From an uncultured Solirubrobacterales bacterium (GTDB lineage Bacteria; Actinomycetota; Thermoleophilia; Solirubrobacterales; Solirubrobacteraceae), in contig CAWCRO010000022.1 in the NCBI GenBank assembly GCA_963797955.1, positions 66,480-130,479 of the forward strand: a DNA stretch of 64,000 nt, read 5' to 3'. A model generated the notes under the pieces. The model saw only the letters and a list, made by a program, of their open reading frames with translations. It was not told the DNA's origin and searched no databases. Of this stretch, positions 1 through 64,000 are shown in pieces. How positions within the stretch are numbered: the stretch's first letter is position 1; each line of letters starts with the position of its first letter. Made by a program: the position numbers and the translations under genes.

Positions 1-1
1 G

Positions 2-631
2 ATGGTCGAGGGCGTCGAGGGCCTGGCCGAGGCCTGCGAGGCGCTCGGCGTGCCGGTCGTCGGCGGCAACGTCTCGCTGTACAACGAGGCGCCGACCGGC
101 CCGATCTATCCGACGCCGGTGATCGGCATGGTCGGGCGCCTACCGGATGCGGCGCGGGCCGGACGGCTCGGCTTCGCGCACGAGGGCGACGCGATTGCGC
201 TGGTCGGGGGGTTCGCGCCCTCGCCGGCAGGCTCCGAGCTCGCCAAGCTGCGCGGCGACGCGGTCGCCGGCCCGCTGCCGGCGATCGACCTGCAGGCGGC
301 GGCGCGGGCGCACGAGCGCGTCCGCGAGCTGGTGCGCGCCGGCGCGCTGTCCAGCGCCCACGACATCGCCGAGGGCGGGATCGCGGTCGCGCTGGCCGAG
401 TGCGCGCTCGCCGGAGGGCTTGGCGCGACCGTCCAGCTGCCCGACGGCATCGCCCCGTTCGATGAGGCTCCGGGCCGTGCGTTCGTGGTCTCAGGGCCGG
501 CCGAGGCACTCGACGGGATGACCGTGATCGGCCGTGTCGGCGGAGGCGCGCTGGCGGTGCAGGGCCAGTTCGAGATCGCGATCGCAGAGCTCCGTGACGC
601 CCGCGACAGCGGCCTGGAGAACCTGATCTGA
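2..631 (+). CDS. purL: Phosphoribosylformylglycinamidine synthase subunit PurL, C-terminal part (runs off window start)
   Basis: PVVGGNVSLYNE, PIYPTPVIGMVG and SAHDIAEGGIAVALAEC motifs; directly upstream of purF. Confidence 0.95.
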   Translation: MVEGVEGLAEACEALGVPVVGGNVSLYNEAPTGPIYPTPVIGMVGRLPDAARAGRLGFAHEGDAIALVGGFAPSPAGSELAKLRGDAVAGPLPAIDLQAAARAHERVRELVRAGALSSAHDIAEGGIAVALAECALAGGLGATVQLPDGIAPFDEAPGRAFVVSGPAEALDGMTVIGRVGGGALAVQGQFEIAIAELRDARDSGLENLI

Positions 632-632
632 C

Positions 633-2159
633 ATGACCCCGAGGGCCCGCGAAATTACCGCCACAGAGCAGCGAGCACCGCTGCTAGCCTCCTCGGAGGC
701 GGGTATGGAATCCGTGACCGATCATCGCGACGGCCCTCGCGACGAGTGCGGTGTGTTCGGCATCTACGCGCCGGACCACGACGTCGCCCGGCTCGCCTAC
801 TTCGCGCTGTTCGCGCTCCAGCACCGCGGCCAGGAGTCGGCCGGAATCGCCACCGCCCAGCGCGGCGGCAGCCTGATGGCGATTCGCGATCAGGGGCTCG
901 TGGCCCAGGTGTTCGACGAGCACACGCTGCGCTCGCTGGTCGGCGACCTGGCGATCGGCCACGTGCGCTACTCGACCACCGGCTCCTCGGAATGGGAGAA
1001 CGCCCAGCCGATCGTCCGCGACGATCACCGCACGCTGGCGCTGGCGCACAACGGCAACCTGATCAACGCGGTCGAGCTCCACTCCGAGTTGCGCGGGCGT
1101 GACATCCCGTTCCGCTCCACGTCTGACTCGGAGATCATCGCGGCGCTGCTGGCCACGCACCCGGCCGAGCGGATCGAGGACGCCGTCGCCGACGTCCTGC
1201 CGCGACTGAAGGGAGCGTTCTCTACCGTGGCGATGACCGAGGATGCGGTGGTCGCTTTCCGCGACCCGCACGGGCTGCGCCCGCTGGCGCTGGGGATGAT
1301 CGAGGATCCCACCACCGGCCGCGCGTCCTATTGCGTCGCCAGCGAGTCGTGCGCGTTCGACCTGATCGGCGCGAAGTACCTGCGCGAGGTCGCCCCCGGT
1401 GAGGTTGTGACGCTCACCGATCGGGGAATCCAGACCCGCCTGGTCGCCCAGTCCGAGCGCAAGGCGTTCTGCGTGTTCGAGTACATCTACTTCGCCCGCC
1501 CGGACTCGAAGATGGCGGGGACGGTGTTGCAGGTGGCCCGCGCCCGGATGGGCGAGATCCTCTGGCGCGAGGCCCCGGTCGAGGCCGATCTGGTGATCCC
1601 GGTGCCCGACTCGGGCAACGCCGCCGCCCGCGGGCTGGCGCGGGCCGCCGGGCTTCCCCAGGACGACGGCTTCATCAAGAACCGCTACGTCGCGCGGACG
1701 TTCATCCAGCCCGGCCAGGAGCTGCGCCGCCAGGGGTTGCGGCTGAAGTTCAACCCGCTGCCTGAGGTGGTCGCCGGCAAGCGCCTGGTGGTCGTAGACG
1801 ACTCGATCGTCCGCGGCAACACCACCCGGCAGATCGTGCAGATGCTGCGCGAGGCCGGGGCTGCCGAGGTGCACCTCCGGATCTCCGCGCCGCCGATCAA
1901 GCACCCCTGCCACTACGGGATCGACATGTCCACGCGCGAGGAGATGATCGCCCACGGCCGTACGGCTGAGGAGGTCTGCGCGGAGCTCGGCGCTGACTCG
2001 CTGCACTACCTGTCGCTCAAGGGCGTCTACGAGGCGGTCGGCGTCTCCCGCGACACCCACTGCGACGCCTGCTTCAGCGGCGAGTATCCGCTGGCCGGGA
2101 CCGAATCGGCCAACGGCAAGTTCGCGCTCGAAGCTGAGCTCCCGCTGGTCCGCGCCTGA
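633..2159 (+). CDS. purF: Amidophosphoribosyltransferase (start may be ATG 705)
   Basis: ECGVFG Ntn-cysteine motif, LQHRGQESAGI, GHVRYSTTG, HNGNLIN, VVVDDSIVRGNT PRPP loop, and Fe-S cysteines (PCHYGID, CDACFSG). Confidence 0.97.
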   Translation: MTPRAREITATEQRAPLLASSEAGMESVTDHRDGPRDECGVFGIYAPDHDVARLAYFALFALQHRGQESAGIATAQRGGSLMAIRDQGLVAQVFDEHTLRSLVGDLAIGHVRYSTTGSSEWENAQPIVRDDHRTLALAHNGNLINAVELHSELRGRDIPFRSTSDSEIIAALLATHPAERIEDAVADVLPRLKGAFSTVAMTEDAVVAFRDPHGLRPLALGMIEDPTTGRASYCVASESCAFDLIGAKYLREVAPGEVVTLTDRGIQTRLVAQSERKAFCVFEYIYFARPDSKMAGTVLQVARARMGEILWREAPVEADLVIPVPDSGNAAARGLARAAGLPQDDGFIKNRYVARTFIQPGQELRRQGLRLKFNPLPEVVAGKRLVVVDDSIVRGNTTRQIVQMLREAGAAEVHLRISAPPIKHPCHYGIDMSTREEMIAHGRTAEEVCAELGADSLHYLSLKGVYEAVGVSRDTHCDACFSGEYPLAGTESANGKFALEAELPLVRA

Positions 2160-2167
2160 CCCCACGC

Positions 2168-2208
2168 AGCGCCGCGGCGCGCGGGACGCGACGGCCGACC
2201 GCGGCGCT
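2168..2208. other. GC-rich inverted repeat (10-bp stem) between purF and recQ
   Basis: AGCGCCGCGG at 2168-2177 and CCGCGGCGCT at 2199-2208; no U-tract. Confidence 0.4.
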
Positions 2209-2223
2209 ATCGTCGCGTGCCCG

Positions 2224-3717
2224 ATGGACCCCGTCCAGTCGCTCCAGCGCATCTTCGGCTTTGACCGGTTCCGGCCGGGCCAGGCGGAGGCCGTCGGCGC
2301 CGCGCTCGCCGATCGCGACGCGCTGGTCGTGATGCCGACCGGCTCGGGCAAGTCGCTCTGCTACCAGCTGCCCGCGTTGATGCGCGACGATCTGACCGTC
2401 GTCGTCTCGCCGCTGGTGTCGCTGATGCACGACCAGGCGCGGGCGCTCGAGGCGGTGGCCCCGGGCAAGGCAGGGCTGATCAACGGACTGCGTGGCGCCA
2501 CCGCCAACGCGCGGACGCTGTCGCGCGCGGTCGACGGCGAGCTGGCGCTGTTGTACGTCGCCCCCGAGCGGTTCGCCTCGGCCAGGTTCGTGCAGCGGAT
2601 CCGTGACGCCCGCATCGGCCTGTTCGTGGTCGACGAAGCGCACTGCGTCTCGCAGTGGGGCCACGACTTCAGGCCCGACTACTACTCGCTCGCTCGGGCT
2701 GCTCAGGCGCTCGGCGCGCGGGCCACGGTCGCGCTCACCGCGACAGCGACCCCGAGCGTGGCAGAGGACATCGTCCGCCGGCTCGAGCTCGACGACCCAC
2801 TGGTGGTGACCACCGGCTTTGACCGCCCCAACCTGACGTTCGAGGTGCGGCCGTGTCCCGACCCCGCCGCCTCGCGACGCAGCATCGCCGCCGCGCTCGC
2901 CGAGGACGACGCGCTACCGGCGATCGTGTACACGGGCACGCGCGAGGAGAGCGAGGTGATCGCCTCGGTGCTCGAGCACCGCCTCGCGTCCGACGTGGTC
3001 ACCTACCATGCCGGGCTCGAGCGCGCCTCGCGCTCGCGCGCCCAGGACCGCTTCATGTCCGGCGAGGCCGACGTGATCGTCGCCACCAACGCGTTCGGGA
3101 TGGGGATCGACAAGGCGAACGTACGGACCGTGTGCCACGCCTCGGTCCCGGGCTCGCTCGAGGCCTATTACCAGGAGGCCGGTCGCGCCGGGCGCGACGG
3201 CGGTCCTGGCCGCTGCCTGTTGTTCGCCCAGCGTCGCGACCGGGGCCTGCATGTCTACTTCATCCAGCGCACGCGCGTCGAGGACGCCACGTTTCACTGG
3301 GTGTCAGAGCGGCTGCGCTGGGCCGGACTCGATGGCCGCTACGACGTCGCGCTGTCGGAGATCGCCGGCGAGCGGACCGACGAGGAGGCGATCCGGGCGA
3401 TCATCGGCCATCTCGCTCGGGCCGGACTGATCTCGCTGGAGCCCTCGCCGCCTGACCGCAGCGCGGGCCGCCTGGTGGGGAAGTGGGACGCGGGCGTCCT
3501 CGAGACGTGCCGCGAGTTCGCCCGCGAGGTGCAGCATTCCCGTTGGCGTCAGTACTGGGCGATGTGGGACTACGTCGACGGCGACGAATGCCGCCGCGCC
3601 GCGCTCCTGGCGCACTTCGGCGACCACGCCGTCGGGCCTCCGCAGGTGACGTGTTGCGACGTATGCGCCGCGGGCTCGGACCGCGACGGCGCCGTCGAGA
3701 AGCTGCGCGCGGCATGA
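2224..3717 (+). CDS. recQ: RecQ-family ATP-dependent DNA helicase (short form, no HRDC visible)
   Basis: MPTGSGKSLCYQLP, VDEAHCVSQWGHDFRPDY, VATNAFGMGIDK, YYQEAGRAGRDG, Zn motif CRR...CCDVC. Confidence 0.95.
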   Translation: MDPVQSLQRIFGFDRFRPGQAEAVGAALADRDALVVMPTGSGKSLCYQLPALMRDDLTVVVSPLVSLMHDQARALEAVAPGKAGLINGLRGATANARTLSRAVDGELALLYVAPERFASARFVQRIRDARIGLFVVDEAHCVSQWGHDFRPDYYSLARAAQALGARATVALTATATPSVAEDIVRRLELDDPLVVTTGFDRPNLTFEVRPCPDPAASRRSIAAALAEDDALPAIVYTGTREESEVIASVLEHRLASDVVTYHAGLERASRSRAQDRFMSGEADVIVATNAFGMGIDKANVRTVCHASVPGSLEAYYQEAGRAGRDGGPGRCLLFAQRRDRGLHVYFIQRTRVEDATFHWVSERLRWAGLDGRYDVALSEIAGERTDEEAIRAIIGHLARAGLISLEPSPPDRSAGRLVGKWDAGVLETCREFAREVQHSRWRQYWAMWDYVDGDECRRAALLAHFGDHAVGPPQVTCCDVCAAGSDRDGAVEKLRAA

Positions 3718-4355
3718 ACGTCGCGGTCCTCGCCTCCGGCGAAGGCACCAACCTGCAGGCACTGCTCGACGCCGTGCACGGACGCGACGGGATCGAGCTC
3801 GTCGCAGTTGCGTCCGACAAGCCGGGCGCCCGCGCGCTCGGACGCGCCGATGCCGCCGGCGTACAGACGCGCGCGTTTCCGGCCGATCGCTACTCCGACC
3901 GCTCCGCGCGCGATCGCGCGATCGCCGACTGGCTGACCGAGCGCGGCGCCGAGCTGGTGGTGTTGGCCGGCTACATGCAACTGCTCTCGAACGAGTTCCT
4001 GGCCCAGTTCCCCGAGCGGGTGATCAACGTCCACCCGGCGCTGCTGCCGGCGTTCCCGGGTCTCCAGGCCGTGCAGCAGGCGCTCGACTACGGGGTGAAG
4101 GTGTTCGGCGTGACCGTCCATTTCGTCGACGGCGGCGTCGACTCGGGCCCGGTGATTCTCCAGCGAGCGATCGAGCTGCCCGGCGCCGGCGACGCCGACG
4201 AGGTCCTCGAGGCGCTGCATCCGATCGAGCATCAGCTGCTGCCGCAAGCCGTCCGCCTGATCGCCGCCGGGGCGGTCAGCGTCGACCCCCAGCGTCCCCG
4301 CCAGGTGCTGATCCGATCGATAGAGTCGAGCGGTGATGACGCGGAGAGCGCAGCG
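3714..4355 (+). CDS. purN: Phosphoribosylglycinamide formyltransferase; no in-frame stop before purH
   Basis: AVLASGEGTNLQAL, VLAGYMQLL, INVHPALLPAFPG, TVHFVDGGVDSGPVI; ATG overlaps recQ TGA (ATGA). Confidence 0.93.
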
Positions 4356-5930
4356 GTGAGCGCCTTCGGGACGACGGCCCCTGCAGAGGTACGGGTTGCG
4401 AGGGCGCTCCTGTCGGTATCCGACAAGACCGGGATCGTCGAGTTCGCCCGCGGCCTGGCCGAGCTGGGCATCGAGATCATCTCGACCGGCGGCACCGCCC
4501 AGCAGCTGGCCCAGGACGGTATTCCGGTGCGCTCGATCTCCGACCTGACGGGCTTTCCGGAGATCATGGACGGTCGCGTCAAGACGCTTCATCCCAAGCT
4601 CTACGCCGGGATCCTGGCGCTGCGCGACAACGCCGACCACATGGCCGCGGCGCAGGAGCAGGACGTCGAATTCGTCGACCTGGTGTGCGTCAACCTGTAT
4701 CCGTTCGAGCGCAGCGCCAACGCCCGAGGCGTGCCCGAGTCCGAGGTGATCGAGAACATCGACATCGGCGGCCCGACGATGATCCGTGCCGCGGCGAAGA
4801 ACTCGGACTTCGTCGCTCCGGTGGTCAGCCCCGAGAGCTACGACGCGGTGCTGGCCGAGCTGCGCGAGGCCGACCGGCGTCTGTCGCCGGCCACCCGCGA
4901 GTTCCTGGCGGCCGAGGCGTTCGCCTACACCGCCCGCTACGACACGGCGATCGCCCGCTGGTTCCAGGAGAAGCGCGAGGACTTCCCGCCGCTGATGGTG
5001 CGCGCCTTCGAGCGCGTGCTCGAGCTCCCCTACGGCGAGAACCCTCACCAGCGCGCCGCCTACTACGCGCAGGTCGGGGCCCGGACGCACGTCCTGTCGA
5101 TGGTCGCCCAGCTGGGCGGCAAGCCGCTCTCCTATAACAACCTCCTCGACCTCGATTCGGCCCGGCTGCTGCTGGGCGAGTTCCAGATCCCCGCGTGCGT
5201 GATCGTCAAGCACAACAACCCCTGCGGAGTGGCGGTCGGCGCGACCGCGCTCGAGGCCTATCAGCGCGCGTTCGCGTGTGACCCGATGTCTGCCTACGGC
5301 GGCGTGATCTGCCTGAACCGCCGCGTCGACCGCGATCTCGCGGAGTCGTTACTGGGCCAGTTCATTGAGGTGCTGTTTGCCAAGGGCTATGACGACGACG
5401 CGATCGACGTGCTCTCCGAGAAGCCCAATGTGCGGTTGCTCGACGATCGCGAGCGCCGGACCCCGAACCTGATCGATCCGGCCCTGCGCCAGGTCGTCGG
5501 TGGCATGCTGGTGCAGGACCGCGACATCGACGTCGAGGAGCGGGCTGACATACAGGTGGTCTCCCAGCGCCGGCCGACCGAGGCGGAGTGGAGCGAGCTC
5601 ATGTTCGCCTGGCGGGTCTGCAAGCACGTCCGTTCCAACGCGATCGTGCTCACCCGTGAGCTGGCGACGGTCGGGATCGGTGCCGGCCAGATGAGCCGCG
5701 TCGACTCGGTCAGACTGGCGATCGAGAAGGCCCAATCGGAGCTGAACGGTTCGGCGATGGCCTCCGACGCCTACTTCCCGTTCGCCGACGGACCCCAGCT
5801 CGGCCTCGACGCGGGCGTCACTGCGATCATCCAGCCGGGCGGCTCGGTCCGCGACCCCGACATCGTCCAGGCCGTCGACGCCGTCGGCGCGGCGATGGTA
5901 TTCACCGGCCGCAGACACTTCCGGCATTGA
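4356..5930 (+). CDS. purH: Bifunctional AICAR transformylase/IMP cyclohydrolase, in frame with purN
   Basis: RALLSVSDKTG, STGGT, GRVKTLHP, IDIGGPTMIRAAAKN, YGENPHQ, KHNNPCG, SDAYFPF, IIQPGGS, FTGRRHFRH; GTG 4356 with GGAG upstream. Confidence 0.96.
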   Translation: MSAFGTTAPAEVRVARALLSVSDKTGIVEFARGLAELGIEIISTGGTAQQLAQDGIPVRSISDLTGFPEIMDGRVKTLHPKLYAGILALRDNADHMAAAQEQDVEFVDLVCVNLYPFERSANARGVPESEVIENIDIGGPTMIRAAAKNSDFVAPVVSPESYDAVLAELREADRRLSPATREFLAAEAFAYTARYDTAIARWFQEKREDFPPLMVRAFERVLELPYGENPHQRAAYYAQVGARTHVLSMVAQLGGKPLSYNNLLDLDSARLLLGEFQIPACVIVKHNNPCGVAVGATALEAYQRAFACDPMSAYGGVICLNRRVDRDLAESLLGQFIEVLFAKGYDDDAIDVLSEKPNVRLLDDRERRTPNLIDPALRQVVGGMLVQDRDIDVEERADIQVVSQRRPTEAEWSELMFAWRVCKHVRSNAIVLTRELATVGIGAGQMSRVDSVRLAIEKAQSELNGSAMASDAYFPFADGPQLGLDAGVTAIIQPGGSVRDPDIVQAVDAVGAAMVFTGRRHFRH

Positions 5931-6319
5931 GCCCCGTCGAACGTCTCGGCGGCGACCCGCCGTCACCGTTCGAGAGTCGCTACGGCTTCAGCCGTGTGCT
6001 GCGCGCCGGGCCGTTCGTGCTCGTCGGCGGCACGACGTCCATCGACCAGGACGGCGTCGTGCTCGGTGGCGGCCCCTACGAGCAGACGATCGAGATCCTC
6101 CGCAAGGTCGAGCACGAGCTCGGCCGCATGGGTGCCACGCTCGCCGACGTCGTCTCGACTCGCTTCTACGTCACCGACATCTCCCGCGCCGAGGAAGCCG
6201 GGCGCGCCCACGGCGACGTGTTCGGCGAGCACCGGCCGCTGATGACCCTGGTCGAGGTCAGCGCGCTGATCGACCCCCGGATGTTCGTCGAGGTTGAGAC
6301 GGTCGCCTACGTGGGGTAG
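5927..6319 (+). CDS. RidA/YjgF/UK114 family protein
   Basis: YGFSRVLRAGPFVLVGGTT, HGDVFGEHRPLMTLVEVSALIDPRMFVEVE; overlaps purH stop. Confidence 0.88.
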   Translation: MSPVERLGGDPPSPFESRYGFSRVLRAGPFVLVGGTTSIDQDGVVLGGGPYEQTIEILRKVEHELGRMGATLADVVSTRFYVTDISRAEEAGRAHGDVFGEHRPLMTLVEVSALIDPRMFVEVETVAYVG

Positions 6320-6340
6320 GGCTTGCGATCATGAAGACGC

Positions 6341-6412
6341 GCCGCCGTAGCTCAGCTGGCAGAGCAGCGGACTTTAATCCGAAGGTCGTGGGTTCGATCC
6401 CCACCGGCGGCA
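6341..6412 (+). tRNA. tRNA-Lys, anticodon loop one nt short as written (CTTTAA instead of CTTTTAA or CTCTTAA)
   Basis: Cloverleaf: acceptor GCCGCCG/CGGCGGC+A, D arm GCTC/GAGC, T arm GTGGG-TTCGATC-CCCAC, anticodon stem GCGGA/TCCGA. Confidence 0.88.
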
Positions 6413-6472
6413 TCGCGAACTGCCTGTTGGGCTGGAGCTGCGGGCCCTTAATGATTCCGCGGAGCAACGTCG

Positions 6473-6489
6473 TGTCCCCGATATGTCCC
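6473..6489 (+). repeat. TGTCCC direct repeat with 11-bp period next to the tRNA 3' end; possible integrase arm-type sites
   Basis: TGTCCC at 6473 and 6484, between the tRNA and the integrase relic. Confidence 0.35.
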
Positions 6490-6520
6490 GAGAATGGCGT
6501 GCGGTCTGCGGCCTTCGGTC

Positions 6521-6699
6521 CCAGCCGCTCGAGTCGATCACGCCCGAGCACATCGGTGAACAAGCTGCTGATCGAGCTGCACGGGATCTTCCGCCAGGCG
6601 CAGATGGTGTGGCGCGAGAACTGGGGTCGGGGACGATGACCTGGTGTCGTGGACGAGCTCGACTTGCACTTGGACGGCTCGGCACTCCGGCGCCGTTAG
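6521..6699 (+). pseudogene. Tyrosine recombinase/integrase relic (collapsed blocks in different frames)
   Basis: QPLESITPEHI, VNKLLIELHGIFRQAQMVW, DDDLV and HLDGSALRRR* within 180 bp, directly downstream of a tRNA. Confidence 0.65.
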
Positions 6700-7928
6700 C
6701 CCGTTGGGATCGGCGGTCGGCGCGCGCCAAGCACCAGTGTGGTCGCGCCGCGAGCGTTGTTTGCAACCGCGACGCAGCTTGACGCCGACGTGCATGACAC
6801 GCCCGTGTAGTACAGCCCTCTCGTGCGGGGAGCTCGTTGGATCGATCGGGTGGTGCCGTTGACGCGTTCCACCAATCCGCGCGAGCCGACGGCTATGCAG
6901 GTCTTGGCGGATATGCACGACACCTTGTGCAGCTCGAGGAACGTGTTGTCCTCGGTGAAGTTGTCCTCTACAGCTTCGGTCTTGGATGACGGATTGCCGA
7001 CCAGCCAGCGGCGCCCATTCCATCGCAACGAGATCGGTTCGTAGCCGAGCTCTTCTACGGACGTGGATCCGACCGCGGTGCAAGCCGTGCTGGAAGCACA
7101 CGACACGCCGTATACGTATCTCTCTTCGGGGCCAAGCTCGGCGGCGCACATACTGGGCGTGGTCGACCAAGCCGTCCCGTTCCAGCGTTCCGCCAGCAGC
7201 CCGCAGTCGCCCACAGAGGTCGAGCCGACCGCTATGCATGCCGTGTCTGCGGTGCACGACACCGATCTGAACTGGTCAAACCGTCCGGCGTGGGGTCGGT
7301 AAGGATCGACGAGCCTCGGGGTTGTCTGGATCGACCACTTTCGGCCGGCAAGTCGTTCGGCGAGCGGGAACCTCTGGGCCACATCGATGAAGGATCCGAC
7401 CGCCGTGCATCGACCGTTGCGGCTGCACGACACCGCATTGAAGCTGCTGTCCGTTGCTCTCGTCGGGCGCGGCGTCGCGACGATCGACCACTGCACGCCA
7501 TCCCAACGCTCGGTGAGCGTTCCTCCGCTGGCATTGCCGTCGAATGATCCGACGGCTATGCAATAGCTCCTGGACGTGCACGAGACGCTCCTCAGCGTGC
7601 CGCCGCTCCTTGTTCTGGGTTTCGCGCTGCGCTGGATCCGCCACGCGACCCCATCCCATCGCTCGGCCAAAGGGAACGATTTCCCATAGGCGCTGAACGA
7701 ACCGACCGCAACGCACGCAGTCGGCGAGGTGCATGACACGCCAAAGAGCCTGGCGCTCGTAGCGCCGGCTGGCCTCGGGACCGTCCGGGCGGACCACACT
7801 GACCGGTCTGCGGCCTGGGCGTTTCCCGCCAAGATCATCAGCAGGAGCCATCCGGCCACCCCGAGGCCGAGGCAGCGCTGGACTACGACCGATCGTCGTG
7901 ACGACGCGCCAGTTATCACCGTCGACAT
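6696..7928 (-). CDS. Secreted Cys-rich repeat protein, 7 x VSC-x5-C-x-AVG (probable beta-propeller)
   Basis: Signal peptide ending AQAA; seven VSCxxxxxCxAVG/A repeats alternating with LxERWxGxxW; RBS GAGGA before ATG 7928. Confidence 0.8.
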   Translation of the reverse strand: MSTVITGASSRRSVVVQRCLGLGVAGWLLLMILAGNAQAADRSVWSARTVPRPAGATSARLFGVSCTSPTACVAVGSFSAYGKSFPLAERWDGVAWRIQRSAKPRTRSGGTLRSVSCTSRSYCIAVGSFDGNASGGTLTERWDGVQWSIVATPRPTRATDSSFNAVSCSRNGRCTAVGSFIDVAQRFPLAERLAGRKWSIQTTPRLVDPYRPHAGRFDQFRSVSCTADTACIAVGSTSVGDCGLLAERWNGTAWSTTPSMCAAELGPEERYVYGVSCASSTACTAVGSTSVEELGYEPISLRWNGRRWLVGNPSSKTEAVEDNFTEDNTFLELHKVSCISAKTCIAVGSRGLVERVNGTTRSIQRAPRTRGLYYTGVSCTSASSCVAVANNARGATTLVLGARRPPIPTG

Positions 7929-8218
7929 TCCTCGCTCCTCTTTGGTTCGGGCGAGCGCCCACCGCACGCCGATCCATCATCTGGACTCTTGCGCCATTAC
8001 CTAACAGGCGGCCCAAATCCGATAACACCCAGAGGAGTGCGGGCTGCCGGGCGTCTGCGGTGCTGCCGGGATGATCGACGAGCGCTACGTCGCCGCCGAA
8101 GCAGTTCGGCGACGGCGTGCGCCTCAGACGGGCTGAAGCGATCGTCCGCCACGGCGAGCGCTCACGTTGTCTTTGGCCCAGTCGCGTGATGTCCTCGACG
8201 CCCGCGGTCCGCTCAACC

Positions 8219-10037
8219 TCAACGGGTCGATTTTCGCCCAGAACTGACAGCGAGCGGCGCCGACCGAGCCATCACGTGGCGCCCTCCATCCAGCGCCTGC
8301 ACGGCAACGTCGGCGTACCGCCCGATCGTGATCGCGGTCTCGAACCCCCTTCGCCGGGCGGTGGTAACAAGCCGCAGCGAACTCGGGCTCCGGCCGCCCA
8401 GTACTCGCCATGACGACACGCCCGTGGCGCCGTTCCAGCTCGCGTACACGACCAGCCCGTGGCGGGTGCTCGTGACGGCGAGGCTGGGCGGCGTCACGCT
8501 CGGGTCCGGGCGACCGTTCCAAGGGAGCAGGTAGGCCCGGTAGCTGGCGTTCTGGCCCACGAAGCGGGCGTCGAAAAGCAGCTTGCCGCCCGGGCCGTAT
8601 TCGCTGATGTAGGGCCGGGCTCCCCAGCCGACGAAGTCGGTGTGACCGGGGAGCTGTTGGAGGCTGCCGGCGAAGGGAGCCAGCGTGGGTGGTGAGTGCG
8701 AATCTCTGTGGACCTGGGTGGCTGTCATGTGCTTGAGATCGAGCCGGAGCTTCACCGCACCGGATTGTTTGCGTACCTCGTAGGTCCCCGACTCGTTGTC
8801 GAACAGCGTGATGTACAAGTCATTGCGCGCCTGGACGCGCACGTCGTGCTGAAAGGCCCAGTAGGTCCGCGGAGCCAGTCTGAAGCTCGAGTCGACCCCG
8901 CCGAGGCGCCAGATGACCGCCCCGGTGTGGCGGTCGATCTTGTAAATCGTCCATGTGTTGCGTCCCGACACGATCAGGTTCCCGTCACGGTCGACATCGA
9001 CGCAGTTGGCGTGGAAGTAGTCGAACGGGTCGCGCGTGCGGCTTGGTGGGAGGCGCGCGTAGGAATCGGTGACCGGGACGTGGTCGAGGCTGTCCCACTG
9101 AAACAGCAGCAACCCGGTCGGGATGTCGATCTCCTGCACCACGCTGTCGACGACGATCTGCTGCTTGTTCCCCCTCGGATCGCCGAGGCGTCCCAGTACA
9201 CGAATTGATACGAAGTGATGATTGCCGTGTTCAACCGAGTGATCTCGAACTCGTGGAGATCGGTCGGCAGCTGGTTGGCAGCGTCGACGATTCCGATCTG
9301 CCGATAGGAGCTGTCGTCGATCACGTCCTCACCAAAGCCGAGCCCGGCTCCGCTTAGTCCCTGCCACCAGGTCAGAACTGGCTTGCCCAGATACCGCTGA
9401 ACCCGGAGGTCGCTGGCTCTCTGACCGGCTGGCAAGGGGCTGAACCAGATGAGGCTGCCATTGCCGTCGACGATCATCGGACCGTCTGCCAGCGGCCCGT
9501 ACCAGGGAGTTAGGAAGATGTCGCCGGGAAGCGCCGTCCGGGACCGGTGGGACACCCGAACGGCCACTGGCCGCAAATCCGGCCGTGAGTGAAACTTGAG
9601 CACGTCACCCGGGACACGCGGAGCGGGGATCCCGGGCTTGTTAGGCACCGCTCCTGACGGAATCGCGACGCTGAAGCGAAACACTCCCCTCGACCCTCCG
9701 TCGATGTTGAGCGATGTCGTCACGGTCACTGTCTCGCCTGAGCGTGAACGGCGCCAAAGGCAGGAAGCTGCCCCCGCGACCGTCGGAGTCGCCGCGCAAG
9801 CGTCCCTGCATGAACGCCGCTGGTCGAGCCGACCACAGTGACCGCGCCAATGCCGGTGATCGGCACCCCGCGGAAGACGATCTGGGTGTGAGTCGAGGCT
9901 ACGCGACTTCCCGGAATCGGGAACACGTACACCTGTGGTCCCACGCGCGGCGCCCCGGGCGCAGGCCCCGCCAGCATCAGTGGGCCAATCGCGCCGAGCA
10001 GGCAACCGAGCGTCGCGGCGATCCGGCGGACGGTCAC
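8219..10037 (-). pseudogene. Arylsulfotransferase (ASST) family secreted protein, three frameshifts (~9790, ~9745, ~9170); may be intact in vivo
   Basis: GPMIVDGNG, DLRVQRYLGKPVLTWWQG, DLHEFEIT, DPFDYFHANCVD, IVSGRNT, FQHDVR, LFDNE, FVGWG, SYRAY spread over four ORF segments; GTG overlaps the sulfatase TGA. Confidence 0.8.
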
Positions 10038-11606
10038 CCGGGGCCCGAATCCCGGACGTGCATCGCGCTCCAGCACCGCCGCTCGCCGTGGCAGCGCTCC
10101 AGTCGCCGCAGCTCTGAATGCAGCAGCGCCGACTGTGACCGAGTGAGGCGGGCGGCGCGGTTGTGTAGCTCGAACGGGTCGATTCGCAGGTCGTAGAACT
10201 CGCGCTCGCCATCGGCGTACTCGACGTAGAGAGATCGAGGAGTCCGCATCGCCTCGTACGTGGTGGGGCTGCCACTCGCGGGCTGCTGGAAGTCCGGATC
10301 GAGCACCGACATCCGCGTCCCCTGGTGCTCGACCAGGACCGACGTCTCTCCAGTCCGCTGCCCCTGCGCCATGACAGCAGTGGCGACCAGACTGTGGCCG
10401 TCGCCCGCGAGTCGCGTGCCGCCGAGCGCTGCGAACGTCTCGGCCAGATCGACATTCTCCGCCATCGAGTGGGTCGACGTCCCGGGCTTTACTCCCGGGC
10501 CCGTGATCAGGAGTGGAACATGGATGTCGGTGTCATAGGCGGTGAGCTTTCCGGGCATCAGTCGGTATTCGCCTGTGTGCAGGCCGTTGTCGGAGCTGAA
10601 AACGACGTAGGTGTCGCCAGAAACGCCCGCGGTGGCCAACGCAGCCTCGACTCGTCCAATCATGCGATCGACCGCTTGCACCGACTGCGCCCGCCGTCGG
10701 AACGTTGAGTCGACGTCGGTGACCTGCTGTCCGGACAGCCGGGGGTGGTGGGCAAGCCAGCGGGGCGCCGACGGCGGGAACGACATCGAAGTTCGGGTGC
10801 CGCGGGACTGCCAGCCGCGGAAAGTCCCGATCATCCCGCGGCGCGGGGACGAAGGGGGAATGGGGCGCGAAGGTCGCTAGTTCGAGGAAGAACGGGTGGT
10901 GCCGGCGTGCGCTGCGCCTGATGAATGCGGCGCCCTTGTTGGCAAGCACGTCGGTCAGGTAGTCCGACGGCCGGTGCCCGTAGCTGCGGACGCGGCCGTT
11001 CTCGTTGAGCGTGTAGTCAAACTCCGAATAGCCCCAGCCCGAAACGTCCCACTCGCTCCAGCCCTGCGGGACGTAGGTCAACGGGACGTCGGCGTTGGTG
11101 CCGTCGCCGAGTCGGCCCGGGGGCTGCATGTAGCCGTTGAGGTACTTGCCCATCATCGCCGTCTCGTAGCCCTGGCGGTGTAATGCAACCGCGAACGTGT
11201 CGCGCTCTAGACCTCGATCATGGAAGGCTGGGAACCCTCCGTGCGGTCCGAAGTTAGCCAACACGCCGGTGTCGTGTGGAAATTTTCCGCTGAGGATCGA
11301 TGCGCGCGACGGGCAGCAGAGCGAATCCGACACGAAATAATTGCGGAATGTCAGACCGCTCTTCTTCATCGCCTGGACATGAGGCATGAACCGCGCGAGG
11401 TCGAGTGAGAGGTCGTCGGTGAGAATGAACACGATGTTCGGCCGGCGGCCCGTCGGACGGGCGGTGCGTGCATGCATGGTCGCCCGCGCAGAGGCCGTGG
11501 GTTGCGCAACCTCCAAGCGCGAGGGCAGGACGATCCCGCCCACAAGCCCGGCCGCGCCTAGGAGCGCAACCGTGAGCCGAGCTCGCCGGATGCTAGGAAC
11601 CCTCAC
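10034..11606 (-). pseudogene. Secreted FGly-type sulfatase (N-acetylglucosamine-6-sulfatase-like), one frameshift ~10770
   Basis: PNIVFILTDD, LCCPSRASILSG (CxPxR), MGKYLNGY, FAPHSP, FSSDNGLHTGEYRL, GKLTAYDTDIHVPL, YDLRIDPFELHN. Confidence 0.88.
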
Positions 11607-12698
11607 CTGGCCGATCCTTGATACCCGGCGACCAGTGGCCGCTCTTCAGGCAAAGTGTCAGTGAGGCCGCCAACGGCGATGCATCTCGTGGGCGAGGCAC
11701 ATGACACTGCGTCGAGGCTCCACCCAAGCTCGGGCGTCCGGGGGACAGGCAACGGCTGAGCCGTCCAGCGGATCCCATTCCAGCGTTCGGCGTTGACCAG
11801 CGGAGGCTGGACGCCCACTGCGGTGCACGACCCTACCGCGGGACACGAGAGCGCGCTCGTCATCTCGCCGGTGCGTTGCATCGACCAGCGCAGGCCGTTC
11901 CACCGCTCGGTGAGGGGCCGGGCGATCTGACCTTCGTTGAGGGGTTGAATCGTGCCGACCCCAATGCATGCGCTGGCCGATGCGCACGAGACGCCCGTGA
12001 ACGATGGGGCCCCGGCTCCCCGCTTCGTGCAATATCCGGCGTCGGGCGTGCGCAGGATCGCCCATCGCGAGCCGTTCCAGCGTTCGGCCAACGACTCACA
12101 CCCGTTGTTGCCAACCGCAACGCACGACCCGGAAGACGGGCACGACACAGCCTCGAGTGCGACGCCACCCAGCGCGTTTCGTCCCGTTCTTGCTGTCTGC
12201 TGACTGCGCCAGCGCCTGCCGTCCCAGCGGAACGCCCGCGTACCGCCGACCGCCGTGCAGGTAGTAGCCGCGGAACACGAGACGCTCGTCAGTGATCGCG
12301 GCAAAAGTCCTTTCGTCCAGACTCCACGGTGCAGCCGCTCCACCAACCCGTGGATCCCGAGCGAGCCGATCGCGACACAGCTCCGATCGGAGGTGCAGGA
12401 CACTGCGTCCAACGAGGCGCCGGTGAGCCGGAGGGATGGCTGCCGCGACCACCGTGAGCCGTTCCACTGCTCGATCAGGGGTAGCTCAGCGCCCGAGCCG
12501 GGCGACGGCCATGCCGACGGCCACACACCAGGTAGGGGTCGGGCACGAGACGCCATCTAGACGAGCGCTGAGGTTTCGTCGCCCCGAGCCCGCGGGTCTG
12601 GGAAGGAGATGAAGCGACCAGCGCGCCGCTACCGCCGGCACGGGTCCCGTCGCGCACGAAATCGCGACCAATCCCGAGATGAGGCTGACCCTGAGCAT
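11603..12698 (-). pseudogene. Second secreted 7 x VSC-x5-C repeat protein, one frameshift ~12510
   Basis: One repeat in ORF 12486..12848 and six in ORF 11603..12556; signal peptide from ATG 12698; stop overlaps the sulfatase GTG. Confidence 0.75.
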
Positions 12699-13001
12699 CG
12701 CTGGCCGTCGGTCTTTTCTGCCGTCGACGGATCGTCGGCGACGCGGACGCGCGGGTGGAGCGACGTCGCGAACGGACCGACGTATCGCGATCCCGATCAC
12801 GCCGTCCACGCAGCAAAGCTTCATCGTCCAGTACGGGTTCATGCGCAAGGACTCTGCTGCGACCTCATAACGTCGTGTTCACATCAGGTAACAACCGCCC
12901 GCCCGTGGGGCGAGATGCGATCCCTTTCGCCGTCGCGGCGGTGATCGACGCGGAAGACCTAGCCGCTGCTTGTGCAACCAGACCCCGGTGGGGCTTGGCC
13001 G

Positions 13002-13502
13002 TCAGAAGCGGTGGCGGGTGTGGCTGAATCTGCCTTTCGCGAAGGCCAGGACCTTTGACGGGCGGACAGCGAACACGATCGCGGTTCCGGCGCCATGACG
13101 GAAGCCATCGGTGCCGACTTGGTAGTGCCAGCGCCCGTCCCACTTTTGTGTCCAGGCGTCGGCGAGCTGGTGGAGCTTGTCAGCGCTGGTGACACGGATC
13201 GCTTCGCCCTCGATCACGACGTCGAGGCCGCTTTGCCAGTCGTTGGCTCCGGTGGTCAGCGCGACGCGCGGGTCGGCGGCGATGTTGAGCGCTTTCTGCT
13301 CGTCTGGTCCGGTCGAGAAATGCAGGGCGTCGTCGAGCCAGACGGCGACGAGCGGGGTGACGTGCGGGCGGCCATCGGCGCGTACGGTCGAGATCCAGAA
13401 CAGCTCGGCTCGTTTGATCTCAGCGAGTGTCTGCTCCCAGCTGACGGGCTGTGCGTCCGGCTCGCTAAACCGACGGTCGAGCTCGGTCCGGGGTGTGGTC
13501 AT
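13002..13502 (-). CDS. Pyridoxamine 5'-phosphate oxidase-like (split beta-barrel) protein
   Basis: LFWISTVRADGRPHVTPLVAVW, KALNIAADPRVAL, VVIEGEA. Confidence 0.85.
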   Translation of the reverse strand: MTTPRTELDRRFSEPDAQPVSWEQTLAEIKRAELFWISTVRADGRPHVTPLVAVWLDDALHFSTGPDEQKALNIAADPRVALTTGANDWQSGLDVVIEGEAIRVTSADKLHQLADAWTQKWDGRWHYQVGTDGFRHGAGTAIVFAVRPSKVLAFAKGRFSHTRHRF

Positions 13503-13705
13503 CGGGACCTCCTGTGCTCACGATGGGCGGGTGATGGGTAGGCGTCGGCGGCGATCTCGGCCTGACTCGCCAGTACCGTCACAGACCCCGGGCCGACCCA
13601 GAACTCATCGCGCCGTCGCGACAACTATGAGCTGATCGATCATCTCACTGCTGCAATGCCGATCGGTTCGGTAATTCTTGTTGGCTTCGAGTTGCGTAGG
13701 CTGGG

Positions 13706-14929
13706 GTGATTGGTGCGCGACGGAGGTCGAGGCTGGACTTGGGCGGTCTGCTGGCCGCGGTTGAGAATGCGCCGCCGGTCGCAGCCGCCGATGTCGTCGC
13801 GGAGCTGCTCGCGGACACGTTGGCAGCGTCTGAGGTGGCGTTCCTCATCGCGGACTTCAGCGGCGATGCCCTGATCCGGCTGAGCCATACCGCGGCGCCG
13901 GCGAGGAGCATTTCGGGCGCAGAGGTCGCTGAGCCGGTGCCCTTGGACGGGAGTGCGCATGGTCAGGTGCTCGCTGCCCAGGCAGTCCGCGTTGACGAAG
14001 AGGGCGGCAGTTGGCGGGTGCTCGCTCCAGTGACCAACCGCGGGGAAGCCATCGGTGTGCTGGAACTCCTGCTGGCTGACGAGCCAGACGAGCAGTGCCT
14101 TGCTGACGTTGCGCTGGCCGCGCACGCGCTCGCATATGTCGTTATTGCCAACCGCCGGTTCACGGATCTGTTTGAGTGGGGGCAGCGCTCTGTCCCACTG
14201 TCGCTGGCCGCTGAGATCCAGCATCGCCTGCTTCCGGCGGCCTATACCTGCGAAGCGGGTCAGTTCTCGCTGGCTGCGTGGTTAGAGCCGGCCGGGAACA
14301 TCGCGGGAGACACGTTTGACTTCTCTTTGGAGCGCGACGTCTTGCATCTCTCGATGACCGACGCGATGGGACATTCGGTGCAAGCGGCGATGCTGGCAAC
14401 GGTGTTGGTCGGCGCGCTTCGGAACGGTAGACGCGTGGGTGTCGACTTGGCCGAGCAGGCGCGCCTGGCCAGCGTCGGCCTCGCCGAGCAGTTCCACCGC
14501 TGCGAATACGTCACGGGGCAGCTGGTCCGGGTCGACCTGCGAACCGGGATAGCGGAGATCGTCAACGCCGGACACCCACCCCCTCTGCGCCTGCGCGACG
14601 GGCGTGTCACCTCGGTGGATCTCAAGGCGGACCTCCCGTTCGCGTGGGGCGAGCACGATTACCGAGTGCAGCCGCTGGAGCTTGCGCCAGGCGACCGGCT
14701 GGTGTTCCTCACCGACGGCATGCTAGAGCGAAACGCCTCCAGCCTGGACATCGAGGCGCTGGTCGCCCAAGGCGCGCAGATGCACTCCCGCCAAGCGGTG
14801 CAGCATCTCATCCGAGCGGTCCTCAAAGGCACCGGAGGCCAGCTCAAGGACGACGCGGCCGTGATGTGCCTCGACTGGCACGGCGGCTCCCCCCGCCTGC
14901 GGGCAAGCGACTCCGGCGCCGACCGCTAA
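13706..14929 (+). CDS. RsbU/SpoIIE-type PP2C Ser phosphatase with GAF-like N-terminal domain
   Basis: SLAAEIQHRLLP, AGDTFD, MTDAMGHS, NAGHPPP, LVFLTDGMLE, KDDAAVMCL. Confidence 0.9.
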   Translation: MIGARRRSRLDLGGLLAAVENAPPVAAADVVAELLADTLAASEVAFLIADFSGDALIRLSHTAAPARSISGAEVAEPVPLDGSAHGQVLAAQAVRVDEEGGSWRVLAPVTNRGEAIGVLELLLADEPDEQCLADVALAAHALAYVVIANRRFTDLFEWGQRSVPLSLAAEIQHRLLPAAYTCEAGQFSLAAWLEPAGNIAGDTFDFSLERDVLHLSMTDAMGHSVQAAMLATVLVGALRNGRRVGVDLAEQARLASVGLAEQFHRCEYVTGQLVRVDLRTGIAEIVNAGHPPPLRLRDGRVTSVDLKADLPFAWGEHDYRVQPLELAPGDRLVFLTDGMLERNASSLDIEALVAQGAQMHSRQAVQHLIRAVLKGTGGQLKDDAAVMCLDWHGGSPRLRASDSGADR

Positions 14930-14974
14930 ACCCACACTCTTGAGAACTTCAGTGATCAGTAGTTGGCCGCGTCG

Positions 14975-15448
14975 CTATTGGGTGACGGAGTCGCGGTAGC
15001 GACCGAGGAGCCGCCGCAGCTCCGAGATCCCGTCCTCGCCAAGAGCCGCGGCGTGTTGGACGTTGCGCTCGCGGCTGGTGTGGTTGATCGTGTCGAGCGC
15101 GTCCCGGCCGTCGGCGGTGAGGATCAGCAGCGGTGACCGTCGGTGGTCGGGGTTGGGTTCGTAGCTTGCGAGTTCCTCGGCGACGAGCTGGTCGGCGACG
15201 CGCTGGACGCTTTGCCGGGTCAGTCCGAGGCGTCGGGCGAGCATCGCGACGCTGAAGCGGCCGGTCGCGGCGATCCACATCACTTGCCACCGCGCCTGGG
15301 TTTGACCGGCAAGCTTGGCGATCGCCTCGCCATCGCGGCGCAGCACGCCGGCGAGTTCGAAGACCTCAGCGACCAGGTGCTGCATCTCGACGTTGCGCTC
15401 CTCGTCGTTCATGCGGTCGAAGTTTAGCGCAGTGCTGTCATAAATCAT
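14975..15448 (-). CDS. MarR-family transcriptional regulator
   Basis: QTQARWQVM, LARRLGLTRQSVQRVADQL, NPDHRRSPLLILTADG. Confidence 0.9.
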   Translation of the reverse strand: MIYDSTALNFDRMNDEERNVEMQHLVAEVFELAGVLRRDGEAIAKLAGQTQARWQVMWIAATGRFSVAMLARRLGLTRQSVQRVADQLVAEELASYEPNPDHRRSPLLILTADGRDALDTINHTSRERNVQHAAALGEDGISELRRLLGRYRDSVTQ

Positions 15449-15461
15449 TCTTCCTGGCGTC

Positions 15462-15479
15462 TTGACAGGCTCTTGTCAA
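15462..15479. promoter_or_regulatory. Palindromic operator TTGACA-N6-TGTCAA overlapping a -35 element (-10-like AAGGAT at 15485-15490)
   Basis: Perfect 6-bp arms in the divergent marR/membrane-protein intergenic; 17-bp -35/-10 spacing. Confidence 0.65.
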
Positions 15480-15531
15480 ACTGGAAGGATGATCCCGCAC
15501 AACCCTCTCCCCTCGACCACAGGAGCAGTCC

Positions 15532-16158
15532 ATGTCATCGACCGTCGTTTCAGAGCACGCAAAGCAGGCACAGGCCGCTGGCCCCGGCGCGGGGATCTAC
15601 CTCGCGTTCATCCCGTGGGTTGTGTTCAGCGTTGTCGCGGAGCACTCAACGCTGAAGCTCGCCGCCGCCGGAGCGTTACTCGCATCGGCGGTGATCGCGG
15701 CGCGTTCGGCCCGGTCTGGCGGCGCGAAGGTGCTCGAACTCGGCGCCGTGCTGGCGTTCGTCGTCTTCACCGTCGTCGCGTTCACGGCCGATCCCGCGAC
15801 CGCCGAGTTCGTTGACCGCTACGCTCGCGCGATCGCCGCCGGGCTGCTGTCGTTGATTGCGTTCGGGTCGCTGCTGGTGGTGCCGTTCACCGAGCAGTAC
15901 GCCCGCGAGACGGTCCCGCGGCAGCTGTGGTCCTCGCCGCAGTTCAAGCAGATCAACCGCAAGCTGACGGCGATGTGGGGCCTGGTGTTCGCCGCGATGG
16001 TCCCCGCGCACGTGATCGCCGGGGCGCTGGACACGCACCGAGCGAACCTCGTCTTTAACTGGGCGATCCCGATTGTGCTCCTGATCTGGGCCGCCAAGCG
16101 AACCACGCGGGCCAGCGACAGCGCCGACAGCGACCGAGCACCGATCCCGGCGCAGTAA
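15532..16158 (+). CDS. Integral membrane protein (about 6 TM)
   Basis: Hydrophobic segments; PFTEQYARE and FKQINRKLTAMWG motifs; RBS AGGAG. Confidence 0.8.
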   Translation: MSSTVVSEHAKQAQAAGPGAGIYLAFIPWVVFSVVAEHSTLKLAAAGALLASAVIAARSARSGGAKVLELGAVLAFVVFTVVAFTADPATAEFVDRYARAIAAGLLSLIAFGSLLVVPFTEQYARETVPRQLWSSPQFKQINRKLTAMWGLVFAAMVPAHVIAGALDTHRANLVFNWAIPIVLLIWAAKRTTRASDSADSDRAPIPAQ

Positions 16159-16184
16159 TGGCGATCAAACCGCACACCTACATC

Positions 16185-17123
16185 TCAAGTGATGTCAAAC
16201 AGCGCCATCGCGTTGCGCTCGAGGATCGCCTCCGCCTCGTCGGGGGTGATCTGGGGGTCCTTGACGTATTCGATGGCGCGCACGAACACATCGCCCGCCT
16301 CATAGGGAAAGTCCGTTCCGAGCACGAGTCGGTCTGCTCCGAGGGAGTCGATCGCGCAGCGCAGCGCGGGGACGTGGCACTGCCCGACGGTGTCGTACCA
16401 CATTCGGCGGGCGGCGATGCTGGGCCGCTCGGGCGTGCCGGGTGCCTCCCACTGGTAGTTGTCGGCGCGCTGCAGCAGCATCGCAAGCGCGCCGCCGAGG
16501 TGTGGGTTGATGATCTTGATGTTCGGATAGCGGCTCGGGATCCCATGCGTGATCAGCTGCATAACGCAGATCGTGTCCTCCACGGGCGCGCCCACCATCC
16601 AGGTCAGCCCGCTGTCGCGGATCAGCGGCGAGCACGCGTTGTTGCCCGCCGGGTGAAGGAACAAGACGGCAGCCCTACGGTCAAGCTCGGCAAAGATCGG
16701 CTCGAAGTCAGGCTCGACGAGCGCACGGCCGAGCACCGTCGTGTTCAGCGTCACTCCGACCATCCCCAGGTCATCCAGAGCACGACCCATCTCGGCGATC
16801 GACTCATCGATGTGCGGCATCGGCATCGCCGCCAACGAGCGAAACCGGTCTGGGTGACGTCCAACCAGTTCCGCGTACTGGTCGTTGACGAATCGGGCGG
16901 CGGCTACTGCCTTCTGTCGGTCGTCGCCGTGAGGAAGCTGCGGTGAGGCGGAGAGCACCTGCATCTCTACCCCTGCCCGGTCCATCAGCCGCAGCCGCGC
17001 CTTGAGCGCCGAACCGCCACCAGCACCCATCCCGCGCTGAGTGCCAGTGTCGGTCTTGCCAAGCTCGACCAGCAGATCGAGATAGTCATCAGTCCAGTAA
17101 TGCGCGTGCACGTCGATTCGCAT
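16185..17123 (-). CDS. Amidohydrolase-2 family protein (ACMSD/aromatic decarboxylase-like)
   Basis: IDVHAH, FLHP, NPHLGG, LGTDFPY. Confidence 0.9.
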   Translation of the reverse strand: MRIDVHAHYWTDDYLDLLVELGKTDTGTQRGMGAGGGSALKARLRLMDRAGVEMQVLSASPQLPHGDDRQKAVAAARFVNDQYAELVGRHPDRFRSLAAMPMPHIDESIAEMGRALDDLGMVGVTLNTTVLGRALVEPDFEPIFAELDRRAAVLFLHPAGNNACSPLIRDSGLTWMVGAPVEDTICVMQLITHGIPSRYPNIKIINPHLGGALAMLLQRADNYQWEAPGTPERPSIAARRMWYDTVGQCHVPALRCAIDSLGADRLVLGTDFPYEAGDVFVRAIEYVKDPQITPDEAEAILERNAMALFDIT

Positions 17124-17234
17124 GGTGTCCTCTGGCTTTCGTTGTTTCTCACTGCAGCGAATCGGTTGAACCAGCCGTCGCGGCTTTGGTCGATGCGTCG
17201 CTGCTTGACGGTGACCGCGTTTGGTAGGCGCCGA

Positions 17235-18000
17235 TCAGCGCAGCGCGTCAACGTCGGCGTCAGTCAGCTCTACTTCGCCCGCGGCGAGGTTCTCCCGCAG
17301 GTGCTCGAGCGTGAGCGTGCCCGGGATCGGCAGGGTCGTCGATGAGCGGCGCAGCAGCCAGGCGAGCGCGATCTGCTCGGGCGTTGCGCCGTGGCCGGCG
17401 GCGATGTCGGCGAGCGCCGGCGAGCCGCCGCGCAGCGGGAAGTAGGGAACGAACGGGATGCCTTCGCTCGGCGCAGTAGTCGACGACATCGTCGTGTTTT
17501 CGCTCGCTGAGGCTGTACTGGTTCTGGACCGCGGCGATCGGCACCACCTGGCGAGCCGCGCGGATCTGCTCGACGCTCACGTCGGAGATGCCGACGTTGC
17601 GGATTCTGCCTCGGTCGCGATACTCGGCGATCACGCCGAGACTCTCCTCCAGCGGCGTCTCGGGGTCGACCCGGTGAAGGTAGTAGAGGGAGATCACCTC
17701 GGTCCGCAGTCGCCGAAGGCTCTCCTCGATCTGCGACCGAAGCACCGCTGGGCGCCCCTCGCCTGGGTTGTAGCCGCCCTTCGTCGCGACGACCACGCCA
17801 TCGGGGATGGGATTGAGCGCCGCGCCGATCGTTTCCTCGCTCTCCCCGCGCGTGTAGAGGTAGGCGGTGTCGATGTGGCTGACGCCTGCCTCGACCGCGT
17901 CGCGAATGAACTCGACGTTCTTGGGAGTGTTCGTGAGTCGGTTGGTGCCGAGGCCGATCCTTCCGACCTCGACGTTGCCGACCCGCAGCGTGTTGGTCAC
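17235..18000 (-). pseudogene. Aldo/keto reductase, one frameshift ~17465 (extra A); may be intact in vivo
   Basis: IDTAYLY, VATKGG, LYYLHRVDP, IGISDVS, VQNQYSL; continues in another frame as GIPFVPYFPL...QIALAWLL...IPGT...HLRENL. Confidence 0.85.
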
Positions 18001-18161
18001 TGTCGTGCCCCGATGTCGACTACCCGCCCCCACAGGTCGGGCCAAAAGCCGCCCTCGACCTCTACGCGCTGCACTGGGCCGCCGCGCCGAAAATAGACCG
18101 CCTCTTGACTACCGTGGTCGCGCATACCCGCAAATCTACCGGTGTCTCGATCACTCAAGCG

Positions 18162-19727
18162 CTACGCGCGAGCTCCGCCGCGGGCGAGATTCGCCTCGGT
18201 CATGCGCTTCAAAGTGGTGCGGTCCAGCTTGCCGGTGGCTGTGCGAGGCATCTTGTCGAGGACGATTATTTCCTCGGGTGCCTTGTAGCCGACTCGCGCG
18301 CGAGCGAACCGGATCAGCTCCTGGCTGCTCGGTCGCTCAGCGCGTTCGTTAAGCGTGATGTAGGCGCGGACGTTCTCACCGTGCACGAGATCGTGAATGC
18401 CGATCACCGCAGCGCTCTTGAGGCTGGGATGCTCGAGCAGAGCGCCCTCGACCTCCTGGGGGCAGATATTCGAGCCGTCGTGGACGATGATCTGCTTCTC
18501 GCGCCCGCAGAAGAAGTAGTAGCCCCCGTCATCGACTCGCATCACATCCCCCGAGTCAAGCCACCCGTCCCGGAAGACAGCCTCAGTCGCGTCCGGGTCG
18601 TCCCAATACCCGACGGTCGCGGCGCGCGTCTTGATCCAGAGGCGGCCTTCGCCGCCGGTCGGCAGCGCCTCCCCGGCGTCGTTTCTGACCAAGAGCGAGA
18701 CGCCCGGAACGGCCTGTCCGACCGAGCCGAGCTTGATCTGACCCGAAGGGGGACTGACCGTCACGAGTCCGGCTTCGGTCAGGCCGTAGGCCTCATCGAT
18801 CACCAATCCGCTCAACGCCGTGAACTCCCGCTCCTCCTCAGCGGAGACTTTGTCCCCGGCCGCACGACAGAGTCGCAGCGAGCCGAAGTCCTCGTGCGCG
18901 GCACCGTGGTCGCGGGTGAGAGCGAACAGCGCCGACGGAAGCATCGAGAGAACCGTCGGGCGTTCCTGGCGAAGCAGCGGCAGGAGCTCATCACCATCGA
19001 ACGTGCGCGCCACGATTGTCCCGGCCCCAACACTCAGCGCGGCGAAGGTGACATAGAAGGCGCCGACATGCGACAAGGACGAGCCCGCGAGCAGCAGGTC
19101 GTCCGAGCTGAAGTCGAGCCCTGCCGACGCTGCCGCAAGCATCCAGCCGAGCGTCTCGTGGGTGTGGGTAACCCCCTTCGGGAGCCCGGTGCTGCCAGAA
19201 GTGAAGAAGATCAGCGCCGGCGCGGACGGGGGGCAACCACCGAGTGGCGCGGGTGGCTGCTGTCCTTCGGTCAGCTCCTCAAACTGCGGGCCGGTTCCGA
19301 CCGACGCCCCGTAGCTGATCCGGCCTAGCGGCAGTTGTCCCGCGAGCTTGCTCGCCTCGAGATCCTCCTCCCGCTCGGCGTGCGAGAACAGCGCTCGGGC
19401 CGCACTGACCGCTAGAGCGTGATCGATCTCCGGTGCCATATAACGGTAGTTCAGAGGCGTGGCGACCAACCCCGCCTTGAAACAGGCGAGGTAATGAACG
19501 ACAAGTGCTGGGCAGTTCGGCATCAGCGAAGCGACCCGATCACCCGGCCTCAACCCGAGCCCGAGCAGGCCGTGCGCCAGGCAACCGCTGAGCCGATCGA
19601 GCATCGCCCATGTCCACCGCGTATCCGCCGAGATCAGCGCCAGGCCATCCGGGTCCCCATCCAAACCAGCGCGGAGCAGATCACCGACGACCGGCCTCGT
19701 CAACGCAGTCCCGGCATTCTGAGTCAC
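18162..19727 (-). CDS. Acyl-CoA synthetase (class I adenylate-forming enzyme)
   Basis: FFTSGSTGLPKG, EAYGLTE, GWLDSGD, GREK, PRTATGK; RBS GAGGAGG before GTG 19727. Confidence 0.93.
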   Translation of the reverse strand: MTQNAGTALTRPVVGDLLRAGLDGDPDGLALISADTRWTWAMLDRLSGCLAHGLLGLGLRPGDRVASLMPNCPALVVHYLACFKAGLVATPLNYRYMAPEIDHALAVSAARALFSHAEREEDLEASKLAGQLPLGRISYGASVGTGPQFEELTEGQQPPAPLGGCPPSAPALIFFTSGSTGLPKGVTHTHETLGWMLAAASAGLDFSSDDLLLAGSSLSHVGAFYVTFAALSVGAGTIVARTFDGDELLPLLRQERPTVLSMLPSALFALTRDHGAAHEDFGSLRLCRAAGDKVSAEEEREFTALSGLVIDEAYGLTEAGLVTVSPPSGQIKLGSVGQAVPGVSLLVRNDAGEALPTGGEGRLWIKTRAATVGYWDDPDATEAVFRDGWLDSGDVMRVDDGGYYFFCGREKQIIVHDGSNICPQEVEGALLEHPSLKSAAVIGIHDLVHGENVRAYITLNERAERPSSQELIRFARARVGYKAPEEIIVLDKMPRTATGKLDRTTLKRMTEANLARGGARA

Positions 19728-20007
19728 ACGCGCCTCCTCGTCGCTGCACCGCGCATACAAAGCGGCGCAACCGGCCGCTCTGCCGCCACAGTACGGCGTC
19801 ACTTCGTCAATGTCGAGGCTGCCGTCCGTCGCACGCCGGCGCCGCCGCCTTAGGCCGACGGCCCGGTGGGGCGTCTCGGCAGTCGCAAGTCACTTCGTCG
19901 TGGTTCCGTCCTGCGGCTGGCTGCTGCGATCAGCTTTGCGCCTACGCTCTGGTGATGGCCCTCGCTCAGGCGCCGGAGATCGCCCACGTCGTCGTGTACC
20001 TCCAACC

Positions 20008-20226
20008 GTGAAGCGCTCCTTCGGCAGGCCGTCGTGGTGGGCCACGAGCGCTGTCCCCTATCGGTGGTTCTGGCTTCTACCGTCGGCCGGAGCGGTCATC
20101 GGCCTCGCTGCCGCGAGCCATTTCGGTGTTCCTGTGTGGCTGGGTTTCGTCTGTGGTGAGATTCCGGCGCTAGCGCTTGAGGCGTGGTGGCGGCACCGAA
20201 GCCCTCCTTCGGACGATGCTCCGTAG
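20008..20226 (+). CDS. Small putative membrane protein
   Basis: Two hydrophobic segments (WFWLLPSAGAVIGLAAA; VPVWLGFVCGEIPALAL); weak support. Confidence 0.35.
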   Translation: MKRSFGRPSWWATSAVPYRWFWLLPSAGAVIGLAAASHFGVPVWLGFVCGEIPALALEAWWRHRSPPSDDAP

Positions 20227-20716
20227 TCGACTCGATCGGCCTGACCGGGACCCTCTTTGCGGTGGTGCCGCGTTCGTGATCCTTGCGCCTTGCCATGCAA
20301 CGTGCGTGCGCGGTGGCAGCTCCAGCTCAGCGTGCTCGACATGGCACGTGCGAGCGGCCCTGTTCGCCGCCCAGCAGACGAACTGCGGACTGATTTTGCG
20401 TGCTAGGGCTCGCGGTGTCGCCAGGATGCCGCAATGCGGCAACTTCCTCGCCCATCGTCGATCAGTGGTACTGTCGGCGGAATTCGACGCCGGATCGGGC
20501 GACGCGCTCGGAGCGCTGGTGCATGCTCAGGACTCTCCAGGCCGGGCCCGCACCGCGGGTGCAGCCAAAGCGGGCGAGCCCGTCCTGGCTTCAGTCCGCG
20601 GCCGACCGGCCGCCTTCCCCGCCGCCCGCTAGCCCGGTACCGGCCTGAGAGTGAGCGGGGGGTTGGCCAGCTTCGAGTTGGTGACCCGCCGGACCGGTGG
20701 CGGTAGTCCGGGTGGA

Positions 20717-21714
20717 CTAGGACTCGCAGGCGACGCCGTCATGGTCGCGGTCGAGATCTGGGTTGGCCGTGTAGTCGGGGGTGCCGCGGAGAATCGGTGT
20801 GACACCTGCGGCGCGCGCGGCGGTGCAGTTGGCGTACACGTGCCCCGCCCGCGACCCTTGAGTGCCGCTGGTGGTGTGGTGGTTGGGGGTGGGGGTCGGC
20901 GCGGGCGGCGTGCGGGTGACGGTCACCGGGGTGGGCGCGCCGGGCGCGGGCAGCTTCTCGCCCGGACACATGGCGAGCACGCGGCCGATCGCGTCCTTCT
21001 CCGCTTGGGTGACCCATAGCTTGTATTTGGTCTTGACGGCGACCTGGCGGGCCACGTATGCACAGCGGAACGGCTTGTTGGGGGGCAGCCAGGTGGCGGC
21101 GTCCCCGTCGCCCTTGGCACGGTTGGTGTGCGCGTTGACGGCGAGCAGCTCCAGTGGGTCGTTGGCGAACGCGACTCGCGTCGCCGCAGCCCACTGCTGG
21201 GCGCCCTTCTGCCAGGCGTCCGAGAGCGCGACGACGTGGTCGACGTCGACCTCACTCGCACCACCGCGGGTGTAGTGGACGCGCTCGCCGGTGTAGGGGT
21301 CAGCGAGCGTGCCGGACTCGACGCGGCAGTCGTCCAGGTAGGCCTTGGCGGTCAGGTCGCGGGTGAGAATGCGGTCGCGGGTATCGCAGCCACCGGAGTC
21401 GATCCACCCGTCCCCGAACTGCTCGCGGCTGTAGCCGGTCTTCGGCGCGCGGCCCTTGACCGGCAGCTTGGCCAGCGCAGCCGCCGCCGTACCCCAAGCG
21501 TTCCTGACGGCCGTCGCCGTGGCGGCACGCTTGGCCTTCGCGGCGGTCCGCCGGCGCGCGTGCCGGTTGGCCTTCGCGTTGGCGGTGTGCCGGTGCGCGG
21601 CATGCGTCGCCCTCGGCGCCGGCGTGCTGACGGCGTGTGTGGTCGTCTCCCCACAACCCGTGGCGGCAGCGCGGCCGTCACGAGCGCCGCGGTCACGATG
21701 CGGCGACTGGGCAT
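20717..21714 (-). CDS. Lipoprotein HNH nuclease (DUF1524-like) with C-terminal Excalibur Ca-binding domain; one frameshift ~21665 in the signal peptide
   Basis: GYSREQFG, CDTRDRILTRDL, VDVDHVVALSDAW, NDPLELLAV...NRAKGD, YANCTAARAAG...DLDRDHDGVACE; adding one G joins MPSRRIVTAALVTAAL to AATGC. Confidence 0.85.
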
Positions 21715-21849
21715 CCCTAGAAGATAAGGCGCGACGCGAGCCCCTCGTCCGGCGGAGTGGCGAGATTGAGCGTGCTTCAGACGCGGTTACGCTACCGAGC
21801 GGATCGGCCCGCGGTTCAAGCGGTTTGCGCGCGACCCACAGGAGAAGAG

Positions 21850-23007
21850 ATGTCTGCGCCAATCGATGAGATCACCATCGAGGACCTAGTCCGTGATCCG
21901 TATGACGTCTACCGGCGCCTACGCGACGCGGGCCCCTGCGTGTGGCTCGCCCCAGCGCGACGGTATGTCCTGCCGCGCTGGGATGAGGTGTTCGCGCTGG
22001 ACGAGGATCCCGCGTTCACCGCGGCGGAGCCCGACTCGCTGATGACGCGCGCAATGGGCCTGAGCATGCTGCGCACCGACGGTGCGATCCACCAGCGCCA
22101 GCGCCGGGCTGCGCATCGGGTGCTTCGGGCCAAGGAGTTCGAAGCCTGCTGGTCTGGGATGCTGGCGGGAGTCGCGGACGAACTCCTCGATGAGATCGAG
22201 CAGGCCGGCCGCGCCGATCTCGTTGCGGACTTTGCCGGTCCATATGCGGCGCGCACCCTCAAGCGGATGCTCGGTCTCGATGACGTCGCAGACATGGACA
22301 TGCAGGTCTGGTCGCAGGCGTTGATCGATGGAGTCGGCAACTACGCCGATGACGCGACCGTGTGGAGTCGCTGCCGGGAGGCTGGCGCGGGAATCGACGC
22401 TGCGGTGTCACGCGCGCGCGGTCGCGCGCGCGAGGGGACCGTGATTCACGCGATGCTCTCGGACGCGGCGATCACCTACGACGAAGTGCTCGCAAACGTC
22501 AAACTGTTCATCTCCGGCGGCCTCAACGAACCCCGAGACGTGATCGCGACGACCGCCTGGGCGCTGCTCAGGGATCCCGAGCAGGCGGCGCTGGTGCGCG
22601 CGGATCCTGCCGCGTTCGCGGCGGCGACCGAAGAATCGCTGCGCTGGATGTCGCCGATCGCCATGTATCCGCGCTACGTGTCGAGCGACACCCAGCTCGG
22701 TGACGTCGCATTGGCGGCCGGCGATCGCGTGGGAGTGATGCTCGCCTCGGCGAATCGAGATGAGCGGCACTGGGAGGAGCCAGATCGCTTTGACCTGCGG
22801 CGGGCCACCCAGCGGCATGTTGCCTTCTCACGCGGACCGCACGTCTGCCTGGGTGCCTTTGTCGCGCGACAGCAGGTTGGGCGGGCAGCGCTGCCGCGGC
22901 TGTTTGAGCGCCTTCCCGACCTCCGCCTCGCCCCCGGCTTGCCACCGCGGCAGGTTGGCTGGGTCTTCCGAGGGTTGGCCAGCCTCGAGGTCACCTGGCG
23001 ACGCTGA
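21850..23007 (+). CDS. Cytochrome P450 with atypical I-helix (GGLNEP)
   Basis: EESLR (ExxR), FSRGPHVCLG heme motif, SANRDE; RBS GGAGAAG. Confidence 0.95.
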   Translation: MSAPIDEITIEDLVRDPYDVYRRLRDAGPCVWLAPARRYVLPRWDEVFALDEDPAFTAAEPDSLMTRAMGLSMLRTDGAIHQRQRRAAHRVLRAKEFEACWSGMLAGVADELLDEIEQAGRADLVADFAGPYAARTLKRMLGLDDVADMDMQVWSQALIDGVGNYADDATVWSRCREAGAGIDAAVSRARGRAREGTVIHAMLSDAAITYDEVLANVKLFISGGLNEPRDVIATTAWALLRDPEQAALVRADPAAFAAATEESLRWMSPIAMYPRYVSSDTQLGDVALAAGDRVGVMLASANRDERHWEEPDRFDLRRATQRHVAFSRGPHVCLGAFVARQQVGRAALPRLFERLPDLRLAPGLPPRQVGWVFRGLASLEVTWRR

Positions 23008-23057
23008 CTTGAGTCGTTGACCGGACGGATCGGCCCGAGGCGTCGCCGACCGCACGA

Positions 23058-25235
23058 TCAACGCGGCGCTACTACTGGGGGGTCGGCGCGGGACGCCCCC
23101 GGGGCTGAAGCGGCGGGGCGAGACGGCCACCAGGTGTGCTCTCCCAACCGGTAGACGATCGCCGGGATCAGCAGGGCGCGGACGACGAATGTGTCGATGA
23201 GGACCCCGGCGGCGACCGTGGCGCCGACCTGGATCAGTTCCTCGAGCGGCAGCAGGGTGAGGGTGGCGAAGGTGCCGGCGAGGATCAGCCCGGCGCCGGT
23301 GACGACGCCGCCGGTGTTGACGAGGGCGACGCTCGTGCCCTCGCGCGTGCCTCGCGTCGCCGCCTCCTGCCGTGCCCGAGTCATCAGGAAGATGTTGTAG
23401 TCGACGCCCAGAGCGACCAGGAAGAGGAAGGCGAGGAGGGTCAGGTTAAACGCGACACCTCCGCTCGCCAGCTTCGAGAAGGCGAAGGTGCACAGCCCGA
23501 GCGTGCCGGCGAAGGAGAGCACGACGGTAGCGACCAGGAACAGCGGTGCGACCAGCGCCCGCAGGACGGCGGCGAGGATGAGGCCCACTACGAGCAGGAC
23601 CAGCGGAAGGATCAGCCGTGTGTCGTGGGCGTTTGTCTGCTCGATCTCGTAGTTCTCGGCGGGGATGCCGGCGAGCAGGCCGCTGGGGGTGATCGCCTGC
23701 AGCCGTTCGCGGATCTCCTTCACCTGGTCGGCGGCCTCGCCCGAGTAGGGGTCCCCGGCGAGGATCACGGCGACGGCCGCGTCTTGGCCCTGGTGCCGGG
23801 GCGGCACCGGGATCGCCAGCCGGACGCTCGCCAGGCTTTGCATCCCTACGACGACCCGCTGCGTCGCCTGCGGGTCCACGACGGCGATCAGCGGCGAAGC
23901 GAGGCCCGGCGGGAAGTGCTGGTTGAGGACCTCGGTGCCGCGGCTCGAGTTGGTCTGGCGGGTCTGGCCTTGGCCGAAGCCGATCGTGCCGTGATGGGCG
24001 AAGTTGCCGAGGGCCAGGACGAGGAGGCAGGCGGGAACGACGAGGACGAGGGCGAGCGAGCGACGGCGAACGAAGCCGGCGATCTGCTGCCAGCGGGGGC
24101 TCGGCCCGCCGCGGCGGATCGCGGCCCCGGGGGCCCAGAAGGCGCGCTCGCCGAGGACCGAGAGCAAGGCGGGGAGGAGGGTGAAGGCGCAGAGCAGCAT
24201 CACCGCGACCCCAATCGCCAGGATCGGCCCGAGCCAGTGGGTCGATTCGAGCTCGGCGACGAGGAGGACGAGCATCGCGGCGATCACCGTGCCCGCCGAG
24301 GAGGCGAGCGCCGGCGCCGACTCGCGCACCGCCAGCGGCAGCGCCTCGGGGGCGGGGCGGCCGCGCTGCAGCTCCTCGCGGTAGCGGTGGACGAGCAGCA
24401 GCGAGTAGTCGGTGCCGGCTCCAAACACGAGCACGAGGAGGAGAAACGTCCCCTCGGTGTTGACGGTGATCCAGCCAGCCTTGATCAACAGGTAGGCGAT
24501 CCCGGTCGCGACCAGGTAGGCAGCTCCGACCGCGAGCAGCGGCAGCACCGCCAACAGAGGCGCCCGGTAGACGACCAGAAGCAGTATCAGAACCAACGAA
24601 ACCGTCGCGATGAGCAGCGTCTGGCCGGCCTCCGCGGCGAGGCGGTCGAGGTCAGCGGCGATCCCGGCCGGGCCGGTGACATAGGCTCTGACCCCGGGGA
24701 TCGGATGGCCGGCGAGGTAGGCGCGGATCTCGGCCACGCCGTGCTTGACAGCGCCGGGGTCGGCCGCGTTGATCGCGAGAACGACCAGCGCCGCTTCGCC
24801 GTCGCGCGAAAGGGGGCCTACCCCACGGACGTTCTTGGCGACGTCGCCGAGCGACTCCGAGGAGTCGGCGGTGAAGGCGTCGATGGCCCGCGTCGCCCCG
24901 GTCACCTCGAGCCTGTTGAGCCCGACCCCGAGGCGGCCGATCGCCCTCAGGTCCCTCTGGGTGAGCCCGCCCTCGCGGTCAAAGACGATCACCGCCGGGA
25001 CCTCTTGAGCGGTACTGCCCCGGCCGCCGCTCCCGCCGCCGCCCCCACGCTGCAGGGCTTCCTGTGCCCTCGTCGCTTCGGAATGCCTGGGCAGGAAGCT
25101 CGCCTGGCCGGCCGCGGTGATCCCGCCGATATGGGAACGGGCGAGCCAGCCGCCAAGCCCGACTATGAGCCAGATCGCGATCGTCAGCCATCGCCCCCGC
25201 CGGCCGGTGACCGCGGCAGCCAGCCCCGAAATCAC
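23058..25235 (-). CDS. MMPL/RND-family transporter
   Basis: YVTGPAG, FGAGTDYSLLLVHRYREE, ALGVDYNIFLMTRARQE, TGGVVTGAGLILAGTF, DTFVVRALLIP. Confidence 0.93.
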   Translation of the reverse strand: MISGLAAAVTGRRGRWLTIAIWLIVGLGGWLARSHIGGITAAGQASFLPRHSEATRAQEALQRGGGGGSGGRGSTAQEVPAVIVFDREGGLTQRDLRAIGRLGVGLNRLEVTGATRAIDAFTADSSESLGDVAKNVRGVGPLSRDGEAALVVLAINAADPGAVKHGVAEIRAYLAGHPIPGVRAYVTGPAGIAADLDRLAAEAGQTLLIATVSLVLILLLVVYRAPLLAVLPLLAVGAAYLVATGIAYLLIKAGWITVNTEGTFLLLVLVFGAGTDYSLLLVHRYREELQRGRPAPEALPLAVRESAPALASSAGTVIAAMLVLLVAELESTHWLGPILAIGVAVMLLCAFTLLPALLSVLGERAFWAPGAAIRRGGPSPRWQQIAGFVRRRSLALVLVVPACLLVLALGNFAHHGTIGFGQGQTRQTNSSRGTEVLNQHFPPGLASPLIAVVDPQATQRVVVGMQSLASVRLAIPVPPRHQGQDAAVAVILAGDPYSGEAADQVKEIRERLQAITPSGLLAGIPAENYEIEQTNAHDTRLILPLVLLVVGLILAAVLRALVAPLFLVATVVLSFAGTLGLCTFAFSKLASGGVAFNLTLLAFLFLVALGVDYNIFLMTRARQEAATRGTREGTSVALVNTGGVVTGAGLILAGTFATLTLLPLEELIQVGATVAAGVLIDTFVVRALLIPAIVYRLGEHTWWPSRPAASAPGASRADPPVVAPR

Positions 25236-25400
25236 GGCTGCGTCAGACGGGCAGGGCGCATCGCCGGCGAAGGCTACCGGCCGAGGCTAGGCTGGGTCAC
25301 CCGGCGCCGACCAGTGCCGCTTTGACAGCACCCACGCCAGCCAACTCAGATGCTCAAGCCGTCGCCGACCATCTCGCATGACAGCTGTGATCATCCAACC

Positions 25401-25868
25401 ATGCGCCGACTAAACATCGCCGAGCCTGACTTCGCCTATGACGCAGACGATCCGGAAGGGTTTCGCGCTGGCATGCTGCGGTTCGGCAAGCAGCTCGGGG
25501 CGGAGCGCACCGGCACCAGCGTGTATGAGATCCCGCCGGGCCAGGCAATCTGTCCCTATCACTACGAATACGGTGAGGAGGAATGGCTCCTTGTCCTCGC
25601 CGGTCATCCCACCCTGCGCCATCCGGAGGGGTCTGACGGCCTCGATCCGTGGGACGTCGTGTGCTTCCCCTCCGGGCCGGCGGGCGCTCATGCGGTTCGC
25701 AACGAGACTGGCCAAACGGTACGGGTGCTGATGTACTCGACCGTGAGTCCTACGGCGGTGTCTGTCTACCCGGACTCCGACAAGCTCGGGGTGTGGGTGG
25801 GCAACCCCGACGACGAGCTGCTGCTGCCCCGCTCCAGCGCGGTCTCCTACTACGAGGGAGAGACCTAA
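25401..25868 (+). CDS. Cupin domain protein
   Basis: CPYHYEYGEEEW...GAHAVRN cupin motifs. Confidence 0.88.
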   Translation: MRRLNIAEPDFAYDADDPEGFRAGMLRFGKQLGAERTGTSVYEIPPGQAICPYHYEYGEEEWLLVLAGHPTLRHPEGSDGLDPWDVVCFPSGPAGAHAVRNETGQTVRVLMYSTVSPTAVSVYPDSDKLGVWVGNPDDELLLPRSSAVSYYEGET

Positions 25869-25914
25869 CCCGCAGGTCGATGACGTCGTCCTCGGCAGGC
25901 CGAGAGGCGCGGGT

Positions 25915-27315
25915 TTAGGGTCCTGGCGGCGACGGGGCCAGGCAAGCCGCCAGCGCGGCCGGGAAGGTCGTCGACTTGCGTTGAGTGGGCACGCAGTTGT
26001 CGATCTCGAGCCCCATCAGCGCGTTGCCGAGCTGGGTCATCGTGTCGGCGTTCTGGAAGGCGTCCGCCGGCTTGGTCTCGGCTGGGAAGTCGACGCCGTC
26101 TTTGGGGAGCCCGAGCCAGTGGTAGGTCTCGTGGATCAGCACGTCTGAGCGGCAGTGCCGGCTCGAGTCATACCAGGTCGGATCGCAGAGCTGCGTGCCG
26201 ATCGGGCTGCACGTGCCGGGGGCGCATGTGGCAGCGAAGTTTTGGCCGGGGCCGGGGTCGCAGAAGCCGTGGGCGGTCGAGCGGAACGTGAGCGGTTGGA
26301 CCGGTGAGGTGAGGTCTTTGTGAACGAGTTCGCGGGCCTTCCCCAGCGTGTCGAAATAGTCCGGGTCCTCGGGCCTGGCGTGGAGAAAGAACCGGACGAC
26401 GCACACCTCGCGCGGGAACGAAGCGGCGACCGACGGCTGCGGGCCCTCGCCCGGCTGCCACAGACTGGCTGCCAGAACCACGTTTTGCATGTCGGCGAGC
26501 CGCCCCTCGATTGCCCGCAGCTGGTGGCGCCGGTCGTCAAAGGCGTCCTTATGCTTTTGATCGTCCGGAGTGATCGGCGGCGGCGAGGGTGGAGGTGGCG
26601 TCGGTGTGGGCGCGCCGCCGGGGAATAGCTCGTTGAGCCGTCGCATGGTGCCAGGGCCGACGTCACCGAACTCCTCGAACCCGAGGTGCTCGGCCGCCTT
26701 GAACGCCCTCACGGCCGCCGCGGTCCTCGGCCCGTAGACCCCGTCGACGCCGTTACCGGCGGGTCCGGTGCCACCGAGGTCAAAGCCGCGGTCGACCAGC
26801 GCCTGCTGCACCTTGCTGACCGGCTGATGCTCGACGGTGTCGCGCGCACCCGCCCCCATCCTCGACTTGTCCTCCAGGCAAGCCTCGAGCAGCGGTTCGC
26901 CGACAAAGCGGGGGGAAGTGAGTGTTTGGCGCGCGAGCACCCGCCGCTCACGGCCACCCGCTGACGCAGAGCCAGCGCGATCCGGCCGGGCCGCGACGGC
27001 CCGTCGAAGCTGCCGGCCCATCTCGGCCGTCCACTCATCCTCCGCCCGCGCCTGTCCGCAGGCGCCACCACACTTGCACGCACCCGGGCACCGCGCAAGG
27101 GTCGGCGACGCGATCCGCGGGCCTCTCCACGCAGCCTGCGCGACGACGGCGGCTCGGTTGCCGGCGGAGGCCTGCAGCGCGAGGATTGACTGGCGGCCGA
27201 TCCGCGCATCCCGCGGCCCAGCGCTCGTCCCGATCGCCGTCACAGGTGACGGTCGTACCTGCCTTGATGACCGGACGTCGTTTTGCGGCGTCGGCACGAG
27301 GACATGCTGACCCAC
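25915..27315 (-). CDS. Peptidoglycan-binding domain protein with C-terminal HEXXH (M35/aspzincin-like) domain
   Basis: VSKVQQALVDRG...VDGVYGPRTAAAVRAFK; LIHETYHWLG..KD...NADT; N-terminal LALQASAGNRAA and LARCPGACKCGG. Confidence 0.75.
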   Translation of the reverse strand: MGQHVLVPTPQNDVRSSRQVRPSPVTAIGTSAGPRDARIGRQSILALQASAGNRAAVVAQAAWRGPRIASPTLARCPGACKCGGACGQARAEDEWTAEMGRQLRRAVAARPDRAGSASAGGRERRVLARQTLTSPRFVGEPLLEACLEDKSRMGAGARDTVEHQPVSKVQQALVDRGFDLGGTGPAGNGVDGVYGPRTAAAVRAFKAAEHLGFEEFGDVGPGTMRRLNELFPGGAPTPTPPPPSPPPITPDDQKHKDAFDDRRHQLRAIEGRLADMQNVVLAASLWQPGEGPQPSVAASFPREVCVVRFFLHARPEDPDYFDTLGKARELVHKDLTSPVQPLTFRSTAHGFCDPGPGQNFAATCAPGTCSPIGTQLCDPTWYDSSRHCRSDVLIHETYHWLGLPKDGVDFPAETKPADAFQNADTMTQLGNALMGLEIDNCVPTQRKSTTFPAALAACLAPSPPGP

Positions 27316-27415
27316 ACAACCACTATCTCAGAAGCCTGGGATGCGGACAACCTGTCCACCGCCCCGAACGGTCTCGGGATGACGTTCCATGACACGACGC
27401 GCGGACCGTCGGTGT

Positions 27416-27637
27416 CTAGCTGGCTCGGGTGGGGTCGTCGTAGGCATCGGAGCCGATCTTGCGTCCCTGGGTGGGGTCGTCGTAGGGGTCGGAGCCGATC
27501 TTGCGTCCCTGGGTGGGGTCGAACGAATGCACGGCTCGTTCTTGGGGGGTCGTACCCGCCGGAACGGGGACAAGGTTTGGCCGTCTGTCGCTTTCGGCGC
27601 GGTCTGGCTTGAGGCTGGGAGCAACGGTGGTTGTCAT
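27416..27637 (-). CDS. 73-aa peptide with tandem 14-aa repeats (PTQGRKIGSD[P/A]YDD)
   Basis: ATG-started ORF divergent from an HxlR gene; 42-bp repeat stays in frame. Confidence 0.5.
   Translation of the reverse strand: MTTTVAPSLKPDRAESDRRPNLVPVPAGTTPQERAVHSFDPTQGRKIGSDPYDDPTQGRKIGSDAYDDPTRAS
27427..27521. repeat. Tandem repeat, 42-bp unit, 2 copies plus 11 bp
   Basis: GGGTGGGGTCGTCGTAGG(CA/GG)TCGGAGCCGATCTTGCGTCCCT at 27427 and 27469, partial copy at 27511. Confidence 0.95.
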
Positions 27638-27730
27638 GGTGTCCCGTCTGCTTGGGGGCTAACTTGCATCACACAAGGCAGGCTAGTGGCAAGTCTAGCT
27701 TTTGTCAAGCAAGTCGGCTAGCATTGGACC

Positions 27731-28204
27731 GTGCTCCAACGCGACTATCCAGACCAGGTCTGCTCGATCGCCCGATCGCTAGAGGTCATCGGGGAACGCT
27801 GGACGCTGCTGATCCTCCGCGACGCCCTCGTCGGCCTAACGCGGTTCGAGGAGTTCCAGGCGAAGCTCGGGATCGCCTCCAACGTCCTCACTAACCGGCT
27901 CAAGCGGCTGTGCGACGAGGAACTGCTCAAACGCGTTCCGGACCCAGAGCGGCCCGGCCGGCCGAAGTACGTGCTCACCGACAAGGGACGCGAGCTCGCG
28001 CCCGCCCTGATCGTGCTCATGAAATGGGGCGACCGCCACTACCCGACGCCTGGCGGGCCACCCCGACTCACCCTCCACGCCGGCTGCGGAGGCAACATCG
28101 GCCCAGACCTCCGCTGCGACCGGTGCGGCAAACACGCGGCGCGCGGGGAGGTCGAGCTCCCGCCCGGCCCGGGGGCGCGACACGGCGAGCACGCCGGACG
28201 ATGA
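27731..28204 (+). CDS. HxlR-family winged-helix regulator
   Basis: CSIARSLEVIGERWTLLILRD, TRFEEFQ, LTNRLKRL, YVLTDKGREL. Confidence 0.92.
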   Translation: MLQRDYPDQVCSIARSLEVIGERWTLLILRDALVGLTRFEEFQAKLGIASNVLTNRLKRLCDEELLKRVPDPERPGRPKYVLTDKGRELAPALIVLMKWGDRHYPTPGGPPRLTLHAGCGGNIGPDLRCDRCGKHAARGEVELPPGPGARHGEHAGR

Positions 28205-28298
28205 CTATCGGCGCGCGGCGACCGTCCCGCGCGGACCCAGACTGCCAGCCCGGCGCGCCGACCGCGCGACCGAAGTCGCGCGGCCTGCGCGCCGTCAC

Positions 28299-29123
28299 TC
28301 ATTTGGTGATTCGGACGAGGCGCTCCATGCCGAGCGTGGTGTGCTCGCGCCCATCCTGGGTGTCCATGAAGCAGGCCTGAACGTAGTAGCCAGGCTTGGC
28401 GTTCAGGATCTGCTGCTGCATCGCGCCGGGCGAGGCGGGATCCATCAGGTCCACGAAGCCCGTCGCGAACTTCTGGGCCTTGTGGTCCTTCCCGGCCTTC
28501 AGCAGCGCAATGATCTTCTCCGCATCAGCCTTGTTGCGTGCGCCGATCAGGGAATCCATGTGCACCAGGTAGCCGTCGTTCTCAAGCCGCACCATCGACC
28601 CGTCATGCAGGACCTTGGGCCCCTTGAAGCCGAACTCGATCGACGTCTCGGTCGCTGCGGCCGCCGGCAGTGCTGCCGGCGAGGGCGACTGCGTGACCGT
28701 GAACTGCGCCACATTCGCGGCCGGCCCGTTGCCGGTGAGGTTGAGCGCCACGTAGTTGCCCGGTGTCAGGACCGTCTGGATCGTGCCCGGCGCATCGGCG
28801 GCAACGACCAGCGACCCGAACGGGGTCAGCGCGTTGGGGTCACCGTGATGGCTCTGGACGGCATGCAACGCCTCCGGGAACAACACGCCCTGGTTCAGGC
28901 GGACGAGCCCGTAGCCGCCCTGGCCCTTGCCGGTGAACGTGGAGGTGACGTTCACCGCGCCCGACACCTCCGACCCCGAGACCTTGATCGCGGTCTTCCC
29001 GGTCACCGCCACGTTGAGCGTTGGCAGCGTCGACGCCGCGCTCGCTCCAGCGGCTCCGGCCAGCCCGACCACGCAGGCAGCCACAACGCTCGATACGACA
29101 ATTAGCGATCGAAGTCGCTTCAC
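28299..29123 (-). CDS. Secreted protein with C-terminal cupredoxin-like type-1 Cu motif
   Basis: Signal peptide; VHM...YYVQACFMDTQDGREHTTLGM (C-x9-H-x4-M). Confidence 0.7.
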   Translation of the reverse strand: MKRLRSLIVVSSVVAACVVGLAGAAGASAASTLPTLNVAVTGKTAIKVSGSEVSGAVNVTSTFTGKGQGGYGLVRLNQGVLFPEALHAVQSHHGDPNALTPFGSLVVAADAPGTIQTVLTPGNYVALNLTGNGPAANVAQFTVTQSPSPAALPAAAATETSIEFGFKGPKVLHDGSMVRLENDGYLVHMDSLIGARNKADAEKIIALLKAGKDHKAQKFATGFVDLMDPASPGAMQQQILNAKPGYYVQACFMDTQDGREHTTLGMERLVRITK

Positions 29124-29420
29124 AGCATGCTCCTCTCGTTGATGCGGCACGTCAGGGTGCCCTCACCGCCGAGCAGCAAGGCCAGTCCATGAATGCCGTG
29201 TAGTGCCCCACAGCCCGACTTCCTGCGGGCTGCGATGTGTCGCCACTCAAACAACAATCCTCGCCGAAAGTTGCGGCGCCTCGCCCGCCCCGAACTCGGC
29301 CTGAGCACGTTCCCGAGTCGCTCAGTCCTGCGTGCTGCCCGCGGAGATCATCCGAACTGGGTGATGCGATCGAACGCCCGACCTGGCAGCGTCCAAGCTG
29401 GCGCCATCCGGAGGTGAAAG

Positions 29421-31022
29421 ATGAAACGCAGTGTCGTGGTCCTCGTAGTCCTCGTAGCGCTCGCCGCGCTCGGATCGTCCAGCGTTGCCGGTGCCCGCAC
29501 GCTCCTGGTCGGAACCTACAAGGGCATTCGCGGGCAGTATGAGTCGATCCAGGCCGCGGTCGGCGCGGCTCGACCTGGCGACTGGATCCTGGTGGGGCCG
29601 GGCGACTACAAGACGACCTCCTCGCGGGCGCCCGCCGGCCGTTCCGACACCCCTGCCGGGATATTGATCACTACGCCGCGGGTCCACCTCCGCGGCATGA
29701 ACCGCAACACCGTGATCGTCGACGGCACCAAGGCCGGTCCGGCGTGCAGCCCGGCCAAGCGTGACCAGAACTTCGGTCCGCACGGCAAGGGCGGCGCACG
29801 CGGACTCAACGGGATCATGGTGTGGAAGGCCGCCGACGCCTGGGTCCAGAATCTCACCGCCTGCAATTTCCTCAGCGGAAAGGGCGACGCAGGCAACGAG
29901 ATCTGGTGGAACGGCGGCGACGGTAGCGGCAAGATCGGAGGCCACGGCTACTACGGCTCCTATCTGAGCGCGACAAGCACCTTCTACGAGCCCAACGACA
30001 CCCCGGCGCAGTACGGGATCTTCTCGAGCAACTGGACCGGGGGTACGTGGTTCCGTTCGTACGCCAGCAACTTCAGCGACTCCGGCTACTACATCGGCGC
30101 CTGCCAGCAGCGGTGCGATCAGACAATCAACCGGGCCCATGGCGAGTTCAACGCGCTCGGGTACTCGGGGACCAACTCCGGCGGCCAGATCGTCATCCAG
30201 AACTCCGAGTTCAACGACAACCAGGACGGCTTCGACACCGACAGCGAGAACGGAGATGCCCCGTCGCCCCAGAACGGCGCGTGTCCGAACAACGGCATCA
30301 GCCCGATCACCCATACCCACTCATGCTGGGTGCTGATCAACAACTACATCCACGACAACAACAATCGGAGCGTGCCCGAGGTGGGCCAGGCCGGTTCCAC
30401 TCCTCTCGGGGTCGGCCTGTCACTGAGCGGAGCACGCAACGACACGGTGATGCACAATCGGATCGTCCGCAACAACGCCTGGGGGGTGCTGATCCAGGTC
30501 CAGCAGGGCGAGGGCGGACCGCCCTGCACCGGTGGCACGTTGAACTTCAACGTGCTCGGCATCCTCACGCTCCCGTGCCTGTTCGACGGCTTTGGGAACG
30601 CGATCCTGAAGAACAGCTTCGCCGACAACGGCTCCTACGGGCATCAGACCAATGGCGACATCGCCGTCGTCAACTTCGAGGACGGGCATCCGACATCGTG
30701 CTACCGCGGCAACGTGAATCCGGCTGGACTGACGACATCGCCGGCCGGCCTCGAACAGACACATCCCGCGTGCACAGGCGCCGGCGCCCCAGCCAACGTG
30801 AACGTGCCGCTCGTCGAGGAGATCCTCTGCGGCAACGAGGGCTCCCTGGTCGGACAGACCATCTCGTGTCCAGGTGGCAGGCCCTATCCGAGCCCCACTC
30901 ACGTGGTCATGCACGCGCTACCGAAGAACTTGGCGACGATGCCCGATCCGTGCGCGCACGTGCCCGTCAACCGGTGGTGTCCGCGTCGGCCGGCTCCGCC
31001 GCCGCCGCAAGTTACCGGTTAA
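29421..31022 (+). CDS. Secreted right-handed parallel beta-helix (pectin-lyase-like) protein, Cys-rich
   Basis: Signal peptide; SIQAAVGAARPGDWILVGPGDY; Asn/Gly ladders (NNYIHDNNN, HNRIVRNNAWG). Confidence 0.8.
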   Translation: MKRSVVVLVVLVALAALGSSSVAGARTLLVGTYKGIRGQYESIQAAVGAARPGDWILVGPGDYKTTSSRAPAGRSDTPAGILITTPRVHLRGMNRNTVIVDGTKAGPACSPAKRDQNFGPHGKGGARGLNGIMVWKAADAWVQNLTACNFLSGKGDAGNEIWWNGGDGSGKIGGHGYYGSYLSATSTFYEPNDTPAQYGIFSSNWTGGTWFRSYASNFSDSGYYIGACQQRCDQTINRAHGEFNALGYSGTNSGGQIVIQNSEFNDNQDGFDTDSENGDAPSPQNGACPNNGISPITHTHSCWVLINNYIHDNNNRSVPEVGQAGSTPLGVGLSLSGARNDTVMHNRIVRNNAWGVLIQVQQGEGGPPCTGGTLNFNVLGILTLPCLFDGFGNAILKNSFADNGSYGHQTNGDIAVVNFEDGHPTSCYRGNVNPAGLTTSPAGLEQTHPACTGAGAPANVNVPLVEEILCGNEGSLVGQTISCPGGRPYPSPTHVVMHALPKNLATMPDPCAHVPVNRWCPRRPAPPPPQVTG

Positions 31023-31042
31023 CCGCCACGCGGCCGGAACTG

Positions 31043-32512
31043 TCAGTCGGAGGGACCGATCATGCCGCTGGGGGCGAGCACGATGATTGTGGAGTCGTCG
31101 TCGAGCTGGTCGGGGTTGGCGACTCGCAGCTGGTCTTCGATGGCTCGCAGCGTGGCGGGTGCCGCGTTGTTGTCGGCCTTGGCGACTGCGCGTGCTATCG
31201 CTGAGAGCCCGAGGCCGTGGGTCGGATGGGTGAAGCTGTCGGAGAGGAGCAGCAGTCGTTCGGTCTTATCCAGGCGGGTTTCGTTGGTGTGGGGCTGGTC
31301 GGGGAAGTCACGGCTTCCCAGGGGCGGGTGTAGGAGGCCGTCGAGGGGCTTGAGCTGGCCGCGGGCGGTGATGCGAAATGGGGGCTCGTCGCCGGCGGTG
31401 ACCCAGCGAAACGTCGAGGCGGGGGCGTTCCAGTGTCCGATTGTGGCTGTCGAGGTGGCTGCGCCGTCGCCGATCTCCAGCAGCACCTCATGCATCGCCA
31501 GCAGACATTCGGCGGGATCGATCGCGTCGCGGCGGACGGAGCGAAACGCCCCGAGGGTGACGGCGCTGATGCCGGCGGCGGCCGCTCCTGTCCCATCGGA
31601 GTCCGCAATCCCGATCCAGGTGCCGCGGGGGTTTTCGGTGTAGTCGAACCAGTCTCCGCCGATCTCATATCCGGGGAGGACGTTGCCGGCGAGGGTCGCG
31701 CCGCCGACGCGCGCGATTCGGGGGGGCAAGAGGTTCTGCTGGATTTCGGCGGCCGGGCTGGTCTTCCGGGTCCGGCGGACCGTATCGATGTGATCGCTGT
31801 AGGCGGGCGCGAGAGCTAGTGCGATGGCGGCTTCGGAGGCGAGGTCGCGCAGCTGGTCGCTGACTGTCCCGACGGCCAGCAGTACCCCGATCGCACGGCC
31901 GCGCAACTGCAGCGGAGCGACGGTCGCGCCGGGTAGCAGTTCCTCAAAGACGGCCCGGATGGCGGCCACGCCCTCGCGTGGAATCTCCGGGCCGACGGCC
32001 AGCGGCGCGGTGATCTGAGCGGGGAAAGTCGCGGCGCCGGCGAGACGCTGCATGCTGGCTCCGTCGAGATCGACGACGTACAGGGCGGCGGAGGAAATGC
32101 CTGGCAGACGTTGGGCCTCGGCGACGATCTGGTCTCCGAGTTGAAACGGCGGGACTTTGTTGAGCACGTCGGCGACCGAGAGCGGAGTGGTGGTGACGCT
32201 GGCCAGCTCGCCCGGAGGACGCAGGTAGTCCTCCTCGTCAGAGTCGGCGTCGTCCCGCGCCTGGCGGCGCACCGCGTCCATGAGCTCGTCGCGGGTGGGG
32301 AAGTGTCGGTGCACCGTGCCCCGTCCCAGCCCCGCCTTTGCGGCGATTGCCCGCATGCTGGTGTCTTCGTTATCGGCCAGCGCCCTCCGAGCAGCGTCGA
32401 TGATCTTCGCGCGGTTCAGCGCTGCGTCGCTGCGCAGGCGACGCTCTGGAGCGGCTTCACCCACGCGGACTGCGCCGGCGTCCTCATCGCGAAATGGAAC
32501 ACTCTGACTCAC
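31043..32512 (-). CDS. TetR-HTH / GAF-like / PP2C (SpoIIE) fusion protein
   Basis: RSDAALNRAKIIDAA...SMRAIAAKAGLGRGTVHRHFPTRDEL; AAEIQQNLLP, GGDWFD, IADSDGTG, LLSDSF, DDDSTIIVL in one ORF. Confidence 0.88.
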   Translation of the reverse strand: MSQSVPFRDEDAGAVRVGEAAPERRLRSDAALNRAKIIDAARRALADNEDTSMRAIAAKAGLGRGTVHRHFPTRDELMDAVRRQARDDADSDEEDYLRPPGELASVTTTPLSVADVLNKVPPFQLGDQIVAEAQRLPGISSAALYVVDLDGASMQRLAGAATFPAQITAPLAVGPEIPREGVAAIRAVFEELLPGATVAPLQLRGRAIGVLLAVGTVSDQLRDLASEAAIALALAPAYSDHIDTVRRTRKTSPAAEIQQNLLPPRIARVGGATLAGNVLPGYEIGGDWFDYTENPRGTWIGIADSDGTGAAAAGISAVTLGAFRSVRRDAIDPAECLLAMHEVLLEIGDGAATSTATIGHWNAPASTFRWVTAGDEPPFRITARGQLKPLDGLLHPPLGSRDFPDQPHTNETRLDKTERLLLLSDSFTHPTHGLGLSAIARAVAKADNNAAPATLRAIEDQLRVANPDQLDDDSTIIVLAPSGMIGPSD

Positions 32513-32712
32513 TTAGTAGGCCTCAGAAGCATTTTCGTCCCACATGTCCACCCTCTTCATTTGCTCTACTATCTGCGCGAACAGTACATCTTACACAGAT
32601 AACTAGAACACATTGTCCGATTTAGGATAGCGGCGGTGAGGACGGAGCGCTGGATTGCGGTTTTTGATCGTCGCTTACCTGCCGCTACGCCGCGACGACG
32701 AAGAGAGACGAC

Positions 32713-33792
32713 ATGTCCAGTACAGCCGCAGGTGACGGCGAGCCGCGAGCCGCCGCGCCCACCGCCCACGACGGGACGAACCAGCCAGCGGGGACCGCGG
32801 CGCTGTCCGCACCCGATGGCGCTGATCAACGGCGTTCTGGGCGGCGGCCCGAGGGGCCGGCTCACGCTCGCGAGGGGTCGGCGCTGCACACCCTCAAGCG
32901 CACATGGGCCGAGTTCTCTGAGGACAATCTCACCGATTCGGCGGCCGCGCTGACCTATTACGCGATCCTCTCGATCTTCCCGGCGCTCCTGGCGCTGGTG
33001 GCGATCGTGGGGCTCGTCGCCGATCCGCACACGGTCACGAAGGAGATGACCACGCTCGTCACCTCGATCGGTCCCGCGTCGGCCGCTCAGACGTTCAAGG
33101 GTCCGATCGAGGGTCTGACGAAGAGCAGCGGCACCGCGGGCATCTTGCTGATCGTGGGTATCGCGTCGGCACTGTGGACGGCCTCGGGGTATGTCGGGGC
33201 GTTCATGCGAGCCTCCAACGTGATCTACGAGGTGGAGGAGGGTCGCTCGATCATCAAGCTGCGCCCCCTGCAGATGCTGGTCACGCTCGTCCTCGTCATT
33301 CTGCTCGCGCTGGTACTCGTGGCCTTGGTGCTGACCGGTCCGCTGGCCAGCAAGGTCGGCTCCGCAGTGGGCATCGGCAGCTCGGCGGTGACGGTGTGGA
33401 ACATCGCCAAATGGCCAGTGCTGCTGGTCGTGGTGATGTTCATGATCGCGCTTCTGTATTACGCGTCACCGAACGCCAAGCTGCGGAGTCTGAAGTCGAT
33501 CTTTCCCGGAGCGGTTCTGGCCGTCGTCGTATGGCTGGTGGCGTCCGCTGCGTTTGCTTTTTACGTGGCGAACTTCGGGTCCTATAACAAGACCTACGGC
33601 ACCTTGGGCGGAATCATCGTGTTCCTGGTGTGGATGTGGATCACCAACGTGGCGATCCTCCTCGGCGCTGAGATCAACGCCGAACGCGAACGCTCCCGCC
33701 AACTGCGCGACGGAGCCCCCGGCGCCGAACGCGAGATCCAACTTGCGGAACGCTCAGAGCCCAAAGCCAAGAAGCGCGCCCGGACTGTCTGA
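32713..33792 (+). CDS. YihY/virulence factor BrkB family membrane protein
   Basis: SAAALTYYAILSIFP, ALWTASGY, LYYASPN, YNKTYGTLGGIIVFLVWMW, LLGAEIN. Confidence 0.93.
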   Translation: MSSTAAGDGEPRAAAPTAHDGTNQPAGTAALSAPDGADQRRSGRRPEGPAHAREGSALHTLKRTWAEFSEDNLTDSAAALTYYAILSIFPALLALVAIVGLVADPHTVTKEMTTLVTSIGPASAAQTFKGPIEGLTKSSGTAGILLIVGIASALWTASGYVGAFMRASNVIYEVEEGRSIIKLRPLQMLVTLVLVILLALVLVALVLTGPLASKVGSAVGIGSSAVTVWNIAKWPVLLVVVMFMIALLYYASPNAKLRSLKSIFPGAVLAVVVWLVASAAFAFYVANFGSYNKTYGTLGGIIVFLVWMWITNVAILLGAEINAERERSRQLRDGAPGAEREIQLAERSEPKAKKRARTV

Positions 33793-33866
33793 GAGCCGTC
33801 CCGCGAACCCGACCCTGCCAGCGATGTGCGGTCAACCAAGGATCACATGAAGGAGGGCCGGCCTAG

Positions 33867-34235
33867 ATGACCAATCCGATCACCGATCTGCTGGCGCTTC
33901 GCCGGCTGCCCGCGGCGCTGGCCGCCGACCTCGGCGTGATCACCGATGCGATGCGCAGCGTCAGGGCGATAGAGACGATGCTGGCCTCGCTGCTCACCGC
34001 GCTGGGCCTGCTCCTGACCGATGTTGAGCGCCTGCGCAAAACCGTCGAACCCCAAGCAGGAAAGATCGCGCACATCGAACAGATGATGCAGGTCCTAGAG
34101 CAACGCACGGCCGTGATCGAAACCACCGTTCTCCGGCTCGCGTCCGACGCCGACCAGGCGCGGCGCGCCCTGCCCGATCCCGACGATGACCCGGGGATGC
34201 TGACCAAGGCCAAGCAGGCGATCACCGGAGGCTGA
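33867..34235 (+). CDS. Hypothetical coiled-coil protein
   Basis: RBS AAGGAGG, ATG start, amphipathic helical sequence. Confidence 0.6.
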   Translation: MTNPITDLLALRRLPAALAADLGVITDAMRSVRAIETMLASLLTALGLLLTDVERLRKTVEPQAGKIAHIEQMMQVLEQRTAVIETTVLRLASDADQARRALPDPDDDPGMLTKAKQAITGG

Positions 34236-34323
34236 ATCTCGTCGCTGCCGGAAGGGTTTCGGCGCTGCCCTCGGGTGGGCGGCTTGCGCTCACCCGATCA
34301 CCCCGTGTAAAACACCGAGGGAC

Positions 34324-35226
34324 ATGGCCGACTCCCAGCTCCACACTTTGCTTGAGGGCGGGGCCTTCTTTGAGAGCCCGCGCTGGCACGACGGCCGATG
34401 GTGGGTGTCGGACTTCTACCGGCACCTGGTGCTGTCAGTCAGCGCGACTGGTGAGCCGCGCGAGGTGCTCGAGGTGGAGGAGCAGCCGTCCGGGCTCGGG
34501 TGGATGCCAGACGGGTCGATGCTCGTGGTGTCGATGCGTGATCACCGGATCGTGCGCTGGTCCGCCGACGCGGGCGTCGCCCAGCACGCCGACGTCAGCG
34601 AGTACTGCGGCGGCCATCTGAACGACATGGTGGTCGACGCGCACGGACGTGCCTACGTGGGCAACTTCGGCTTTGACCTGATGGGCGGCGGCGATCCGGC
34701 TTCGGCCAATCTGATCCGGGTCGACCCTGACGGCCACGCGTCCGTCGCCGCTGAGGATCTGCTGTTTCCCAACGGCTCGGTGATCACGCCGGACGGCCAC
34801 ACGCTGATCGTGGGGGAGACCGCCGGTGCGCGCTATACGGCCTTCACGATCAATGAGGACGGCTCGCTCGGCGATCGCCGCGTCTGGGCGCAGGTCGCAC
34901 CGACGCCCGAGATCACGACCCTGGCGGAGACCCTGAGCAAGCTCCAGTTCGGACCGGACGGCTGCGGCCTGGACGCCGAAAACCACATCTGGTGCGCTGA
35001 CGAGGTAAACGCGCGCTGCGTCCGGATCGCCCCGGGCGGCGGCATCGTCGACGAGATCAACGCGCCCGACGGGCTCGACTTCTTCGCGTGCATGCTCGGC
35101 GGCGACGATGGCCGGACGCTGCTCATGTGCGCCGCGCCGGACTTCGCCGAGGTCAATCGCATGGCCGCCCGCGAGGCCGTCCTGCTCACAACCACGGTCG
35201 ACGTTCCCCACGGCGGGCTTCCCTAG
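34324..35226 (+). CDS. SMP-30/gluconolactonase/LRE family protein
   Basis: FESPRWHDG, NDMVVD, FPNGSVIT, PDGCGLDAE, ACMLGGDDGRTL. Confidence 0.92.
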   Translation: MADSQLHTLLEGGAFFESPRWHDGRWWVSDFYRHLVLSVSATGEPREVLEVEEQPSGLGWMPDGSMLVVSMRDHRIVRWSADAGVAQHADVSEYCGGHLNDMVVDAHGRAYVGNFGFDLMGGGDPASANLIRVDPDGHASVAAEDLLFPNGSVITPDGHTLIVGETAGARYTAFTINEDGSLGDRRVWAQVAPTPEITTLAETLSKLQFGPDGCGLDAENHIWCADEVNARCVRIAPGGGIVDEINAPDGLDFFACMLGGDDGRTLLMCAAPDFAEVNRMAAREAVLLTTTVDVPHGGLP

Positions 35227-35278
35227 CAGTCGCGCCGATCACGCCCTGGATCACAGCCTGGCCGTAGAATGGGGCGCC

Positions 35279-35530
35279 ATGGCGGGCTTCAGTGCAGACG
35301 AGGGACTCGAGCGCGAGCACGACAGGGACCTCTCCCGGTTTCCGCGCGACCTCGAGGCTTATGCGCACATCGAAGGGCTAGTCGGCGAGGAGAACGAGCT
35401 CCTGGAATCGGCGGAGGAGGACCGCAAGGAGGAGCATCGCCAGCGGCTCCACGCGATCACGGAGGAGCTCGATCGCGCCTGGGAGACGCTGCGCCGGCGC
35501 GCCGAACGGCGCGGCAAGCCTCGCAGCTGA
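35279..35530 (+). CDS. DUF2630-like small protein
   Basis: IEGLVGEENEL...ELDRAWETLRRRAERR pattern. Confidence 0.6.
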   Translation: MAGFSADEGLEREHDRDLSRFPRDLEAYAHIEGLVGEENELLESAEEDRKEEHRQRLHAITEELDRAWETLRRRAERRGKPRS

Positions 35531-35760
35531 CGCCTCCGCTCCTCCGTGGAGCACGGGAGCTGATGATCGCGAGGGCTATGCACGTGTGACCCAAGGGCTC
35601 CTTGTCGCGCAGTCGGCCAACGGCCGATGATCCCGCTACGCCGCGCACTTGAGATACAGGCCGCGCCGCGGATCCAAATGACAAGTCCAGAGATCCTCAC
35701 CAGCGACACCTCCAGCGCGGCTAGGAGCCCTTCACCGACAGCGCCCGGGGCCGGGACTAA

Positions 35761-36537
35761 ATGGGCGCGGGGCTGAAGCGGCTTGTCGTGGGCGTGGTCG
35801 CAGCCGGGGCTGCGGTCGTTGGCGTGGCGATCGCGGGGCACGTTGGGTCTGACTCAAACGGCGGGTTAAAGCCCTACGGCCTTCGCGAGACGCTCCCTCA
35901 GATGGTCGCGTCGTTCGGAGCCAACGCCCGCGTGGTGGAGATCATCGTCGGCTCCTCGGGCATCTACTACCAGGTGATCGGCGCCGACCGCCAACTGCAC
36001 ATCCGGGATTACTCGATCCTCGAGTCAGAGATCGAAGCCGGGACCTACGGCTATAACCGCAAGACCCGCAACTACGTGCGCGCGCTGACGCCCGCCCAGT
36101 CCCGCAGCGCGGTGCTTACCCTCGGTCAAGTTGATCCCGGCGTCGTGGACAGCCTTTACCACAAGGTCGGCTTTCCCAGGCAGGGATCGAGCGCAACGCT
36201 GACCGGGCGCTCATGGTTCCTGCAGTCCGGCGCCCAGCCCGAGCACCGGTTCGTCGCGGCCTACAGCGGCGGCGGACTCAAACCAACCCAGGCTGCCGCG
36301 CCACCGGACCCCAACACCGCGACGATCCCGCCCGCCACGCCGGCTAAAACCCCGACATCGACCAACCGGCCACCGAGCACCAGCACGACCGTCTACAGCT
36401 TCACCACCACGATCTCATCCGGCTCGACCAAGCCCGGCAAGCTCAACCGCACCACCCAGCGCCTCGTGACCTGCATCGCACGCGCCCAGGGCGACGTCAA
36501 CAGGATCGCCGTGTGCCAGCACAAGTTCGTCCCGTAG
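35761..36537 (+). CDS. Secreted or membrane-anchored hypothetical protein with Pro/Thr-rich linker
   Basis: N-terminal hydrophobic segment; P/T-rich stretch; C-terminal C-x11-C. Confidence 0.65.
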   Translation: MGAGLKRLVVGVVAAGAAVVGVAIAGHVGSDSNGGLKPYGLRETLPQMVASFGANARVVEIIVGSSGIYYQVIGADRQLHIRDYSILESEIEAGTYGYNRKTRNYVRALTPAQSRSAVLTLGQVDPGVVDSLYHKVGFPRQGSSATLTGRSWFLQSGAQPEHRFVAAYSGGGLKPTQAAAPPDPNTATIPPATPAKTPTSTNRPPSTSTTVYSFTTTISSGSTKPGKLNRTTQRLVTCIARAQGDVNRIAVCQHKFVP

Positions 36538-36583
36538 CGGGACGACGACAAGCCGCCGCGAGGCCGGCATGGACCACCGAGGC

Positions 36584-37330
36584 TCACAGAGAGCTCGCCA
36601 TCACTCCACCGTCGGCGATCACCTCGGCTCCGGTCACAAACTCAAACCCGTTCTGCGCGAGCGCAAACACCACGGCGGCGATGTCATCCGCTTGACCGAT
36701 GCGCCCTAGCGGGATGCGCTGCTCGAGCTCATCGCGACGGCCCGGGAGGCCCTCGTAGCCGTTCATCTCGGTCGCGATCGGCCCCGGGAGCACCGCGTTG
36801 CAGGTGATCCCGTACGGACCCAAGATGCCGGCGAGCGTCTTCACCAAGGCTGAAACCCCACCCTTACTCGCCGCGTAGTGAGACGCGTTCAGATTGGCCG
36901 TGACGGCACTGACCGACGAGATCGAGACGATTCGTCCCCGGATGCCGTCCTGCACCATCAGCTGAGCTGCTGCCTGAGCGACGAAAAACTGCCCCTTCAG
37001 GTTCACATCGATCACCCGGTCCCATCCCTCCTCGGTGATCTCGAAGAACGGAACCCAAGGACAGATTCCGGCGTTGAGGACGAGGGCGTCGATCCCGCCA
37101 AGCTGCTCGTGGACCTGGGACACCATCGCTCTGATCGCGGTCACGTCAGCGACGTCCGCGGGCGCGATCAGCGCCCTTCCACCGAGGTCCACGACCTCCC
37201 TTGCGACCTCGTCGACTGCAGCATCGTCGCCCGGATGGTTGAGCGCGACGTGAGCGCCGTGACGCGCAAATGCATGCGCACATGCCCGTCCGATGCCGCG
37301 TGACGCCCCGGTGATCAGTACCCGTTGCAT
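36584..37330 (-). CDS. Short-chain dehydrogenase/reductase
   Basis: TGASRGIG, NAG, YAASK, NAVLPG, ADGG. Confidence 0.95.
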   Translation of the reverse strand: MQRVLITGASRGIGRACAHAFARHGAHVALNHPGDDAAVDEVAREVVDLGGRALIAPADVADVTAIRAMVSQVHEQLGGIDALVLNAGICPWVPFFEITEEGWDRVIDVNLKGQFFVAQAAAQLMVQDGIRGRIVSISSVSAVTANLNASHYAASKGGVSALVKTLAGILGPYGITCNAVLPGPIATEMNGYEGLPGRRDELEQRIPLGRIGQADDIAAVVFALAQNGFEFVTGAEVIADGGVMASSL

Positions 37331-37337
37331 CTGATGC

Positions 37338-39272
37338 CTAGACCTCGGCGCGCACTGCGTCGAGCGCCGCTGACAACGGCGCTGCCGAGGCGGTTGATCC
37401 GGCGGCTGGGTCGACGGTGATCGTGGGCGCGGGTTGAGAAGAGCCTGCAGGACCGCGGGGGGTGATTGTGATGCGGATGCCCTTCGCCTTCGCCCATGCT
37501 GCGAGATCGTGCCACAGCCGTTCGACCGCGTCTTTGCCGACCGAACTCGCGATACCGATGATGATGGCGGTGGTGATCGGCTCGCTAGCGACTGCGGAGG
37601 GGCGAGCCATTTGGCGGCGGACGGACATTTGATCGCCGTGGATGGTCGGCGTCAGACTGTCGGCGAGCTCGCCTGTATCCACTGGTTCCTCACAGGCGAT
37701 AACGAATTCGATCACAAGTCTCTCCACAATGTCGAGGGTCGATGGTTCCGTATACGTCATGCCGGCGTTCTCGAGGAACTCCGGCAGCCAGCAGTCGCTC
37801 TCTGGGTCCCTCCCCGACACAGGAGGTCGGGTGTTGCCCCGACAGAGCCCACTCTTGTGATAGCGGCACTGAGTCCACGGACAGAAATGTGGGTGACGCT
37901 GAGCCTGGCCGGCGAGCGTGTCGAGAAGGTCGTAGATGGTGTGCTCTTGGTGAGCTTGTCGCGCCAACGGGCGCGGGTAGCTTGCGTCGATAGCCCCGCA
38001 ATTCTCAAAGTGCCCAGACGCTGCGGCGTCACCCAACAACATCTGTGCCAGCGGTGGCATGAGAATCTGAAGCAGGGTCGACCGCGACTTTGCCTGATGT
38101 GCAGTGACGAATAGGTGCATCAACTTCTGTTCAGGCAGGCTTGCCGGAAGGCGGCGGAGGGCCGCCGCCCGGCTCTCTTTGATGACTGGATGGAATCCCG
38201 CCGCCGCCATGTCCAGGACGGACACGTAGCGCGGCGGCAGCTCCGGCGGCCACAGGTCCAGGGGGAACTCCAGCCGCGGATGAGTACGAGCAAGCACATG
38301 GAGCAGGACCCCCAGGCTGAGCTCGACGGGGATCTCGCCGAGTCTGCGGGCGAGGGGCGCCAAGCAGCGAAGGATCAACCAAAAGGCAATCAGCGGCGCC
38401 GTGGTATGAAACGCGGCGGCGACAACAGCCGCGAATGTGTCGAATGCTGCTTCGCGTCCCCACGCGGCCGCAGCAACGTCATAGCTGTCCCGGTAAGCAG
38501 GGTGAGACAGGCTCCACCTCTCGTACCCATCGGGCGTCCCTCCATTCGCGGCCCCGGCCCGGTATTCGAAGAGGCTCGTGGCGGACTCCATGAGCTCCCA
38601 GGCCGAGATCGTGTGGGGGAAGCTGTGTCCTGTCGGTCCGCTCAGCTCGACCTGGGCTGCGCGACCCAGCCCGTCTCCCTCGACCAGGGCCGTCCCGTAC
38701 TCGATGAGCGCGCCAGAGTTCCAATCACGCGACGATGCTCCTAGCTCGTCGGCAGTAAGAGGAGGTGACGACGATGGTTGCACGTTCAGGACCTCGACCT
38801 CTTGTTCAAACCATTCACTTGTCGGGGACCTGTATGCAAGCGGCGAGTCTTGCCAGTCGATCATGGTTCGGCTCCAGCGCAGCTTGTTCCATTGGGCCAA
38901 ATACTCGGATCTCTTGGTAACTGCATGCAGGTAGAGGCATGGCAAGCACGCGTGTTGCCAGAAGTGATAGAGCTCATGGAGTGTCAGCGAGCCGTAGTTA
39001 TGAAGGACGGCCTGGTATAGCTCCCGATGGAGCCTCTCCCGTTGTTGCTGGTCGAGCTCAAATGAGGCCGAAGCCTCGTTCCTGATGAACACCAAATCGA
39101 GTTGAGCCTGTTGCGCCGGTGTCAGCGGCTGTCCCGTCCACGGGTCGATTTGCGCAGGATCCCGGTCTGGAGCTGGCCGCAGCCGACGTCCATCGCTCTC
39201 GTTGAAGATGACGATGAAGCTACGGAGGTCCAGATAGAACGTCACGAGCGTATGCCCCCCTGCCCTCAGCAA
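37338..39272 (-). CDS. Orphan HEXXH (gluzincin-like) protein with Cys cluster and small C-terminal domain (start may be GTG 39245)
   Basis: 644-codon ORF; LHELYH, downstream ELMESA, CPWTQCRYHKSGLC...DC. Confidence 0.65.
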   Translation of the reverse strand: MLRAGGHTLVTFYLDLRSFIVIFNESDGRRLRPAPDRDPAQIDPWTGQPLTPAQQAQLDLVFIRNEASASFELDQQQRERLHRELYQAVLHNYGSLTLHELYHFWQHACLPCLYLHAVTKRSEYLAQWNKLRWSRTMIDWQDSPLAYRSPTSEWFEQEVEVLNVQPSSSPPLTADELGASSRDWNSGALIEYGTALVEGDGLGRAAQVELSGPTGHSFPHTISAWELMESATSLFEYRAGAANGGTPDGYERWSLSHPAYRDSYDVAAAAWGREAAFDTFAAVVAAAFHTTAPLIAFWLILRCLAPLARRLGEIPVELSLGVLLHVLARTHPRLEFPLDLWPPELPPRYVSVLDMAAAGFHPVIKESRAAALRRLPASLPEQKLMHLFVTAHQAKSRSTLLQILMPPLAQMLLGDAAASGHFENCGAIDASYPRPLARQAHQEHTIYDLLDTLAGQAQRHPHFCPWTQCRYHKSGLCRGNTRPPVSGRDPESDCWLPEFLENAGMTYTEPSTLDIVERLVIEFVIACEEPVDTGELADSLTPTIHGDQMSVRRQMARPSAVASEPITTAIIIGIASSVGKDAVERLWHDLAAWAKAKGIRITITPRGPAGSSQPAPTITVDPAAGSTASAAPLSAALDAVRAEV

Positions 39273-39387
39273 AACCTGGCTCGCGCCAACGCGGCTCAGG
39301 ATACAGCGGTTTGACGTCTGGGGTCTGCCGCACGTGTTCCTCGCGGTGGCGCGGTGCGATCGCGTCGAACGGGGGTAGGGTCAGGAA

Positions 39388-39648
39388 ATGCGAGCTTCGT
39401 TGGGATCGCCGGCGCCGATCACTCCGCCTGCCAGTCCGGGTGACCCGCCTCCGGAGGAGTTGCCAGAGGGGCCGGAGCCGGGCGTTGTCCCGGACTATCC
39501 GCCTCCGGAGGAGGAGCCGCAGCCGGCGGTGATCCCGGACCAGCCGCACAAGCCGCTGCCCGCGGAGGATCCGTTGCCGATCGAGCCCGACCAGGAGCCC
39601 GACCAGGAGCCCGTCCAACCGCCCGGAGAAGATCCCGTTCCGGCGTAG
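39388..39648 (+). CDS. Small acidic Pro-rich protein
   Basis: P/E/D-rich ORF (PEEEPQP, EPDQEPDQEP); no family recognised. Confidence 0.4.
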   Translation: MRASLGSPAPITPPASPGDPPPEELPEGPEPGVVPDYPPPEEEPQPAVIPDQPHKPLPAEDPLPIEPDQEPDQEPVQPPGEDPVPA

Positions 39649-39780
39649 CGAGCTGAAAGGTAAACAGAACGCCGAGCCGGCACGCGTGATTGACCTCGGG
39701 CCGGCCACGCCCCTTGACAGCCGCCTGGTGTAGAGAGAGGATTGTTTCTCGCAAATCGCGGCAGAGGGCACGGCGGGCGT

Positions 39781-42000
39781 ATGACCAAGGTTCTGTATTC
39801 ACTCGGGCACTTTGCGGTGCGGCGCCGGTTCGTGGTGCTTGGGGTGTGGTTGGTGGTCGCGGTCGCGCTGGTGGCGGTCTCGCACCAGACCGGTGACAAC
39901 ACCAACAACAACCTGTCGTTGCCGGGGACGGGCAGCCAGCATGCGACGAACGTGATGACCAAGCCATTCCCCGATCAGGCGAATGGGTCAAGCCCGATCG
40001 TGATTCATGCCAAGAGCGGGAAACTGACCGACTCCAAGTATGCGAGCGCGGTCAACAATGCGGCCGCCCAGGTCGCGAAGGAGCCGTTCGTGGCCTCCGT
40101 GATCAACCCGCTCACCTCGCAGGGGGCGTCGGCGCTGAGCAAGGACCAGAGCACGGGATATCTGTCGGTGATCACGTCGGTGAATCCGAACACCCTGTCG
40201 ATCGCCCAGGCGCAGAAGATCATCGACGGTGCCGATCCGGCGAAGGCGGCCGGATTGGAGGTCCAGACCGGCGGTCAGCTCGGTCAGAAGGTCTCGACGC
40301 CCTCGACCGAGTCGAGCGAGCTGATCGGGATCATCGCCGCGATGCTGATCTTGACGTTCACCTTCGGAACGATCGTGGCGATGGTTCTGCCGATCCTGAC
40401 GGCGATTTTCGCGCTGGCGTCGACGCTCGCGATCATTCGCCTATTGGGTCATGTGGTGTCAGTTCCCACGGTCGCGCCGACGCTGGCGACGATGATCGGG
40501 CTGGGGGTGGGGATCGACTACGCGCTGTTCATCGTCACTCGGCACTTCCGAGGGCTCAACAAGCAAGGCCTCGACGTGGACGAGTCGATCGCTCGCGCGG
40601 TCGCGACCTCGGGAGGGGCGGTGTTCTTCGCCGGAGCGACGGTGACAATTGCGCTCGCGTCGCTCGCGGTGGCCGGTATTCCGCTGGTCACGACGATGGG
40701 GCTGATGGCTGCGATCGCGGTGGTCGTGGCGGTGCTCGGTGCGCTCACGCTGTTGCCGGCCCTGCTTGCGGTCATCGGTCCCCATATCAACTCGTTGCGC
40801 GTTCGCAACCGTCATCCCGAGTCGCATCCTTCCGAGGGAGGGTTGTGGGCCAAGTGGGCTCATGAGATCGCCTCGTATCCCTGGGTCGCGGGCGTGGCCG
40901 CACTCGCGATCCTGATCCCGCTGACGATTCCACTTCTGTCGCTGACCTTGGGCCAGCAGGACACGGCTGCGCTGTCGACGTCTACGACGGCTCGGCAGGC
41001 ATATGACCTGATCTCCGACAACTTCGGACAGGGGGTGAATGGTCCGCTGCTGATCGCGGTCACGCTGGGTTCCAAAGCGCAGGGTGGCGCTAACGATCCC
41101 CGCCTCCAGACCTTGCAGAAGGACGTCAAGTCGACCCACGGCGTAGCGTCGGTGACGCCGGCGCAAGTGGACAACGCGGGGACCACCGCGTACTTCAACG
41201 CGATCGCCACCACAGGGCCTGCCGAGACGCAGACGGCGAATCTGGTCAGCACGCTGCGGTCAACCACGATCCCGGGCGCCGAGAAGGGGACCAACATGCG
41301 CGCGTACGTGGGAGGCCAGACCGCCGCCTACGTGGACCTGGCGTCGAAGATCTCGAGCAAGCTGCCGCTCCAGATCCTGGTCGTGATCGTGCTCGCCTTC
41401 TTGCTCTTGATCCTGGCGTTCCGAACGGTGGTCGTCCCCGCCCAGGCGGCGGTCATGAATTTGCTCTCGATCGGCGCGTCGTATGGAGTCCTAACCGCGA
41501 TCTTCCAGTACGGCTGGGGGATCGGAATATTGGGCCACAGCGATTCGGTCCCGATTGTCTCCTACGTGCCGCTGTTTATGTTCGCGATCCTGTTCGGCCT
41601 CTCGATGGACTACGAGGTGTTCTTGGTCAGCCAGATCGAGGAGCACGTGCACGCAGGTGAGGACAACAAGCGCTCGGTCGTCTCCGGGCTGGTAACCAGC
41701 GCGCGAGTTATCACCGCCGCCGCGTCGATCATGGTGTTCGTATTCGGAAGCTTCATCCTCAACGGAAACCCGACCGTGCAGCAGTTCGGTGTCGGCCTCG
41801 CCGTCGCGGTGCTTCTCGACGCGACCGTCGTCCGTTGCCTGCTGGTCCCCGCGCTGATGATCCTGATGGGCAAGGTCAACTGGTACATGCCGCGCTGGCT
41901 CGACCGGACCGTCCCGCGCGTCAGCATCGAAGGCGCCGAGTTCTTCCAACAGCGCGACGGCTCGCAACCCGCCGAGCCAGCACCGCAACCAGTCGCATGA
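39781..42000 (+). CDS. MMPL/RND-family transporter
   Basis: GLGVGIDYALFIVTR, ATSGGAVFFAG, NGPL, FGLSMDYEVFLVSQI, ARVITAAA, DATVVRCLLVP. Confidence 0.95.
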   Translation: MTKVLYSLGHFAVRRRFVVLGVWLVVAVALVAVSHQTGDNTNNNLSLPGTGSQHATNVMTKPFPDQANGSSPIVIHAKSGKLTDSKYASAVNNAAAQVAKEPFVASVINPLTSQGASALSKDQSTGYLSVITSVNPNTLSIAQAQKIIDGADPAKAAGLEVQTGGQLGQKVSTPSTESSELIGIIAAMLILTFTFGTIVAMVLPILTAIFALASTLAIIRLLGHVVSVPTVAPTLATMIGLGVGIDYALFIVTRHFRGLNKQGLDVDESIARAVATSGGAVFFAGATVTIALASLAVAGIPLVTTMGLMAAIAVVVAVLGALTLLPALLAVIGPHINSLRVRNRHPESHPSEGGLWAKWAHEIASYPWVAGVAALAILIPLTIPLLSLTLGQQDTAALSTSTTARQAYDLISDNFGQGVNGPLLIAVTLGSKAQGGANDPRLQTLQKDVKSTHGVASVTPAQVDNAGTTAYFNAIATTGPAETQTANLVSTLRSTTIPGAEKGTNMRAYVGGQTAAYVDLASKISSKLPLQILVVIVLAFLLLILAFRTVVVPAQAAVMNLLSIGASYGVLTAIFQYGWGIGILGHSDSVPIVSYVPLFMFAILFGLSMDYEVFLVSQIEEHVHAGEDNKRSVVSGLVTSARVITAAASIMVFVFGSFILNGNPTVQQFGVGLAVAVLLDATVVRCLLVPALMILMGKVNWYMPRWLDRTVPRVSIEGAEFFQQRDGSQPAEPAPQPVA

Positions 42001-42102
42001 GCCGCCATAACGACGGCGCGGCCGTCGAGGAGGTTCAGGACCCAGACGCGCGGGACGGTCACGCTCGATCTCTGGATGGTCGGGATGGGCTAGGGTGCGC
42101 GG

Positions 42103-43785
42103 ATGAGCGCCGACATGGATGTTGGAGTTCCGACGGCCGGGGCCGGATCCGCGAAGGCGGCGGGCGCGACGGGGCTTGTCCTGATGACCCTGGCAGCCGG
42201 GCAGTTTGTGATGGCGCTCGACACGACGGTCATGAACACCGCGATCGCGACCGTCGCCAAGGATGTTGGGACGACGGTGACGGGGATTCAGACGGCGATC
42301 ACGCTCTACACACTGGTGATGGCGTCGCTGATGATCACGGGCGGGAAGGTCGGCCAGATGATCGGGCGCAAGCGGGCGTTTGCGATCGGGTGCGTCATCT
42401 ATGCCTGCGGCTCGCTGACGACCGCGCTGTCGGGGAATCTGACGGTCTTGATGATCGGCTGGTCTGGCCTGGAGGGGCTCGGAGCGGTGCTGATCATGCC
42501 GGCGATCGTGGCGTTGGTCGCGTCGAACTTCGGCAAGCCCGACCGTCCGCGCGCCTACGGGCTTGTCGCTGCTGCGGGCGCGATCGCGGCGGCGCTGGGG
42601 CCGCTGGTCGGCGGCGTGTTCACGACCTACGCGTCGTGGCGGTGGGTATTCGCGGGGGAGGTGATCATCGTGATCGTGATCTTGCTGTTGACTCGGCGGA
42701 TGAAGGACACGCCGGCGGAGGAAGGCGCTCGGCTCGATGTGGTGGGAACGGCCCTGTCCGCGCTTGGGCTCGGTGCGATCGTGCTCGGCATTCTCAAGGC
42801 CGGAACCTGGGGGTTCGTGCAGCCCAAGCCAGACGCGCCTGCGTGGTTCGGGCTGTCGCCGGTGATCTGGCTGATCTTCGCGGGCGCCGTGGTGCTGGTC
42901 CTATTCGTTTGGTGGGAGAACCGGCGTATCGAACGCGGCGAGGGCGCGCTGATCGACCCGGCAATGCTGCGCAACCTGCAGCTGCGCAACGGGGTCATGT
43001 CGTTCCTGTTCATGTTTCTCATCCAGGCGGGGATCTTCTTCACGGTTCCGCTGTTTCTCTCGGTCGCGCTCGGCATCTCGGCCGTCGAAACCGGCGTGCG
43101 GCTGCTTCCGCTGTCGCTGTCGCTGCTCCTGTTCGCAGTCGGCGTCCCCAGGCTGCGCCCGAACGCGTCACCCCGGCGCGTCGTCCGGCTGGGATTCATC
43201 ATGTTGTTCTGCGCCCTCGTGCTTCTGGTCGCCTTGCTCGACGCCGGCGTCGGCCCGGAGATCGTCACCTGGCCGTTGCTGCTTGCCGGGTCCGGGCTCG
43301 GGATGATGGCCTCGCAGCTAGGCGCCGTGACGGTCTCATCGGTACCCGACGAGCAAAGCGGCGAGGTCGGCGGGCTCCAGAACACCGGCACCCAACTGGG
43401 CGCGTCGATCGGCACCGCACTCGCGGGCGCAGTGCTCATCTCCGCCATGACCGCCTCGTTCTTCACCGGTGTCGAACACAACCCCAAGGTTCCCGACAGC
43501 GTCGTGTCACAGGCACATACCCAGCTCGCGGCGGGTGTGCCGTTCATATCGGAGGCCGACGCCAAGGCCGCGCTGAAAAAGGCGAACGTCCCGCCTGCGA
43601 CCGCCGACGAGATCGTCAAGCACAACGAAAAAAGCCAGATCGACGGACTGCGGGCCGCCGAGGCCATCCTCGCGCTCCTCGCGCTCATCGCGCTTCCGTT
43701 CACGCGAGGCATCCCGACCGTCCAACCGGGCGCTCAAGCCATCGACGCGTCGGAACGGGTTGTGCTCGAACAACGGGCGAGCTAG
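42103..43785 (+). CDS. MFS transporter (DHA2/14-TM type)
   Basis: MALDTTVMN, GGKVGQMIGRKR, LGPLVGG; many TM segments. Confidence 0.92.
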   Translation: MSADMDVGVPTAGAGSAKAAGATGLVLMTLAAGQFVMALDTTVMNTAIATVAKDVGTTVTGIQTAITLYTLVMASLMITGGKVGQMIGRKRAFAIGCVIYACGSLTTALSGNLTVLMIGWSGLEGLGAVLIMPAIVALVASNFGKPDRPRAYGLVAAAGAIAAALGPLVGGVFTTYASWRWVFAGEVIIVIVILLLTRRMKDTPAEEGARLDVVGTALSALGLGAIVLGILKAGTWGFVQPKPDAPAWFGLSPVIWLIFAGAVVLVLFVWWENRRIERGEGALIDPAMLRNLQLRNGVMSFLFMFLIQAGIFFTVPLFLSVALGISAVETGVRLLPLSLSLLLFAVGVPRLRPNASPRRVVRLGFIMLFCALVLLVALLDAGVGPEIVTWPLLLAGSGLGMMASQLGAVTVSSVPDEQSGEVGGLQNTGTQLGASIGTALAGAVLISAMTASFFTGVEHNPKVPDSVVSQAHTQLAAGVPFISEADAKAALKKANVPPATADEIVKHNEKSQIDGLRAAEAILALLALIALPFTRGIPTVQPGAQAIDASERVVLEQRAS

Positions 43786-43794
43786 CTTGTTGAC

Positions 43795-44652
43795 GTGGCG
43801 CGATCGGAATCGGGGACCGGGGGCGCGGGGGCTCGAGGCGAGGAGCCGGGGTATCGCCTTGCCGCGACCGGTCGCGAGGCGGCGGAGGGTGAGCGGCTAG
43901 ATCTGTTGGAGCAGATCTACGATCCGGTCTCGCGCCGGCGGCGAGCTTTGGTCCGGCCGGGGTGGCGGTGTCTGGAGGTTGGCGGTGGGCGGGGATCGAT
44001 GGCGTCGTGGCTGGCGGAGAAGGTCGGACCGACCGGCCACGTTGTCGCGACCGACATCGACCTCGGCTACCTGCGGCGGCTTGACCTTCCGAATCTAGAG
44101 GTGGTCGAGCACAACATCCTCGAGGATCCGCTCGAGCCGCTGGGCCCCGGCTCGTTTGATCTGGTCTGCTCGCGGTTGATGCTGTTTCACCTCGTAGACA
44201 GGCAGGAATTGGCGATCCGGCAGATGGTGAAGTGCCTGCGCCCCGGGGGTTGGTTGCTTGACGAAGACGCCGATTGGGGCACGATCGCTCCGGTCGATCC
44301 GTCGCATCCGCTGTATGCCGGCTACCACGACGCGTGGCGAGACGGGGATTGGTGGACCGTCCGCGGTTACGACAAGGTGTTTGGCCGCAAGCTGCCGGCA
44401 CTGTTTGAGCGCTGCGGTCTCGAGGACATACGTCATGAAGCGGCCACGGAAGTCGTCCGTGGCGGATCACCGTGGCCACGATGGCGGGCGGTAACTCTTG
44501 AAGTCATCAATGAGCTCGGCGGAGGCGGTTCCGTGGAGTCCTACCGGCGTGAACTCGACGTGATCACCCGAGCGCTGGCCGATCCGACAGTCTGGGTCCT
44601 GAGGGAGCTGCTGCACGCGTGCTGGGGCAGACGAAGCCGCGACGGCGAATAG
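43795..44652 (+). CDS. Class I SAM-dependent methyltransferase
   Basis: CLEVGGGRG, VATDID, FDLVCSRLMLFHL, LRPGGWL. Confidence 0.9.
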   Translation: MARSESGTGGAGARGEEPGYRLAATGREAAEGERLDLLEQIYDPVSRRRRALVRPGWRCLEVGGGRGSMASWLAEKVGPTGHVVATDIDLGYLRRLDLPNLEVVEHNILEDPLEPLGPGSFDLVCSRLMLFHLVDRQELAIRQMVKCLRPGGWLLDEDADWGTIAPVDPSHPLYAGYHDAWRDGDWWTVRGYDKVFGRKLPALFERCGLEDIRHEAATEVVRGGSPWPRWRAVTLEVINELGGGGSVESYRRELDVITRALADPTVWVLRELLHACWGRRSRDGE

Positions 44653-44693
44653 CCAGCGCGAGGGTCCCGATCGAAACCTGCCGGGGGCCTTGG

Positions 44694-45647
44694 TCACCCA
44701 CCGGCGACCGGGCGCGGGTAGCTGCGGTCGACCAGATGCTCGGCGGCGTCGCCCGCGGCGGCGAGGATCTCCGAGGTGTCGCTCCCCTGCCCCTGTCCCA
44801 TCACCACGCCGACCGCGGTCAGCCGGCGCCCGCCGACCGTCACGTGGGTGAAGAAGGCCAGGCAACCCCCCGCCGCGGAGTTTGAACCGGTCTTGCCGGC
44901 GTAGCCCTCGGCGATCAGGGGGTTGTAGTTGGTGACCGTGCCGGCAATCGGTAGCGTCACGCTGGCCATCGAAACGGTCTGGCGGAAGACCGAGAAGCGC
45001 ATCGCCCGTTGGAAGACGCGCAGCTGGTCGGCGGCGGTGGAGACCGTACTCGGAGCGAACCCGCTGGGATCGGTGTAGATCGTGTGGTCCATCCCGAGCT
45101 CGCGGGCCTCGGCGTTCATTTCGGCGAGAAAGCCCGTCTCGCTGCCCGCCACCTGGGCGGCGAGTATCCGGGCGATGTTGTTGCCGGAGGGGACCAGCAG
45201 CGCCTCCAGCAGCTGGCGCTCGGTCAGCTGCTCGCCGGTCCGCACCGCCACGACCGACTGGTCCTGGGCGGCATCCTGAGCCTCGGCCTGCGCCTGGGCC
45301 GCAGTGACGGTGATCGTGAACCCGTCCTGTGCGCCGCTCAGCGGGTAGTGCTTGAGGGTCAGGTAGGCGGTCATCACCTTTGCCAGGCTGGCGATCGGGG
45401 CCGACTGCTGGTGCGGACTCGCCGCCGGCCGGCTGTTGCCGACCACGAGCGCCGCCTGTCCGCGCCGCGGCCACCAGAGGTTCGACAGGTACGTGGGGTC
45501 CTTGGCGTTGGGCAGGTGGCGGGCTGCCGCGAACGCCGTGGCGGCGAGGAGTAGGGCAAGACAGACGAAGCCGACGGCGAGCCCGGTCGATCGGGTACGG
45601 CGGGCTGCTGTTCGTGCAGGTTCCCTGTAGGTCATGCCGCCAGTCAA
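44694..45647 (-). CDS. D-alanyl-D-alanine carboxypeptidase (peptidase S11)
   Basis: IASLAK (SxxK), PSGN (SxN), GKTG, YTDPSG; N-terminal hydrophobic anchor. Confidence 0.92.
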   Translation of the reverse strand: MTGGMTYREPARTAARRTRSTGLAVGFVCLALLLAATAFAAARHLPNAKDPTYLSNLWWPRRGQAALVVGNSRPAASPHQQSAPIASLAKVMTAYLTLKHYPLSGAQDGFTITVTAAQAQAEAQDAAQDQSVVAVRTGEQLTERQLLEALLVPSGNNIARILAAQVAGSETGFLAEMNAEARELGMDHTIYTDPSGFAPSTVSTAADQLRVFQRAMRFSVFRQTVSMASVTLPIAGTVTNYNPLIAEGYAGKTGSNSAAGGCLAFFTHVTVGGRRLTAVGVVMGQGQGSDTSEILAAAGDAAEHLVDRSYPRPVAGG

Positions 45648-45681
45648 GGCAGCGTGGTGTTGCCAGCACGTATCTGGTTTT

Positions 45682-45714
45682 CGATATGCCGACGATATGC
45701 GCCGGCTTTAGCAT
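45682..45714 (+). promoter_or_regulatory. CGATATGC direct repeat (11-bp period) plus TAGCAT -10 box; probable VanR site and leaderless vanR promoter
   Basis: CGATATGC at 45682 and 45693; TAGCAT at 45709-45714, 6 nt before the ATG; no SD. Confidence 0.6.
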
Positions 45715-45720
45715 CGGCGC

Positions 45721-46409
<689 letters not shown>

Positions 46410-46417
<8 letters not shown>

Positions 46418-47498
46418 AGCGCCTGGCTTGAGCGTTCGCCTCAAGCTCACCCTCAGCTACGCCGGCTTCGTCATGCTCGCGGGCGCCTCGCTGCTCGCTG
46501 CCGCGTGGGTGTACCTGAATCGTGCGCCCCACGTTGGGCTCATCCTCGAGCCCAGCTACCGCTACGCCGTCCTGCGCCAATTCGCTCCTACCGCGGTCAT
46601 CGTGATGGCGTTCCTGCTCGTGTTCGGCCTTGTGGGAGGGTGGCTGCTCGCCGGCCGGATGCTCGCTCCCGTGGCCCGCATCACCGACGCCACACGCATC
46701 GCCGCGACCGGATCGCTCGCCCACCGAATCCGGCTACCGGGCCGCAGAGACGAGTTCCGCGAGCTCGCCGACGCCTTCGACACCATGCTCGCGCGGCTCG
46801 AAGCACACGTCTCAGAACAGCAGAGATTCGCGGCCAATGCCTCCCACGAACTGCGCACCCCGCTGGCGATCACCCAGACACTTCTCGACGTCGCGCGCAC
46901 CGATCCAAGCCGCGACAACGGCGAACTCGTCGAACGCCTCTACGCCGTCAACACCAGAGCGATCGACCTCACCGAAGCACTGCTCCTGCTAAGCCGCGCC
47001 GACAAGCGATCCTTCACACCGGAAGACGTCGATCTGTCCCTCGTAGCGGAAGAAACCACCGAAACGCTCCTCCCCCTGGCAGAAAAGCGCGGTGTCACCA
47101 TCGAGACCTCCGCCGACATGACCCCGACCATCGGCTCACACGCGCTCCTGCTGCAGTTGACCACGAACCTCGTACACAACGCGATCGTCCACAACCTGCC
47201 TGAACAGGGCACCGCGTGGGTCACGACCGGCGCTCACCCCAACAGCGTGGTGCTCACTGTCGAGAACACCGGCGAGAAGCTCACCCCACAGTTGGTCTCC
47301 ACGCTTGCCGAACCGTTTCAGCGCGGCACCAAACGCATACGCACCGACCATGCCGGTGTCGGCCTCGGCCTGGCAATCGTCAACAGCATCACCCAAGCAC
47401 ACGACGGAACCCTCACCCTCTCCCCACGGGCAGCCGGCGGGCTCTGCGTCACGGTGCAACTACCCGCCGCGCGGCCGCAGTCAGGCATGAGGCCCTGA
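46410..47498 (+). CDS. vanS: VanS-type sensor histidine kinase
   Basis: VDRAPGLSVRLKLTLSYAGF, HAMP, FAANASHELRTPLA, NLVHNAIVHN, GVGLGLAIV; Streptomyces VanS-like; overlaps vanR stop. Confidence 0.88.
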
Positions 47499-47504
47499 TT
47501 CACG

Positions 47505-47653
47505 AGATCCTGCGCGGCGTGCGAGTGACCACGAACGAGTCCTTTGCGGGCGATCCCGTCAGCGCCGATGTCGCGGGGATGCAGGGTCAGCTCGACGCAT
47601 CACTCGTGGCTTGGCTGGACTACCTGAGGGCAGCCGCCGAGGGCAGCGATTGA
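47505..47653 (+). pseudogene. C-terminal fragment of an SRPBCC/polyketide-cyclase family protein
   Basis: GVRVTTNESFAGDPVSADVAGMQGQLDASLVAWLDYLRAAAE* with no N-terminal half. Confidence 0.55.
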
Positions 47654-47742
47654 GAACTGCCGCTCGTCGGTGAGCAACGGCGCATGGGTCGTTGTCGATG
47701 CCGTCGGAGAACAAACGCGCGCGCATCGGCGACAAGTAGGTC

Positions 47743-47910
47743 ATGGACTCAAACTCATCTGACGCAGAGGCGCTTGCGCGTTCGGCGGAGGAGCCGTCGG
47801 CGTTCGCGATCCTGTATGACCGTCACCACATCGCGGTCCGTCGGTATGCTGGCCTCGGCGGGTCGGCTCCAGAGGCGGGCGAGGACCTCGCCGCTGAGGT
47901 GTTCACCTGC
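47743..47910 (+). pseudogene. ECF sigma factor remnant (region 2 start only), in frame with the next gene
   Basis: SDAEALARSAEEPSAFAILYDRH...EDLAAEVF; region 4 absent. Confidence 0.7.
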
Positions 47911-47928
47911 ACTTTAAGGAGAACCATC

Positions 47929-48498
47929 ATGGACCTGCTCTATGCCGTGCGCGATCTCGGCGTGGCCGATCCCGCCACCGACAGAGCCGGCGAGGAGAAC
48001 GTGCGAGCGGCGCTTGCCCAAGAGATCGACAAAGCCACCGTCGCCCGGCGGCGGCCCGGCCGGGCGCGGCGGACACGCCCGCGGCTGCTGGCCGGCGCGT
48101 CGGTCGCGGTGGCCGCGTCGGCGACGGCTGTGACGTTGCTGTTGAGCGCGGCGGCGAGCCCGCCGCCCGCGTTTGCCGTGACCCGCCACCATGACGGGTC
48201 GGTGTCGGTCAAGATCAACCGCCCGACGTCGATAGCTGACGTGAACCGCAGGCTCGTCGCGATGGGGATCGAAAGGATCGGTAAGCGGGCGATGGCCGCC
48301 GGTGAGGACCTGTCGTCGATCCCGAGCTGTTCGTCGATCCCTCCGGGGTGGAAGGGCGAGTGGGTCCAGGCGGCCGGGTCGAGGTCGGGGCTGGGCTATT
48401 CGATCTCTGAGAGCGTCGCGCCGGGTACCTGGCTCTTAATCAGGTGCACCGCCGACAACCCGGGCAACACCGGCACGGGCAGCACGGGCGCCGGTTGA
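47929..48498 (+). CDS. Putative single-TM anti-sigma factor
   Basis: RBS AAGGAG; MDLLYAVRDL..., Arg-rich stretch, TM, PAFAVTRHHDGSVSVKI. Confidence 0.65.
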   Translation: MDLLYAVRDLGVADPATDRAGEENVRAALAQEIDKATVARRRPGRARRTRPRLLAGASVAVAASATAVTLLLSAAASPPPAFAVTRHHDGSVSVKINRPTSIADVNRRLVAMGIERIGKRAMAAGEDLSSIPSCSSIPPGWKGEWVQAAGSRSGLGYSISESVAPGTWLLIRCTADNPGNTGTGSTGAG

Positions 48499-48541
48499 TC
48501 TGGTGATAGCGGATCGGCGCGCGATGGGCGGTACGAGGGGG

Positions 48542-49426
48542 CTACTCGATCAAGCCGTCGAAGGCGGTGCCAATGAGGAGCACGTCGACCTCCTGATGAA
48601 ACCGCCACAGGCCCCCGTCCTCGTCGCGACAAGCGCGCAGGTAGGTGCCGAGGTGCGGTGCCGTCATCATCTCCTGCAGCGAGACGGAATCGTCGAACGC
48701 GCATCGCTGAAGGTAGCCCTCCACGGTGACGGCGTTCTCTAGCGCGGTGGTGTGGTCGTAGGACAGGCGGACCCTGCGAGGGTCGGCGCCGCAGGCCCCC
48801 AGCGCCGCGGCAAGATCCTCTGACGCGGCGTACATCGTGCCCTGGCCGTCGCGGAGGTCGTCGAGGAAGTGGTGGTAGAAGCGCAAGTAGTGGCCCTCGC
48901 AGCTGCCCTGGGCGATGAGTAGCGCGCCACCGGGCGCGAGTGCGGCGAGCATGCGTGCGGCCGCCGCGTGGATCGCGTCAGGCGCGAGGGAGTAAAGGGC
49001 GTGAGTGGCCCAGACGACGTCGAACGGTCCGACGGCGCTGTCGAACTCCTCCACAAGGGTTTCGTGGCGAGCGGCACCGCTGAACGGCGCGCGTAGCACC
49101 TGCGCGGCCTCCAACAGCGAGAACGGAGACGGGTCGAGCAGGTCGTAGTCGATCTGCAGCTCGCCGGCTAAGGCGCCGACACCGCCGAAGTCTTGAAGCG
49201 CCTGCGGGAACTTTCCCGAGCCGCAGGCGACATCGAGCAACGTGATACGTCGGCGCCCGTCGGCAACGCGCCGTAGCCATGCCGAATGGTTGACGAAGCC
49301 TCGAGCTAGGCGCTCGTAGTCCCGGCGCGCGAGCGCGTAGAAGGCGTCCATCTCGGCTCGACTCTCCTCGCTCCAGTGAGCCAGGCTGCGCGCGGCGGTA
49401 TCCACGGCCGCGGAGTCTAGGCTCAC
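48542..49426 (-). CDS. Class I SAM-dependent methyltransferase
   Basis: LLDVACGSG, LLDPS, FDVVWATHALY, LAPGG. Confidence 0.85.
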   Translation of the reverse strand: MSLDSAAVDTAARSLAHWSEESRAEMDAFYALARRDYERLARGFVNHSAWLRRVADGRRRITLLDVACGSGKFPQALQDFGGVGALAGELQIDYDLLDPSPFSLLEAAQVLRAPFSGAARHETLVEEFDSAVGPFDVVWATHALYSLAPDAIHAAAARMLAALAPGGALLIAQGSCEGHYLRFYHHFLDDLRDGQGTMYAASEDLAAALGACGADPRRVRLSYDHTTALENAVTVEGYLQRCAFDDSVSLQEMMTAPHLGTYLRACRDEDGGLWRFHQEVDVLLIGTAFDGLIE

Positions 49427-49456
49427 ACCATTACGTGCACCGGAGCGGGCTTGCGA

Positions 49457-50149
49457 TCAACCGTGGTCGACCGCGGCGGCGATGCTTTCCGCGAACGCGT
49501 CAGGACGTGAGAGAAAGGGGTGATGCCCGGCGCTGAACTCAACGAGGCGGGTGTTCGCTCTAACGCGTTGACGCTGTACCTCGGCTGGGGTGGCGAGATC
49601 CTCGGTGCAGACGAAGTAGGTGGTGGGCTTCTGCTGCCAAGCAATCTGGCGCGGTGGCTGCCGGAAGGGCGTCAGCGACTGGCGCGTGAGGCGGCCAAGC
49701 GCCTGCTCGGTCGTGGTCTCGTCGCAATCCTGAAGGAAGAACTCCCGGATCATGTCGGGATCGACGCCGACGGTGCCATCGTCGCTCGGCTGCAGCCATG
49801 GCGCTGGCTCAGAGCCGATGAGATCGGCCTGGGACTGTCCCACGTCGGGCATTACCGAGGTCACGTAGAGCAGCTGGGTGACGCGGTCATCAGCGCCGGC
49901 CTCAGTGATGATCACCCCACCGTAGGAGTGGCCGCACAGGACGACTGGCCCCTCGACGTCGGCGGTCGCCCGCCGGCAAGCGTCGACGTCGGCGTAGAGG
50001 TCGCCGAGCTCGTCGCCTGTCTCCCCGCAGCTCGGCAGCGGCACCGTCACGCTGGCGATACCACGGTCAGCGAGCGGCTTAGTCATCGAGTTCCACCACC
50101 AGGCTGCGTCGCGGACGCAGGCGCCGTGAACGAAGATCAGTGTGAGCAT
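49457..50149 (-). CDS. Alpha/beta hydrolase
   Basis: IFVHGAC, LCGHSYGG, CTED, GHHPF. Confidence 0.9.
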   Translation of the reverse strand: MLTLIFVHGACVRDAAWWWNSMTKPLADRGIASVTVPLPSCGETGDELGDLYADVDACRRATADVEGPVVLCGHSYGGVIITEAGADDRVTQLLYVTSVMPDVGQSQADLIGSEPAPWLQPSDDGTVGVDPDMIREFFLQDCDETTTEQALGRLTRQSLTPFRQPPRQIAWQQKPTTYFVCTEDLATPAEVQRQRVRANTRLVEFSAGHHPFLSRPDAFAESIAAAVDHG

Positions 50150-50314
50150 GGAACCACAATAGCGCAACCCTATGGTTGCGAGTTCGGAGATGTTTGATCT
50201 CCTCGCTGTGATCGCGGACCGCCTGCGCGACAAGGCAGAGTGTCGTGACTCCTTGGGCGGTGCGGGCTAGCCCGGGTAATCTGGGCGAGTGAGAACTGCG
50301 GACTGTGGAGCCGG

Positions 50315-51187
50315 GTGAGCGTGGGAACTGTTGAGGCAAGCGACGGACGCACGTTGGCCTTTGAGGACGTCGGTGATCCGGCGGGCGCGCCGGTGTTTGT
50401 GCTCCACGGCACCCCCGGTTGTCGACTGAGCGGCCGCCACCCCGACTTGTCTCGCGTCAGCGCCGCCGGGCTGCGTCTGGTCACTTACGACCGGCCAGGC
50501 TACGGGCGCTCCACTCGTCAGCCTGGACGCCGCGTGGTCGACTGTGTCAGCGACGTCGCGACGATCGCCGACGAGCTCGACCTTCGACGCTTCGCGGTGA
50601 GCGGCGGGTCGGGTGGCGGTCCTCATGCCCTGGCGGTAGCGGCTCGTCTGCCCGAGCGCGTATCGCGGGTGGCGTGCGTCGTAGGAGGTGCGCCCTACGA
50701 CGCCGAAGACCTCGACTGGTTTGCCGGGATGGATCCCGTCAACGTGAAGGAGTTCGGCTGGGCTGTCGCCGGTGAGGGCGTGCTTGCCCCCGAGCTGCAG
50801 CGCCAGGCCCAGGAATCGCTTGACCGCGTTGATGAGGACCCAACATCGCTGCTCGCCGACATCGAGCTTTCCGAGTCCGATCGTGCGGTCCTCAGCGACC
50901 CCGGCGTCCGTGAGACGTTGCGGGCCGCGACTCACGAGATGTTTGCCGCGGGTGCTTGGGGTTGGGTGGACGACGATCTCGCATTTGTCCAGCCCTGGGG
51001 GTTCGACCTCGAGAAGCTTCGAGTACCAGTAGAGATCCGTTACGGGGTCACAGACGTGCTCGTTCCCGCCGCCCACGGCAAATGGTTAGCAGCGCACGTC
51101 CCAGGTGCTGAGGTGTTCGTCGATGAACATGGCGGGCACCTCAGTACCCCCGATCAGCGCCTCGAGATGCTGCAGACACTCGTGTAG
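50315..51187 (+). CDS. Alpha/beta hydrolase
   Basis: DGRTLAFEDVGDPAG, HGTPG, YDRPGYGRS, GGSGGGPHALA, GGHL. Confidence 0.92.
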   Translation: MSVGTVEASDGRTLAFEDVGDPAGAPVFVLHGTPGCRLSGRHPDLSRVSAAGLRLVTYDRPGYGRSTRQPGRRVVDCVSDVATIADELDLRRFAVSGGSGGGPHALAVAARLPERVSRVACVVGGAPYDAEDLDWFAGMDPVNVKEFGWAVAGEGVLAPELQRQAQESLDRVDEDPTSLLADIELSESDRAVLSDPGVRETLRAATHEMFAAGAWGWVDDDLAFVQPWGFDLEKLRVPVEIRYGVTDVLVPAAHGKWLAAHVPGAEVFVDEHGGHLSTPDQRLEMLQTLV

Positions 51188-51201
51188 CGCGTTTCCGCTG
51201 G

Positions 51202-51825
51202 TTATCCGTCGTCGGATGAATACTGGAATGTTGCCTCGTAGGCACAGCGCCCTTGAACGGAGAACCTCAACGGACCGGCGTTGACGTCGATCGAGTCGCT
51301 AACGAGTTCGCGCCCGGCGCGGCCGTGGCCCGGAATCACGCAGGTCACGGCCTCTTGCTCGATTACAGGCTCGCGCACGCGGACCTCGACCTTCCCGCCC
51401 GCTTTGAACCAGCCGCGTCCGGGGGTGTGATCGATCTCGAGCACCAGCGCCTCCACACTCACCAGATTCGCAGCCTTGAAGACCCACGGGAACTGTCTGC
51501 GCGGGGTCCCGCCGAGACGGCCGGTGAAGATGTCGGCCATCGCTTGGCGTTGCCGGGGATCGCCGTCGGCACCGACGAACAGGACGTAGGTCCAGGAAGA
51601 CCCTGGCTCGTCATCGTGGTAGCGACTCACCAGCACGGCCTTCATGCCGGCCAGGTCGGTGTCGCCGGCATGTCCGGCCCGTACGACCCACGAGAGCGCG
51701 CCGAGGCACTCTCCGTACGTCGACCGCCCACCAGGTCTCCCGCCGATCCGCCGGCATGGGCAGATGGCCTCGCAGTTACAAGCCTCGAGGTAGCTACCGG
51801 AGATCTGCCAGGGCACCGTGGCCAA
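51202..51825 (-). CDS. DUF1326 domain protein (start approximate, TTG 51825 or GTG 51816)
   Basis: WQISGSYLEACNCEAICPC, CLGALSWVV. Confidence 0.8.
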   Translation of the reverse strand: MATVPWQISGSYLEACNCEAICPCRRIGGRPGGRSTYGECLGALSWVVRAGHAGDTDLAGMKAVLVSRYHDDEPGSSWTYVLFVGADGDPRQRQAMADIFTGRLGGTPRRQFPWVFKAANLVSVEALVLEIDHTPGRGWFKAGGKVEVRVREPVIEQEAVTCVIPGHGRAGRELVSDSIDVNAGPLRFSVQGRCAYEATFQYSSDDG

Positions 51826-51833
51826 AAGCGTCG

Positions 51834-52685
51834 CTACTGCATCGCGTCCATAGTCTGCATCGCGCCGCCGGAACCGCCTGGGACGACCAGTCCGGGTACG
51901 GCATGAGGCGCCGCGACGACCAAAATAGCGAGCACGAGCAGGACGGCTGCTGTGCCCCAGGTCGCCGCACGACCCCACGGCAGGGTCTTCTCGAGTGTGA
52001 TCAGTGCAGCGACGAACGCCATCCACACCAGACTCATCACCCCGAGAGCAAACAGCGCCGCCATCAGCGCCCAGCAGCAGCCCAAGCACCAGCCGGCATG
52101 CCGTGAACCCATCGCCAACGCCCCCAACCGCCCATCGCGCCACGTTCCCACCAGGAATCCCACTGGACTTCGGCACTTCCCCAAGCACACGTCCTTTAGC
52201 CGTGTTAGCTCGTAGAGCCCGGCGACGGCCAGCACGCCTGCCGCCAACCAGCGCCCGCCGGCAGGCCACGCCAGGACGTCGCCGAACAAGCTCCGGCCCA
52301 GAGCGAACAGGCCGTACGCGACGATGCCCGCGACACCCCACACGAGCAGGTAGCCGCCCGTGAACGCTAGAGCGCGATCAAGCCCACGCTGTCGTGTCAT
52401 CCGCGCGTAAAGCGCGGTCGTCGGCGCCAGCGACGGGAGCATCATCGCGGCCATCATCACCACCCAGACACCCAGGAACCAGCTGAGCGCACCGAGGTCG
52501 GTGCCCGGGCCGGCGTCCATCCCGGCCATCCGATCGGCAGTCGACCACCAGGCCGCGATGGCCAAGACGAGTAACAGAGCGACGAGCCCCAGCCGTGCGC
52601 GCACGGCGACGAACGCCTGGGCAAGCTCGCCTCGTTCGGAGCCGCGGTCTGCGATCGCCGTCGGCGCTTCGAGCTTCCACAACAT
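51834..52685 (-). CDS. DUF2182 putative metal-binding membrane protein
   Basis: WVVMMAAMMLPS, KDVCLGKCRSP, WCLGCCWALM, GVMSLVWM. Confidence 0.88.
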   Translation of the reverse strand: MLWKLEAPTAIADRGSERGELAQAFVAVRARLGLVALLLVLAIAAWWSTADRMAGMDAGPGTDLGALSWFLGVWVVMMAAMMLPSLAPTTALYARMTRQRGLDRALAFTGGYLLVWGVAGIVAYGLFALGRSLFGDVLAWPAGGRWLAAGVLAVAGLYELTRLKDVCLGKCRSPVGFLVGTWRDGRLGALAMGSRHAGWCLGCCWALMAALFALGVMSLVWMAFVAALITLEKTLPWGRAATWGTAAVLLVLAILVVAAPHAVPGLVVPGGSGGAMQTMDAMQ

Positions 52686-52715
52686 ACGCGGCCTCCCAGG
52701 GGCGAAACGTAGATG

Positions 52716-53468
52716 TCAGACGGACCTAGTCTGGTCCGGGTATTCGTCCTTGCGCCAGGCACGAGGCTCCGCGGACTCAGACTTCGCCGTCCGGTCGAGC
52801 AGGAACGAGTGATACGGCGCGACAAATGGATCAGGCGCCATCACAGTGTAGGTGTGGTACACGCGTCCGTTCTCGCGCGCGAACGCGATGTAGCTGGGGC
52901 CCTCGCGCAGGCCGTCCTCGAGCTTGGCTCCGACCTGCCGTCCCCAGTCCTCAAGCCATTCGGGAGGGTCGTCGATCATTGCCTTGACCTCGGGGATCTC
53001 CCCTGCCTGCTCGGGAGTGAGAGCGATACCGAAGTCAAACGGAAACTCGGTCCCATAGGTCGAAACGTAGGGGAACGCCCAACCCATCCGCTCCTTGTAG
53101 GCGACGAGCCGATCGATCGGCGCGCGCGAGAAGCAGATCAGCGTCACATCGCGGTGGTTCAGATGCACTCGGGTGGCGTCAAGCTCATCCCCCAGGTTCG
53201 AACACCCAGGACAGGCGCCGACCTCGTAATCGGGGCCGAACATGATGTTGTACGCCAGGAGCTGCGAGCGACCGTCGAAGAGCTCGGCGAGCGTCCTCTT
53301 CCCATCCTCGGTGTCGAACTGGTAGTCCTTCTCCACCGGTACCCAAGGAAGCTGACGCCGCTGCTCGGTCGCCGCCTGGCCGAGCTTGGCATGCTCGGCC
53401 TCGAGCTTGGCAAGTTCCTCGCGAGCCGCCTGCCATTCCTCGCGGGTTCCAATCTTGTGGTCGGCCAT
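52716..53468 (-). CDS. DUF899 thioredoxin-like protein
   Basis: REEWQAAREEL, RRQLPWV, LAELFDGRSQL, ACPGCS, SRAP, VYHTY. Confidence 0.9.
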   Translation of the reverse strand: MADHKIGTREEWQAAREELAKLEAEHAKLGQAATEQRRQLPWVPVEKDYQFDTEDGKRTLAELFDGRSQLLAYNIMFGPDYEVGACPGCSNLGDELDATRVHLNHRDVTLICFSRAPIDRLVAYKERMGWAFPYVSTYGTEFPFDFGIALTPEQAGEIPEVKAMIDDPPEWLEDWGRQVGAKLEDGLREGPSYIAFARENGRVYHTYTVMAPDPFVAPYHSFLLDRTAKSESAEPRAWRKDEYPDQTRSV

Positions 53469-53635
53469 CGTTAACCTCCTTGGTGTTCGTCACGGCGCCG
53501 CGACCGGCACGAGCGGATCGCAGCCGGCCGCCTATCGACTCTCGCAGCTTAAGACCGGCGCGCTACGCAGAAGTCATCGCTACGTCACGCGCGAGGGCCG
53601 CTGCAGAAGCGACTTGCCTGTGTCAATCGAGCCCC

Positions 53636-54073
53636 TCACGCCCGCCGCGGCAAGCGTCGACCAGCCGCCGGGAAGTCGATTACGTCAGCCCGGCCCTCGG
53701 TGGCCGTTGACCCGAACGGCCGGTCGAGAAAGAACGCCTCGACAATGATGTCGGGGTCGACATGCGCCTGTGACAGCAACGCGACGACCGTTCGTCCGGT
53801 GACCTGTTCGACTGTGTGCGTGAAGCGCGCGGCCATCACGCGAGCGAATTCCGCGCGCAGGGCGAGCACGCGCTGAGGTTCGCCTCCATCCACCATCGAC
53901 CTCTCGAGCGGCGTGAGGTGCTTTGACCGCACTACCACCACGATCATGTCGTTGATCGCATACGAGTCGACCTTGGTCGACTCGCGACCATAGTGCTCGC
54001 GCTGCAAACCGGCCATCGAGCGAGAGATCGCCGCCAACTGTTGTCGGCCCGTAAGCCGCTCTGAGACGCCCAT
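53636..54073 (-). CDS. DUF2294 / MpsC-family protein
   Basis: AISRSMAGLQREHYGR, LTPLERSM, VEQVTGRTVVALLSQAHVDPDIIVEAF. Confidence 0.8.
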   Translation of the reverse strand: MGVSERLTGRQQLAAISRSMAGLQREHYGRESTKVDSYAINDMIVVVVRSKHLTPLERSMVDGGEPQRVLALRAEFARVMAARFTHTVEQVTGRTVVALLSQAHVDPDIIVEAFFLDRPFGSTATEGRADVIDFPAAGRRLPRRA

Positions 54074-54279
54074 GCCAGCCTCGTTCCCAACTCTTCTCGT
54101 AGAGAAGACCACCGCTGGGCTGAGAGAGAGGGAGAGGCCCCACGAGGGTGTGCCCCCCAAGCCTAGCGCCCAGCCCCGGTGCGGGCGGCCGCATACGCGC
54201 GGCCGGTCTGCGAGGTTTTGAGCTTGGATGTGTTGCGCTGGTGTCACGGATGGCGTTCTGGCGCAAAGTTAGTGTTGAG

Positions 54280-54846
54280 ATGGCGGTGGGTTTGGAACGA
54301 ACGGATGGTGAGCTTCTTGCGGCGGTCGCTGCGGGGGATGCGGCTGCTTTTGGGGTGTTTTATCGTCGTCATCTCCCCGGCGTGGTGGCCTATCTGGCTC
54401 GCGAGACGGGTGATCGGGAGGCGTCTGCGGATCTCACGGCGGAGGTGTTCGCGGCGGTGTTTCTAGTCGCGCGGAGGTTTCGGGCGCGCGGTGGTGGTTC
54501 GGCGTTTCCTTGGGTGCGCGGGATTGCTCAGAACAAGTTGCGGGAGAGTCGGCGTCGTGGGCGGGTAGAGGATCGGGCGCGTCGCCGTCTGGGGCTAGAG
54601 CCCGAGGTGTTGGACGATGCCGACCTGGCCCGGGTTGACGAGCTGGCCAGCGCGGGCGGCGGTGCGCTTGAGCTCGTGGATCGCCTGCCCGAGCGCCAGC
54701 GAGCCGCGATTCGCTCCCGGGTGCTGGAGGAACGTGGCTATGCCGAGATCGCTCGCGAGCTTCGGTGCAGCGAACTGGTCGTGCGCCAGCAAGTCAGCCG
54801 CGGGCTACGGCGGCTGCGAGACCAACTGACGGAGAATGGACAGTGA
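54280..54846 (+). CDS. ECF RNA polymerase sigma factor
   Basis: AFGVFYRRH, DLTAEVF, WVRGIAQNKL, LPERQRAAI...YAEIAREL...VRQQVSRGLRRLR. Confidence 0.93.
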   Translation: MAVGLERTDGELLAAVAAGDAAAFGVFYRRHLPGVVAYLARETGDREASADLTAEVFAAVFLVARRFRARGGGSAFPWVRGIAQNKLRESRRRGRVEDRARRRLGLEPEVLDDADLARVDELASAGGGALELVDRLPERQRAAIRSRVLEERGYAEIARELRCSELVVRQQVSRGLRRLRDQLTENGQ

Positions 54847-56147
54847 ACGATTACTTCGATCGGATCGAGCAGCAGATCGCACGACGCGTGCAAGCCGGCG
54901 CGCCACCTCGCTCACTGTGGCGCCCGCCGATCAGGGTCCTGGCGCCAGCGCTCAGCCTCATCGTGGTCGTCGCGGTCGCGATCGTGTTTCTCAGCGTCCG
55001 AAAATCCGGTCCGCCGGTTTCGAGTGGCGGCGGAACTGGGGTCGAGCTCGTTTATCAGGCCGAGCCGACGGTCCAGAGTCCAGTGGTGACGAGCGCTTCG
55101 CTGGCGCGAACGATCGAGGTCATGCGTCAGCGAGCTGCCGCGGTCGGCGTGTCCGGCGGATCGTTTCGCGCTCGCGGAAGCGACCAGATCACAGTCCGGC
55201 TGCCGGCTGGCAACAACGTCGCTCGGGCCACGAAGATCCTTGGTGTCCCCGCGCAGTTGGAGTTCTATGACTGGGAGGCCAATGCGCTCACCCCCAGCGG
55301 CCAGACGGTCGCCAGCCAGCTCCGGGGTCAGGACCCAAAGTCGTTGGAGATAAGCCAGGGAGCGGGCCGTGCCGCACCGGGCCAACCTGGCGCGGGAGGC
55401 ATGCGCCTGTACGACGCGGTCAAGCTGGCCTCCCGGCAGCCCGCCGAGGTGAGCCCCGATAACAGTCGCGCCGGTACGCAGTACTTCCTGTTTGCATCGC
55501 CAGGGAGCGCGGCGTGCAACGCTGCGGCGCGGGCTCAGAGCAAGTCACCAGCGCCGGACACGCACTGCCTGCTCTCCGGGCCTGCCGCTAGCCCCCAGCA
55601 GCTCGCCACCGCGCTACCTACGGGCGTCACCGCCGCCCAGGGTCAGGATCTCGCAATCAAGCCCGGGACGGTGGTCCTCCAAGCGGCCAGCCCGAACGCC
55701 AAATCCCAGACCAGCCTCTATGACCCGAACGCCCGGTTCTACGTGCTCAAAGATCATGTCGCGCTGTCTGGCGCGCAGATCACCAGCCCGCGGCAGTCGA
55801 CCGACGCGTCCGGGTTACCGGACGTTGCATTCGGCTTTACCTCCGAGGGCAAGCAGGCCTTCCAAAAGGTCACCCGCGAGGTCGCCCACCGAGGACTGCT
55901 CAGCAGCCCGTCAAACCAGCAGCTCAACCAGCATTTCGCGGTCGCGCTCGACAACCAGCTCCTGACCGTCCCGTCGATCGACTACCGCGCCTACCCCAAC
56001 GGCATACCAGGCAACACCGGCGCGGATATCACCGCGGCTCTCACGATCCAGTCCGCCCGTGACCTGGCGACCCAACTTCGACTCGGCGCTCTCCCGCTGA
56101 ATCTCCGCCTCATCGATGAGCAGCCGCTGAGGACCATCCATCCCTAG
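54843..56147 (+). CDS. Anti-sigma-like single-TM protein with a SecD P1 (periplasmic) domain
   Basis: GTG overlaps the sigma TGA; VNDYFDRIEQQI cytoplasmic helix; one TM; VELVYQA...IEVMRQRAAAVGVS...DQITVRLP; HFAVALDNQLL...ARDLATQLRLGALP; no SecD TM2-6. Confidence 0.8.
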   Translation: MNDYFDRIEQQIARRVQAGAPPRSLWRPPIRVLAPALSLIVVVAVAIVFLSVRKSGPPVSSGGGTGVELVYQAEPTVQSPVVTSASLARTIEVMRQRAAAVGVSGGSFRARGSDQITVRLPAGNNVARATKILGVPAQLEFYDWEANALTPSGQTVASQLRGQDPKSLEISQGAGRAAPGQPGAGGMRLYDAVKLASRQPAEVSPDNSRAGTQYFLFASPGSAACNAAARAQSKSPAPDTHCLLSGPAASPQQLATALPTGVTAAQGQDLAIKPGTVVLQAASPNAKSQTSLYDPNARFYVLKDHVALSGAQITSPRQSTDASGLPDVAFGFTSEGKQAFQKVTREVAHRGLLSSPSNQQLNQHFAVALDNQLLTVPSIDYRAYPNGIPGNTGADITAALTIQSARDLATQLRLGALPLNLRLIDEQPLRTIHP

Positions 56148-56178
56148 CAGCACAGCACGCCGGGCAGTTGATCGAGGC

Positions 56179-57174
56179 GGCGTCTGCATGGCGACCTCTG
56201 GGCCGGGGGCGATCCATCTGCTCAACGGGTTGTATGACGCCAAGCTCGACCATCAGCCCGTGGTCGCGATCGTTGGCCAGCAGGCTCGTGCCGGGTTGGG
56301 CGGTAGCTATCAGCAGGAGGTCGATCTGGTCTCGCTGTTCAAGGACGTGGCGCACGAGTACGTGCAGATGGCCTACGAGCCAGCGCAGATACGTCATCTG
56401 GTCGATCGGGCCTGCCGGATCGCTCTCGCTGAGCGGACGGTGACGGCGATCATCGTGCCCAACGATCTGCAGGAGGCTGATGCGGTCCCGACGCCGCCGC
56501 ACAAGCATGGGACCGTGCACTCCGGCCCGGGCTATGCGCCGCCTCGGATCGTGCCCGCCGACGACGAGCTTGATCGTGCCGCCGAGATCCTCAACCAGGG
56601 CGAGCGGGTGGCGATGCTGGTCGGACAGGGTGCCCTGCACGCCGGAGCCGAGGTAGCTGCTGTCGCCGAGCTGCTCGGAGCGGGGGTGGCTAAGGCGCTG
56701 CTGGGAAAGGCGGCGTTGTCCGATGACCTTTCGTATGTCACCGGCTCGATCGGGTTGTTGGGGACCAAGCCCAGCTGGGATCTGATGCAGGATTGCGACA
56801 CGCTGCTGATGGTGGGCTCGAGCTTTCCCTACTCGGAGTTTCTGCCTGAGGAGGGTCAGGCCCGGGGAGTTCAGATCGATATCGACGGAAAGATGTTGGG
56901 CATTCGTTACCCGATGGAGGTCAACCTTGTCGGCGACAGCGCGGAGACGCTGCGAGCGCTGAGTGCACGGCTGGCTCGCAAGCAGGACCGCTCCTGGCGC
57001 GAGCAGATCGAGGCCGGGGTGGAGAGCTGGTGGGAGTTGATGGAACGCCGAGCCCACGAGGCGGCGGATCCGGTCAACCCACAGCTGGTGTTCTGGGAGC
57101 TGTCACGGAGACTGCCCGACGACGCGATCCTGGCTGCGGACTCGGGTTCTTCGGCGAACTGGTATGCCCGCGAT
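56179..57174 (+). pseudogene. Internal fragment of a TPP-dependent pyruvate oxidase/dehydrogenase-like enzyme
   Basis: GVCMATSGPGAIHLLNGLYDAKLDH...LLMVGSSFPY...DSGSSANWYARD; N-terminus and GDG TPP-binding C-terminus both missing. Confidence 0.85.
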
Positions 57175-57244
57175 ACAGGCGGGGCGATCCGGTGCGGCTG
57201 CGGGGCCGCTTGTAGAGTCCGGAGCTGTGCCAAGGCGACGAGTC

Positions 57245-57619
57245 GTGGTCGACCATGTCAGCGTCGGCGTGAGCGATCTTCCACGAAGCCGCGAGTTTTA
57301 TCGGCGTGCGCTGACGCCGCTCGGGTTCGCCGAGATCGGACCGTGGCGAGATGGTGCGCACGAGGTTGCTTTCGGCCTTGAAGAGGCGGATGACTTTGCG
57401 ATCTCGCTTGCGTACCCGGCGAGCGGATCCGTGCATGTTGCGTTCGCTGCCGATCGGCGCGACCAGGTTGACGCGTTCTACGAAGCAGCGATCGCAGCGG
57501 GAGGGCGCGACAATGGAGCCCCAGGCCTGCGACCCGAGTACTCAGACGATTACTACGGCGCGTTCGTGCTCGACCCGGACGGCCACAACATCGAGGCCGT
57601 GCACCACGGGCGGGTGTAG
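57245..57619 (+). CDS. VOC/glyoxalase family protein
   Basis: DHVSVGVSDL, HVAFAA, GGRDNGAPGLRPEY, YGAFVLDPDGHNIEAV. Confidence 0.92.
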   Translation: MVDHVSVGVSDLPRSREFYRRALTPLGFAEIGPWRDGAHEVAFGLEEADDFAISLAYPASGSVHVAFAADRRDQVDAFYEAAIAAGGRDNGAPGLRPEYSDDYYGAFVLDPDGHNIEAVHHGRV

Positions 57620-57707
57620 CCGTCCAGAGCAGGAGACGAGGATCCGTCGCGTGGCTGGGTTAAACGGCGGGTAGGTAATTGCCGTACCGGCAACGATCGG
57701 AGGCACG

Positions 57708-57956
57708 ATGGCAAAGGATCACGGCCCCAGCGTGAAGGACGACAAGCAATACGAGGGCCTGCGTAAGAAGGGGATGAGCAAGTCGCGGGCAGCAGCGATC
57801 GCCAACACTCCAGACGCTTCGAGCAAGGGCGGCAAGCGCAGCGGCAGCGGGAGCAGCAGCAGCCGCAGCAGCAAGAGCAGCGGTCCCGGCAGCGGCGGCA
57901 ATAAAGCACAGAAGCAGGCCGCCGGCCGTAAGGGCGGCAAGCGTGCAAATTCCTGA
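57708..57956 (+). CDS. Small basic protein (DUF7218-like)
   Basis: GPSVKDDKQYEGLRKKGMSKSRAAAIAN; G/S/K-rich tail; RBS GGAGG. Confidence 0.7.
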   Translation: MAKDHGPSVKDDKQYEGLRKKGMSKSRAAAIANTPDASSKGGKRSGSGSSSSRSSKSSGPGSGGNKAQKQAAGRKGGKRANS

Positions 57957-57998
57957 GGTTTCTAAAACCGCCGACCGGCCGTTGCCGGCATAACGAGT

Positions 57999-58018
57999 TC
58001 GCCGGGCGAGCCCGGCGA
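57999..58018. terminator. Hairpin between convergent genes
   Basis: TCGCCGGG-CGAG-CCCGGCGA, perfect 8-bp stem. Confidence 0.55.
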
Positions 58019-58020
58019 GA

Positions 58021-58437
58021 CTAAGCATCATCTGGGGCGAGTCCGAGGTCCTCGCGCGTCAGGCGGAAGCCGAGCGAGCGGCTCGCACCAAGTCGCTCGT
58101 AGTAACCCTCGGTCCGAGTGCGTATGTCGAGTTGCAGCCCTCCGGCGCGCATGAGGCCCTCGCGCAGGAGCCGGGAGCCGAGCCCGACTCCTCGCCAGTG
58201 CGCGTCGATCAGGAGCATCGAAACGTGAGCCTGAATGAGCCCGTCCGACTGAACCTGGACCGCGCCGACAACCGACCCGCCCACGGTCGCAACTAGCGTC
58301 GTCACGCCTGGCGCGGTCAGCGCGCGATAGGTCCGCTCTACACCGTCCGTGTACTCGGTCCAGCCCTCCGCCGTGACGAGCGCGATCAACCCATCGAGGT
58401 GAGCGTGAGCGAACGGTTCAATCGAGGCCTCGGTCAT
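58021..58437 (-). CDS. GNAT N-acetyltransferase
   Basis: LLIDAHWRGVGLGSRLL acetyl-CoA motif; GYYERLG. Confidence 0.85.
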   Translation of the reverse strand: MTEASIEPFAHAHLDGLIALVTAEGWTEYTDGVERTYRALTAPGVTTLVATVGGSVVGAVQVQSDGLIQAHVSMLLIDAHWRGVGLGSRLLREGLMRAGGLQLDIRTRTEGYYERLGASRSLGFRLTREDLGLAPDDA

Positions 58438-58492
58438 GCGGCGTTGGGCGACTCGCGATCGCGTTCGCGTTCGCGTCCGGATCGGGGACTCG

Positions 58493-59146
58493 TCACGGAC
58501 CCGGTCGCACCCTGTACTTCAGGTGGGTGACGCCGGGAGCCTCGACGGCTCGGACCTGCTCGAGCTGCGGTTCGGCGTCCCCCAGGTTGTCGAACAGGCG
58601 CTCGCCGTCGCCGAGCAACACCGGGACGACGTGGAGCTCAAGCTCGTCCAGCAGCCCCGCCGCTATGTATTGCTGGATGGCCTGGGCGCCCCCCCAGAGC
58701 CGCACGTCCCGGCCGTTCGCGGCCTCCCTCGCCAGCTCGAGCGCGCGCTCGATCCCGTCGGTGACGAAGTGGTACGTGGTGCCTCCCTCCATCTCGATGG
58801 GATCGCGCGGGTAATGGGTGAGGATGAACACGTCGTTGTGGTACGGCGGGTCGTCCCCCCACCAGCCCTTCCATTGCCCATCCCCCCAATCCCCGCCGCC
58901 GACGGGTCCGAACATGTTGCGACCCATCACACCGGCGCCAACGTTCTCGCGGGTCTCCTCGATGATCCGCGCGCTCTCGTCCACCTCGCCGCCCTGGTGG
59001 CCGTGAGATTGGCGCCAGACGGCCAGCGGAACCATCCAACCATGGAGAAGCTCGCCGCCCTCGCCGAGCGGGTTCTCCTCGCTCTGGTTCGGGCCGGCGA
59101 CGAATCCGTCCAGCGAGATCGCGATATGACACCTGAGCTTGCTCAT
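58493..59146 (-). CDS. Dihydrofolate reductase/RibD C-terminal family protein
   Basis: ISLDGFVAGP, VMGRNMF, FILTH, WGGAQ, DELELHVVPVLLGDGERLF. Confidence 0.9.
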   Translation of the reverse strand: MSKLRCHIAISLDGFVAGPNQSEENPLGEGGELLHGWMVPLAVWRQSHGHQGGEVDESARIIEETRENVGAGVMGRNMFGPVGGGDWGDGQWKGWWGDDPPYHNDVFILTHYPRDPIEMEGGTTYHFVTDGIERALELAREAANGRDVRLWGGAQAIQQYIAAGLLDELELHVVPVLLGDGERLFDNLGDAEPQLEQVRAVEAPGVTHLKYRVRPGP

Positions 59147-59206
59147 CACTCCTCGGTTCGTTGGGGCTGCGTGAAAGGCGAATCCGCTCCCACTATACTT
59201 AAGTCA

Positions 59207-59563
59207 ATGCTTCACCAACGCGCGGAGCGTGAACCTGTGGATCGCGTCTTTCACGCGCTGGCTGATCCCACTAGGAGAGGCATCGTCGAGCGGTTGAGCC
59301 TCGGGCCGGCCACCGTGAGCGAACTCGCCGAGCCATTGCCGATGTCGCTGTCGGCGGTGGTCCAGCACCTTGAGGTGCTGCAGGTGAGTGGCCTCGTCAG
59401 CTCCGAGAAGCTCGGACGGGTGCGGACTTGCCAGATCGAGCCGGGGGCGCTTGGCCCCGTGGAGCGGTGGATCGGCGCGCGGCGGTCGAGTTGGGAGTCC
59501 CGCCTCGACCGCCTTGGCGAGTACCTCGCCGAAGGCAACGAACCGGAAGGGAGCACGCGATGA
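59207..59563 (+). CDS. ArsR/SmtB-family regulator
   Basis: VFHALADPTRRGIVERL, SAVVQHLEVL..SGLV.SEKLGRVRTC. Confidence 0.92.
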   Translation: MLHQRAEREPVDRVFHALADPTRRGIVERLSLGPATVSELAEPLPMSLSAVVQHLEVLQVSGLVSSEKLGRVRTCQIEPGALGPVERWIGARRSSWESRLDRLGEYLAEGNEPEGSTR

Positions 59564-60024
59564 GCGGACGTTCGGTGCATCACGCCACCTTTGTCGTCGA
59601 GCGCAGCTACAGCGTGTCGCCCGAGCGAGCCTTCGCGGCCTGGGCCGATCCCAAGGCCAAGGCGCGCTGGTTCGTCGACTCCGAGGCGAGTCTCGAGCTC
59701 GACTTCCGCGTCGGCGGGCGGGAACGCAACCGGGGCACCGCGCCGGATGGCAATGCCTTCAGCTACGAAGCGCTCTACCAGGACATCGTCCCGGCCGAGC
59801 GCATCATCTACACCTACGACATGCACCTGCAGGAGACGAGGATCTCAGTCTCGTTGGCCACGGTGGAGTTCATGCCCGTGGGCGACAACGGCACCCGCTT
59901 GGTCCTCACCGAGCAGGGAGCGTTCCTCGACGGCCACGAGTTCCCGGCCCGGCGCGCCGGGGGGTGGGGTAGCCTCCTCGACGCTTTGGCAAAGGAGATC
60001 CAAAGCGAGACCCCGGGAGCCTGA
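59560..60024 (+). CDS. SRPBCC (Aha1-like) domain protein
   Basis: HATFVVERSY, DFRVGGRE, YQDIVPAERIIYTY, LTEQGAFLDG; ATG overlaps arsR TGA. Confidence 0.9.
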   Translation: MSGRSVHHATFVVERSYSVSPERAFAAWADPKAKARWFVDSEASLELDFRVGGRERNRGTAPDGNAFSYEALYQDIVPAERIIYTYDMHLQETRISVSLATVEFMPVGDNGTRLVLTEQGAFLDGHEFPARRAGGWGSLLDALAKEIQSETPGA

Positions 60025-60185
60025 GCCCTACCTCGCTCGAGTTGAACATCGGTCGGGGCCTGGCGGGCGCTCTAGGAGACGCGGGTGCGCTACGCTGGCG
60101 GAGTCAGATAGCGATGGCAACCAGAGGGCGAGACCTTCATCTGAACGTCCCCTTGCCGCGAAAGCCGCCTGATCTTCTGATGGCC

Positions 60186-60211
60186 GAGAGTCCACCTACG
60201 GGTGGGCTTTC
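60186..60211. terminator. Stable hairpin with C(TACG)G tetraloop between convergent genes
   Basis: GAGAGTCCACC-TACG-GGTGGGCTTTC, 11-bp stem including GU pairs. Confidence 0.55.
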
Positions 60212-60287
60212 CGCGTTTAACGGGCCCGCGGTCGAGCCCGTCCATCACGGACTCGACGAGCGCGAAAGCGCGCCGGAAGACCGCGGA

Positions 60288-60950
60288 TTAGGGCAGGATG
60301 TCGTTCAGCTTCGCTGTGAACTGCTCGCCCGACTGCTCGAGTTCGCCCTCGATGTGCAGGCGCGCGGGGCCGGTCTCGGTCCAAAGGTCAAGGAAGTAGG
60401 CCCAGCCCGGCAGGTCGGGATCGTCGGACTTGGTGACGGCCTCGACCTGGTAAATCTCGCGCGGCGGCAGCACCAGCGACTCGGGGCAGTCGTCCTCGAC
60501 GCGGCGGCGCAGGTCCTCGACGTCGAGCCGATCGCCAGAGGCGACGCGGAGCTCCTCGTATTCGCCGTCCACGACGAAGCCGACGACGTCCTCCAGTGCC
60601 CGGTACATCGGCTCGGGCATCAGCTCGAGCGATTCGACGATCTCTCCCCGTCCGCCCAACTCGTGGCTCGGCGCCAGATCGAGCCTGCTGTAGAAGTAGT
60701 CCTCGCACGCGGCGCGCGCCTGACGCCGGATGCCCTTGGACAACCCCGCGCTGCCAAGCGCGAACACCGCCGCAGCGATCGCCTCCTCAAGCGTTCCGTG
60801 GCGCCGCGTCAGCTGCGCGGTAATCGCGCGACCGTGCTCCGTGTCGCGCGCGACCGATGAGCCGTCCAGCAGAATCGAGGGAGCTTCGTGGCGGCTGTAG
60901 CCCGCGCAGGCGCGCACCGAAGAGTGAAGGACGATGAGGTGGTCGCCCAT
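60288..60950 (-). CDS. Hypothetical acidic protein (C-terminal part loosely DUF7668-like)
   Basis: 220-aa ORF with plausible codon usage; YFLDLWTETG motif. Confidence 0.5.
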   Translation of the reverse strand: MGDHLIVLHSSVRACAGYSRHEAPSILLDGSSVARDTEHGRAITAQLTRRHGTLEEAIAAAVFALGSAGLSKGIRRQARAACEDYFYSRLDLAPSHELGGRGEIVESLELMPEPMYRALEDVVGFVVDGEYEELRVASGDRLDVEDLRRRVEDDCPESLVLPPREIYQVEAVTKSDDPDLPGWAYFLDLWTETGPARLHIEGELEQSGEQFTAKLNDILP

Positions 60951-61153
60951 TACGCCCGCCTGGGTGATGGGTAGTCGGCTGTCATCCGGATCGGCGAGCT
61001 CGTCGAACGGCTGGTGGTAGCGCTGCCACGACCATGCATCCTACGAATACGGAACGGCCCTGCCGCATCTGACGAGTTATCCACGGCGACAACGAGGGGC
61101 TCCCCGAACACCTCGTCGCGCGCCTGCTCCCCGAACAGGCGGCCTGAGCGGTG

Positions 61154-62635
61154 CTATCGAAGGAGCGCTGCGGTGGTGCGCTGGATCGTTTGGATCCCGT
61201 AGCTCATGTCGGGATCGCCGTCGGTCATCACCGCGACCGCGAATGTGTGGTGGTGGCCTACCAGGCGCGCGACCTGGTGGACCAGGAAGACATCGGGGCT
61301 TGGGCGCCATCCGGCCTTGAAGTACACGGTGTAGCCGAGCGGGCGGGCGATCGCTGGGATCCCCCAGCTCTCATACCCCGCGATCGTCGAGAGCAGGGAG
61401 TCGGCATAGCCGACGAACTCCCGCGGGATCAGGGAGTCCATCTGAAAGAAGAACCTCGCCTGGTCAGCGGCCGTGATCAGCGCGGCCCCCCACTCGCCGC
61501 CCCAAGACGCGGTGGTGTCGACCGAGAAATGGGTCATCCCGGCCGCGTTGGCGACCGCGTATAGGCCGGCGTTTCCGACGATCGACCAGCACTCTGTGGC
61601 AGCGTCGTTGTCTGACACGTTGATCATCGGGTACAGAAACGAGTTGCTGCGGGAATCGACATGGTGCTGACCCATCGCGTTCAGGCGGCGCAGGTACGCG
61701 ACCAGCAGCATCGCCTTGACCACGCTGCCGGTTATGAACCGCTCATTCAGGTTGACCCCGGACAGGCGCCCCTCGCTGTCGACGATCGCCACCGCGGTGC
61801 GTCCCATCCGGGTCCGCAGGTAGCGCTCGCCGCGCGCGATCGCGACCGTACCCGGGAAGCCGACCGGCAGGTACCCGCCCCCGTGGTAGCCGCGCCCGGT
61901 GCAGCCCGGCGGCCGGCTCGGGTCAGCCAGCGCGTGCGCCTGCGGTGCATGAAGGCACGCCCGCCATCGGAAGTGGCCAGCGGGAAGCGTAGCCGTGGTA
62001 GACACCACCACCGCGTGAGGGCTCTGTTTCACCGACCGTGTGACCGGGGCCGGCGAGAACCGCCCACGAGATCCGGAGGCGAACGACCAGGACACGCGCG
62101 AGTTCCCCCATCGCAAACCGCGCGGGTGAAAGATCACCAGCACCACCTTCGCCCGCCCAAGCGCCAACGCCTGGACCCTGGCGACCGTTCGCCCCGTCAC
62201 AAGCACCGTTGCCGGTCGCGATGAGACGCCGCTAACCGTCGCCCTGTATCGCGTGTTGCGGTCCGGCGCAACCCTGAACGAGAACGAGCCATCCGGGGCC
62301 GTCGTGGTGCTCGCCACCGCAGCGACGGCCCTGAACGGATACGGGCTCGCATATAACTCCACCGGGGCCCCAGCGGGCGCCCCAGACGGCGCCGTTCCCG
62401 ACAGCGTCGACGGTCGCCCGCTGGCGATCGACGAGGGCCGTGCTGTCAAGCTGACCGCCGAGATCCCCGGAGAACGGTCAGAAGCCGCGAGCGCACCCGC
62501 GGGCACAGCCAGAACCGCAGCGACGACGATCGCGGCCGCCCCACTTCGCCAGACTCCCAAGCTGCTGTGGACCGAACCGCTCAGGGGCGCTGGTGGTGGA
62601 CCTGTTCGTGAAAACTCAGGGCGGCGGCGGGGCAA
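61154..62635 (-). CDS. Secreted serine hydrolase of class A beta-lactamase fold with N-terminal beta-rich domain
   Basis: Signal peptide; GSVVK (SxxK), VSDNDAA (SDN), FKAGW (KTG-like). Confidence 0.82.
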   Translation of the reverse strand: MPRRRPEFSRTGPPPAPLSGSVHSSLGVWRSGAAAIVVAAVLAVPAGALAASDRSPGISAVSLTARPSSIASGRPSTLSGTAPSGAPAGAPVELYASPYPFRAVAAVASTTTAPDGSFSFRVAPDRNTRYRATVSGVSSRPATVLVTGRTVARVQALALGRAKVVLVIFHPRGLRWGNSRVSWSFASGSRGRFSPAPVTRSVKQSPHAVVVSTTATLPAGHFRWRACLHAPQAHALADPSRPPGCTGRGYHGGGYLPVGFPGTVAIARGERYLRTRMGRTAVAIVDSEGRLSGVNLNERFITGSVVKAMLLVAYLRRLNAMGQHHVDSRSNSFLYPMINVSDNDAATECWSIVGNAGLYAVANAAGMTHFSVDTTASWGGEWGAALITAADQARFFFQMDSLIPREFVGYADSLLSTIAGYESWGIPAIARPLGYTVYFKAGWRPSPDVFLVHQVARLVGHHHTFAVAVMTDGDPDMSYGIQTIQRTTAALLR

Positions 62636-64000
62636 TTAGCTGTGCCGGTATCGCAGCGTATGAGACCCCGTAGACCTGATTACTCATAGAGGTACATTGC
62701 ACGAAGCCGGGTGGGTTGAAGGTGTCACGCCACCAGACCGGCGCGTACTGGTAGGCGCCGTAATAGAAGGTGCCGCTTTGCGAGTGCCCAGTGGCATACG
62801 GCCCGTAGATGTAGTCGGTCAGTGACTTGGCCGGCACCGTGGCTCCGCGGGTGCCATTAAAGTCGGCAAGGCTCCAGTGACTGTTCAGGTTCGCCAATGT
62901 CCACACCTGATCGACCGCCCCGCCGTTGCCCGCGATGCTCGTGGTGGCGTGGAACTGATTCTGCGACAGGGCGGCGATGAACGAATGATTGTTGTCGGGG
63001 GGAGCGCAGCCCAGGGTGGCGACGTTGTTTGAGGAAGTCTGGCTGAAGAAGTCGGGTGTGAGGTTCTGGCCCGACCACGCCACAGGAATCAGGGCCGAAT
63101 AGGCCGAGGCCGTGGCGTTGGCTTGCAGCGCGGTGATCGCTTGGGGGGTCGTGGTGGGTTGCCACGACCATGCGGGATCGTTACCTATCGCGGTCCCGAC
63201 CGCCGACAGCTTGCCGTAGTCGTAGAGCAGGATCGCCTCCATCTGGCCGATCCATTGGGCGTAGGCGGCCTGCTGTTGGGCCATCTGGGCGGCCAGGTTC
63301 TCCGCGGTGGTGGTCACCGCGTCCGCGGGCCCGCCATTGCCGTCGGGCGACTGCATGACATCGGTGGCCAGCGTGCCGGCACTACTGATGAGCCCGAAGA
63401 CGGTGGAGCCGGGCACCCCCACCACGTCGGCGAGACCCGACGCGATCGACATCAAGTCCGACACAATGTTCAGCCAGCCCATCTTGACGGTGCTGCTGGG
63501 GGACGGCGGCGGGATGCTGCTCTTGATCTGGTTTGTGACCTGCGCCACGTCGAAATAGGCAGCCGCTCCTGACTGCACGAAGGGCGCGAGCAGATTGGTG
63601 CCCAGCGCGTACACCTTAGGCACCCAGGAGAACTCCATCAGCAGCTGACGCTTGACCGCTTGGAAGTTGGGGCCGCATGCGCTGGAGTTGGTACAGATCA
63701 GGGCCCTCAGCTTGTCCTGGTAAGAAGGCCAGCTGTTTGCCAGGAGAGGATTTTGGTAAGCCGAGCGCACGTCGGGATAGGCGGACAGATCGATACCGTG
63801 GGCGATGTAGTTCAGCTCTTGGGTGTCCTGAGCGTACGGCCACGGCTGGGGCGGTTGGTAGAGGATCTGGGGTAGTTCGACGTTGGTCGCCGAGATCGGG
63901 TCGCCGCCTAGCGGCGCGTAGAGGCCGTCGCGATCTCGCTCCATGGCGCCCGAGATCTCCCCCGCCTGGAAGTGATGCGAATTATTCGGTACCGCGGGTA
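62616..64000 (-). CDS. C-terminal part of a large hypothetical protein (begins beyond window end)
   Basis: The frame of ORF 62616..63944 stays open to the window edge; N/S/A/Q-rich composition typical of secreted proteins. Confidence 0.7.
   Translation of the reverse strand, partial: PAVPNNSHHFQAGEISGAMERDRDGLYAPLGGDPISATNVELPQILYQPPQPWPYAQDTQELNYIAHGIDLSAYPDVRSAYQNPLLANSWPSYQDKLRALICTNSSACGPNFQAVKRQLLMEFSWVPKVYALGTNLLAPFVQSGAAAYFDVAQVTNQIKSSIPPPSPSSTVKMGWLNIVSDLMSIASGLADVVGVPGSTVFGLISSAGTLATDVMQSPDGNGGPADAVTTTAENLAAQMAQQQAAYAQWIGQMEAILLYDYGKLSAVGTAIGNDPAWSWQPTTTPQAITALQANATASAYSALIPVAWSGQNLTPDFFSQTSSNNVATLGCAPPDNNHSFIAALSQNQFHATTSIAGNGGAVDQVWTLANLNSHWSLADFNGTRGATVPAKSLTDYIYGPYATGHSQSGTFYYGAYQYAPVWWRDTFNPPGFVQCTSMSNQVYGVSYAAIPAQLIAPPPP

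Follow-up and report, generated by a model that had tools for sequence, protein, structure and literature searches.

A soil actinobacterium of the order Solirubrobacterales encodes, within the 64,000-nt stretch of DNA analysed here (the window), a protein of 489 aa that joins a TetR-type DNA-binding head (HTH) to a GAF-fold sensor domain and a PP2C phosphatase domain (31043..32512, minus strand, GTG start). Comparison with its homologs marks the fusion as old and conserved. New here are a palindrome kept in orthologs and the divergent general-stress neighbours (PRC/DUF2382, Asp23, Holin-X, YihY, DUF892, and a SigB/F-type sigma factor). Because an old, conserved fusion lies beside this palindrome and these stress genes, the same sensor probably governs promoter binding as well as phosphatase signalling. 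On balance, we lean towards a one-component regulator with two outputs that serves a general-stress module, with operator-binding TetR heads and a sigma-switching PP2C domain.

Domain layout and catalytic residues of the fusion protein

The gene had been described from its letters as a single unbroken reading frame; the frame is indeed intact, and the choice of start codon is backed by the N-terminus MSQSVPF, which is kept in orthologs. The AF2 model of the full-length monomer (pLDDT 84) consists, in order, of four HTH helices (residues 24-97), a low-confidence stretch (90-109), an alpha/beta domain (113-237), and a PP2C sandwich (about 262-481). Pfam, profile searches, and AF2 together delimit the head to residues 24-97, helices a1-a4 (32222..32443, minus strand). 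Pfam TetR_N covers residues 37-81 with its complete model (32270-32404, minus strand; PF00440, E 1.9e-10, model positions 1-47 of 47), profile searches match more than 50 solved TetR regulators (best E 5e-14), and the head helices are modeled at pLDDT 84-90. Four HTH residues, A57, R64, T66, and R69, are invariant among 58 aligned sequences. What defines the TetR family is a rigid helical core, through which ligand binding controls the distance between the two heads; as dimers, its members bind a palindromic operator, mostly close to their own gene. In the fusion protein, as the preliminary description had claimed, the head comes without the all-helical TetR_C ligand/dimerisation core (a4-a9 of the family): no Pfam TetR_C model matches, and in the AF2 model the chain runs on from a4 through a linker of low confidence into an alpha/beta GAF domain and from there into PP2C.

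The linker is acidic (residues 90-112, DDADSDEEDYLRPPGEL...; 32177..32245, minus strand; placed by AF2 confidence and alignment). Although approximately 20 of its residues are modeled with low confidence (pLDDT below 50 at residues 90-109), it is 81% conserved inside the clade. Beyond it, the sensor domain (residues 113-237; 31802..32176, minus strand) was assigned from a fragment model combined with Foldseek. Folded alone, the fragment reaches pLDDT 78, and its best Foldseek matches are GAF domains (3k2n, 3cit, and DevS GAF-B; E 3e-5 to 1e-2, TM 0.5-0.6), consistent with the antiparallel sheet and flanking helices of this fold; IclR structures are also among the matches. The GAF_3 profile reaches only E 0.075, under the Pfam cut-off, and a single relative attains GAF at 5e-4, so that the GAF-like region proposed earlier is supported by its fold, while its sequence stays short of the threshold. 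Between GAF and PP2C, a connector of helices (residues 238-261; 31730..31801, minus strand; AF2 helices 219-237, 241-246, and 253-261) is the best-conserved segment across clades, with identities of 0.87, 0.63, and 0.48 in the three clade groups.

The PP2C domain is of the SpoIIE/RsbU PPM type (residues 262-481; 31070..31729, minus strand), defined by Pfam PF07228 and Foldseek. The SpoIIE model matches residues 296-479 (E 8.5e-20), in agreement with the phosphatase assignment made previously, and the fold matches SpoIIE, RssB, Rv1364c, SiaA, and RsbX (structures 5ucg, 3f79, 3ke6, 6k4e, and 3w40; E of about 1e-11 to 1e-9). The metal-ligand motifs of group-II PPM phosphatases (GGDxxD, D-x-x-G-x-G, (T/S)DG, and DD-x-T) are represented, all on the minus strand, by GGDWFD (residues 285-290; 31643-31660), ADSDG (303-307; 31592-31606), SDSF (424-427; 31232-31243), and DDDST (471-475; 31088-31102). 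The metal-binding aspartates reported as retained are all present (D287, D290, D304, D425, D472, and D473), and the two motifs singled out as divergent, ADSDG and SDSF, are found at the places quoted. Across the alignment, D290, D304, and D473 occur in 58/58 sequences and D425 and D472 in 57/58; D287 is kept in 44/58 and replaced by N in the other 14, and N is the residue of the Paraconexibacter-type clade. Since the active-site columns are the most conserved of the whole protein over 35-100% identity, the earlier suggestion of a phosphatase fold reused as a sensor is disfavoured. The query subclade, however, carries SDS where (S/T)DG is near-universal (G426 replaced by S in 12/58), lacks the ER(R) that follows, and has a low SpoIIE score (72 bits for the fusion protein, approximately half that of its paralogs), and catalysis may for these reasons be reduced or altered.

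The window also holds a headless GAF-PP2C paralog of 407 aa (13706..14929, plus strand; SpoIIE E 2.4e-37). It had been called conventional, which is borne out by the missing HTH and by 30% identity to the fusion protein over residues 117-479. In the tree it is a long-branch outlier outside the HTH-bearing clade and served as the drawing root. It shows the ancestral architecture and lies outside the regulatory unit; the palindrome discussed below is absent upstream of it.

Age and distribution of the fusion

More than 1,400 homologs were found, and among the best 120 all but two shorter proteins (P0109 and P0114, of 413 and 396 aa) combine TetR_N with SpoIIE. At least three deep clades (35-90% identity), all within the Solirubrobacterales, keep the same architecture, and those at 35-45% identity include cultured Paraconexibacter, among them C7Y72_10175 of Paraconexibacter algicola and DSM112329_04162 of Paraconexibacter sp. 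AEG42_29. The 24 full-length loci come from independent MAG assemblies, and Paraconexibacter isolate genomes add to these. The domain-architecture check proposed at the outset therefore returned the combination from many independent assemblies and several deep clades, contradicting the possibility, raised in the preliminary description, of an architecture without homologs or a chimeric assembly.

In the tree, headless GAF-PP2C proteins surround a single clade (support 99/99) that takes in every HTH-bearing protein, a pattern indicating that the head was gained once, long ago. Identities inside the clade are 0.80 for the HTH, 0.86 for GAF, and 0.72 for PP2C; together with the invariant positions at each end, these values imply that the HTH and PP2C ends are both under selection. 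The distribution is patchy, with a match in 21/81 genomes of the family and none in the genome of the same genus, and the fusion protein is thus dispensable. One MAG carries three copies of the gene, each with its own stress operon.

The divergent control region and its stress-related neighbours

Upstream, the fusion gene shares a divergent control region of 200 nt (32513..32712) with a gene for a YihY/BrkB-family membrane protein (32713..33792, plus strand; PF03631, E 4e-67). The YihY assignment and the AT-rich character of the intergenic region both agree with the earlier account (51.5% GC vs 67% for the window). A consensus promoter scan of 32400-32800 returned no strict sigma-70 site in the control region, and neither exact inverted repeats nor consensus promoters or terminators were found in the same interval. 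Comparison of orthologous regions yields a candidate operator, a 15-bp imperfect palindrome, AGAACACATTGTCCG (32605..32619); the starts of the TetR-PP2C gene and of yihY are 92 and 93 nt away, respectively. The family consensus is AGAACA-N3-TGTTCT, from which the window copy departs at two positions. In orthologs, the palindrome keeps a distance of 85-98 nt upstream of the gene within intergenic regions that have otherwise diverged. Only this comparison makes the candidate operator visible. Three nucleotides past the palindrome lies a -10-like TAGGAT facing yihY (32623-32628), to which an nAnGAT block beside the palindrome in orthologs probably corresponds, judging from their sequences. In the 50% clade, by comparison, the palindrome directly adjoins a -10-like element in the TetR-PP2C gene's own promoter.

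The pattern RRACA-N3-TGTYY occurs upstream in 17/22 loci vs 2 matches in the other 317 kb (0.025 expected), a count to be read with the pattern's partial derivation from these same loci and with their shared descent, which makes them non-independent. The palindrome recurs in clades of 50-60% identity outside its definition (L074, L075, L078, L034, and L040), and a further locus (L033) has a one-mismatch variant, TGACA-N3-TGTCC, which the stricter RRACA pattern misses. Upstream of HTH-bearing genes, 260 nt contain on average about 1.3 GRGACA half-sites, against a background of 0.13, and zero were found upstream of six headless relatives. Across differing neighbourhoods, the palindrome accompanies the HTH-bearing genes. 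In the own genome the pattern matches 44 times, and the consensus 49 times when up to two mismatches are allowed; nearly all of these sites lie inside coding sequence, so no palindrome regulon can be claimed, and only the window site sits in a low-GC intergenic region. Neither the Asp23 operon of the own genome (C21:889441) nor the Holin-X genes there (C15) have a site upstream. As known boxes, two candidates were considered and rejected. An SOS (LexA/Cheo) box does not fit the spacing, GAAC-N5-GTTC rather than N4, or the many GAGACA and GGGACA copies; a CRP/GlxR-type box, TGTGA-N6-TCACA, differs in spacing and runs in the reverse orientation to ACA-N3-TGT.

In relatives, the gene faces a divergent operon of PRC/DUF2382, Asp23, Holin-X, and YihY. 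In 12 related loci, the divergent stress operon includes a YihY-family gene; genes of this family also adjoin distant TetR-PP2C genes in two loci (L044 and L053) and a headless relative in another (L050). Among the GTDB loci, adjacent genes are PRC/DUF2382 in 9/23, YihY in 3/23, and sigma in 2/23. In the 50% clade, DUF892 and a SigB/F/G-family sigma gene adjoin the fusion gene; the sigma gene, adjacent in L074, L075, and L078, matches TIGR02980 at 232 bits, against a cut-off of 234, and none is present in the window. SigB-type promoters, G[GT]T[TG]-N13-18-GGGTA (consensus from PMC8346170), face the neighbouring operon in six loci, where 0.018 would be expected, and five of the six keep a constant spacing of 28-37 nt to the gene start. 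The list of SigB regulon members in B. subtilis (PMC7824861) includes ysnF and yqhY. The window lacks both the usual stress operon and a SigB-like promoter; only yihY remains, and it is likely the co-regulated target in the own genome. No DUF2382 gene was detected in that genome, which is 93% complete. Partner-switching modules usually encode their STAS anti-anti-sigma factor and anti-sigma kinase close by. No cognate STAS or anti-sigma kinase gene was found within 7 kb in 26 loci, and no other evident substrate gene adjoins the fusion gene in the loci examined. The own genome does contain 12 STAS loci (11 above the Pfam cut-off, the twelfth weaker) as well as several canonical PP2C-STAS-sigma clusters, away from the fusion gene. 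A PADLOC search returned no match that would link the locus to anti-phage defence.

Proposed mechanism, competing explanations, and known systems

As a plausible mechanism, a single GAF sensor would be common to both outputs, DNA binding and phosphatase activity. By analogy with GAF/PAS/REC-PPM phosphatases, in which linker helices cross (the GAF-PPM dimer mechanism of PMC12143880), the GAF-PP2C core is expected to dimerise, and the dimer would then offer two flexibly tethered TetR heads to the AGAACA-N3-TGTTCT palindrome in the gene's divergent control region. Binding of the heads would autoregulate the fusion gene and probably repress the divergent gene or operon, i.e., yihY in the own genome and the PRC/DUF2382-Asp23-Holin-X-YihY stress operon in relatives. 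The PP2C domain would be catalytically active as a Mn2+/Mg2+-dependent Ser/Thr phosphatase like others in the RsbU/SpoIIE class, and its most likely substrate would be a phosphorylated STAS anti-anti-sigma factor of a SigB/F-type partner-switching network. Given the missing TetR core and the flexible-looking tether, it is probably regulated dimerisation or avidity, and not the TetR pendulum, that carries the signal to DNA. The preliminary description had proposed a regulator that links DNA occupancy to partner switching; the palindrome, the catalytic residues, and the stress and SigB/F-type neighbours speak for this proposal, and the absence of an adjacent STAS or anti-sigma gene speaks against it. 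A tightly coupled form, in which GAF-PP2C dimerisation both switches the phosphatase on and builds the two-headed DNA binder, thereby coupling operator occupancy to sigma release, we regard as speculative and unlikely; in a stronger version, the operator DNA itself may template the dimer at the promoter and so activate the phosphatase there.

The protein could instead be purely a transcription factor, its GAF-PP2C part replacing the TetR core and its PP2C domain, a pseudo- or weak phosphatase, serving as a sensor or docking module that would bind a phosphoprotein or a metal, with operator binding as the only output. With TetR_C missing, some other part must dimerise and sense, and transcription factors with an HTH and a GAF-like domain are known (IclR is among the fold matches); the SDS at the DG motif and low SpoIIE score of the query subclade, the D287N change in one clade, and the lack of a substrate gene nearby point the same way. 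We give this explanation a minority chance that deserves attention: a mere sensor would not need all the metal ligands, and yet D290, D304, D473, D425, and D472 persist in at least 57 of the 58 sequences, and the headless sister proteins resemble ordinary GAF-PP2C enzymes. That the protein is essentially a partner-switching phosphatase, whose TetR head tethers it to the nucleoid or a promoter or autoregulates its dosage and leaves the neighbours uncontrolled, would suit a linker so flexible in appearance that one can hardly envisage allosteric coupling to DNA binding, the position of the palindrome against the -10-like element of the own promoter in the 50% clade, and neighbours that vary between loci. 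It is decidedly unlikely in our estimate, because the query-clade palindrome stands at a fixed distance beside a conserved -10-like block that faces the divergent operon, the regulator-plus-operon unit has been duplicated whole in one MAG, and a linker conserved at 0.81 fits a passive tether poorly.

Doubt can also be directed at the palindrome, which might serve an unlinked regulator (LexA-like or CRP/GlxR-like) or be a promoter element while the HTH binds elsewhere or nowhere. The GAAC/GTTC half-sites do resemble the Gram-positive SOS box, and there are the 44 pattern matches in the own genome; we nevertheless consider this very improbable, since the N5 spacing, the GAGACA/GGGACA copies, and the ACA-N3-TGT orientation are unlike SOS or CRP, and the motif tracks HTH-bearing genes, is missing upstream of headless relatives, and otherwise matches mostly in coding sequence. 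As for an assembly chimera or a recent chance fusion of two genes, nothing was found in its favour, and the full-length architecture in independent MAGs and in Paraconexibacter isolates, the intact frame, and the conserved start effectively refute it, leaving it a vanishing probability.

The fusion protein departs from both PPM and TetR rules and has long been kept in a widespread soil lineage. If it does regulate transcription and sigma switching together, it would be a natural case of one sensor with transcriptional and post-translational outputs, would test if dimerisation or avidity alone suffices to regulate a TetR head, and would provide, with regulator, operator, and target operon, an entry into the unstudied general stress response of the Solirubrobacterales. 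If the coupled form were true, it would further define a new TetR-headed class with allostery by avidity rather than by pendulum, and sequence-specific DNA binding would have been shown for a bacterial PPM phosphatase for the first time. Cultured Paraconexibacter carry family members, which makes the model directly testable.

RsbU, RsbP, RsbZ, OsaC, and Rv1364c, all PPM phosphatases with sensor domains, set SigB/F partner switching in motion, and stress-starting bacterial PPM phosphatases in general swap their N-terminal sensors (RsbU-N, PAS, GAF, REC, and HAMP). The fusion protein shares its metal-binding motifs with RsbU/RsbP of B. subtilis, RsbZ of C. difficile (GAF-GAF-PPM), OsaC of S. coelicolor (GAF/PAS-PPM), and Rv1364c of M. 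tuberculosis, the last of which gives the strongest sequence match among solved structures (E 5.5e-15). Like these enzymes, it has an N-terminal GAF domain joined by helices to the phosphatase and a general-stress neighbourhood, with a SigB/F-type sigma factor in some loci. Unlike them, it has a TetR head before GAF, where they have no DNA-binding domain, its subclade carries SDS in place of TDG, and no STAS or anti-sigma gene lies next to it. No DNA-binding domain appears among the PPM sensor domains listed in the general-mechanism paper (PMC12143880), and no relevant description of a TetR-PP2C or HTH-PPM fusion was found in a literature search that was not exhaustive and thus leaves absence unproven.

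The PP2C fold is also tied to general-stress sigma control in RssB, which is among the top fold matches. RssB is a response regulator with a degenerate PP2C domain that acts as an RpoS adaptor, a precedent for this fold used without catalysis. E. coli RssB lacks the catalytic residues, has a receiver domain, and has no HTH, whereas the fusion protein keeps these residues. With TetR, QacR, and KstR, the protein has in common the TetR_N HTH, a gene divergent from its probable target, and a palindrome in the shared intergenic region; in contrast to these regulators, its core a5-a9 is replaced by linker, GAF, and PP2C. The candidate palindrome resembles the operator of KstR, a known TetR-family operator with the motif TnnAACnnGTTnnA (PMC1995591), in its 15-bp geometry and TAGAAC half-site, and differs in inner spacing (AAC-N5-GTT vs N2). 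Finally, regulators of the IclR/CodY type likewise combine a DNA-binding head and a GAF-fold domain for ligands or oligomerisation in one chain; their heads are winged helices and they have no enzymatic output, whereas the GAF domain of the fusion protein would also regulate a phosphatase domain.

Domain architecture and conservation of the regulator

The regulator gene (31043-32512, minus strand) is a single unbroken 489-codon ORF that starts at a GTG, a start we fixed because orthologs open with the same N-terminus, MSQSVPF. The preliminary description had proposed a TetR DNA-binding head lacking the TetR ligand domain, followed by a GAF-like region and a SpoIIE/RsbU phosphatase in a single frame. 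Pfam bears out both ends, with a complete TetR_N helix-turn-helix (HTH) at residues 37-81 (E 1.9e-10), no match to any TetR_C model, and a SpoIIE-type PP2C domain at residues 296-479 (E 8.5e-20). The preliminary description holds throughout with a single reservation, that the GAF assignment stands by fold and not by significant sequence match: GAF_3 is sub-threshold (E 0.075), whereas a separate model of the middle domain (pLDDT 78) finds almost exclusively GAF domains in the PDB (best E 3e-5, TM 0.5-0.6). The AlphaFold2 model of the whole protein, built from 58 homologs (pLDDT 84, pTM 0.73), contains four N-terminal helices (residues 24-97), an acidic segment of low confidence (90-109), then an alpha/beta domain (113-237) followed by connecting helices, and a PP2C sandwich extending to residue 481; its PDB matches are SpoIIE, RssB, Rv1364c, SiaA, and RsbX (E 1e-11 to 1e-9). 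The motifs ADSDG and SDSF, quoted earlier, lie at residues 303-307 and 424-427, together with GGDWFD (285-290) and DDDST (471-475). The conventional paralog is likewise present, as a headless GAF-PP2C protein of 407 aa (13706-14929, plus strand) with 30% identity over residues 117-479.

Over 58 sequences (35-100% identity), the invariant columns concentrate in the HTH recognition region (A57, R64, T66, R69) and the PP2C active site (G285, G286, W288, D290, D304, D473). The former four residues are presumed to align with the DNA-contacting positions of TetR-tetO structures. G307, D425, and D472 are each kept in 57 of the 58 sequences, and residue 287 is D in 44 of them, with N in the other 14. 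By this conservation, the head and the phosphatase ends both look functional. Identity to the regulator within its own clade is 0.80 for the HTH, 0.81 for the linker, 0.86 for GAF, 0.87 for the connector, and 0.72 for PP2C, the helical GAF-PP2C connector being the most conserved segment across clades. In the regulator's subclade (12/58), SDS replaces the near-universal (S/T)DG, the following ER(R) is also missing, and the SpoIIE bit score is roughly half of what its paralogs reach; catalysis is therefore predicted as likely, yet could be altered. The linker DDADSDEEDYLRPPGEL (32177-32245, residues 90-112) is predicted to be disordered, yet its within-clade identity resembles that of the HTH, and a (P/A)G-x-LGR motif is kept in the linker of other clades. 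This acidic segment may be a functional short motif, e.g., for docking or for autoinhibition by DNA mimicry.

Distribution and age of the fusion

The TetR_N-SpoIIE architecture recurs widely. Among 5.8 billion proteins searched, more than 1,400 are relatives, and of the best 120 (66-100% identity) all except two carry both domains, the exceptions, P0109 and P0114, being shorter than the regulator. These 120 come from many independent soil metagenomes and from MAGs labelled as Solirubrobacteraceae or Solirubrobacterales. When 1.8 billion cluster representatives were scanned in full with HMMER, 136 proteins passed E<1e-30; TetR-headed members among them go as low as 36-44% identity, and headless ones, 375-390 aa long, align to residues 110-480 only; two further searches seeded with distant members recovered more TetR_N+SpoIIE clades. 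The cultured Paraconexibacter algicola and Paraconexibacter sp. AEG42_29 encode such proteins, annotated merely as 'hypothetical' or 'HTH tetR-type domain-containing'. Distribution is patchy, with a match in 21 of the 81 family genomes sampled and none in the same-genus genome; the window's genome carries a single copy.

A maximum-likelihood tree built on the GAF-PP2C core groups the HTH-bearing proteins, all 22 of them, in one clade (support 99/99) nested among headless proteins. Two headless rows also belong to this clade: P0183, a probable truncated call that starts with the first position of the core, and P0146, which may reflect secondary loss of the head. The single nested clade points to one old gain of the TetR head followed by diversification. 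The fusion is old and no artefact, an explanation to which we leave a very small probability.

Among the relatives, one Solirubrobacteraceae MAG (CAWJUE, contigs 1 and 6) has three paralogous genes (L063, L064, L072), two of them 26 kb apart on the same contig. Proteins of about 700 aa (P0133, P0415, P0416, L046) carry some 200 extra residues between the TetR head and the GAF-PP2C core, with a PAS_4 match in one, and P0169 has REC+GGDEF ahead of the same core.

Candidate operator and the divergent stress operon

As the preliminary description had noted, a divergent YihY/BrkB membrane protein gene (32713-33792) faces the regulator across an AT-rich spacer (200 nt, 51.5% GC vs 67% for the window). 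Exact-repeat and consensus scans of this spacer detected nothing. An alignment of the sequences upstream of the gene at 18 orthologous loci exposed a single conserved island amid diverged sequence, a 15-bp palindrome with the consensus AGAACA-N3-TGTTCT, in longer form T-RRR-ACA-N3-TGT-YYY-A, which invariably lies 85-98 nt ahead of the regulator start codon. The window copy, AGAACACATTGTCCG (32605-32619), is separated from the regulator start by 92 nt and from the yihY start by 93 nt. In 17/22 loci, which are related by descent and partly supplied the pattern, RRACA-N3-TGTYY lies no more than 160 nt upstream of the regulator gene; the remaining 317 kb of these loci contain just 2 matches in total (0.025 expected). 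Clades outside the definition set also have it upstream: the ~50% identical clade (L074, L075, L078), with a perfect GAGACAGACTGTCTC in L075, and L034 (52% identity) and L040 (44%). L033 (60%) has a one-mismatch variant, TGACA-N3-TGTCC, detected solely with a looser ACA-N3-TGT scan.

In the ~50% clade the palindrome adjoins a -10-like TAGGAT or TACGAT of the regulator's own promoter. In the window, TAGGAT lies 3 nt past the palindrome (32623-32628, plus strand), and orthologs have an nAnGAT block at the same spacing; we infer a housekeeping-type -10 of the divergent gene, with the candidate operator over its spacer/-35 region. The ~50% clade also has several extra direct GAGAC(A/G) half-sites in a row, ~60-110 nt upstream of the regulator start, an array that suggests cooperative or multi-dimer binding. 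More distant paralog clades have repeated GGGACA/TGTCCC half-sites. Upstream of HTH-bearing genes, GRGACA half-sites average ~1.3 per 260 nt (background 0.13), and none occurs upstream of six headless relatives, one of them the window's own paralog. An SOS box was ruled out by the N5 rather than N4 spacing and the variable GAGACA/GGGACA halves, and a CRP-type site was also rejected. A palindrome search of the window's genome gave no credible regulon: nearly all of the 44 matches are within coding sequence, and the window site is the only one in a low-GC intergenic region. The short pattern occurs three times in the 64-kb window (11427, 27345, 32606) vs ~0.5 expected. The perfect GGACA-ACC-TGTCC at 27345-27357, ~30 nt upstream of the start (27315) of a PG-binding/peptidase-like gene (25915-27315, minus strand), could be chance or a second operator.

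Clustering the ORFs in seven-kb flanks of 24 related loci, the window, and contig L009 revealed a conserved operon upstream of, and divergent from, the regulator, encoding PRC-barrel/DUF2382, Asp23, two small membrane proteins, Holin-X (PF07332), DUF4235, and YihY/BrkB. In 23 further GTDB loci, seen with 1.5-kb flanks only, PRC/DUF2382 adjoins the regulator in 9, YihY does so in 3, and a sigma factor in 2. Loci of the ~50% clade have, on the divergent side, a sigma factor of the SigB/F/G family (TIGR02980, 232 bits vs a cut-off of 234) and a DUF892 protein. Each of the three CAWJUE copies has its own divergent PRC/DUF2382-Asp23 operon, which argues that regulator and operon form one unit, duplicated whole in that MAG. 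In B. subtilis, ysnF and yqhY are presumably a DUF2382 and an Asp23-family gene, respectively, and a control match in that species agrees. Both are on its SigB regulon list (PMC7824861). A SigB-type promoter, G[GT]T[TG]-N13-18-GGGTA, its consensus as in S. coelicolor and B. subtilis (PMC8346170), is directed at the divergent operon in six loci (background expectation 0.018 per region), 28-37 nt from the regulator start in five; more loci match with the -35 relaxed to GNNT.

The window's genome is a reduced case of this arrangement: yihY is the sole operon member left beside the regulator, the locus has no GGGTA promoter, and a DUF2382 gene could not be detected in the assembly, which is 93% complete. 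Its Asp23 and Holin-X/DUF4235 genes are distant from the regulator and have no palindrome; candidate SigB/F-like promoters precede the Asp23 operon (GGTTGT-N-GGGCAA, contig C21:889380-889440) and the Holin-X/DUF4235 genes (GGATTGG-N-GGGTAA, C15:36640-36680). Twelve STAS loci (11 over the Pfam cut-off) are present, as are several canonical partner-switching clusters of PP2C with STAS and sigma (C17:46073-49046; C21:141-153 kb; C7:10156-11271), one with an 821-aa protein that fuses PP2C and STAS. None of these STAS loci or clusters is linked to the regulator gene.

Proposed dual-output model and comparison with known systems

PPM phosphatases of the GAF, PAS, REC, and RsbU-N types dimerize via crossing linker helices, and regulated dimerization switches them (PMC12143880). 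Given such dimers, the conserved connector, and the absent TetR core, we propose that one GAF sensor drives both a DNA-binding and a phosphatase output, a model we consider somewhat better than evenly probable. The GAF-PP2C core would supply the dimer, and two flexibly tethered TetR heads would bind the palindrome, so that the regulator gene would control itself and the divergent gene or operon would probably be repressed; the same sensor would gate the phosphatase. The most likely substrate would be a phospho-STAS anti-anti-sigma factor, the weakest step since no STAS locus or cluster is linked to the gene.

A pure transcription factor whose PP2C domain serves as the sensor we regard as unlikely, at roughly one chance in five; the divergent SDSF motif speaks for it and the invariant active-site residues speak against it. 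A phosphatase whose TetR head merely autoregulates or tethers it is less probable; the palindrome next to the regulator's own promoter in the ~50% clade favours it, and the duplication of regulator and operon as one unit in CAWJUE counts against it. That the palindrome belongs to another factor is slightly more doubtful again, half-sites being enriched upstream of HTH-bearing genes and absent upstream of the headless relatives.

Compared with known systems, the regulator is predicted to work like the GAF-PPM stress phosphatases RsbZ, OsaC, and Rv1364c, but their linked STAS/anti-sigma partners are missing from its locus. Like TetR repressors, it is encoded divergently from its probable target, although the defining TetR core is missing. 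Its palindrome has the 15-bp geometry of classical TetR operators; the TAGAAC half-site is similar to the KstR motif TnnAACnnGTTnnA (PMC1995591), but the inner spacing differs. Our literature search found no paper on a TetR-PPM or other HTH-PPM fusion, and public annotations of the relatives are generic. HTH-plus-GAF logic is known from IclR and CodY, which share it with this regulator but have no enzyme attached. On the proposed model, the regulator is a case, open to direct test, in which DNA binding and phosphatase activity would both be driven by one sensor.

Follow-up and report, generated by a model that had tools for sequence, protein, structure and literature searches.

Pairs of ECF sigma factors and anti-sigma factors are major envelope-signalling devices of bacteria, most of them without a known input signal. 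In the Escherichia coli sigma-E/RseA system, which includes DegS and RseP, the single-pass anti-sigma factor frees the ECF sigma factor when unfolded outer-membrane proteins build up. Anti-sigma domains (ASDs) of class I have about four helices, while the short class II domains, represented by CnrY (with CnrH) and NepR, have about two helices within 45-60 residues. SecM, VemP and MifM monitor Sec export as nascent peptides that arrest translation, and CssRS, a two-component system with a histidine kinase, responds to secretion stress. In SecDF, the P1 domain binds translocating polypeptides. SecDF, with its P1 head region, takes part in releasing the arrest of VemP (Vibrio secD2F2; PMC7793623).

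The locus analysed here lies in a 64-kb stretch of DNA (the window) from an uncultured Solirubrobacterales bacterium, and comprises an ECF sigma factor gene followed by a gene for a membrane protein with a SecD P1 ectodomain (the partner). It resembles sigma-E/RseA in that an ECF sigma factor is co-transcribed with a single-pass N-in protein, the sigma factors being homologous (1or7), and an RseA-like logic is proposed in which extracytoplasmic folding or export status would lead to sigma release. RseA differs in having an ASD of ~90 aa with four helices and a periplasmic domain that is not SecD-like. Its system senses through the separate protease DegS and RseB, whereas the ectodomain of the window pair is itself of the kind with which the translocase binds its substrates, and the pair has no linked protease gene. 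Mycobacterium tuberculosis SigK/RskA likewise pairs an actinobacterial ECF sigma factor with a single-TM protein at position +1, and SigK (4nqw) is among the closest relatives of the window sigma factor with a solved structure; however, the partner has no RskA_N or zf-HC2 and its ectodomain is SecD P1, not RskA_C. With the class II proteins CnrY and NepR, the partner shares a very short cytoplasmic sigma-binding segment (putative in the partner), without a zinc motif or a Pfam ASD match. In its N-terminal class (class A, described below) one ~15-residue helix within ~30 residues stands against the approximately two helices of CnrY and NepR, and whereas CnrY senses metals through CnrX, the partner carries a large ectodomain of its own. 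The topology of TM1 plus P1 is common to SecDF, the proton-driven export motor (Thermus thermophilus 3AQP/3AQO, Deinococcus radiodurans 5XAN), from which the partner differs by the loss of TM2-12, the P4 domain and the proton pathway and by another N-terminus and TM1. Like VemP, SecM, MifM and CssRS, the window pair is proposed to couple gene expression to Sec export; unlike them, it would use a copy of the translocase's substrate-binding domain as the receptor of an ECF switch. The preliminary description, made from the DNA letters, knew of no such system, and our literature search for SecD-like anti-sigma ectodomains likewise found no description, with a passing mention possible in the supplementary group descriptions of the ECF re-classification paper.

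The sigma factor gene and its upstream motif

The features of the sigma factor gene, all on the + strand, were as follows.

54243..54268, +: promoter-like bipartite motif GTCAC-N14-CGCAAAG, with 12 nt from its end to the sigma ATG
54280..54846, +: ECF (group IV) sigma-70 factor gene, 188 aa, with Pfam and NCBIfam matches
54358-54558, +: sigma2 region (Pfam Sigma70_r2, PF04542, residues 27-93)
54667-54816, +: sigma4 region (Pfam Sigma70_r4_2, PF08281, residues 130-179)

Sigma70_r2, Sigma70_r4_2 and Sigma70_r4 each scored above the Pfam cut-off, and the NCBIfam model TIGR02937 (sigma70-ECF) matched at 1.2e-18 with 67.2 bits (cut-off 42.9). The protein has the make-up of an ECF sigma factor, with sigma2 and sigma4 alone, no sigma1.1 or sigma3, and a length of 188 aa within the range of ~170-200 aa. 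Matches in the PDB were exclusively ECF sigma factors, the closest being 2q1z (RpoE), 4nqw (SigK) and 1or7 (sigma-E), all crystallised with their anti-sigma factors. A named ECF subgroup or equivalog was not matched, as every such NCBIfam model was far under its cut-off (top, SigE-fam_strep, 60.6 vs 141.6). The start codon is ATG 54280, and the same start is kept in orthologues. Gene callers lengthen this ORF to GTG 54148, so that it overlaps the promoter-like motif.

The motif was found in register, with a spacer of N14/15, in all six non-redundant class-A loci with upstream sequence, and among 107 loci it was restricted to class A. In the 64-kb window it occurred once, against 0.09 expected. 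It is probably the autoregulated ECF promoter of the sigma operon, a putative assignment that draws on this distribution, and because it ends 12 nt before the sigma ATG the leader would be very short. Scans of the operon for terminators and sigma-70 promoters yielded nothing informative.

The partner protein

The partner gene overlaps the sigma gene and encodes a cytoplasmic segment and one TM helix ahead of the ectodomain.

54843..56147, +: candidate anti-sigma gene, 434 aa, with its GTG start inside the sigma stop (GTGA)
54843..54935, +: cytoplasmic N-terminal segment, residues 1-31, candidate sigma-binding module
54936..54998, +: single TM helix, residues 32-52, VLAPALSLIVVVAVAIVFLSV, the one hydrophobic segment in the hydropathy scan

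The GTGA overlap claimed in the preliminary description was confirmed, GTG 54843 lying within the sigma stop codon. So was the layout that it gave for the partner, a short cytoplasmic helix, one TM and a complete SecD-like region ending at the would-be TM2, which was borne out by domain matches, hydropathy and alignment with SecDF. An orthologue of the same 434 aa, 97% identical, was present on four independent contigs.

The N-terminus holds the short helix VNDYFDRIEQQIARRV. Within residues 1-31, an amphipathic helix at residues 5-17 (DYFDRIEQQIARR) is followed by an Arg/Pro-rich linker, and Y4, F5, R7, E9 and Q11 were invariant across 30 class-A sequences. AF2 likewise modelled residues 5-17 as helical, although at low pLDDT (~45 for the N-terminus), and placed the TM helix at residues 33-51. 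Within the TM helix, V48 and F49 were nearly invariant in all N-terminal classes, and its sequence is unlike SecDF TM1 (M[ST]DRQRNGFILLLV...). An Arg-rich stretch before the TM helix and a homologue of periplasmic P1 after it match the single N-in TM topology of membrane anti-sigma factors. Position +1 and a TM helix are the operational criteria for a putative anti-sigma factor (PMC7826278), and the partner has both. Among Pfam and NCBIfam models, none for an anti-sigma domain (class I ASD/zf-HC2, RskA_N, FecR etc.) scored above cut-off with either the full protein or N-terminal segments, and the search for such a domain gave no PDB relative. Some N-termini of the family gave sub-threshold NCBIfam matches, to CU044_5270 (E 0.0009) and, in class G, to NF052375 'antisigma' (E 0.0066).

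The SecD P1 ectodomain

The ectodomain was resolved into the following parts.

55038..56126, +: extracytoplasmic SecD P1 domain, residues 66-428, by Pfam, NCBIfam and fold match
55104-55271, +: SecD_1st part (PF21760, residues 88-143, 1.4e-9)
55272-55727, +: lineage-specific insertion with two invariant Cys
55728-56096, +: P1 head (PF22599 SecDF_P1_head, residues 296-418, 3e-19), with the last base strand after it

The NCBIfam model TIGR01129 (secD) covered partner residues 78-427 with model positions 29-236 of 397, at 98 bits (cut-off 244). A profile built from the family of proteins that have P1 without the rest of SecDF (P1-only proteins) matched PDB 3aqo_A, the P1 of T. thermophilus SecDF, at 1.3e-12. 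In a Foldseek search with the AF2 model (mean pLDDT 71.8), the top matches were all SecDF (5yhf, 3aqo, 5xan and 3aqp, probability 1.00 each). Compared with P1 domains from true SecDF proteins of the order Solirubrobacterales, the window ectodomain showed 56-61% identity. True SecDF of this lineage has 1000-1130 aa and ~12 TM helices; it aligned over partner residues 66-426 and then ran on into the TM helices, while the partner ends 8 residues later. The partner gave no match to PF02355 SecD_SecF_C (TM2-6), has one TM and lacks a SecF half, and the lack of TM2-12 implies that there is no proton pathway.

Conservation of at least 90% in both P1-only and SecDF P1 sequences was seen at 77 positions. 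The head and the insertion were equally conserved in the two groups, whereas segments of the P1 base were relaxed in P1-only proteins (residues 96-125, mean column conservation 0.46 vs 0.79 in SecDF). This pattern fits a loss of contact with the SecF/TM domain and a retained function of the head. No position was conserved in P1-only proteins alone, all of their conserved positions being conserved in SecDF P1 as well.

Recurrence of the gene pair and the downstream insertion

Independent assemblies of Solirubrobacterales metagenomes yielded over 100 P1-only homologues, 420-495 aa in length; all members seen come from MAGs or metagenomes. An ECF sigma gene lay directly 5' of the P1-only gene in 28 of 32 complete loci, so the pair recurs in many genomes of soil Solirubrobacterales, across independent ENA, NCBI and JGI assemblies. 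The spacing in these 28 loci was −4 nt (n=22), −8 (n=3), −11 (n=1) or +2 (n=2), giving a stop/start overlap in 26. Next to secDF-like genes, a sigma gene was seen in 0 of 72 cases. Stand-alone P1 proteins without a sigma gene also occur, in a lipoprotein type and a type with the N-terminus of SecDF.

Neighbours outside the pair varied among loci, which indicates that the conserved unit is the sigma/P1-only pair itself, and no conserved protease, accessory or alternative regulator gene was found near the pair loci compared. The gene order in the window is MpsC-like, sigma, P1-only and glyoxalase. It is not the canonical locus of the lineage, in which ruvCAB and a small protein precede secDF (seen in L108 and L114). 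A separate full secD was located only on other contigs, at this canonical locus; the window itself contained no second SecD-like sequence.

The preliminary description had also placed a rearrangement junction within ~30 bp downstream. Comparison with 98-99% identical contigs showed that this junction is real: an insertion of exactly 1000 bp, at 56181-57180, starts 33 nt past the partner stop. The inserted DNA is an in-frame piece from the interior of a gene for a TPP-dependent enzyme, and it leaves both genes of the pair untouched. With a foreign fragment so close, and with relatives labelled 'SecD/SecF fusion protein' by JGI, the partner might be taken for a secD pseudogene truncated by the rearrangement, or for an assembly artefact. 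However, this 434-aa gene is also present on the insertion-free contigs, where it ends at the same stop codon, and the many P1-only homologues from independent assemblies do not extend into SecD TM2-6, as the earlier reading of a non-truncated protein had it. Their N-terminus and TM also differ from those of SecDF, and the canonical secDF is located elsewhere, after ruvCAB. The intact pair on insertion-free contigs and the existence of a P1-only family rule out truncation or artefact, to which we assign a negligible probability.

N-terminal classes and origin of the ectodomain

The family comprises at least nine N-terminal classes of 30-80 aa that cannot be aligned with each other, over one shared cassette of TM and P1. 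The TM helix common to the classes suggests a common cassette. Sigma identity was 81% inside an N-terminal class vs 35% between classes, and the corresponding values for the ectodomain were ~61% and ~54%. The class-A helix, DY[FY]DR.E.QL, was also present in three proteins without P1 (P0165, P0192 and P0193), each of which overlaps an upstream ECF sigma gene whose product is 50-67% identical to the window sigma factor; against the sigma factors of other SecD-P1 classes, the identity of these three sigma factors was 25-41%. Weak RskA_C matches, below cut-off (E 0.006), were obtained for the non-P1 relatives. These comparisons indicate that the sigma factor and the N-helix are one module and that the ectodomain is interchangeable.

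In neighbour-joining (NJ) trees, the only kind built for the ectodomain, P1-only ectodomains interleaved with the P1 of resident SecDF. They were monophyletic in 0/100 NJ bootstraps, and class B members L024 and L061 grouped with SecDF_L048 in 100/100. Some P1-only ectodomains were up to 80% identical to the P1 of a particular resident SecDF. The proposal in the preliminary description that a P1 domain had been repurposed thus stands as far as recruitment of SecDF P1 is concerned, and a single ancient capture as the whole story is rejected by the interleaving and the lack of monophyly. The trees show signs of repeated exchange of the ectodomain with resident secDF.

Proposed function and alternative explanations

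The partner is likely to be the cognate anti-sigma factor, or a negative regulator, of the adjacent sigma factor. Given that role, an export-related signal is plausible at slightly short of an even chance. The reading that we favour, with moderate confidence, is a self-contained module of a sigma factor and a membrane anti-sigma factor, probably autoregulated, with a recruited SecDF P1 as export sensor. Sigma binding and inhibition by the partner, the signal and the release mechanism are what we infer in this proposal. A contact between the sigma factor and the partner's N-terminus has indirect support in the co-variation of N-terminal class and sigma sequence and in the N-helix that accompanies its sigma type onto other ectodomains. 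One amphipathic helix of ~15 residues, in a cytoplasmic segment of 30 residues, would hold the sigma factor inactive at the membrane; to our knowledge, all characterised ASDs are longer. The ectodomain, which reproduces nearly all of P1 from the SecDF of its lineage but lacks TM2-12, would act as the P1 head of SecDF does and touch, chiefly by its head, non-native polypeptides leaving the Sec translocon or translocon-associated machinery, and would thereby report export load or a build-up of unfolded exported protein. Once P1 is occupied, the anti-sigma factor would change conformation or undergo regulated proteolysis, and the sigma factor so freed would transcribe its own operon and a further regulon. 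Weighing against this reading are the absence of an ASD match above cut-off, the shortness of the helix, the low AF2 confidence at the N-terminus, the absence of a conserved protease or accessory gene in the neighbourhood, and the single occurrence of the promoter-like motif in the 64 kb. A more specific version, which we regard as doubtful, is that the ectodomain is a functional decoy of the translocase's substrate-binding head, sampling those emerging polypeptides that SecDF samples or sitting on the Sec holotranslocon. Repeated recombination or gene conversion with resident secDF would then keep sensor and motor matched. On that version, the pair would be the first monitor of Sec export to work through a transcription factor and to be built from part of the export machinery, and the cytoplasmic helix of ~15 residues, swappable between ectodomains, would be smaller than any other known anti-sigma module.

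The parent activity of the sensor domain is known, so the hypothesis on the signal is concrete and testable. If true, the pair would be a new bacterial way to monitor protein export, distinct from SecM, VemP, MifM, CssRS and DegS. It would help in understanding secretion stress in Actinomycetota. The minimal N-helix could interest builders of orthogonal sigma/anti-sigma switches. The family also provides a natural case of anti-sigma domain shuffling, with a sigma-specific N-terminal module and exchangeable ectodomains, of which one type appears to be repeatedly refreshed from the housekeeping gene secDF.

It is also conceivable, although rather unlikely, that the partner is the cognate anti-sigma factor but that P1 is just a scaffold for varied non-export signals (small ligands, cell-wall fragments or particular proteins), or docks constitutively on SecYEG/SecDF/YidC to report the state of the translocon. 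At least nine classes with distinct sigma factors on one ectodomain type would look like a diversified sensor family, the ectodomains are just ~61% identical even inside a class, and the big lineage-specific insertion with its invariant Cys pair could be the true ligand site. Docking would fit ectodomains that track particular resident SecDF P1 domains, by identity and by bootstrap, if they need to match a partner of SecDF. Against the scaffold stands the finding that every conserved position is shared with SecDF P1, which argues against a new sensor-specific site and for a kept ancestral function of the head.

A co-transcribed effector of the sigma factor, for example a membrane-anchored extracytoplasmic holdase made under envelope stress, with the sigma factor controlled otherwise, is less probable still. 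The ~30-aa cytoplasmic part of class A without a detectable ASD, an ectodomain retaining the conserved positions of a chaperone-like translocase domain, and the existence of sigma-less stand-alone P1 proteins would all agree with such a role. No alternative regulator gene is conserved close by, however, and the stop/start overlap in nearly all loci is the arrangement typical of sigma/anti-sigma genes. An effector would also leave the co-variation of N-terminal class and sigma factor over a shared ectodomain without a reason, and would not account for an N-helix that accompanies one sigma type even where the ectodomain is unrelated.

Architecture of the sigma/partner pair

Domain models and helix prediction placed these features in the pair:

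54280-54846, + strand: ECF sigma factor, 188 aa (Sigma70_r2 at residues 27-93, Sigma70_r4_2 at residues 130-179)
54843-56147, + strand: partner (candidate anti-sigma), 434 aa, GTG start within the sigma stop codon (GTGA)
Partner N-terminus: 31 residues, Arg-rich, one predicted helix at residues 5-17
Partner residues 32-52: TM segment, one hydrophobic helix
Partner residues 88-143: SecD_1st (PF21760)
Between the two SecD domains: insertion of ~150 residues
Partner residues 296-418: SecDF_P1_head (PF22599)

The sigma factor scored 67 bits against the generic ECF model TIGR02937 (cut-off 43) and reached none of the subgroup ECF models. Its closest solved relatives (2q1z, 4nqw and 1or7) are crystal structures in which an ECF sigma is bound to its anti-sigma. 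For the partner, residues 78-427 aligned with positions 29-236 of the 397 in the secD model TIGR01129, and the family profile matched the crystal structure of T. thermophilus P1 (3aqo_A) at 1.3e-12. When the AF2 model (mean pLDDT 71.8) was searched with Foldseek, significant E-values were obtained for SecDF structures only (5yhf, 3aqo, 5xan and 3aqp; probability 1.00 each). Because the domain, profile and fold matches agree with it, the preliminary description of the pair is accurate, coordinates included. The ectodomain belongs structurally to SecD P1, the periplasmic substrate-handling part of the SecDF export motor; unlike SecD, however, the partner has no TM2-6 and no SecF partner, and lies away from the canonical locus.

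The partner is a complete gene

Four contigs from independent ENA assemblies were 98-99% identical to the window across the pair region. In all four, the 434-aa partner gene ends at the same stop codon and is followed by 97 nt and a glyoxalase gene. The window differs from them by one feature:

56181-57180: insertion of exactly 1000 bp, starting 33 nt past the partner stop, absent from the 98-99% identical contigs

The comparison thereby located the junction that had been claimed within ~30 bp downstream of the partner. The inserted segment is an in-frame internal piece (333 codons, 0 stops) of a gene for a TPP-dependent enzyme, matching positions 72-400 of PRK08273, with a GC content of 65.5% against 67.2% in the window. 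Terminal repeats are lacking, the window holds no second copy, and the segment looks like an assembly/construction artefact or an illegitimate insertion. The pair is intact despite it; a spurious 397-aa ORF (56188-57381) arises from it.

A protein search with the partner returned 788 relatives. Among the best 120, ~102 were proteins of 394-495 aa with SecD P1 domains only, and 12 had the N-terminus of a true SecDF. The true SecDF proteins of this lineage, from Solirubrobacterales MAGs, have 1000-1130 aa and ~12 TM helices, start with M[ST]DRQRNGF... and are encoded after ruvCAB; they align with partner residues 66-426 at 56-61% identity. With an intact gene in near-identical contigs and many relatives of the P1-only type (without TM2-12 of SecDF), a truncated secD (the case that the preliminary description named as refuting its reading) or a junction artefact is ruled out.

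Recurrence of the pair

In total, 114 loci were gathered through genome, metagenome and protein look-ups and classed with HMMs built in this analysis. An ECF sigma gene lay immediately upstream of 28 of the 32 complete P1-only genes, so the pair recurs, as the preliminary description had proposed to check. None of the 72 SecDF-like genes had an adjacent ECF sigma (one has a sigma 0.76 kb upstream). The sigma stop and partner start overlapped by 4 nt at 22 of the paired loci, by 8 nt at three and by 11 nt at one; at the other two the partner start follows the sigma stop by 2 nt. The four P1-only genes lacking a sigma carried a SecDF N-terminus (three) or a lipoprotein signal (one), and none was sensor-type. 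Neighbours beyond the pair vary among loci, and the conserved unit is therefore a two-gene module. All relatives came from MAGs or metagenomes, and so far the pair has been seen only in uncultured Solirubrobacterales.

P1-only genes of ~405-427 aa with the true SecDF N-terminus were found at four loci (L108 5001-6233, L033, L076 and L096). They occupy the canonical ruvCAB-x-secD position and end after P1, with no TM2-12 downstream; the L108 gene is followed by MarR/ABC transporter genes. Truncation of secDF, an evolutionary intermediate or chimeric assembly could each account for them. In another stand-alone P1 protein, P0035 (L041 392-1619; L109 116-1300), a lipoprotein-type signal (…LAVTGC…) replaces the N-terminal helix and TM, and the short stretch available upstream yielded no sigma.

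Sigma type follows the N-terminal helix

The cytoplasmic N-termini of the sensors fell into at least nine mutually unalignable classes of 30-80 aa; the TM helix that follows is similar in all of them, and the ectodomain is the same. Within a class, sigma identity was 81% and ectodomain identity 61%; between classes the values were 35% and 54%, respectively. The window protein belongs to class A (SDYFDRIERQ...), in which Y4, F5, R7, E9 and Q11 were invariant across 30 sequences. A class-A N-terminus plus TM profile matched 78 proteins among 1.84 billion representative proteins. Three of them, P0165 (242 aa), P0192 (352 aa) and P0193 (406 aa), have the helix with no P1 domain and no Pfam domain above cut-off. 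All three genes, when looked up, overlapped an upstream ECF sigma gene, and these sigmas are 50-67% identical to the window sigma and just 25-41% identical to those of other SecD-P1 classes. Co-travel of sigma type and helix, with an exchangeable ectodomain, is what would be expected of a sigma-binding element, and points indirectly to the helix as a candidate sigma-specific one. To our knowledge, a single helix would be smaller than any characterised anti-sigma domain.

Seven further class-A proteins of 327-365 aa (P0127, P0131, P0132, P0135, P0138, P0140 and P0154) span the whole P1 profile and are sensor variants minus part of the lineage-specific insertion.

Two features lie immediately 5' of the sigma gene:

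53636-54247, - strand: MpsC-like gene (PF10057), divergent
54243-54268: bipartite motif GTCAC-N14/15-CGCAAAG, ending ~12 nt 5' of the sigma ATG, common to class-A loci

The motif was present in 6/6 non-redundant class-A loci having upstream sequence and in 0 loci outside class A. It occurred once in the 64-kb window (0.09 expected), with no further copy. We read it as a putative autoregulated promoter of the ECF sigma gene, which would leave only a very short leader, and its position just 5' of ATG 54280 argues for that start and against the gene callers' longer ORF. Beyond the MpsC-like gene, at 51200-53470, lie genes for DUF899, PpoB2 and DUF1326. Only the 97-98% identical contigs keep this neighbourhood; more distant pair loci do not.

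Constraint on the ectodomain

Conservation was compared between 25 sensors and 49 SecDF P1 domains. Seventy-seven positions were ≥90% conserved in both sets, including FYDWE, HFAVALD and the Cys pair C225/C242, which is invariant in all sensors and SecDF P1 domains of this lineage; no position was conserved in the sensors only. Positions conserved only in SecDF were concentrated at residues 90-136 and 398-425, which we take, by homology to 3AQP, to be the P1 base, the part packed against SecF and the membrane domain. Mean column conservation over residues 96-125 was 0.46 in sensors versus 0.79 in SecDF, and the head and insertion were equally conserved in both sets. The ectodomain thus keeps the constraints of the SecDF head.

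In NJ trees (~360 columns), sensor monophyly was recovered in 0/100 bootstraps and ectodomain clades did not track N-terminal classes. Class-B L024 and L061 clustered with SecDF L048 in 100/100 replicates at 79-80% identity, compared with ≤62% to other-class sensors. This pattern indicates probable repeated capture or gene conversion between the sensors and resident secDF, in either direction. As for the origin of P1 copies, MAG MFD09603.bin.1.68 is relevant: it holds two full-length secDF (1043 and 1054 aa) on separate contigs (L006 and L010), which could be a genuine duplication or strain mixing. Class C sensors (e.g. P0034 and P0053) share a conserved Cys-containing C-terminal tail, LKLICxGxPxTTxCxxPR, absent from the other classes; the L096 gene has a class-C-like tail.

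Proposed mechanism and alternatives

The SecDF P1 head binds substrate engaged by the translocon and lies next to PpiD (PMC7793623). Lacking the proton-conducting TM domain, the P1 copy is incapable of acting as a motor; it retains the head, which would serve as a sensor. The N-terminal helix would sequester the sigma at the membrane; the P1 copy would detect a build-up of exported polypeptides in non-native form, or a change in translocon activity, and this would lead to sigma release, conformational or proteolytic. No protease gene was linked to the pair at the loci examined.

A rival reading leaves this architecture unchanged and alters the signal: P1 would be a diversified scaffold, or a module that docks on the translocon. 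Another takes the partner to be a co-transcribed effector and not a regulator. No match to ASD families was detected in the partner, and according to the ECF re-classification paper (PMC7826278) the same holds for most putative anti-sigmas, defined there operationally by +1 position and a TM helix, a definition that covers the sigma/P1-only pair. The co-travel of helix and sigma type is the behaviour expected of the regulator that we propose.

Functionally, the pair comes closest to envelope-stress signalling of the sigma-E/RseA type. Its proposed role parallels that of VemP, SecM and MifM, which are secretion monitors, and of the CssRS system, all of which work by wholly different mechanisms. 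The preliminary description knew of no such system, and literature searches across 8.3 million papers for a SecD-like or SecDF-P1 anti-sigma of ECF sigmas likewise returned nothing relevant; SecD is unmentioned in the main text of PMC7826278. Relatives are named 'hypothetical protein' or, misleadingly, 'SecD/SecF fusion protein' in databases. We rate the pair as of the ECF sigma/anti-sigma kind, new in its sensor domain and with an unusually small cytoplasmic module.

Elsewhere in the window, a single ORF at 47743-48498 (+ strand) opens with ECF sigma region 2 (~60 aa) and runs straight on into an anti-sigma-like N-terminus (MDLLYAVRDLGVADP...), which is followed by a TM helix and an ectodomain. 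This looks like another sigma/anti-sigma pair, with its sigma gene mostly deleted or fused.
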